A DNA stretch of 63,309 nucleotides, counting the filler, from Reclinomonas americana ATCC 50394 (taxonomy: Eukaryota): assembly GCA_048213135.1 (NCBI GenBank). It is 6 parts of 4 records of this genome, joined end to end, with 100 filler letters (N's around TTAATTAATTAA, not from the genome) between each part and the next. Parts side by side here need not be neighbours in the genome. Positions count along the whole stretch, not along the records: positions 19,338 to 29,513 come from PS015017.1; 5 more parts are not named here. The stretch is one strand, 5' to 3'. This document shows positions 1 to 63,309 of the stretch, in pieces (positions within the stretch are counted from its first letter, which is position 1; each line of letters begins with the position of its first letter). The notes beneath the pieces are model-generated. The model did not search any database. It saw nothing but the letters and a program-made list of their open reading frames with translations, and had not been told where the DNA came from. A program made the position numbers and the translations under genes.

Positions 1-24
1 ATCTCACACTCACTCATTCACACG

Positions 25-1372
25 ATGTCGGGAGGCGGCATCCTGCGGCCCGACGAGCGCAGTGGCAGCGATGCGCAACTGGTCTACTCCGAGTCCCCGC
101 GCAAGCCACTCGCGACATCCACCGCCATGGCCTACAGAAAGATATCAGCAGCTCCGATGTCGTCGACACCCTGGTGCCGCTCACTGCGCATGTGGCTCCT
201 CATGTTGCTGCTCATGGCCGTGGTCGGCGGCATTGTCGCCGTGCTGGTCACACAGCTCTCCGACCGCCGGCGAACCATGAATGATGACTCAAACAACAAC
301 AGCAACAACAACAGTAGTTCTTCCATGCGTGTATTGGTGCGCTCTTGTCTCCCTCTCTCCCACTCTATCCCCACACTGGCACTGAGCTTCTTGTGCGTGC
401 TTGTCACAGCCGGGTGGCGTCATTGTTCCCGCCGATTGCATCAACTATTTGGACAGCGGCACTCAGCAGCTGCAGCGGGCGGCCGATGGCTCACTGGTGG
501 TGGTGAGCAGCAGCAGCAGCAACGGGGGTGCGCCGAGCCCACCAGCAGCGCTCAAGTCGTGCGCTAGCAGTGCCGAGTCGCGCTTGCCAGCTCCGCCTTC
601 TCCTTCGTCGTCGTCGTCGGCGACACAGGTTCGCAGCACGACGGGAGTGGCGACGTCAGTCACGCAGTTTGAGCATGCGTACGTGTGCACGGGAGGCATG
701 GTGAATGGCGACTGGGAGCTGAGCAGCGGCATGTACACGGCCTCCAGTGTGGTCTTGTCGGTGCCGCCGGTGCCGAGTGCCATGACCAGCAACAGCACGG
801 TGTTCTTGTGGCCGGGACTGGAGCCCGGCGACGCGTCGTATGTGGTGCAGCCGGTGCTGTTTGCCGTCGGCTCCGGTCAGGTGCATCCGGGTGTGCTGGC
901 CGGCAGCTGGTTCGCCGCCGGCTTCTACGTGTCGCTGGCCACCGGTCAGTTTGTCATTGGCACGCCGCTGCCTGTGTCGCCTGGCGACCTCCTCGAGTTC
1001 AGCACGCAGCTGAGCACCGACGGCACCACGTGGCAAATGCGCATGGTGGACTTGTCGGCCGGCACCATCACCACCCTGTCGCACCCGGCTGTGACCTCGG
1101 ATCCACCCACCAGCTCGCTCATGTGCCTGGAGACGTGGTTCCTCTCATCACTGGACAACCTCCCACCCGCCGGCAGCATCAGCACCTTCTCCAATCCGCA
1201 ATGGTCGGTCGACTACTCGCCAGTGCCGGTCTACGCGCTGTCATTTGTGCCCGACGCCGCTCTCACCGACGTCGATTCGCTCAGCCCGGGCACGCTGCTC
1301 GGCCGCTGGTCATGCTCGCAGTCTACGACGAGCACCAGCAACAGCGGATCGTGTACCTATACCTTTGGATGA
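25..1372 (+). CDS. Type II membrane-anchored protein with a peptidase G1/A4-like beta-sandwich domain (2 exons, intron 337-409)
   Basis: ATG at 25, TM segment LLMLLLMAVVGGIVAVLV. G|GTGCGC...cag joins in phase to PGGVIVPADCI...VPPVP...VFLWPGLEP...VVQPVL...SW...VSPGD...CLETW. Family call is from motif resemblance only. Confidence 0.55.
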
Positions 1373-1511
1373 CCGCCGAGAGTGAAAGAGACAATTTTCG
1401 TCCTCGTCGGAGCTTGTTGCAATTTTGAGTTCTTGCGCGCGAACTCGTGTGCAAGTTGTCTGTCTGTCTGTCTTTCTCTTTCTTTCTTTCCAAAGTGCAC
1501 AGTGGGGGGGC

Positions 1512-4393
1512 ATGATGAGCGAGTTCAAGCAGCCGCACGATCGACTGGCCTCCTTCTGGAGTGAGGAGCTGGACTACCACTTGGGCGCGCTTTTGCGAAG
1601 ACACGCGTTTGATTTCGCGCGCGTGGCTGTCTCTCTGCAGCGCCTCTTCCGCGGCTACCTCACGCGGGAGCACTTGTCTGGCGCACGCAGCGACTTTGAC
1701 GAGCTGCTCATCACAGAGGGCGTGTGTCGCGCGCGATGGGCTTTTCTCGACTACCAGGTAAACTGCTCATCTCATTTCGCACACTTTCTTTCTCACACTC
1801 ACATGCGTGTGACAGCAATCACGCGCTGGTGGTGACGTGGCGTTCCCAGCTGAGGCTGTGAAGGTGTGGCGTGCGTTTGAGGGCGGTCGCGCGCGACCAG
1901 AGGCGCCAGTCAAGAAGGCAGTGGTCGTTGAGCAGACTGTGACCAGCAGCAAGCCGCCTGCCACAGTCTCTGCTGCAGTCAAGTCGACCAGTCGAAGCAT
2001 TCCTGTGACTACGGTGTCTCACGATGACGATGACGATGACGGTGATGATGATGAAGAAGAGGAAGAGCAGCGAGTGCCGCAACGAGAGCGACCGGTCAGC
2101 AGGAGCAGCAGCAGCATGCACTCGTCGAGTGTGCTGGCGGCCATTGATGCCGACAGCAAGCCGTCTTCGTTCTCCATCCTGGAGGACTCGTTGTCGGCGC
2201 GCTTTGCGCAGATCTATGAGCAGGTGTGGCGATGGAACAGGCAGACCACTGGTGTGTGGGTGTGGAGCCCTGATCTCCGTATGTAATGCGCGCGCGCAGG
2301 TTCGCGGCAATCTGCCGTCGGCCAGTGCCACGGGAGATGACAGCGACGACGACGATAGCGATGATGAGGATGTGGTCACGGTGCATCGCGTGCTGGATCG
2401 GCGCACTGCCATGCGCGATGGTCGCAGGTCTTGTCGACATTTATCTTTTTTTGTTGACTGCTCGTTGTTGTCGTTCCTCGTTGCTCATGCGGGTGAGTGC
2501 ACAGCAATGCGTGTGAGCGGTTTGGCGTGTCGGAGGCCTCGTTTGCGTCCGGCAACGATCCCGAGTTGGAGCAGCGGGTGAACGAGGCGTTGTCGCTGCA
2601 CGACCGCGAAGAGTACGGTTTCAATCCGGCGTCGCTGCGCTTCGACGATCACTTGGCGGCTGCCTCGGCGGCGAGCGCGGTGGCGGCAGTGGTCGTGCCT
2701 GAGAGGGCGACGCGCGCGAGCCCAGTCGTGTCGCCGCTTGCGGTGGAGCCGTCTCGCGCCTCTCCGGCTGCGTCGCCGGTTGCGGCGGGTGCGACAAGAG
2801 CGGCGCCACTGTCGCCCGCTCGCTCGGCGGCACCCGCATCCACGCAGACCATGTCTCCTGTGCTGCGGTCGACATCCACGCAGTCGGTGGAGTCGGCGCC
2901 GGCACCGCCGCGTCCCACTGCCACTGCATCCACTGGCACCGATGCCAGCATGGGTGACGAGGCTGCGTGGGAGCGTGAATTCTATGCCTCCATTGGTGAC
3001 GGTATGGACTTTTTTTTTTGTAGTTCCGCGTCGGTGACGACCCTGCTGACAGACTTGATGCTTGTCTCTTCTTTCTCTTGTTTTTTGTCGTGTCTGTCAG
3101 CGGGTCGCCGCAATGGATCAGCTGCCGCAGCGCCTGCACCCGCCCCAGCGGCAGCAGCAGCAGCACCAGCTCCCACACGTGCCACTGTTGTTGCAGCACC
3201 TGCGCCGGCTGCCGCTGCTGGCGCCGGGCTGTTCGATCTGGACTCGGCGCTGGACGACATTGGACTCGATGTGGACGACCTGCTGCGCTCGATGGAGAGC
3301 AGCACACGTGCTGCGTCCTCGGCGACCACCCTGCGCAGTGCGGCGACTGCTGCCAGCGGCAGCAGTGCTGCACCGGCGCGACGCACGGCCAGCAGCGGCA
3401 CCTCCATGTCCTCCTCCTCCTCATCGTCGTCGTCATCCATGACCGTGTCTCGCTCGGCCGGTGTTGGCACGGACCAGGAGTACCCGGGAACGCGCAACAG
3501 TGGCACCTCGTCCACACAACCGGCACGCATCATGTACCCGACTGTGGTATCGGCGTCGTCGTCGTCGTATGGCGGCAGTGCGTCGGGCTCTGGCGGCGGA
3601 CGGCGTGCGTCGGACAGCACCGGCGACGAAGACGCCACACAAGAGGACTCGGACGATCGGTATGTAGTGGCCAGTCCCCCGTCCAGGTCAGTCCGTGGCA
3701 GTTGCCATTTGTCTGCTTGCCTATTCGCGCCGTCTCACTCCACCATTGGTCGCAGCCGACGACCAGACGCTGATTCGCCGCCACGGCGTGCGACTGCCGG
3801 CAGGTCTGTGCCGTACGACGCCGGCCGGCTACAGAGTCTCATGATGTCATGTTGCGTCGCTCGTCGCTCTTCTGTGCATCCATCGTGCCTCTGACGCGCC
3901 GCGCCACACAGCTGCGAGTGAACTGTCTGTTGCGCTGTCTGGATCACGCGGTGGAGGTTCTTCCTCATCGTCGGCGGCAGCGGCGGCGGTGGCGGCTGCA
4001 CCAGCTGGTCCCTCCGGCTCCGGCGGTGCCAGCGGCAGTGGACGGCCACCACGCGAGGTCACCCACATTCGCCACTTGCCACAGGTCAGTGAACATCGCC
4101 ACTCGCCGCGTGCACTTGCGTGCCAGTCGCTTACACCAGCTGCTTGCCAGGGCGACGAGGACGACGTTCCGACGGGCCCGGGCGACGAAATGGCTCACTT
4201 CCTGCCCGGAAACTACCAGCCGACTCGCTACATTGGTACGCCCCCTCGCGCACTCGTGATACCTCCCCTTGACCACACTGACACACTCCGCGTCGCAGAC
4301 ATTCGACAGGATCGCTCCACACGTCCACGCGGGCAAGTCACCCAGTTCTCAGACGGTCCACCATCTGCCGGCGCCCATCGACCCTTCCGTTGA
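1512..4393 (+). CDS. Multi-exon hypothetical protein: N-terminal SANT/Myb-like segment, then Ala/Ser/Asp-rich low complexity; exon boundaries and 3' end approximate
   Basis: WSEELDYHLGALLRRHAFDFARVAVSLQ...CRARWAFLD resembles a Myb/SANT helix pattern. Successive + ORFs (1837, 2497, 3989) are separated by intron-like segments. Confidence 0.45.
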
Positions 4394-4542
4394 GCTTTGC
4401 TTTGCTCCCTCTCTGCACGTTTGTTTGTCTGTGTGTTTTGTTTCCACGGCCCGAGGGAGAGGCAGTGAAAAAGCGTCGACTTGTCCTCGAGTCCTCTCTC
4501 TCTCTGTGTCAATCGTCATCAACGGGGGTCGGTGTAGAGAGA

Positions 4543-6862
4543 ATGTCGGTCAACGCACCTGCCGATGAGCAGTACCTGCAGGTGCCCTCACGCGGAGGCG
4601 ATGGGCGAGCAAGTCCGCAGCCTTCTCCGCGCAAGAAGGTGGGATTCACGCGCAGCGCACTCAATCTCAAGAAGGAGCCTGTGGCGGGAGCAGCTGCACA
4701 GAGCAGTGGTGCTGGTGGGACGTTTACTCCGCGCTCACACGACAGTGTCGGCAGTTGAGTGTGCTCTTTGTAAGAGAGAGGGCAAGAGAGGGAAGGAAGA
4801 GTGCTGATTGTGAGATCTTGTGTTGCAGGTTATGATCACACCAAGCCGCCACCGGACAAGGTGAGCAGCAGCATGTGAGAGCAAGAGAGAAAGAGGGAGG
4901 AAGGAGAGTGACAGAGAGAGAGAGGAAGGGTGGCCATGGCATAGATGTGCGTTTGCTTTGTTGCTCACTCTCTCCTCTTGCGCGCGCGCGTAGCACAATG
5001 TGGCGTACTGGATCCTGGTGTTGCTCGGCGCAGGGTACGCTCGCAAACATGACAGAACAGGCAGATGTGTGTTTTTCCTCACACAATCTCTGTGTGTGCA
5101 GACTACTCTTCCCGTGGAACAGCTTCATCTCGGCTCCTGATTACTTTACGTTGCGTAGATTGCTTGTCTTGCTCTCTATCTCTCTCTCCCTTGCTCGCTC
5201 ACTCGCGGTGCACAGGTACTACTATCAGAGCAATATCGAGTTCCTGTTTGCCATGGTGTACACCGTGCCCAACTTCCTCGGTCTCCTCCTCATGATCTGG
5301 ATCGGCAATGTTCCGTCCCTCTTCTCTGACATGTACATGTGGAGTCGTCTCTTGCGTGCTGATTTCCGATGCTCGTGCACAGCGCTTCAGCTTTGTCGGC
5401 AAAGTCTTTGTGTGGTTCACGGTGGCGCTGGTGATTCTGGTGCTGACGCCTCTGATCCCCTCGTTTGGCATGCCGGAGACTGGCCGCTTGATTTTCGTGC
5501 TTGGCCTCGTGTTCATTCAGGGCTTTGGCACGGCCGTGTTGCAGGCCAGGTTCGTGACGTGTGTTTGTGATTCGTTGGCGATGGGTTTTGACTGGTTGTG
5601 TGTGTGTGTGCGCAGCATGTTTGGCTTTGCGGCGCTGATGCCTGCCATCTACTCGCAAGCGCTGATGGGTGGCAATGGCTTTGCCGGCGTCATTGTGTCG
5701 GTGTTGCGTCTGATCACCAAGGCCGGCTTGGCGCACAGCTCCAACGGTGAGGCGCGATTCATTGATGATCACATGCGTATCAATCGCGTGCACTTACGCT
5801 CTCCCCAGCCCTCGAACTGAGCGGCCTGATCTACTTTGTGCTGTCGGCCTTTATTGTGCTGCTGTGCATCATTGCCTTCTGGATCATGCTCAAGTTGCCG
5901 TTCACGCGCTTCTACATTACCCAAAATCCCGTCGATTCGCTCTATGAGCAGCCGCTGATGCAAGACGAGGCCGAGGCCACGGACTCGGAGGACTCGGAGG
6001 AGGCCATTGTTGCGTCTTTGTTGCCTGTTACCTTTGGCCTCCGCCCCAACTGATTTCGACGCGCCGACAGCCCCTGAAAGAGGGAGATGCGTTGCGCTTC
6101 CACTCGGACACGCCGGCCTCGTACGGTGGCGAGAAGGATCTGGAGCACTCGGCCAAGGTGACGCACACAGCCAACCTGTGGCACATTATCAGGAAGCGCT
6201 GGGTGCCGGCGTTCAGTGTGTTCTACACATTCTTCGTGTCGCTGGCCGTGTTCCCGGGGATTGCGACAAGCATCACGCCCAATGCATTCGGCGGCTGGTT
6301 CAGTGTCATTATTGTGGTGCGAGAAGAATTGTGATAATGCGTATGGTGATGATCCTGCGTCTCACTGCACTCGCGCACGCACAGACGGTGTTCAACGTGT
6401 TCGACACGATCGGTCGTCTGTCGCCCGCCTGGTTCAAGCTGTCCAACGAAAAGTGGCTGCTGGTGCCCGTGCTTGCGCGCAGCATTTTCCTGCCCGCCTT
6501 TGTGCTGTGCATCAAGCCGCAGGTGTTTGCGTCGCCATGGTGGGCGCTCTCCTTTATGGCCCTCATGGCGTTCACGAATGGCCACTTTGGAAGTTGTGTT
6601 TCCACAGCCGTTCCCTCATATCCTCCATGGCGTTTCTCATCTTTCATTCATTCTCGCTCAGGTCTGTCGATGATGTTGGGACCGTCGCATCACTGCCGCA
6701 CGTTTGAGAAGGAGCTGTGCGGCACGATGATGGTACGCGTTTGGAGGGTGCACGATCGTATCATTTTTGTTACAGAAACTGACTCATTCACAGACGGCGT
6801 CGTTGTTGCTGGGCATCACGGTCGGCTCTTTTGGTGGCATGGGTATTAGTGCAGCAGTTTAG
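4543..6862 (+). CDS. Equilibrative nucleoside transporter (ENT/SLC29 family), 12 exons
   Basis: Spliced product contains PPDK-HNVAYWILVLLGAGLLFPWNSFISAPDYF, YSQALMGGNGFAG, TFFVSLAVFPG, FNVFDTIGR, MAFTNGHFGS, EKELCG. All 11 introns are GT-AG and in phase; stop TAG at 6860-6862. Confidence 0.92.
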
Positions 6863-6955
6863 ACAATGAAGAACACAGATAATGCGTGTTTTTGATCCGA
6901 GGTGAAAGGGGTTTGCCTCGTGAAGTGGCGGGACAGAGAGCTGCTTTGTTTCATA

Positions 6956-9586
6956 ATGGCGACGACCGCGATGGCGTCCACAGGAGGAGGAGAGGTGGTG
7001 GAGGAGTCGACCAAGCTCTCGTCGTTGTCATCACCAGCAGCAGCGGCGCACGAGTCGCCCTTGTTCTGCTCACCGACGACCGTGCAACGATGCACTCTCG
7101 CCTGCTTTGTCGCCTTCTTTGTGCTCTTTGCACGCACCGTGTACCCGTCGATCGGTGGCGGTGACTCGGGCGACATTGTGACTGCAGGTGCGTGTGTGTG
7201 AGAGAGAGAGAGAGAGGTGACAGTGGGGAAAACAAAAAGGGAGTTCACATTCGGTTTGCATGCATGCATTCTCAGCGGAGCAAGTCGGCATTGCGCATCC
7301 ACCGGGATACCCTCTCATTCTCATGCTGGGCAAGCTGGTGATCGAGCTGATGCGTCCACTCGGCGCACAGCCGGCGTACGCGATGAATCTCATGAATGCA
7401 GCGCTCTCGGCGGCCGCCGCTGCAGTGCTCTTCCGAGCCACATGCCGTGTGACACGCAGCTGCGTGCCTGCGGCTGCGCTGGTCACTGGCTTCTTCTATC
7501 TGAGTCCGTGGACGTGGGAGTACGCGTCGGGCACGGAGGTGTTCTCGCTCAACAATCTCTTCACTGGCCTGCTGTTGCTGTTGGCCGTCGAGTACGCCAA
7601 TGCGTTGAGTGAGCCCGTCGATGCCAAGACCGGCCTGCGAGGTGTGCATGTGTGTTTGCGCTGGAAGGGCTGTGTCTCCTTGGTTCCTCAAACGTGGTCC
7701 CCCATCGGCAGAGGGCGCCATCCGGTGGTCGCGGTGGGGCGTGTTTGTCAGTGCACTGGCGCTGACCAATCAGCACACCATCGTGCTCTTTGTGGTGAGT
7801 GTGTGTGCCTGCACGTCATTGCTCGGGTGCGTGCCAACCAAAGACTTGTTCAGGTGCCACTGGCGCTCTTCGTCATCATCACACTGCGAATGGAGCTCCT
7901 GTTCCGTCCCCGTCTGCTGGTCGACTATTTGCTGCTGGGCTTGCTCGGCATGACGCCATACCTGTACGTGCCGCTCTCCAACATGTACTCGTCGACGCCA
8001 GTGTCGTGGGGTGAGTGGAGACGTGACAGGCGAGTAGTCTGTGCGTGCGTGCACTCACGACGGAGTGTGCATTGGCAGGCTGCGAGCCGACGCTCGGTGG
8101 TTTCCTCGTGCACATTCTGCGTCGCGAGTACGGCACGTTTTGGTTGGTGCCCGGCGACGATCCGCTGTCGACGGCCGAGCCCGACGTGCTGCGCACGGTG
8201 GGCATGTTCACCTCGCGTCTGCAAGTGATCTCTGGCGGCACCGGCTCCCTGCTCGTGCTGCTTGGCGTGGTGCACGTGCTGTACGAGTTGCTGGTGCGCC
8301 GACCGCAGGGCCAGTCGGAGGAGCGTCGCGCACACAACCGCATGCTGGCCAAGTTCTTCCCTCTTCTCGTCGGCATGCTCGGCTTGTACTTTGTGTTTTT
8401 CGGTGCGCGCAACAACGCCAACCCCAACAGCACGGTGTGGACCGAGGTGGTGTCGCGCTTCTGGCTGCAACCGCTGCACGCGGTGCTGTTGGTGTGCGGC
8501 ATGGGCGTTGCGGCCGTGTACGAACGGTTGCTGTCGCTGGTCGCTGCTGCTGACGACGACGAGGACGATCACGACAATGTGCGACCTGCTCGCGGCGGTG
8601 GCCGGAAGCGTGTGCGCGTCTCTCCGCTCGTCGTCTTCTCGGCCGTCATGGTGATGATTGTCGCCATTGGCGTGGTGCACGTGGTGCGCGTGTGGCCGCA
8701 CGTCAACCGCTCGGACCACATTCTCTTTGAGGAGTTGGGTCGCGTTATTCTGCGCCCGCTGCCGCACAACGCGGTGCTGCTGGTGTCCACCGACCAGGCC
8801 ACGCTGGCCGTACGCTACGCGCAGTCGGTGCTCGGTTTCCGCCCAGATGTGCGCGTCTTGGCGCAGGATCTCATGGGCACGCTATGGTACAAACGAGTCG
8901 TGTCGCCACACGTGCCCGACGTGGTGTTTCCCAAGTTGTTCTGGTGCATATCGCTTTTGCAAAGTAGGCGTCTGTTTCTTTTATTCAACTTGTGAGCACC
9001 ACAGGTCGCATGTGGCCTACTTGAATCCGCAACTGGCGTACACAATGGAGGAGTTCTTGGAGGCCAACCTGCCACTGCACAATGTGTTTGTGTTCCGCGG
9101 ACGACTGCAGTTGGAGCTTGGTAAGCTTTTTGCTGTGCGGCGGATGTTATTATGTTTGTGGCAGTGACTGACGCTGCATTGCACAGAACCGTGGTGGCAC
9201 GACCAGCAAAGCATGCTGCTGCCCGTCGGTGTTGCGCGACAGGTTGTGTACAGATCCGCGCCAGTGGACGTGATCAAGCAGATATACATTGCCGAGGTGC
9301 GTCGATAAGTCGTGCTTTCTCATCAAACTGACCGCAACGCTGAATCTTGTCTCCCTCCCACAGGATGCCTTCACCTTTGACGACAGCAAGCTCATCTTGC
9401 CGGCGAGTGTCACACCGAGTGGCTCATGGGAGGGCTGGGTGCGACAGAACTTGATTTTCGCTGTGCTCGATTTCACGGACTGGGCCGCAGTGGTGAGTCG
9501 CACGACCATATTCTCTCTCCTTTACGCACACACACATACATCTACGTCACTGACACGAGTGACTCGGCGCGCAGAGCGTCACCTCA
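6956..9586 (+). CDS. TMEM260: TMEM260/DUF2723-family membrane glycosyltransferase (protein O-mannosyltransferase-like); 3' end lost in gap
   Basis: YPSIGGGDSGD, GIAHPPGYPL, EVFSLNNLF, LTNQHTIVL, PYLYVP, GFLVHILRREYGTF, RFWLQP, RYAQSVLGFRPDV. Eight in-phase GT-AG introns. Confidence 0.88.
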
Positions 9587-10170
9587 NNNNNNNNNNNNNN
9601 NNNNNNNNNNNNNNNNNNNNNNNNNNNNNNNNNNNNNNNNNNNNNNNNNNNNNNNNNNNNNNNNNNNNNNNNNNNNNNNNNNNNNNNNNNNNNNNNNNNN
9701 NNNNNNNNNNNNNNNNNNNNNNNNNNNNNNNNNNNNNNNNNNNNNNNNNNNNNNNNNNNNNNNNNNNNNNNNNNNNNNNNNNNNNNNNNNNNNNNNNNNN
9801 NNNNNNNNNNNNNNNNNNNNNNNNNNNNNNNNNNNNNNNNNNNNNNNNNNNNNNNNNNNNNNNNNNNNNNNNNNNNNNNNNNNNNNNNNNNNNNNNNNNN
9901 NNNNNNNNNNNNNNNNNNNNNNNNNNNNNNNNNNNNNNNNNNNNNNNNNNNNNNNNNNNNNNNNNNNNNNNNNNNNNNNNNNNNNNNNNNNNNNNNNNNN
10001 NNNNNNNNNNNNNNNNNNNNNNNNNNNNNNNNNNNNNNNNNNNNNNNNNNNNNNNNNNNNNNNNNNNNNNNNNNNNNNNNNNNNNNNNNNNNNNNNNNNN
10101 NNNNNNNNNNNNNNNNNNNNNNNNNNNNNNNNNNNNNNNNNNNNNNNNNNNNNNNNNNNNNNNNNNNNNN

Positions 10171-11327
10171 TAGCAGGGGTGGCAGCAGCAGCCGGTGGCG
10201 TCTTGGTCATTATCTTTTGCGCCTGCTCTCGACATTGCAAGTGGTACGCCTCCTGCGCTCACCACGGATCAGCGCGTGCACACACAGTGCGAGACAACAA
10301 TGACGAGGCGCCGTACCTGATTGTCGCGGAACAAGCGAAGTGCCGCAGCGTTGGCCGGATCATCGGGACTGCAGGTGATCGAGTGAGAAAACAAACCACG
10401 GTTTCAGTTTCCTGCGGAAGAGCGCAACTTGTGCTCCACCAACAGCTCCTGCACACCGAGCAAAATCTGCTTCAACGTAATCGACGGCTGTGATGCACGA
10501 GAGAGTGTCACAAGCAAGCGGGAGCAGCGGGGAGACAACAAAGGACGACTCACCCTCCAGTCGGCACTCAAAATCGACAGGCACACGGCGCCACTACATA
10601 ACGAAAAAAGAGAAGGGATGAGAAAGCAAGGAGATGCTTCAGGAGAGATTGTAGCAGGTGCGAGTGGTTGGAGACAAAAAAAGGGAAAGGGGACGGGGAT
10701 GAGAGATGAGAGAAGACGGAGAATGAGGATTATCGGTGGCGAGCAAAGGGTTTCTCGACGCGCAAGCACGCAACTCAGTGTAGACATTGACGTGATAGAG
10801 TGGCGGCTTGAAGACGACCTTGGGCGGGGAGAACGGGTGGTCTTCTTGGAACTTTTGGCGAGTTGTCAGTGAGCAGGGGCATGCATGCATGCAATGTGTA
10901 AAGGAAAATGCACACCTGGATCTGCAACTGGTACGTGCCGCCGGCAAAGTCCGACTGTGTGCACGAGTGAGGCGAGGGGAGAGACACACACACGCGCACA
11001 CTGTGTGACAGTGAGAGAGAGAGCGCGCGTAACATTCGCGGGCCCGGGTATCTCACAGTTCCACGCGAACAGATTGAGAGAGCCATCGCCGAGGGTCGCC
11101 GGTCGCGCCACGAATCCCTATAAGAAGGAGACAGAGTGAGGAAAGGAGAGAGAGGAGAGAGAGGAGAGAGGAACAAGAGAGAGTGCGCGCACAGGCAAAC
11201 GCTCTCGTCGCCATCGTTTCCTGCGCGGGCGAGAATGCATCAGTGGGAATGCACAAAGAGAGAGACAATGTGTGTATGAGGCTCACCGCTCTTCCATGAG
11301 TCGCGTGCTTGCAATGGCGTCGCCCAT
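10171..11327 (-). CDS. Ubc9-like E2 conjugating enzyme, 9 exons; 3' end runs into gap
   Basis: Spliced: MGDAIASTRLMEERKRWRRERLPGFVARP...NLFAWNCEIPGPANSDFAGGTY...[52 protein letters not shown]...NPDDPAN. Catalytic Cys present. Confidence 0.88.
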
Positions 11328-11705
11328 GGTTGGTTTTTGTGTTGCGCCGACTGGGACAATCGTTCCACCGTCTGGTCCGTCCGCCGACGAAAGTTTCAGA
11401 CGCACGAACAAGTTTTTGTCGAGTAGCGCGCGCGCGTGTGTTTTCCTCTCTCGCCCCACTGCGCACACACGCGTCTCTGCAGTAGTGGACTCTAGAGTGT
11501 GTGCGTGTGTGTGTGAGACTTTGCGTGCGAGAGTTTGATTGTCCAGTTTGGCGCAGTCATATAGTGAGGTTTCCAGACACACTTCCCCCTCCCACCCAGA
11601 GAGCGCTTCTCTCTCTCTGTTGTAGTGTGTGTGTGTGTTTCATAGTGCGCGTGTGTCTCTCGTTATCGAGCACGCACGCGCGTCTGTGTGTCTGAGTCTG
11701 AGTCA

Positions 11706-12670
11706 ATGAGCGGTCTGGTGACTGTTGCCGATATGAATCCCACGGAGGATGTGATTCGCACAGTCGGCGATCTCACACTGAGTTGCGCGCTCACTGACAC
11801 AGACACACACACACAGCTGTGTCTGTCACTTGCTCACCTGGCGCACACAGATGAGAGTCATCACACTCTTCCGGCAGCAGCTCCTCCTCCACCTCCTCCT
11901 CCACCTGCTGCTGCTCCTCCAGCTGCTGCTGCTCTTGCACGAACGCCCAGTGCTGGTGTTGCGTATAACACACACTCTCTCTCACACACACAACGCGCGT
12001 GCTTGTCTGATGATTGCTGATGACGATGGGGATTCCACTCTCTCTTACTCATTCATATATATGTTTGTTATGCATCTGTTTCCCTTCTTTTTTTGTGTGT
12101 GTGTTGTTGCGCAGCGCTCGGTGAGCTACACTGCGGAGAAGATCATTGGCAATGGTAAGTCGCTGAGGCAGACAAGGCTGACGAAGAGAGGGGGGGGCGA
12201 CGTGGAGAGAGAGAGAGGGGGATGGCGCGCGTGCGGCCATGTCACGCACTTTATTGTGTGTGTCTCTCTCTCGCGCGCGCCCTCACTGTGCATGACAGAG
12301 AGACAGAGACGCGCACAGTCACACTCTCTTACGTGCGTGCGCTCATCCACAAGTGTGTGTGTGTGTGTCCGTAACTCTGCTGGCTTCTCACACTCTTCTC
12401 TCTCGCGCACTCTTCTCTCTCTCTTGTCGCTGCTGCTCGTGAGAGTTGTAGTGTACACTTTCAGCAGTGAGAGTACCTGTCTGCCTGTGTGTGTCTCTGT
12501 GTGTGTTGGCTGCCGTTTCACTGCTTTCGGCGCAGGCTCGTTCGGTGTCGTGTTTCTCGCTCGAGTCGTGGAGACTGGCGAGGTAAGCCACTTGAACACA
12601 CACACACACATACACTGTCTCTCTTCTTTACTCATCATTTGCTATATTACAGATTGTGGCCATCAAAAAG
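11706..12670 (+). CDS. GSK3: GSK3/shaggy-like kinase, 5' part only (truncated at scaffold end)
   Basis: Exons splice to [35 protein letters not shown]. The N-terminal exons are less certain. Confidence 0.8.
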
Positions 12671-12788
12671 GTCACCAAGATGCGCCTTGTCTGTCTTTTT
12701 TTTTCTTGCACTTCTCACGCTCTCTCTTTTTGTGTGTGTGCGTGNNNNNNNNNNNNNNNNNNNNNNNNNNNNNNNNNNNNNNNNNNNN

Positions 12789-12800
12789 TTAATTAATTAA
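12789..12800. other. Artificial scaffold linker TTAATTAATTAA flanked by 44 N on each side
   Basis: Identical 100-nt spacer with stops in all six frames, recurring five times in the window. Confidence 0.95.
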
Positions 12801-12874
12801 NNNNNNNNNNNNNNNNNNNNNNNNNNNNNNNNNNNNNNNNNNNNAGAGAGTGTGAGATACTGTTGCCAACAAAG

Positions 12875-15679
12875 TCAGCATTCTCTTGAGCAAACCTCAG
12901 CAGAGCCGGGGCTGTCGTTTGCAGATGCGGCGGAGGACGGCGCTTGCGCTGGCGTCGACTCGGCGGGCGCATGTGACGCCGCCGCCGCCACCACTGGCTG
13001 CGAATGCTGAGCGTGCTCATGGGAGGTGCCTCGTGGCGAGGTGGCGACCACCACGGCAGCTTGGACGGCAGCAGAGGCCACGGCACGCGCTGCCTCCTCT
13101 TCCTCTAACCTCTTGCGCTCAACCTGCGCAGCCTCTGCCTCTCTCCTCTTCCGCTCCTCCTCCTCGTGCTCGGCGTGGCGTCGTCTCTCCTCCTCCGCGT
13201 GCTGCTCGGCGGCCTTTCGCTTCCTCTCCTCTTCTTCTGCCGCCGCCGCCGCTGCAATTGCGGCCGCGGCTGCTACTGCAGCGCGTCGCTTCTCTTCCTC
13301 TTCCTCCCTGGCCTTTCTCCTTCTCTCCGCCTCCGCCGCCGCCTCGGCCTCTTCGTGTGCCTTGCGCCGGCGCTGCTCCGCCTCTTCGGCGGCCGCCACG
13401 CGCTGCCGCTCCTCTTCCTCGGCCTTGCGGCGTCGAGCTTCCTCCTCTGCCGCTGCTTGCTTCCGCTTGGCTTCAGCTTCCTGCTGGTGCTGCTGCTGGT
13501 GCTGCTGCTGCTGCTGGGGCTGACGAGTGTGTGCATGCGCCGTGTCGCGACGTTCCTGTGCGTCCTCTGCGGAGAGGGGGCCCGACAGGGTGGTACGCGG
13601 TGACGGGCGAGCGACATCCTCATCCTCCAGTCGTGCATGATGCAAATCGTGGTCGTGCTCCCCGTGTCGATGATCGGGATCGACCACCTCCTGCAGACGT
13701 GGCACTCCCGGCAATTGTCGATCCGACACGTCGGTGAGTGCCTCGTCCTCCAGTCGGCGATCTTCATCGGTCCGGCTCACGTCTGTTGGCGCCAGCAGCG
13801 GAGAATTCTGCGAGCGGCGACTCATCCGCCGCTGCTTCATGCTCTTGCCGGCCGCCGACGAGAAGAACTGGTTGATCGACTCCTCCATGCGTGTTGTCTG
13901 CTCGGCGGCGTCGACCGCCCCATCATCGGAGCCATTCGTGCCCATGAAGGCGCGGAAGGCTTGCAGTGCCGTGTCTGGTGGCACAGTCGCTGTGGCCACG
14001 CTGCTGCTCTCGCGCGAGTGCTCGCTGCTGGCGGCACCACTCGAAAAGGCTGTTGTGTTGGCTGCAGGGGCGGACGGCGCAACGCCAGAGCTGCGTGTAA
14101 GGAAAGGTCGTGGTCAGGGCCCTCAGCATGACATACAGCAAAAGCAAGGAGACAAACCGCGACTGCAGGTCGGTCAGCGCACGAAGAAGGCCATCAATTT
14201 GCTGTCGCATGTCGGCCTCGCGACGCCGTGCGGCCTTGAGCTCGCTCGTCAGATGTTTTATCTCTTCCTCGGCAGTCTGAGTGCCCTTGCGGAATGCACC
14301 TGTGACGGACGTCGGTCAGTGCATGCGGAGGATGGTCACCACGTGCAATAAGAGTGAGCACGGAACGTTCATAATTCGACTGCGTGTAATCCTGAATCTT
14401 GCCCATGAGGACGCGCAGCAGCTCAGCGATGCGCACTCGCAGAGCGGCCACGTCGTGAGTCAGACACTCGCGCTGTTGGCAAGGCGTGAGCGACAGCATG
14501 TAATACAATCAGTGGGAAGCACACATAAACACACACCCGTTGATCGGGATGCAGTTCGTTGTCAAAGTAGGCCACCGAGTTGCTCTCAAAAATGTCCAGT
14601 GCGCGCAACAGCATGGTACTCCAGTCCTCCATGGTGAGGATCTCTGCGCAACAGCCGTGGTGATGAGCAAACAGCCGCATACTCGGGCAGGGCACTCGCG
14701 CGCCTCACGAACCACCATGCTGAGGCTTCCCAGGCGCGGCCGGACGACGCGACGCGTGAGCGCTTTGCGAGCGACCGTTGCTGCGTGCCGTACCATTTCC
14801 ATTGCCAAAGCTGCTCTCACTGTGAAACGACGAATCGCCATTGGCTGCCGGTGAGCGGGCTTGCTGTGGCGCTCTCCGTTGGGCCGACGTGGAGCGATGC
14901 GCGCTGCGAGACCGGCCGCCACCGTCCTCCGACAGAGCCTCTGCTTTTTTCAACCCCACCATCATGTGAGACAAGCGGTAGGAAGCGGTGTGCCACACGC
15001 GCGACTCACCAGGTGGTGGTGACGAACGCGCGGACGACGAAATCGTGCGATATCTGCAACCACCACACCAATGAGACACTCGCGAGTGCATTGTCAAAGA
15101 GCGGACACGATGGCACACACCGTCGCTGCGATGCAGACAAGTCCAGCTTGTGGCGCTGCTCCTCCTGCTGCGCAAGATCTTGCGCCCGGGCCAAGGCTCG
15201 CGCCATGCTGCAAAAACAGGGCCCGCCCGGTACGGGTGAGCGNNNNNNNNNNNNNNNNNNNNNNNNNNNNNNNNNNNNNNNNNNNNNNNNNNNNNNNNNN
15301 NNNNNNNNNNNNNNNNNNNNNNNNNNNNNNNNNNNNNNNNNNNNNNNNNNNNNNNNNNNNNNNNNNNNNNNNNNNNNNNNNNNNNNNNNNNNNNNNNNNN
15401 NNNNNNNNNNNNNNNNNNNNNNNNNNNNNNNNNNNNNNNGCCGTTGCCGCGCAGGGATAATGAGGCGTCTTTAGCGAGAGAGAGAGAGAGTGAGCACACG
15501 CGCAGAGAGGGGTTCGGACGATCACACACACACACACCACTTGAGGCGGGTGTGCTGGCGCTGCCATGACTGGCCACGATGAAAGGAGCGAGTTGTTGCT
15601 CAGTGGAGGGTGGAGGGGGGCGCAGGAAGGGTGCGAGGGCGTCGGGAGAGACACCGCCGGGCCTCTGTGAAGTGGCCAT
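12875..15679 (-). CDS. Multi-exon hypothetical protein with a C-terminal E/R/K/A-rich charged helix (coiled coil or SAH-like)
   Basis: ATG at 15679 (MATSQRPGG), several intron-separated minus ORFs, and a long final ORF with EEEARRRKAEEEERQR-type repeats. Spans a gap; exon structure approximate. Confidence 0.5.
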
Positions 15680-15862
15680 GGCCCGCTGCTCTTTTTTCTT
15701 TCTTTTGTCACTCACTCACACACTCGCTGACGCTGACACTCACTCACACAGTGGACACGATCACACAATCACAATCACACACGAAGCGAGACGACCAGGG
15801 GGAAACACGTCTTTTTCTCCCGCAATGGAGTCGATGAATTACAGGGCCTACAGTTCACTAAT

Positions 15863-17133
15863 TTACAGAAACCGACGATTGAACAGAACGCCGCGAGTGT
15901 GCTTGTCTGGAGGCATCTCGACCAGACTCGGGTCGCAGGTCATGGATTTAGTAATGTCGACCGGCTCGTTGCCGTCTTCGCCGACGTCGATGTCGTCGTT
16001 GACGACCAGCCAGTCGCCGCGCTGCTTCATCAGGGCGATCTTCTCCGAGGCCACTCGCAGGTAATTGTAGTGCAGCATCACTGGCTCCGCCTCGGCCTCC
16101 AGCAGGTGCCGCTCGAAAACGTCCTCGTGGAGAATGTGGTAGTGGCCGGTGGGGTAGAGCAGCGGCGGCAGGATGCACACGCGTGTGCGTTTGGTGTCGC
16201 GCACGTCGTCGCCGCTGGTGGCTGCCGCGATTGCGACGGCGGTGGTGGCGGTGGGCGTGTTGTGTGTCCAGTCGCGCACGTGAACCCACAAGTCGCGGCG
16301 GTCGCGCATGATGCGCTCGAGGATGGGCTGGTTGAGATCGTCGCCGGTGCGAATGCCCTCGGCCCACGCTTGCATCAGACGCATGGCGCGCGCCGAGGAG
16401 CCTCGCATGAGCCACAGACCGGCGCAGAGAGGGTACGGCGATGGCGTGGCCGCAGTGGGTATGGGGTTGGTGGGGTGCCGATGATCCGACTGCACCATCC
16501 AGTCGCACACATACGACGCGTCATCATCGTCCGCCGGCGACACAAACGTCGCCACCGTGGGCCGACCACGCGGGAAGTCACTGGTAAAGTGCCGACGCAC
16601 TGCCATGTCGGGATCGACATGCAGCACCGAGTAGCCATACGACAAGATGACCACGAGAGCCTCCCACCGCTGCGTCACAATCGAACGATACGCCGCCGAA
16701 CCGTACTCACTCGCATGCTGCTCGCCCAGCTCACTCGCCGTCGGCGGTACATAGTGCACCACTCCGCGTCGCGCCAGAAAGTTCGCCATGCGACTGTCCA
16801 GCGCAATCACCAACACCTGCGACTCCACCCACCGCTCCAGCTGGCACAGCAGGTTGAGCACCATGGAGCGGAATGCAAAGTTGCCCTCGGTGACCACCAG
16901 CGGCCGATCGCGTCGGAACTCGCTCTCCACCAGCGCACGCAGCCCTGACCATGGGTCTTCATTCGCAGACGGTGCCTCTGCTGTGTGGCGAGAGAGTGAG
17001 AGAGTGAAGGGAGAGATGAGTGGAGGAGTGCGCAGTGTTTACCTTGCGGTTCTGCAGCGCATGCGAGTGTGGCGCCCAGCAGCAGCACGAGCAGCAGTAG
17101 CAGGAGCACGAGCGCCCTTGCTCTGCGCTGCAT
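15863..17133 (-). CDS. Nucleotide-diphospho-sugar transferase (PF03407/GT77-like) with N-terminal signal anchor, 2 exons
   Basis: MQRRARALVLLLLLLVLLLG, then VIALD, YGSAAYRSIV, GYSVLHVDPD (DxD), QSD, LCAGLWLMR, LPPLLYPTG, HYNY..EKIALMKQRGDW. Confidence 0.85.
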
Positions 17134-18689
17134 GTGTGTGTGTTGTTGTACCGCTTGGGGGGGGGNNNNNNNNNNNNNNNNNNNNNNNNNNNNNNNNNNN
17201 NNNNNNNNNNNNNNNNNNNNNNNNNNNNNNNNNNNNNNNNNNNNNNNNNNNNNNNNNNNNNNNNNNNNNNNNNNNNNNNNNNNNNNNNNNNNNNNNNNNN
17301 NNNNNNNNNNNNNNNNNNNNNNNNNNNNNNNNNNNNNNNNNNNNNNNNNNNNNNNNNNNNNNNNNNNNNNNNNNNNNNNNNNNNNNNNNNNNNNNNNNNN
17401 NNNNNNNNNNNNNNNNNNNNNNNNNNNNNNNNNNNNNNNNNNNNNNNNNNNNNNNNNNNNNNNNNNNNNNNNNNNNNNNNNNNNNNNNNNNNNNNNNNNN
17501 NNNNNNNNNNNNNNNNNNNNNNNNNNNNNNNNNNNNNNNNNNNNNNNNNNNNNNNNNNNNNNNNNNNNNNNNNNNNNNNNNNNNNNNNNNNNNNNNNNNN
17601 NNNNNNNNNNNNNNNNNNNNNNNNNNNNNNNNNNNNNNNNNNNNNNNNNNNNNNNNNNNNNNNNNNNNNNNNNNNNNNNNNNNNNNNNNNNNNNNNNNNN
17701 NNNNNNNNNNNNNNNNNNNNNNNNNNNNNNNNNNNNNNNNNNNNNNNNNNNNNNNNNNNNNNNNNNNNNNNNNNNNNNNNNNNNNNNNNNNNNNNNNNNN
17801 NNNNNNNNNNNNNNNNNNNNNNNNNNNNNNNNNNNNNNNNNNNNNNNNNNNNNNNNNNNNNNNNNNNNNNNNNNNNNNNNNNNNNNNNNNNNNNNNNNNN
17901 NNNNNNNNNNNNNNNNNNNNNNNNNNNNNNNNNNNNNNNNNNNNNNNNNNCCAGCACCAGTGGCAGCACCAGTGGCAGCACCAGAAGGAGCAGCAGAAGG
18001 AGCAGCAGCACCGACACCGACACCGGCTGCGGCAACAGGAGCCGGACCACCACCAGCGCCACCACCACCATGGCCACCACCACCACCACAGCGTCGCCGG
18101 TGTCGACGACCACGCCGCTGCCTTCGACCGCCGCCCACAAGCGCGGCTGCAGGTGACACCTCAGCGCGGACGGAATGATGATTGCGCATCCACGTTACCA
18201 TGGCGATTAGACCGCGCCGTGCCCTCCGTGACTCTGCAGGGAAATGAGGACAACAGCGTGACAGTCATCATGCATGAGTAAACAGTGATTGGCCCACTCG
18301 CTCATTACTGACAATCTCACCATGTTGGCGACACGACCGCCTCGCCGCGAAGTAGTGCTGGTGACCTGTCTTTTTCTCCATTGGAATCGGCATCGACGGA
18401 AGCGAGACAGGAGGCTTCGCTTGGTCTCCACCACTGTTGCTGTGGTCCTCTTCGCACGTGTCGGTGCCACGACGTGCGTGCGCAGCCCGGTGCTCGTTTC
18501 TGGTCGTAATCAGGTAGCGGATGAGTTGCTCGGAGTGCGTAAAGGCCACATGGCGAAGGCCTGCCACCACGTTTGCCGAACTCGTGACTGCATGCATGCA
18601 CAAGTAGAATGAGTCAGCCAACAGAGGCGGTGCGAAGGGCGATCAAGAGAGAGGGAGAGAGAAGAGAGAGAGATGCTAGCCAAGCATGC

Positions 18690-19030
18690 GCAAGGAGCAC
18701 ATAACCCACACAGCAATGATGACAAGTCTCGTGCCATAGAAGCTTGCTCTGATCCATACATACGCGATCACTGGTAGATGCTCATTGTTGTGTATGGATC
18801 AGTGAAGTTTCTATTATTATTAGCAAGGAGCATCATCATATCGGTGATCGCCAACAGGTCTCGTGTTCTTTCCACTTACAACTAACACTGTTCAAGTGGA
18901 TGCACATGTTACATACACGAGACTTGTTGGTGACGATCACCTGCTAGCAGTGCACTGACGTCAAGATGCTCATTACTCTTCGTGTATGGATCAGTGAACT
19001 GGCCAGAGTACTGTCGCCGAGCACTGCAAG
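18690..19030. repeat. Non-coding cluster of imperfect hairpins and degenerate direct repeats
   Basis: Inverted arms 18736-18760/18791-18814 and 18843-18866/18915-18941. GTGTATGGATCAGTGAA and GCAAGGAGCA each occur twice as direct repeats. Confidence 0.7.
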
Positions 19031-19281
19031 AAGAGGACACCAGAAGAAAGAGAGCGACGAGAGACCTATGACGACATCACACAGAGAGGTAAACAAGTGA
19101 ACCATAACACACATACAGAGAAAATAGTGCACGCGTATGCGCAGCGTGCGAGGCGACAGTTGAGTGTGCTCACACTGACAAACAACCATGATAGGAGACC
19201 CTTTTCTACTACTCATAATCACACACTTACCCTCTGTNNNNNNNNNNNNNNNNNNNNNNNNNNNNNNNNNNNNNNNNNNNN

Positions 19282-19293
19282 TTAATTAATTAA
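19282..19293. other. Artificial scaffold linker
   Basis: N44-TTAATTAATTAA-N44. Confidence 0.95.
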
Positions 19294-19337
19294 NNNNNNN
19301 NNNNNNNNNNNNNNNNNNNNNNNNNNNNNNNNNNNNN

Positions 19338-19394
19338 CCCCCCGCGCGAGTTCCCCGACCCAGCAGGACGGCGGCTGATAGCGTCAACGCCTAA
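19338..19394 (+). CDS. 3' tail of a third IFI44-like paralog (rest lost beyond the scaffold start)
   Basis: Encodes PPARVPRPSRTAADSVNA*, homologous to the last exon PPARVPRPNRMVTDDVDT* of the copy ending at 21760. Confidence 0.75.
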   Translation, partial: PPARVPRPSRTAADSVNA

Positions 19395-19806
19395 ATGAGC
19401 GCATAGTAAGAGACGCACGAAATGAAAGCTCAAGTTAATGAATGAAATCGCCACGGAACGAACCGCTCGAGCACAGAGAGATAGACCTCAGAGTATTAAT
19501 CACATGCAACCTGGACGCCGTGGAGCAGTGTCGCGTGAGAACATGATGTACTCATAAAGCAATCCATGTAACATACCTTATCGATATCCTGTGTCATTGC
19601 TGTGCTTCCCGTGTTCCTCTTACGCTCACTGGTGCGAATTGTGCACGATATGATCCACGTCAGATTGGTGCAGTCCGCCGGATATCATACGAACCAACCC
19701 GTATGGAATGATTTCGACCAGTGACAGCAAGCTGCCCTGTCGCATTTCCATTAGTTGCACACTTTTCTTCTTCCGTCTCGGAGCGCAAACAGTCTCACCA
19801 AAGGTT

Positions 19807-21760
19807 ATGGGTAGCAGACACTCGGTACGCCTGTTTGCACGTGGCACTCACAGCTCTGCTCACTCAGCAATTGACTCGTGAACAGCGACCGCCACCACCG
19901 CCACCGCGTCGACCAACACCGCGACAAGCACCACCGCGGCCACCACCACCACCACCACCAGCGCAACCTCGCCAAGCAGCGCCACTGCAACCTCGTCCAG
20001 CAGCGCCACTGCAACCTCGTCCAGCAGCGCCACTGCAACCTCGTCCAGCAGCGCCACCGCAACCTCGTCAAGCGCCACCGCAACCTCGTCCAGCAGCGCC
20101 ACCGCAACCTCGTCAAGCGCCACCACCACCACCACCACCACCACCACCACCGCCGCCTCCTCCGCCACCTCCGCCTCCACCACCACCTCCTCCACCACCT
20201 CCAGTTGTCTGCGCGCCCAGCCCCGTGGAACCCATGGAAGCACCCGACATCCCAGAAGTGGAGTGCCTCAGGACCACTCGCTCGCTCAAGTTCATCATCA
20301 CTCTCCCCGAGGCTGCCGACGAGGAGCAGATCATCGAGCACGTCGTGGGGTTCGAAGTCACAGATCCGGCCCGACCCCACAGCGCGACCGTGGACATTCC
20401 AGTGATGCGCGATCGACGCACTGGCAAAATCCGCGGCGAGTACACCGTTGGCGATCTGGCCCCCGGCCAAGGCGTCACGCGCATCTTCCGCATCTTGGTC
20501 AATCATCAGGAGATCAAGGAGGACAGCGCGTGGACGCCACGCCGCACGTACTACACGTTGCGACAGCTGCCCGACAGTATCGACGAAGCACGCCAACAGA
20601 TGCTTGTCTTCCTGGAGAACCTGGAGCCAGCCAATCCCCCATCGGAGACGCCTCTGCGTCCGTGCCCGGTCTCGCGCTTCCGCCTGCAAGTGTTTGGTGA
20701 GTTGCAACTCCCACAGCATGCTCTTCCTCTCTCCTCTGCTTCTCACCCATGTATGCGCTCATAGGCGAGGCTCAGAGCGGCAAGAGTTCGTTTTTCAACA
20801 CAGTCACATCGATTCTGGAGAAGCGCTACTGCGCGATGGCCGTGGTCGGTGCACATGTAGGAACCTCGGGTGTTGGTGTCACTCATCACTGGTTCTCCAC
20901 ACCCATTGGCAAGGGAATTGCGCTGCTGGAGAGTTGGTGCGCACAAAAAAATCCAGTCGCTCACTCCCTCCCAACGATCTCACTCACTCCGTGATGACAC
21001 AGGGGGTTCTGTCTCACCGACGACGGTCAGCCGGCAGCAGCAGAAGCCATGCAAGGGGTGGATGATACGGACAGTACTGTGGCGGCCTCGTACGCACGCC
21101 ACCTCGAGCCGATGGTGACTGGCGATCTCCCTGAGAACTTCAACTGCGTCACCGATCACATTCCCGAGCTGGAGGAGCCCACCGCCGACCGCTGCGCGCA
21201 CAGTGCCATCCTCCTCATCCGCGCCTCGGCCCTCACCGACTTGGACCGCCTGCGTCGGTACAGAGTCTTCTACGGAAGGCTCCTGGATCGCGGCCTGCAG
21301 CCACTGGTGGTCGTCACCATGTGCGACAAGATCGACTCCAACATCAGCTACGGCTCAGTTGCCGCCATCGCCGAGAGCAATCCCGTCGAGGAGGCACTGA
21401 GCAAGTTCGCCGAAGACTTCGCCGTCGACCGCAGCCACATCTTCCCCATCGTCAACTATCGAGGTCCGTACGCACAACCCGATGCAGGTGATCAATGCAC
21501 CCAATGCGTCGCCACCTCCGTCATGCATCTCACCCCTTGTCACAGCACTCGAGTACCTGGTGCTCAGCGTACTGAGGGAGGCCGTGCACCGCGCCCATGA
21601 TTTCATCGGTGAGTTGTGCCGAGCACCGTTCTCATCATGCCATTGCACTCAAGCATACAGTGCAGTGGGCGGCAACTTGAAGCGATACAATGGTCACCGG
21701 TTCCCCCCGGCGCGAGTTCCCCGACCCAACAGGATGGTGACTGATGATGTAGATACCTGA
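19807..21760 (+). CDS. IFI44-like P-loop GTPase, copy A: MGSRHS myristoylation-type N-terminus, Pro-rich linker, FN3-like domain, IFI44-type GTPase; 6 exons
   Basis: 18-nt exon 1 (19807-19824) splices to exon 2 at 19886. FN3 signature YTVGDLAPG..IFRI..SAWT. GTPase motifs RLQVFGEAQSGKSSFFNTVTSI, LLESWG, DRCAH, VVTMCD, IFPIVNY, LVLSVLREAVHRAHDFI follow the IFI44/IFI44L motif order. Confidence 0.8.
19962..20203 (+). repeat. Coding tandem repeat (24-nt unit, QPRPAAPL) followed by a polyproline tract
   Basis: Repeated gcaacctcgtccagcagcgccact units, then (CCN)n codons. Confidence 0.9.
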
Positions 21761-22282
21761 TTGAGTGCAAGAGTGTCAGAGGTGCAAAATGAAAGCATGA
21801 GTTCAAGAAGCGAACCGATTGCAATTGAGCGCAGAGCGATAGAGGCTGTGAGAGCCGCACACAACCTGGCCGCCTGGAACAGTGTCACAGGTGAGATCAT
21901 CTTGTATTCATCACGGAGTCCACATGGCTTTGCAAACCTTATCTTGTATCACTGCTGTGCTTCTCATGTTCCTCCTACGAAAAGCGATCTCATCAGAGTG
22001 TACTGTCAGCCGGATTCTGCTGAAACAGGCCATGGCCGAATGAGTTGAACCACATTCTGCCCTGTCGCATTTCCGTTCCACATTTTCGTTCTTTTTCCGT
22101 CTCGGAGCGCAAACAATCTCACCAAAGGCTGCTACGCGCAGCCTCTCGAAACGTCCGTTTGCCACAGCTCTCCTCACTCTGCAGTGGACGCTCAGTGACA
22201 CCGTGTAGACCAACACCGCGACAACCACAAAAGCACGACCACCGCCAACGCCAGTAGTCCACACACCCACCCCGTGGATTCA

Positions 22283-23850
22283 ATGGAGGCACCCGTGTCC
22301 ATCAAGGTAACTCTCGCTGCCCCAGCAGTGGAGTGCATCAGGACAACTCGCTCAATCAAGTTCATCATCACTATCCGCGCGGCTGTCGCCGGGGAACGAT
22401 TGATCCAGAATGTGCCTATCGTGAGGTTCCAGGTCATGGATCCGGCCCGATCGCACAGCACGACTGTAGACATTCCAGTGATGCGCGATCCACACACTGG
22501 CAAAGTCAACGGCGAATACACAGTCGACGACCTGGCCCCCGGCCAGGGCATCACCCGCATATTCCGCATGTCAACGGGGGCCGATCACCCAGAGGCCAAG
22601 GAGGACAGCGCGTGGACGCCACGCCGCACGTACTACACGCTGCGACAGCTGCCCGACAGTATCGATGAAGCGCGGCAACAGATGCTTGTCTTCCTGGAGA
22701 ACCTGGAGCCAGCCAATCCCCCATCGGAGACGCCTCTGCATCCGTGCCCGGTGCCGCGTTTCCGCCTGCAAGTGTTTGGTGAGTCGTGACTTCCACAGCA
22801 TGTCATTCCTCTCTTTCTGTTATGTCTCACCTCGTGTATGCACTCCACTCCTCACAGGCGAGGCTCAGAGCGGCAAGAGTTCGTTTTTCAACACAGTCAA
22901 ATCAATCTTGGAGAGGCGCTATGCCGCGATGGCCGTCGTCGGCGCACATGTAGGAATCGGAGTCGGTGTCACTCATCATTGGTTCTCCACGCCCGTGGGC
23001 ACGGGAATTGCGCTGCTGGAGAGTTGGTGCGCCAAATTAGTCCAATCGCTCACTCTCTGCAGCCTCTCACTCAGTGCGACATGACACAGGGGGTTCTGCC
23101 TCACCGACGACGGTCAACCGAGTGGTGCGGCAGCAGCTGAAGCCATGCAGGCACTGGGAGACACAGACAGTACTGTGGCGGCCTCGTACACACGCCACCT
23201 CGAGCCGATGCTGCTTGGAGCTCTTCCGGAGAACTTCAACTGCCTCACGGACTACATTCCCGAGCCGGAGGAGCCCAGCATCGACCGCTGCGCGCACTGC
23301 GTCATCCTCCTCGTCCGTGCCTCGGCCCTCACCGACTTGGACCGCCTGCGTCGGTACAAAGTATTCTACGGCAGGCTCCTGGATCGCGGCCTGCAGCCAC
23401 TGGTGGTCGTCACCATGTGCGACAAGATCGACTCCAACATTAGCTGCGGCTCAGTTGCCGCCATTGCCGAGAGCAATCCCGTCGAGGAGGCACTGAGCAA
23501 GTTCGCCGAAGACTTCGCCGTCGACCGCAGCCACATTTTCCCCATCGTCAACTATCGCGGTCCGTACGCACAACCCGATGCAGGTGATCAACGTAACCAA
23601 TGCGTCGCCACCTCCGTCATGCATCTCACCCCTTGTCACAGCACTCGAGTACCTGGTGCTCAGCGTACTGAGGGAGGCCGTGTACCGCGCCCACGATTTC
23701 ATCGGTGAGTTGTGCATCATTCTCTTCATGCACACGTGCGCGCAACAATGCACTCAAACACACAGTGCAGCTGGCGGCAACATGAAGCGACACAACGGTC
23801 ACCGTTTTCCCCCCGCGCGAGTTCCCAATAGGATGGTGACTGACGAGTGA
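22283..23850 (+). CDS. IFI44-like P-loop GTPase, copy B: FN3-like + GTPase, lacking the myristoylation exon and Pro-rich region; 5 exons
   Basis: Intact frames and the same four intron positions as copy A; GEAQSGKSSFFNTVKSI. The upstream homolog of exon 1 has lost its ATG and GT donor. Confidence 0.75.
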
Positions 23851-24043
23851 GAGGATGAGTGAGAGAAGGAGAGCGCGAAGTGTACAAACGAACCACCAAC
23901 GAATGAATGAACCGTGATCCACTACACTCATATCACTCACGCATACAGGAGCGCGCGTCTCCTCTGTTGTTCTCCTCTCTGTGTGTGCGTGTGCGACTGT
24001 GTGTGTGCGCCTGTGCGATTGTGTGTAAGCTGTCGTTGAGAAA

Positions 24044-49920: not shown

Positions 49921-52900
49921 CTACACTGACGGTGGCGACATCAACTCATGCTCTACTTCCTCCTCTCCGTCGTCGTCTTCATCGTCATCATCGTCATCAT
50001 CCTCGTCCGTACTGTGACCACCACCGTAGCGAGTCGTGGGCGACATCAACGATTCGAGCTTGTCGGCACTGGCGGCGTTGCGCTGCTGCAAGCGACGCAA
50101 GCTGCGGCGCAACTGGTTCTGTGTTTCCACACGCTCGTGCTCGTGCATGCGGCGCTCCTTGGCCAACAGTGTCTGCAGCCGCTGTACCTCCTGCTCCAGG
50201 GTGAGACGCGCCTCGACTTCGCGTGACCATCTCTGCTGCAGCGTCTCAATCTGGAAGCGCGCACTCCGCTTCACCGTCGCCACGTCCTCGTGGGTGCCAT
50301 GACGCGACCGACCCGCACTGAGCGGCGACGTCATGGCGCTGGCTGGTGTGGCCGGCGACTGCCCGGCACCCATGATTCGTGCCGACGACGCGCCAGAAGC
50401 GAGCGGCGAGGTCGCCGACTCGAGCTGCTTGCGGAAGCGCGGACGCTTGGTGATGACGCCCGGTGTGCTCTCCGTGGCCGACGGTGTCGTCAGCAGGCAC
50501 GGAAGGCCCACCACAGCGTACGCGCCGAGTGGTGACGACGATGCGGCGGCCGTAGGTGTGGGTGTGAAGGCACCGGCGGCGGCAGTAGAGTCCGCCGCTG
50601 CGGTGATGGCCGACTTGAGGTAGGGCGAGCAGAGTGCAAAATCGGCCGCCTGCGGCTCGTCAAGTGGGAACGCCACGGTGGCCGGCTGCAACGACACACA
50701 ATTGTTGAGGAGACCTGATCACCTATCCACGAGCACTGTGGAAGATTCTCACCTGATCGCCTCGCAGCTGTGCGTGCACCGCTTCGGGAACCACAAACAC
50801 GGCCACCTCCATGTCCTTTTCCACATCGGCTTCGTAATCGACAGTGGCATTCAACGCCAACTCCTGCGCAGAGGCAGGTGAGAGGGGATGCAACGAAATG
50901 CATAGAGACGGGAGAGGAGAAATGCCAACCTCCAGCTGCGGTCGCTTGGAAGTTCGCACGTACGCACACAGTGGCGAGGCCGAGCGGACTGCACAGCGTG
51001 GATGTGATGAGGAGAAGGAAGAGTGAGAGAGACATACTGGCAGCCGTCACGCACCGTGATGTGAAGCCGGAGTCTGCATCTCCGACGAGGCCGGCGTGCG
51101 CACCACATCCACCAACTCCTCTCCCGTGGCGCGCTCGGACGACAGCGCCGAATCGCCGTGCGCAACCTCGGTTGATGGCGGCGGAGCTGCCGCTGACACA
51201 GCTGTGGCTGCCGCCGACACCACCGAGTGGGTGGAGGATTTCTGTGCACGACTGCTGCCGGTGCGCGACAACGGTGGTGAACGCGCCGCCGCCGGCACCG
51301 CCTCTGTCGCCACCACAGTCTCCACGGTCTCCTGCAGATCGGCCGTGTCCACGGCACGATCCACCACAAAACGGAACACGGGGCTACCGGAGCCCGACGA
51401 TGCCGCCGTCGGCGGCACACTCGGACCAGCACCATGCAGTGTGAATGTCGCACGGGAGCTGGCACTCAGTGGCGATGAGTTCTCGGTGGAACGCGCTGAT
51501 GTCGGCTCCACCTCTGGGTGACGCTGATGCTGCTGGCGCTCACGCACTCGATGCTGCTGCTGCGGAGGTGGCGGGGATGACGATGACGACGCCGGCAATA
51601 ACATGTCGTTGATAGGCGATGCGTACTCCAGTTCGGGCGTAATCGTGGTCGCCGGATCAGAGCCACGCCTGTCATCTTCCTCGTCGTACCCGCCGCACTC
51701 GTCGTCGCCAAACAGCTGGTCTTCGTCTGGCATGTCTCCGTCGCGACCAGCGTCCTCCTCCTCGTCGGTACGAATGCTGGACAGACTCGGCAGTGGTGAG
51801 TCCAAAGCCCCAGCAGCCTCCTGCGAAACAATGGGGTCAGTGGTGGAGAGACGGAGGGAAACAAGCGGTACGTGGCACACACACGACACACACACCATGG
51901 CCAGTTCGGCAACCGATTGCGGCTGCAGGGAAGGGCGGTACTTGCGTTTTGGCGACAGGGCGTGATTGATAATTTGCTGCACCTCCTCGGCGGCCGAATC
52001 CGAACCATCCTCGCTGCTGTCGGTGCTGTCGCCATCCATGTCGTCTTGGTCTTCTTCGCCCAGCAACTCACTGATCTCAGGAGACGGTGTGAGGCGATTG
52101 TGCTGCGCGGGGGGGGGGGGGAGGAGGAGATGCATGATGAGTACAAAAGGATCACGGCGCGCGCACTGCATTCCTACTTCTCACCGACGAATGCATGTCG
52201 CCTCCGGCATCCTCCATCGTGCTCCACGGCATGTCGGTGACCACACTGTTTTCGCTCGGTCCACGCGCACTGCCACCGCCAAACTTGCGATATCGGCGAC
52301 GGCCACCACCACGTCTCCCAGCATCTGCGCTCGCACCCTCCACCTCATCAAACTCCTCCTCCTCGCCGTCGTGGTAGTCACCGTACTCGTCCTGGTCGTG
52401 TTCGCGAGGCGATTGCTTGGGCGTCGATCGAGCGGAGGCACCGGGAGCGTGTGCATGATGAGCGCCGCGTGGCGACAGGCGCAGGCTGTGAACGGATTGC
52501 AGCTGGCGAGCGGTCAGTAGCGCATCAATGTATCGCGTCTTCTCCACAATTGAGCTGACGGTGAGCTTGGTGCGCGAGGGATGGCCGGCGTCGAACTGGT
52601 GGCTCTCCTCACACAATACGCGAGCGCGGCGCGCCAGTACATCGATGCGCCGGTCGAGGAAGCGCGACTGCGTCGACACTTGCTGCTTCATCGTTGCACG
52701 AGCCAGTGGTGTGTGGGTGCGGAAAGTAGACTCGTGCCGCGCGGCAGAGGGCGGTCGAGGAGCGGGAGATGAGTGACTGGCTGGAGACTGCAGTGGCAGG
52801 TGGAATGGCGGAATCGTGGGTCCTCCAGGCGACGACGCACTGACGCCCACCGACCCCGAGGCCGATGGCGGCATCAGTGGCGGTCGCCGACGTGGCGAGG

Positions 52901-54585
52901 CAGACATGTGACGCGGAGTGCCGGCGCGCACACCGGTGCCGCGCGGCGTGCTCGAATGCAACACAGTCTGCGGACTGCTGACACCCACGCAGCCGTCGTC
53001 GAATTCGCTGGCGGTGAGCCACGCTGGCCGCACATCCACAATGTCCATCTCCTGCGGCACTGGCGGAACCAGCAGCGTGCTCACGCGAATGTAGCCGCGC
53101 CAGCTAAAGACGCGCGAGTTGAAGTTGCGAGGCACACTAGAGCTCTTGTAGAGCGGCAGCGTGACGCGTGGCTGTGCGACAGCAACAAATGAGACGCGTG
53201 TAGATGGAATGCCGACGGAGGCACTTGCGCAACATAAGGTGGTCGGCCGCGCGTCTCCTGATCGACGAGCGGAGCGGCCGGTGACACGGCACGCTTCTGC
53301 TTGGCACCTTTCTCCGAATGACTGCGCGCCGAGTAGAAGACGGACGAGGCGGGTGTGTGGCGACCCTGCTGGCCGGCTGCTGCCGGACTCTTGCTGCGTT
53401 GTGCAAAGGGCACGGCCGAGGAGGAGCGGCGAGTTTGCGTGGGTGGTGGAGCGGCGGGAATCACTTCCATTTTCTTGATGACACCGCGCGACGGTCCTCC
53501 GGCAGCGGCCAGCGCCACCTGCATTGGCGACTTGACCTTTTGCTGGCGTCGCAGGTGACCGGTCTCCGAGGCCGGACGGGAGCGAATGAAGATGGGTGTG
53601 CGCTCGGCGGGCGCTTGCTTCTTGCCACTGACGACGGTGGTGGCGGGTGGACGAGATGCCGGTGGCGCGCTGTGACTGCGAAGTGGAATGTCCTTGTCGC
53701 CAAGGTCGAGGGGCACGGGTGGACGGCGAACGGGTGGGAGGGACGAGGAGCGCTGTGCGAAAAAAGATCAGGAGAGAGTTCAAGTTTACGCCCCTTCCAT
53801 GCAGAGTACGCTCTCACCTTTCTGTGATGGCACGTGTCGGCCCACTCCTGCAACATGATGTGCATGGCTCTTCTGTCGGTGCACCATTGCGCGAGGTCTG
53901 GAGCGACACGGCACAGAATTCAGTGGACTGCAAAACACGCATGCATGTGTGACCGTGAACAGGCAAACCCACGCACCCGCAGCGTAGATTGGCAGCAGCT
54001 CCTGCGTGTACACGAGGAAACGCTGTACAGCGGCAAAAATACGCGAGCGTGTGGCCGGTGACCGACTGCGCGAGGTGAGCAGTTGAAAGGCGGGATCGCC
54101 GGCAGAAGTTCCACTCGCGCCGCCCGCGGCAGTCGGCGTACCTGCCGCTCGCAGGAGTCGGCGTTGATGGCGGTAGCGACGCAGGGCTGTCAATGCAGAA
54201 GAGCACTGCGTGGGGGCGCGCAAGTTAGGAGGTGCAATGGAATGAGGAGACGGTGTGCAGGTGGGGGGGGGGGGGGGGAGCCCGACCTCTTCGATCTCCT
54301 CCAGCCTGTGATTTAACGCGACGGAGTGAGATGGAATGGAGAGAGCAGTAAGCAGTGTGCGGAACCAACGCAACATGGCAATCTTGTGTCGCGTCTCCTC
54401 TCGCAACGCCGTTTGTCGCGGACCCGGATGATCGACGCGCACCTTGCGAACACTGGAGATAGAATTAGAGAGGGAGAAAGAGAGTGTGTCTCACACACTC
54501 TGCATTCGTTCTGGAGACGCAACGGATGCTCCGCGGCCGGTCCACCAGGCGAGTACACCAGAGTCGATGTGTCGTAGTACCGCAT
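49921..54585 (-). CDS. Large multi-exon low-complexity hypothetical protein(s) with C-terminal coiled coil; may be more than one gene
   Basis: Long minus ORFs 52152-53783, 51047-52171 and 49921-50697 with intron-like breaks. No family recognised. Confidence 0.4.
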
Positions 54586-54669
54586 CGAAACCGGCGTGTG
54601 CNNNNNNNNNNNNNNNNNNNNCGTTTGTCTCACCTCACAGACACCGCTCTCTCTTGTCACTCGTCGCTC

Positions 54670-54718
<49 letters not shown>

Positions 54719-55860
54719 GCGCGATTGGCGATGATGTGACCGTTTACAGTGGGATTGTGTAAATGCAGGTTTTTGTCGGTTTCTGTGTTTCTGAGAGTGG
54801 AATGTGTTGGCGAGCGATGGTGTAGCTCTGGGAAGATGGATATGTAGTAAAGGAAAGAAGTTCTCGACACGAAGCAAGTTTACGATGAGAAACTGAAAAG
54901 AAAAACAGCAGGTGCTCGAAGCAGAAACTCGTGGCGTGAGCAGTGGAGGTCACAAGGCACTTGCATTGAAGCTGGCGGTTGTGCAAGCGAAGCTGCGAGA
55001 CAACTTGGAGAAATCGCACTTCTCCTCATTTCGTGCAAAAAATTGCAATTGCCCGAAGCGCGCAGTTTACCCGTGGCACCGGCAGCGAGCGGGGGAGTTG
55101 GAGTTCCACGCGCTGCTGCTCGGGGCTTTGCAGGAGAGACTGCAAGCTGGGGGAGGCAGGTGAATTGCAGTTGCAATTGCAAGAAAATGCAAAACTGGTG
55201 GCCAAAGCGGAAACATACGATGCACTGGAGATTATACGCGCGACCAGCTGCAGCTTGCGCTTCAAGCCTGGCCGTGTACAGCTGCAGCGCACTGCATTCT
55301 CTTGTCGAGATTTATTGATCGCGCGCGATAATATCGCAGCAAGTTGCGCAGCGCTGCATGTTTTCGAACACCCACACGCAGCGTCGTGCATCAGCGTCAC
55401 AGGAACGCCCACCCTCCTCGTCGTACAAACCCCCTCCCTCTTGAGCTCGCTGCGAGGCAGCACAATGCGGAATACCACACATTGACGCATCACATGTATC
55501 ACGTGCGCTGCGCGTGCTGCGCATGCACATACCAAGCACGTCGCACCACACTCTCCGCCTCCCACACACGCGCACACCAATTCCCGCGCGCAAGCACAAC
55601 ACCCGAGGCAGACAACGCTATAAAAAAGGGAGAGTCGTTGCATGCACACATGCACATGCAATATTCACAGCACCGCGCTCCTCTCCCTCCCTGCACACAC
55701 ACGCACACACACCACCACGTCTCCCTCGTCACACACACACACCTACAAGCGCATCACATGACAAAAGGTGACATCCGCGGAGCTCCTTCCTTTTTCAGAC
55801 GAGACACACACATTACTTTTTTTTCGTGTCTCTCTCACACGCACACTCTCTCCACACAAA

Positions 55861-56851
55861 ATGGCCTCTTCATCGCGATTCTTCAGTGGCGCTGCCAACG
55901 ACGAGAACCTTCTCGAGCTGCAACTGCAGCGACAGCAGGGCGAGGTGCGCCGCGCCTTTGAGCGCATCGACTCGTCGGCAGTTGGTGAGTGCAAAGAGAG
56001 AGAGAGACGCGCGCATGTGTGTATGTGCACTCACGCATGCACGTGTGCGCTCTTGTGTGTGTGTGTGTCTCTTTCTCTTTCAGGTGCGTCGCATGTGACG
56101 CGACGCGCGTTTGAGGAGCATGTGGCGTCGTATGGGCTCAACCCGCAGCGCACTGACATCAAGGTGCGTGTGTGTGTGAGAGAGAGAAGAGTGTGTGTGC
56201 GTGTGTGAGAGAGAGAGGATGCGATTTCACTTTTATGGTGCATGCGTATGTGTGTGTCTTATCGGACTTGCGCGTGTGTTTGTTTTGCTTGCGTGTGTGG
56301 AGTCGTGCACTTTTTCTTAGTGTGTGTGCACTTCCTCGCANNNNNNNNNNNNNNNNNNNNTTTGTGTGTGTCTGCTTGTGAGGGAGAGTCGTCTTGCATG
56401 TTGGTGCTCCCTTTGATGTTCCGCATTTTTTTGTTGCATGTGCATTGTGATGACGAGAGTTGTTTGCTCATTTGCTTTGTTGTTGTTTTTTTACAGGCGC
56501 TGCTCAATGAGATGGACCAGACGAACTCTGGCCACATCTCGTTTGACGAGTTCTACCGGCTGATGACCAGCCCCGTGGAGAATGTGCTGCAGCGTGCGTT
56601 TGCCGACAACCTTGCGCTGCCCAACTTCCACTCGTTCTGCGAGACTGGTGAGTTTCTTTTGCACTTGAGGGGGGGCGAGGAAGGCGCTGACTTTATTGTT
56701 GGTCTCGCCGCGCAGTCAAGCAAATGTTTGAGGAGGTCCGCCACTTGCACGGTGGTGAGGTCGCCACATACATTCCGCAGCTCGCCCTGCAGAACCCGGA
56801 GTGGATGGGCATTAGCATTTGCACGGTCGACGGCCAGCGATTCAACTATGG
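55861..56851 (+). CDS. GLS: Glutaminase, N-terminal EF-hand region and start of catalytic domain
   Basis: EMDQTNSGHISFDEF, LQRAFADNLALPNF, GGEVATYIPQLALQNPEWMGISICTVDGQRFNYG. Confidence 0.9.
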
Positions 56852-57111
56852 GTGAGTGTGTGCGAGAAGAGAGAGAGAGNNNNNNNNNNNNNNNNNNNNN
56901 NNNNNNNNNNNNNNNNNNNNNNNNNNNNNNNNNNNNNNNNNNNNNNNNNNNNNNNNNNNNNNNNNNNNNNNNNNNNNNNNNNNNNNNNNNNNNNNNNNNN
57001 NNNNNNNNNNNNNNNNNNNNNNNNNNNNNNNNNNNNNNNNNNNNNNNNNNNNNNNNNNNNNNNNNNNNNNNNNNNNNNNNNNNNNNNNNNNNNNNNNNNN
57101 NNNNNNNNNNN

Positions 57112-58346
57112 ATCCGGAGCCTGACGGAGCACCACCAGTCAGACCTGTGCGTGTGAGTGCGAGTGTGGTCAGTGCGTTTTGCACCTCAGAAATCGAGGGC
57201 GAGTGAAAAAATGGCACACAAACCGAGGGAGGTGGCCTGGATTGCGAAGAAATCGGCACCCGGGTCGGTGCGCTTCACGGCCTGCTGCACCAGCTGACCG
57301 AAGATAGAGAAGCCATACTTGGCCGTCAGACGCTTGTAGAACTCGCACGCACGGAACGAGTTTCCGCGCTCATCCAGCGGCGGCGACCAGAAAGTGATGC
57401 CCATGACGCCTGTGTATATACAACGGGACGTCAGTGATTCAGTGTGTGTGCGCGTGTCGCGAAAATAGAGACGACGAACCTGGGATCACCACCATGACGG
57501 CGCCCGAGACACCGGACTTGGCCGGCACACCCACCGTGCACGCCCACTCGCCCGACGAGTCGTACATGCCGGCGCACAGCATCATCTGCAGGGAGTTCTT
57601 CACGGTCTCCGACGAAACCACGCGCCTGCGTTGGTGTGAGACGACAAGTGCAAAACAACAACAACAACTACAACAAACAAGTTGATGCGCAACTCTCCAG
57701 TCAGCGGGCACACGCCGCCGTTGGCCAGGGTGGCAGCCATCACCGACATCTTGCGGGTGGTGATGAGGACAGAGCACACCTGGAAGTAGAACTCCAGCGT
57801 GTCGTGAATGTTGGTGCCCTCGGGGAACACGCCGTTCTCGTGCTGTGCGTTGATGAGTTTTTCGACAATCATCTCCTTCTCTCCCTCTGCACCTCGCACA
57901 CAAACTCACCATGTAGTACGCCAGAGCGTAGTTGCGGTCGGCAGTGTCCTTCTCCGACAGGTAGGTGGCCTGGTCGAAACCAACACGGGCGCCACCGGCA
58001 AAATCGGCAAAGCGCTTCAGCAGGTAGGCGAAGCGAGTGGACGACGCGGCCTTCTGGCGGATCATCGAGCACGACGCAATGGCACCGGCATTGATCATCG
58101 GGTTGTGCGGCTTGTTCTTGCGGTCGAGCACGAACTCGTTGAAGGCGCGGCCTGACGGCTCCACACCAATGTGCGAGTGCACCTGTGTGGCGCAATATTT
58201 TGTGCGATGAGCACGAGCAGAGAAAGCGTGTCGCACACACACACATACAGAGCAAACAAACCTCATCGGGGCCGCACTCCTCGCTGGCGAGGCAGTAGGT
58301 GAAGACCTTGGAGACGGATTGCATGGTGAAATCAATGTCCACATCG
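57112..58346 (-). CDS. GLS: Glutaminase catalytic domain, on a flipped contig
   Basis: DFTMQSVSK (SxxK), [77 protein letters not shown]. Confidence 0.93.
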
Positions 58347-58711
58347 CTGAATCAAAGAGAAATGACGCACATGTCAGTGCGAGGGAATCGAGGCNNNNNN
58401 NNNNNNNNNNNNNNNNNNNNNNNNNNNNNNNNNNNNNNNNNNNNNNNNNNNNNNNNNNNNNNNNNNNNNNNNNNNNNNNNNNNNNNNNNNNNNNNNNNNN
58501 NNNNNNNNNNNNNNNNNNNNNNNNNNNNNNNNNNNNNNNNNNNNNNNNNNNNNNNNNNNNNNNNNNNNNNNNNNNNNNNNNNNNNNNNNNNNNNNNNNNN
58601 NNNNNNNNNNNNNNNNNNNNNNNNNNNNNNNNNNNNNNNNNNNNNNNNNNNNNNNNNNNNNNNNNNNNNNNNNNNNNNNNNNNNNNNNNNNNNNNNNNNN
58701 NNNNNNNNNNN

Positions 58712-59095
58712 CGGCCTCAGCAGCCGCTCCTGCCTCCTCTGCCGCCGCCGCTGCCGCTGCGGCAGCAGCAGCTGCATCTGGTGCCTCGTCGTCGATGGCT
58801 CCTCCGGCAGCGACGCCGCGCTCAAGTCTCCCGGCGACTGCCTACTCGTCGCTGGACAGCTTTGACCGCTTCGGTGCCGGTGCTCGCACCAATGGTGCCG
58901 CCAGCGCCGTGTCCCCCATGTCCGAGGACATGGAGCAGCGCAAGGTACTTAAGAGAGAGAGAGAGAGAGAGAGCGAGGGAAGAAGAAGCAAGTGCGTGTT
59001 TTCTTACACTTTCTGTGCACGTTTCGCAGCGTGGCCGCGATGCCGAGGGCGACGCAGAGGCGCCAGTGATGAAGCGCCCACGCGCTCGCCATTAA
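58712..59095 (+). CDS. GLS: Glutaminase low-complexity C-terminal tail
   Basis: Joins in frame with 57112 (GGA T|CG GCC) and ends ...KRPRARH*. Confidence 0.65.
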   Translation, partial: RPQQPLLPPLPPPLPLRQQQLHLVPRRRWLLRQRRRAQVSRRLPTRRWTALTASVPVLAPMVPPAPCPPCPRTWSSARYLRERERERAREEEASACFLTLSVHVSQRGRDAEGDAEAPVMKRPRARH

Positions 59096-59292
59096 GCGCC
59101 AATTGGCGACCTGCCTGCTACTTATGATCCCGCAGCGCGCATACCAATGCGCGTTGCCAGTGCTTATCTTTTTTTCTTACTTGGCGGGGGGAGAGGAGAC
59201 CCCGAGTGAAGAGTGTGAGTGAAACGCGAGAGAACTAAACACACACGGGAGCTTCAATTCTACGACGATGAGGAGGGAACGGAGAACGCCGC

Positions 59293-60052
59293 TCACGTAT
59301 CCGCGGAGAGCATCTTGACCTCGGGCGCCGGGGCCGCAAGCACAGCCGTCGGCTTGGTGGAGGTGACGACCATGCCAAAGTCGGGGGCCGACAGACCGCT
59401 GGCGGCGTCGACCTGTGAGTGTGTATCACGACGAGAGTGAGCGTGGAGGGCCCCAGCAAGAGGAACGACGGGAGGGATGTGTACCTCACGCTGCGTGACG
59501 GCGGGTACCTGAGCCGCCTTCACGCGCTTCTTGTGAGTCCGCGTCTGGTAGTGCTCGGCCAGCACCGAGTCCGTGATAAAGTGCCGATCGCAAATGATGC
59601 AATAGCACTGGCCACCACCTGTGTGTGCGCGTGATGAGCAAGGAGGAGGAAGGGTGTGAGTGCGTGTGAGAGAGAGGCGCGATCAAACCAGGGAGATCAG
59701 GGTCGAACTCGCGCTTCTTGCTCTCGCCGGTGAGGACCTGCGCAAACACGAGTGCGCGTTAGAGTGTGGGGAGAGCGAGAGAGAGGAGAGAGAGAGAGTG
59801 AGTGATGCACCTCTTTTTGGATGCTTTCCTGGATTTGATCCATGTCCAGTGTGCTGTGTGTGTGTGGGTGGAGGGAGGGAGGGGCGGGTGAGCAAGGGCA
59901 TCAGTGAATGTGGCAAGAGATGAGGGGGCGAGAGAGCGCATCGGATGCATTCGTGCACCACATTCCGATCTCTCTCACACACACATGCACACGCTCTTTT
60001 CTCACCGGTGCTTCGTCTTGCGAAGATATCTTCCCTGTCGTGCGCGACCCAT
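59293..60052 (-). CDS. BUD20: ZNF593/Bud20 C2H2 zinc-finger ribosome biogenesis factor, 5 exons
   Basis: MGRARQGRYLRKTKHRTLDMDQI...FDPDLPGGGQCYCIICDRHFITDSVLAEHYQTRTHKKRVK. Confidence 0.9.
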
Positions 60053-60595
60053 GGTGGTTGCTTAGCGATGAAGTGAGTGTGACGGAGTGGATGGTGAGAG
60101 GACACGATCACGACGTCCACTGCATCGACAGTGAGCTCTCGCTCAGCAGCAGCAGCAGCAGCAAGAGCAGCAGGCAGCCGGCCATGAAACTGTGTGTGCC
60201 AAAGAAGCATCAGGAGCACATAATCGCTGGAGCCGACTCGCGAGAGAGTGCATGATCATGATCACGAGAACAACGTCGACGAGCTTCTGCTCTCACGCGC
60301 ACGTGTACACTTGAGGTGCGCACTGGCAGCTTTGTGCATTCTGCTATCGTACCCTGCGCTTGGCTTTGCTAGCTGCTTGGTGGGATCCGAATCCGCAGCG
60401 GAGGAATATTGGACTCGAACATGTGGTTGTCGTCGACGTCTTGCTATGCACACACAAAGAGATTGTCTCGCGTCTCAACACTGTCGTTCACATCATCTAA
60501 CTACTTCCCCATCACACAAGAAAACAGAAGTGGTGGACGCCCAGCGATATCNNNNNNNNNNNNNNNNNNNNNNNNNNNNNNNNNNNNNNNNNNNN

Positions 60596-60607
60596 TTAAT
60601 TAATTAA
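60596..60607. other. Artificial scaffold linker
   Basis: N44-TTAATTAATTAA-N44. Confidence 0.95.
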
Positions 60608-60651
60608 NNNNNNNNNNNNNNNNNNNNNNNNNNNNNNNNNNNNNNNNNNNN

Positions 60652-60813
60652 GATCAGCGGTCTCGTGATGATGCAGAACATGAAGTTGCGGGGGCTTCCT
60701 CTTCCTCTCAACGCCTCACTTCTCACTCTCGACGGCCGTGCAGTCATTTCCCAGTCACCATCATGGCCCTGGCCACCCATCTCCTCGCGCTCTTCTTCTC
60801 CTTCCATCACTGA
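60652..60813 (+). CDS. 3' end of a probable membrane protein
   Basis: Removing intron 60685-60743 gives ISGLVMMQNMNHFPVTIMALATHLLALFFSFHH*. Confidence 0.4.
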   Translation, partial: DQRSRDDAEHEVAGASSSSQRLTSHSRRPCSHFPVTIMALATHLLALFFSFHH

Positions 60814-60852
60814 GAGAGAGTGTATGTACATTGCTGCTGTTGTTTAACGTGC

Positions 60853-61614
60853 CTATGAAATGAGCGCTGCATGCATCTCCGGTCCACCGCTACCGCCATT
60901 TGCTCCTGCACTGCCGTCACGCGAGTGCTTCTCTCGTCGTCGTCGCAGTGCCGGCGCACCAGCAGCTGTCTCCTCGCCACTGCCGCCCACCGTGTGCAAC
61001 ACATACGCCAGCAAGCAGACCACGGTGCGCACTGCAAAGAGCGTGAGCACTCGCCTCTCCCCTCCACGCCAGCCTCCCCCGCGCAACTCACTCACCAAAC
61101 ATGGCATCGCAGTTCCACTGCATGACATCGCACACCGACCAGTTGATGAACGACAGCGGCACATTCGCCAGCGTCAGCACCGGCAACGCCCACTTGAGCA
61201 TGTCGTCCGCGTGTCGCCGTCGCCAGTGCAGATGCATGACATCAGGCGTGTGCAGGCGCAGCAGCTCGGCGAGCGCCACCAGTGCCGCACAAAACACACA
61301 TACCGCACCGACAATGATCCCGTGCCAGCCCATCCACCGAAAGAGCATGATGATGGCGTGCGGGATGCTGCCGTTGCTGTCGTGCTCCCACCGCAGTATC
61401 GCGTACTGGGAGACGAGCCCGTCGACCAGGAACGGTCGGTCACTGTGTGCGTACTTGGCTCCCTGCATGGCGAGAGGTGAGTTGTGTGGTGCCGCAACTG
61501 CCCGCCTGCCTGCCAGATACACACACACGTACGTGCCTTCCATATGTCGTGTGCCCCGAGACCGCCGAGCAGCAGCGCGATGCTGAGGCGAGCACACACT
61601 GCGCGCACACTCAT
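60853..61614 (-). CDS. Uncharacterised ~4-TM membrane protein, paralog 1 of a divergent pair (3 exons; first intron probably GC-AG)
   Basis: MSVRAVCARLSIALLLGGLGAHDIWK|GAKY...NGSIPHAIIMLFRWMG...NVPLSFINWSVCDVMQWNC...RTVVCLLAYVLHTVGG...EMHAALIS*. Confidence 0.7.
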
Positions 61615-61663
61615 CAATCACTCGAACTCTCTGTGCAGGACACCGACGATCGAGTGACTGACA

Positions 61664-62425
61664 ATGTGCGCGCGAAGACCACACGTTGCGCGTCTGCTCA
61701 GTCTCGTACTGGTGCTGCTTGTGGCCCTCTACGACGCCTGCACTGTTGCGTGGCGCGTTCGTGCACCAGCGTCGTCTGCAATCTCTCACATTGTGCGCGC
61801 TTGGCAGGGCACGTGGATGGTGCTCACCCAGCACCCTCATCGCCTGTTCGACCCCAGCCACAGCATGGACGACATGCAGTACTATCTGGCCCTCAACGGG
61901 CCCCTGATCAATGCCACATGGGCGGCGTTCCGCGTCGCCGGCTGCTTCATGATGATGTCGGGGGTGTCGGTGGTGGCGATCTTGTGCTGGCAGCGTGCCA
62001 CCTTCTTCTCCATGAGTGGCGGCACCACGGCCAGTGGGTGGACCGTGGACGTGTTTCTGGCGCTGTACTGCGTGCTGAATGTGCCGCTGGCGGCCACGGA
62101 GATGAACGTGTGCGACTCGAACGTGCTGTTCTGCCCGCTGTTGACGTGGCGCTTGAGTGCGCTGCTCTTGGCGTTGGTGTTGCATGTGGTGTACGGTGGA
62201 GCGGTGCCACGTGAGCGGCGGCGGCAAGACACGCCGGATGTGGAGTTGGCGACGATTGTCAGCAGCAGTGGTCACGGCGGCAACAATGTCGTCTTTAGCG
62301 ACGGCAGCGATGACGACGATGGCGACAGCGACGAGTTTTATAGTGACGAGGCAAGCGGCAACGGTCACACCAACGGGAACGGTGCCGACGAGGCCAAGAG
62401 GCCACTGCTGATCGCGGGCAGGTGA
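61664..62425 (+). CDS. Uncharacterised ~4-TM membrane protein, paralog 2 of a divergent pair (probable intron 61745-61807)
   Basis: MCARRPHVARLLSLVLVLLVALYDACT|GTW...NGPLINATWAAFRVAG...NVPLAATEMNVCDSNVLFC...RLSALLLALVLHVVYGG...EAKRPLLIAGR*. Confidence 0.75.
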   Translation: MCARRPHVARLLSLVLVLLVALYDACTVAWRVRAPASSAISHIVRAWQGTWMVLTQHPHRLFDPSHSMDDMQYYLALNGPLINATWAAFRVAGCFMMMSGVSVVAILCWQRATFFSMSGGTTASGWTVDVFLALYCVLNVPLAATEMNVCDSNVLFCPLLTWRLSALLLALVLHVVYGGAVPRERRRQDTPDVELATIVSSSGHGGNNVVFSDGSDDDDGDSDEFYSDEASGNGHTNGNGADEAKRPLLIAGR

Positions 62426-62580
62426 TTGCTAATTTAATGAACACAGCGCGTTTGTTGTTTCTTTCTTGTTCTCCGCGTACAACAGCCCCTTCATTCATCT
62501 CACACACACTCTCTCCCCCTCACCCCCTCGCTGCCTCTTCATCGTTGCCTGTGCTGCACGCGGCCGGGCCTCGCATTTTT

Positions 62581-63309
62581 TTATCGGCGCAAATCGACAA
62601 TCACCACCGTCATGTTGTCGGTGCCGAGGCCACCGTTGGAGCGCGTGTCGGGTGCGCAGCACTCGTCCTCCAGCTCCGCAGCAATATCCGACAGCTTCGG
62701 GGCCGGCTCGCCGGTCCGCTGCGGCCTCTCGATCAGCCGCTCGCGCACATACGTGACAACCTCCTGGTTCGTCTTCACGTCCCAGATGCCGTCGCAGGCC
62801 AGCACCAGGAATTCGTCCTCGGGCGTCAGCTGGTGCGACCGCACATCCGGCTCGGCGCTAATAATCTGGCGCTCCGCTGGCAGCGACTTGTTGACCTTGT
62901 ACTTGAGGTCACCAATGGCGCGGCTCAAGTTGAGCGATCCGTTGACACGGCCAACTGCCGTCACAAAGCCACCGGCCGCCACAATTCGTCGTCTCTCCGG
63001 CTCATCCTCTGGCTTGTGATCCTCCGAGAGCGCCACCGCCTGACCGGCCCTCGACAGCACCGCACGAGAGTCGCCAGCATTGGCCACAAACAGCGTCTGG
63101 CCCACCACGGCCGCCACCACCGACGTGCAGCCGGCGTGCACTGGATGCTCGGGCAGCGAGTCGAACTGCGGTCCCGACGACGACGAGCTGCCGCCGGCAG
63201 CGGATCTCGCGCCGCTACTCAACTCAGCCTCCTCATCGTCATCGTCGTCGTCGTCGTCGCCCTTACCACCGCCCTGCTTCTGCTTCTGCTGCATGATGAT
63301 CGAGCGCAG
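62581..63309 (-). CDS. PP2C/PPM phosphatase (PPM1G-like with acidic insert); 5' partial
   Basis: AGCTSVV, VANAGDSRAVL, LSEDHKP, RVNGSLNLSRAIGDLKYK, FLVLACDGIWD, GTDNMTVVIV. Confidence 0.95.
   Translation of the reverse strand: MRSIIMQQKQKQGGGKGDDDDDDDDEEAELSSGARSAAGGSSSSSGPQFDSLPEHPVHAGCTSVVAAVVGQTLFVANAGDSRAVLSRAGQAVALSEDHKPEDEPERRRIVAAGGFVTAVGRVNGSLNLSRAIGDLKYKVNKSLPAERQIISAEPDVRSHQLTPEDEFLVLACDGIWDVKTNQEVVTYVRERLIERPQRTGEPAPKLSDIAAELEDECCAPDTRSNGGLGTDNMTVVIVDLRR

Follow-up and report, generated by a model that had tools for sequence, protein, structure and literature searches.

A tandem array of genes for predicted FN3-like/GTPase proteins in Reclinomonas americana, probably belonging to a rare protist protein family

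The window analysed here is a 63,309-nucleotide stretch joined from parts of the genome of Reclinomonas americana ATCC 50394 (GCA_048213135.1), and all positions count along it. The part that begins at 19338 (PS015017.1) contains two complete gene copies on the + strand, copy A at 19807–21740 and copy B at 22283–23839. Their DNA sequences (20251–21747 and 22321–23846) are 85.2% identical over 1544 aligned columns. A third, upstream copy is represented by its tail (19338–19382, + strand), which comprises the 3′ end of the last intron and the terminal mini-exon and aligns to 21704–21748 with about 90% identity. Because these first ~45 bases from 19338 correspond to the end of copies A and B, we take the third copy to be cut off by the contig start. 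Positions 19238–19337 are a linker, N44-TTAATTAATTAA-N44, so that the sequence to the left of 19338 belongs to a different contig. A tblastn search of the window found no further copies. The unit offsets of ~2.07 and ~2.37 kb, together with the identity of the copies, bear out the first-pass annotation, which had described a tandem array of two complete copies and the tail of a third in units of about 2.1–2.4 kb.

Homology extends upstream of the genes, as had also been proposed: the spacer 21704–22254 aligns with 19338–19961 at 65% identity over 643 columns. Within this otherwise ~65% identical spacer, two + strand blocks, one upstream of copy A (19740–19805), which may be a core promoter or 5′ UTR, and one upstream of copy B (22058–22137), are near-identical to each other. 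A 21-mer from the upstream block occurs only at 19771 and 22095, with 0.01 matches expected by chance. An Rfam search of the contig (19338–29513) found no family. Other open reading frames in the window match ordinary eukaryotic families.

Both copies have an intact frame over five predicted exons separated by four GT–AG introns, the positions of which are common to A and B. Between the copies, the exons differ by indels of 33, 3 and 9 bases, all multiples of three, and the introns by 11, 3, 0 and 25 bases. The predicted splice junctions rebuild motifs that are kept in the protist relatives described below: VF/GEAQSGKS and ESW/G (the slash marking the junction), the latter opposite D[IT][FYW]G, and NYRGPY. 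In copy A (all features on the + strand), the long exon ends with the helical linker and the first strand of the G domain (20579–20696; helix at model residues 119–132), a segment that aligns to the linker of the relatives P0002, P0003, P0005 and P0008. The exon at 20765–20936 encodes the P-loop (GEAQSGKS), the Thr of switch I within GVGVT, and G3, whose ESWG is finished across the splice junction. The exon at 21003–21487 follows with an insertion of ~20 residues after G3, DRCAH, the G4-like TMCD and IVNYRGPY. Its donor at 21488 was picked because GPY is conserved in the relatives; for intron 3, two other sites considered, a donor at 21464 and an acceptor at 21487, were dropped, as the relatives keep GPY after NY. 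The exon at 21546–21608 encodes a C-terminal helix, LEYLVLSVLREAVHRAHDFI, which aligns to the helix closing the G domain in the relatives, and a terminal mini-exon (21733–21740) adds Gly-Trp-stop. Copy B, also on the + strand, is predicted to consist of exon 1 (22283–22778; start Met preceded by an in-frame stop, FN3-like domain and linker, without the Pro-rich arm described below), a P-loop exon (22858–23026), the main G-domain exon (23090–23583), a C-terminal helix exon (23642–23704) and a mini-exon with the same Gly-Trp-stop ending (23832–23839).

Copy A may additionally possess a Pro-rich N-terminal arm and a myristoylation-type start, both of which copy B is without. In the long model, 67 of the first 125 residues are Pro, and the Pro-rich repeat region (19868–20224, + strand) contributes to these. 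Its tandem repeats have 24- and 45-base periods, each divisible by three. From the conserved block to 20234 there is a single ATG, which opens a hypothetical first exon coding for MGSRHS (19807–19824, + strand). In the unspliced DNA these codons and the Pro-rich region are in different frames; a hypothetical 43-base GT–AG intron (19825–19867, + strand) has the right phase to join them, and the Pro-rich region would be translated only if this intron is real. Copy B has neither the upstream ATG nor the donor of the 43-base intron. The first-pass order of MGxxxS N-terminus, Pro-rich repeats, FN3-like domain and P-loop is thus obtained for copy A only after predicted splicing. Membrane targeting, which had been proposed for the whole family, is doubtful: the myristoylation-type start would come from the hypothetical 18-base exon of copy A, copy B lacks it, and neither copy has a hydrophobic segment (maximum KD19 1.18 and 1.29).

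An AlphaFold2 model of the translation of 20225–20695, of moderate confidence (pLDDT 63.2), contains seven strands (model residues 11–16, 21–27, 41–45, 54–62, 69–75, 83–85 and 108–110), which form a predicted FN3-like β-sandwich at residues 8–114 (20246–20566, + strand). The best 50 VIA-align matches had Z scores of 7.3–8.5, where 7–8 is what models lacking a clear match usually reach at best, with rmsd values of 2.3–4.7 (most 2.4–3.2) and 77–101 residues aligned. FN3 domains are named in 33 of the 50 titles, and 10 more are ectodomains of cytokine or interferon receptors. Foldseek of the sandwich model against the PDB returned a mix of Ig-like folds and no match at E ≤ 1e-3, and Pfam fn3 (PF00041) had no match in the window. 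At the same position in the relatives, sub-threshold fn3 matches were seen (P0003, E 0.22; P0008, E 0.04). The seven-strand model and its almost exclusively FN3-type VIA-align matches support the assignment of the domain ahead of the linker as an FN3-like β-sandwich, which the first reading had placed before the P-loop.

The motifs of the following domain occur in canonical order in copy A: G1 (GEAQSGKS) at residue 283, GVGVT, G3 (ESWG) at 338 and G4 (TMCD) at 445. Both copies retain G1, the Thr of switch I and the Asp of G4; G3 has the form ExxG, and the G4 Lys is replaced by Met. Direct searches with the window G domain returned no PDB sequence: phmmer gave 0 matches for exon 3 and, for exon 2, four chance matches to antibody chains and homocitrate synthase. 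Pfam gave nothing usable for the five exon translations (one chance match, Gp38_N, E 0.06). When intron 2, which is in frame, was read through with its TGA as X, Pfam returned 0 families and the PDB one chance match; neither MMR_HSR1 nor Septin (PF00735) matched the G domain of the window genes, whether searched piecewise or with the intron read through. A profile of the family matched solved GTPases over the stretch from the P-loop to switch II only, with E values of 4.7e-4 to 3e-3 for Toc33/34, 8e-3 to 2e-2 for IRGB10/IIGP1, and weaker ones for septins and GIMAP4. The relative P0006 is modelled as a GTPase fold, for which Foldseek gave at least 500 matches at E ≤ 1e-3; no single GTPase family stood out among them, and Toc33/34, IRG, septins and GIMAP, the best solved relatives of the profile, were all included. 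These four groups are TRAFAC GTPases that work via nucleotide-dependent dimers or oligomers. Unlike the window proteins, Toc33/34, IRG (IIGP1, IRGB10), septins and GIMAP/AIG1 have neither the β-sandwich head nor the NY.GPY motif. The canonical motif order, the alignment with the relatives and the profile matches to solved GTPases support the P-loop GTPase-type domain of the first-pass annotation, and would place it broadly with the septin/Toc34/IRG/GIMAP kind of the TRAFAC class.

The closest relatives of these proteins are few. An exhaustive search of 1.84 billion proteins with copy A exon 3 (bases 21004–21462) yielded eight matches at E ≤ 1e-3, the best at 8.7e-7, a frequency that argues against the common housekeeping gene considered earlier as an alternative. 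The window proteins are 24–32% identical to their relatives. Four of the eight matches (P0002, P0003, P0005 and P0008; MMETSP, JGI, Logan) have the core of β-sandwich, linker and GTPase, collinear and alignable with the window proteins. In P0002, P0003 and P0005 this core is preceded by a Pfam VWA domain (E 1e-15 to 1e-20), and P0008 aligns across the same region; the longer family members thus appear to read VWA, β-sandwich, linker and GTPase. By phmmer, the spliced window proteins matched the P0005 cluster with E values of 8e-14 to 1e-13 (Z = 1.84e9), residues 198–519 of copy A aligning to 262–564 of P0005 in one alignment over the end of the sandwich, the linker and the G domain. Motifs common to the window proteins and the relatives are GxGKS[SA], VT, hhhD/ExxG, H[AC]V, QP..V.T..D and FP.VNY.GPY. 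Because the core is common to the relatives while the VWA domain is missing here, we regard the window genes as VWA-less members of a rare protist family. They also differ from the relatives in having no C-terminal module, where the relatives have zinc ribbons or KHA or GRHL1_C-like tails, in ESWG at G3 in place of DxxG, in TMCD at G4 in place of TKxD, and in the ~20 residues inserted after G3.

Further searches widened this set little. Screening of 3254 candidates for exon 3 homologues found none, P0002 residues 300–560 returned P0002 alone, profile A1 returned P0005, P0006 and P0009 only, and none of 257 pattern matches to exon 3 in metagenome contigs was confirmed. The cluster names of P0001–P0009 were uninformative. 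P0009 was the only relative to reach the Pfam Septin cut-off (30.9 versus 26.2 bits); it also passed those of MMR_HSR1 (23.5 versus 21.9 bits) and RsgA_GTPase. P0003, P0007 and P0008 were below the MMR_HSR1 cut-off. Weak IIGP and AIG1 matches were seen in relatives other than P0009. Literature searches found no description of the family and no paper containing the string GKSSFFN. As far as PMC2430557 describes them, cpRAS-VWA proteins are eukaryotic proteins of scattered distribution that pair a GTPase with a VWA domain, with the motif order G3-G4-G5-G1-G2. Identity with cpRAS-VWA was ruled out by the canonical motif order of the window proteins, which also differ from cpRAS-VWA in having no VWA domain.

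We conclude that the locus is probably a tandem array of three or more paralogues of a nuclear gene with introns. They would encode soluble proteins of the VWA-less, rare protist type, in which an FN3-like sandwich and a short helical linker precede a GTPase domain of the TRAFAC class at the C-terminus. Against this assignment stand the lack of a Pfam family for any window piece and of a direct PDB sequence match for the G domain, the moderate sandwich model with its negative Foldseek result, and the altered G3 and G4 with the accompanying insertion. With its G1, switch-I Thr and G4 Asp retained, the G domain would bind guanine nucleotide. Like its nearest solved relatives, the Toc34, IRG, septin and GIMAP proteins, it may serve as a switch that depends on the nucleotide or as a module that self-associates, with the β-sandwich as a putative partner-binding head.

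The G3 Asp to Glu and G4 Lys to Met changes and the ~20-residue insertion could mean altered or lost GTPase activity. Their presence in both copies, the loss of the upstream ATG and donor in copy B and the break of the contig inside the array would suit duplicates that are decaying or catalytically dead (pseudo-GTPases, or pseudogenes without expression) within a poorly assembled region rich in repeats. Such decay is very unlikely, given frames that are intact across five exons, exon indels that all preserve the frame, retention of the P-loop, switch-I Thr and G4 Asp, and the low dN/dS of the G domain. Comparison of copies A and B gave dN/dS values of 0.31 overall, 0.42 for the β-sandwich, 0.12 for the linker and 0.25 for the GTPase, values blurred by the gene conversion that blocks of 96–97% identity, intron 3 included, suggest. 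Both copies are under purifying selection. This selection would also fit a G domain that falls within or beside the septin/paraseptin, AIG1-Toc34 or IRG lineages, in proteins doing ordinary cell work (scaffold, trafficking, cortex) with the sandwich as an adaptor and no role in defence. The solved relatives of the profile and the Pfam matches of P0009 and the other relatives point in this direction; we nevertheless consider it unlikely, as these matches are weak (PDB E 5e-4 or worse) and confined to the segment between P-loop and switch II, Foldseek favours no one GTPase family, and eight matches in 1.84 billion proteins are unlike a conserved housekeeping GTPase.

The first-pass annotation had read the motif series as that of IFI44/IFI44L and the array as an immune-like system. 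GKSSFFN.V.SI is exact and TMCD fits T..D. L.LS.LR....A.DF had no match as typed; by eye, it, D..HC and I..V.NY are each one residue off. We take the likeness to IFI44/IFI44L to lie in the GKSSFFNTV string and in the motif series as a whole. Going by published descriptions alone, IFI44/IFI44L proteins are cytoplasmic and have a non-GTPase domain before a GXXXXGKS G domain, like the predicted window proteins. IFI44 is described with G1 as GXXXXGKS and G3 as DxxG followed by a hydrophobic residue (Busse et al., bioRxiv 10.1101/2020.02.24.963900); the window has GEAQSGKS and, with Glu for Asp, ESWG followed by Phe, features that are common to many GTPases and not diagnostic. The G4 motif of IFI44 is likewise reported as incomplete (bioRxiv 10.1101/2020.02.24.963900; PMC11682996). 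A protist defence family expanding around a true IFI44/IFI44L-clade G domain, with the sensor head swapped from TLDc to FN3, is a tentative possibility. Besides the motif likeness, the tandem duplication and the faster evolution of the β-sandwich than of the G domain would fit it, as would the upregulation of IFI44 reported in oysters after OsHV-1 challenge (PMC8917759). However, the head is FN3-like here, with no Pfam model matching it, in place of the TLDc reported for IFI44L, which is stated to carry TLDc and, for CgIFI44L-1, a Pfam MMR_HSR1 domain (PMC11682996). TLDc was absent, and the N-terminal exons of both copies gave no Pfam family at E ≤ 10. No IFI44-named protein appeared among the eight exhaustive-search matches, nor any IFI44-named chain among the 41 PDB matches of the family profile, and all domains have dN/dS values below 1. 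PADLOC and NCBIfam had no match on the window pieces and gave weak P-loop matches only on the relatives (e.g., LeoBC, Csn2, SspF). Searches for literature on IFI44 in protists found nothing relevant. A broader scheme is doubtful: an IFI44-type G domain that predates animals, with interchangeable protist heads (VWA plus FN3, FN3 alone, or FN3 plus a Pro-rich membrane or cortex arm). Here the FN3-only form would be multiplying through tandem duplication accompanied by gene conversion, as a family for cell-autonomous defence and a protist counterpart of the animal interferon-induced IFI44 genes.

The mode of action of IFI44 and IFI44L is not yet well understood; in one antiviral assay, reported in bioRxiv 10.1101/2020.02.24.963900, the nucleotide site predicted for them could be dispensed with. 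If the protist β-sandwich GTPases are IFI44 relatives, they would provide an evolutionary origin for that module and simpler two-domain proteins for testing the role of the G domain. Independently of IFI44, the window still documents a eukaryotic GTPase family that is rare and has modular heads.

The first-pass annotation had proposed a tandem array of at least three gene copies from position 19338, and BLASTN of this region against the window, together with an alignment of the contig's start, upheld an array of two copies plus a truncated third. Positions 20251–21747 of copy A and 22321–23846 of copy B shared 85.2% identity over 1544 columns, and the spacer at 21704–22254 aligned to 19338–19961 with 65% identity over 643 columns. 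The contig's opening ~45 bases aligned, in both copy A and copy B, with the closing part of the final intron plus the terminal mini-exon; thus, a third, upstream copy is cut off by the contig end. The spacer homology ended downstream of copy B, which makes copy B the last unit, and tblastn with four exon peptides revealed no additional copy in the window. A block of ~70 bases located 5′ of both genes (19740–19805 and 22058–22137) was almost identical, in contrast to the surrounding spacer, which was only ~65% alike. The block is a candidate for a shared promoter or 5′ UTR element, and a 21-mer from it occurred at these two sites and nowhere else in the window.

Neither copy A nor copy B consists of one open frame. 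Canonical GT-AG introns, predicted from the sequence at matching positions in the two copies, bring back a single frame in each. In the resulting plus-strand models, copy A has exons at 19868–20696, 20765–20936, 21003–21487, 21546–21608 and 21733–21740, separated by introns of 68, 66, 58 and 124 bases, and copy B, with a predicted protein of 409 residues, has exons at 22283–22778, 22858–23026, 23090–23583, 23642–23704 and 23832–23839. The splice junctions rebuild motifs that are conserved in the relatives, namely VF|GEAQSGKS, ESW|G (opposite D[IT][FYW]G) and NYRGPY. The two copies differ in length by 33, 3 and 9 bases in their exons and by 11, 3, 0 and 25 bases in their introns. Their identity is mosaic, reaching 96–97% at 20517–20700 and 21247–21600 (intron 3 included) as against 61–87% elsewhere, a pattern that suggests gene conversion between them. 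The dN/dS values, which are only approximate because of this probable conversion, were 0.31 overall, 0.42 for the β-sandwich, 0.12 for the linker and 0.25 for the G domain. With the overall ratio of 0.31, both copies look functional, and no positive selection between them was seen by dN/dS.

Copy A had also been described as starting with an MGxxxS sequence followed by Pro-rich repeats. Both elements are present, but the MGSRHS codons (19807–19824) and the Pro-rich stretch lie in different frames, which are joined only via a hypothetical 43-base GT-AG intron (19825–19867) that would give a 524-residue protein. Three features favor the long form: the ATG of MGSRHS is, by our reading of the sequence, the sole one from the conserved upstream block to the Met at 20234; a G occupies both its −3 and its +4 position; and the Pro-rich repeats recur with periods of 24 and 45 bases. 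Against it, none of the other four introns is as short as the 43-base one, the CCA/CCG low-complexity sequence is open in several frames regardless, and copy B, which has neither the ATG nor the donor nor the Pro-rich region, begins at the Met homologous to that at 20234. We put the long form, with its MGSRHS and Pro-rich arm, at about even odds of being real. The protein of neither copy contains a hydrophobic segment.

The region preceding the P-loop, which had been called FN3-like, matched no Pfam family. An AlphaFold2 model of window positions 20225–20695, built on an eight-row alignment (mean pLDDT 63.2, pTM 0.52), showed seven strands followed by a helix. Foldseek of this model against the PDB gave no match at E≤1e-3, and beyond this threshold it returned mixed Ig-like sandwiches, including FN3. 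VIA-align against 48,161 chains superimposed model residues 8–114 with 77–101 residues aligned at Z 7.3–8.5, although Z values of 7–8 are frequent even for models without a clear match. Among the best 50 VIA-align entries listed, 33 named FN3 in their titles and 10 were ectodomains of cytokine or interferon receptors, a class of FN3 type; the remaining entries were tenascin, Sevenless, ROS1, EphB2, neogenin, POMGNT2 and one CBM56. Sub-threshold Pfam fn3 matches were found at the homologous position of two relatives from our searches, P0003 (E 0.22) and P0008 (E 0.04). The VIA-align result supports an FN3 topology for the domain and is no proof of homology to FN3.

The assignment of the P-loop domain to the GTPase type was borne out, as its motifs are in canonical order and the family profile matches Toc33/34, IRG proteins and septins. 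When exon 3 of copy A (153 residues) was searched exhaustively with HMMER against 1.84 billion representatives, 8 proteins matched at E≤1e-3 but none reached E≤1e-10; the top match had an E-value of 8.7e-7 and 30% identity. All came from MMETSP, JGI, Logan or unnamed NCBI records with uninformative names. Pfam detected VWA in three of the eight, and one more aligns across the VWA region; the VWA-aligned region of P0008 had no Pfam VWA match. After this region, these four relatives have a β-sandwich, a helical linker and a G domain, aligning throughout with the window proteins. The spliced A and B proteins matched the cluster of P0005, one of these relatives, with phmmer E-values of ~1e-13 (scaled to the size of the 1.84 billion-representative library), and copy A residues 198–519 aligned to P0005 residues 262–564 in a single alignment. 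In the window proteins, G1 is kept as GEAQSGKS, and the VT of switch I, the Asp of G4 and the FP.VNY.GPY motif specific to this family are retained, whereas G3 reads ESWG in place of the family's DxxG, G4 reads TMCD in place of TKxD, and ~20 additional residues follow G3. The circularly permuted cpRAS-VWA proteins are excluded, because the motif order is canonical. The C-terminal modules after the G domain vary among the relatives: P0003 has double zinc ribbons, P0008 has a KHA-like domain, and the tails of P0002 and P0005 are weakly GRHL1_C-like.

Against PDB sequences, the family profile matched Toc33/34 (4.7e-4 to 3e-3), IRGB10 and IIGP1 (8e-3 to 2e-2) and, more weakly, septins and GIMAP4, all within the segment from the P-loop through switch II. 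For relative P0006, the structural model (pLDDT 67.4, with most of the G domain at 70–93) matched GTPases of many families, with none singled out. Unlike the other members, P0009 (410 residues) scored above the Pfam gathering cut-offs of Septin, MMR_HSR1 and RsgA_GTPase, and it may bridge the protist family to septin-like GTPases. The G domain is a member of a known superclass.

The first-pass annotation had likened this domain to IFI44, and GKSSFFNTV and the later motifs presumably do resemble that protein. No IFI44 protein appeared among the matches of the window or family queries, including the exhaustive search of 1.84 billion representatives, and no PDB chain named IFI44 was among the family-profile matches. 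Busse et al. (bioRxiv 10.1101/2020.02.24.963900) give IFI44/IFI44L a G1 of GXXXXGKS and a DxxG followed by Leu, describe the G4 of IFI44 as incomplete, and report that G1 deletion did not abolish anti-RSV activity. The oyster IFI44L, as described in PMC11682996, is cytoplasmic and has TLDc and MMR_HSR1 domains, whereas the window proteins are without TLDc and without a Pfam MMR_HSR1 match.

The window is eukaryotic nuclear DNA. Pfam matches at E≤1e-5 were obtained for 13 of 147 ORF translations, and the families matched by open frames comprise nucleoside transporter, TMEM260-like, kinesin, homeodomain, Nramp, ubiquitin and PP2C. On other contigs, fragments split by introns represent an equilibrative nucleoside transporter (5296–6846, plus strand), a kinesin motor (31963–32830, plus), a homeodomain (35751–36896, minus), Nramp (40904–41341, plus) and PP2C (62584–63309, minus), all ordinary eukaryotic genes. 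The separate contigs are joined by filler linkers (12745–12844, 19238–19337, 29514–29613, 38385–38484 and 60552–60651) composed of 44 N, TTAATTAATTAA and 44 N, where TTAATTAATTAA has stops in all six frames. Because the window is concatenated in this way, gene neighborhood across linkers is no physical evidence; the array lies on the contig at 19338–29513 and is preceded by a linker, so that the sequence to the left of 19338 is not known as its neighbor. On the same contig, downstream of the array and past a 310-N gap, lies a leucine-rich-repeat exon (24890–25390, plus strand; Pfam LRR_4 27.3 bits, barely over the cut-off, and LRR_9 27.3, under it).

A defence role of the array, though possible, is unsupported; the window pieces had no match in PADLOC or NCBIfam. 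Our literature searches turned up no account of a protist protein in which FN3 or VWA is combined with an IFI44-like GTPase. The G domain would bind guanine nucleotide and may act by a switch or self-association mechanism, as in its nearest solved relatives, with the β-sandwich as a putative binding head and, in copy A, possibly a Pro-rich, myristoylated arm. Copies A and B are two intact, constrained tandem paralogues, each encoding a soluble protein that combines a β-sandwich with a GTPase and belongs to a rare family from protists, and what is new in these genes is that they are VWA-less, tandemly multiplied and variant in G3 and G4.
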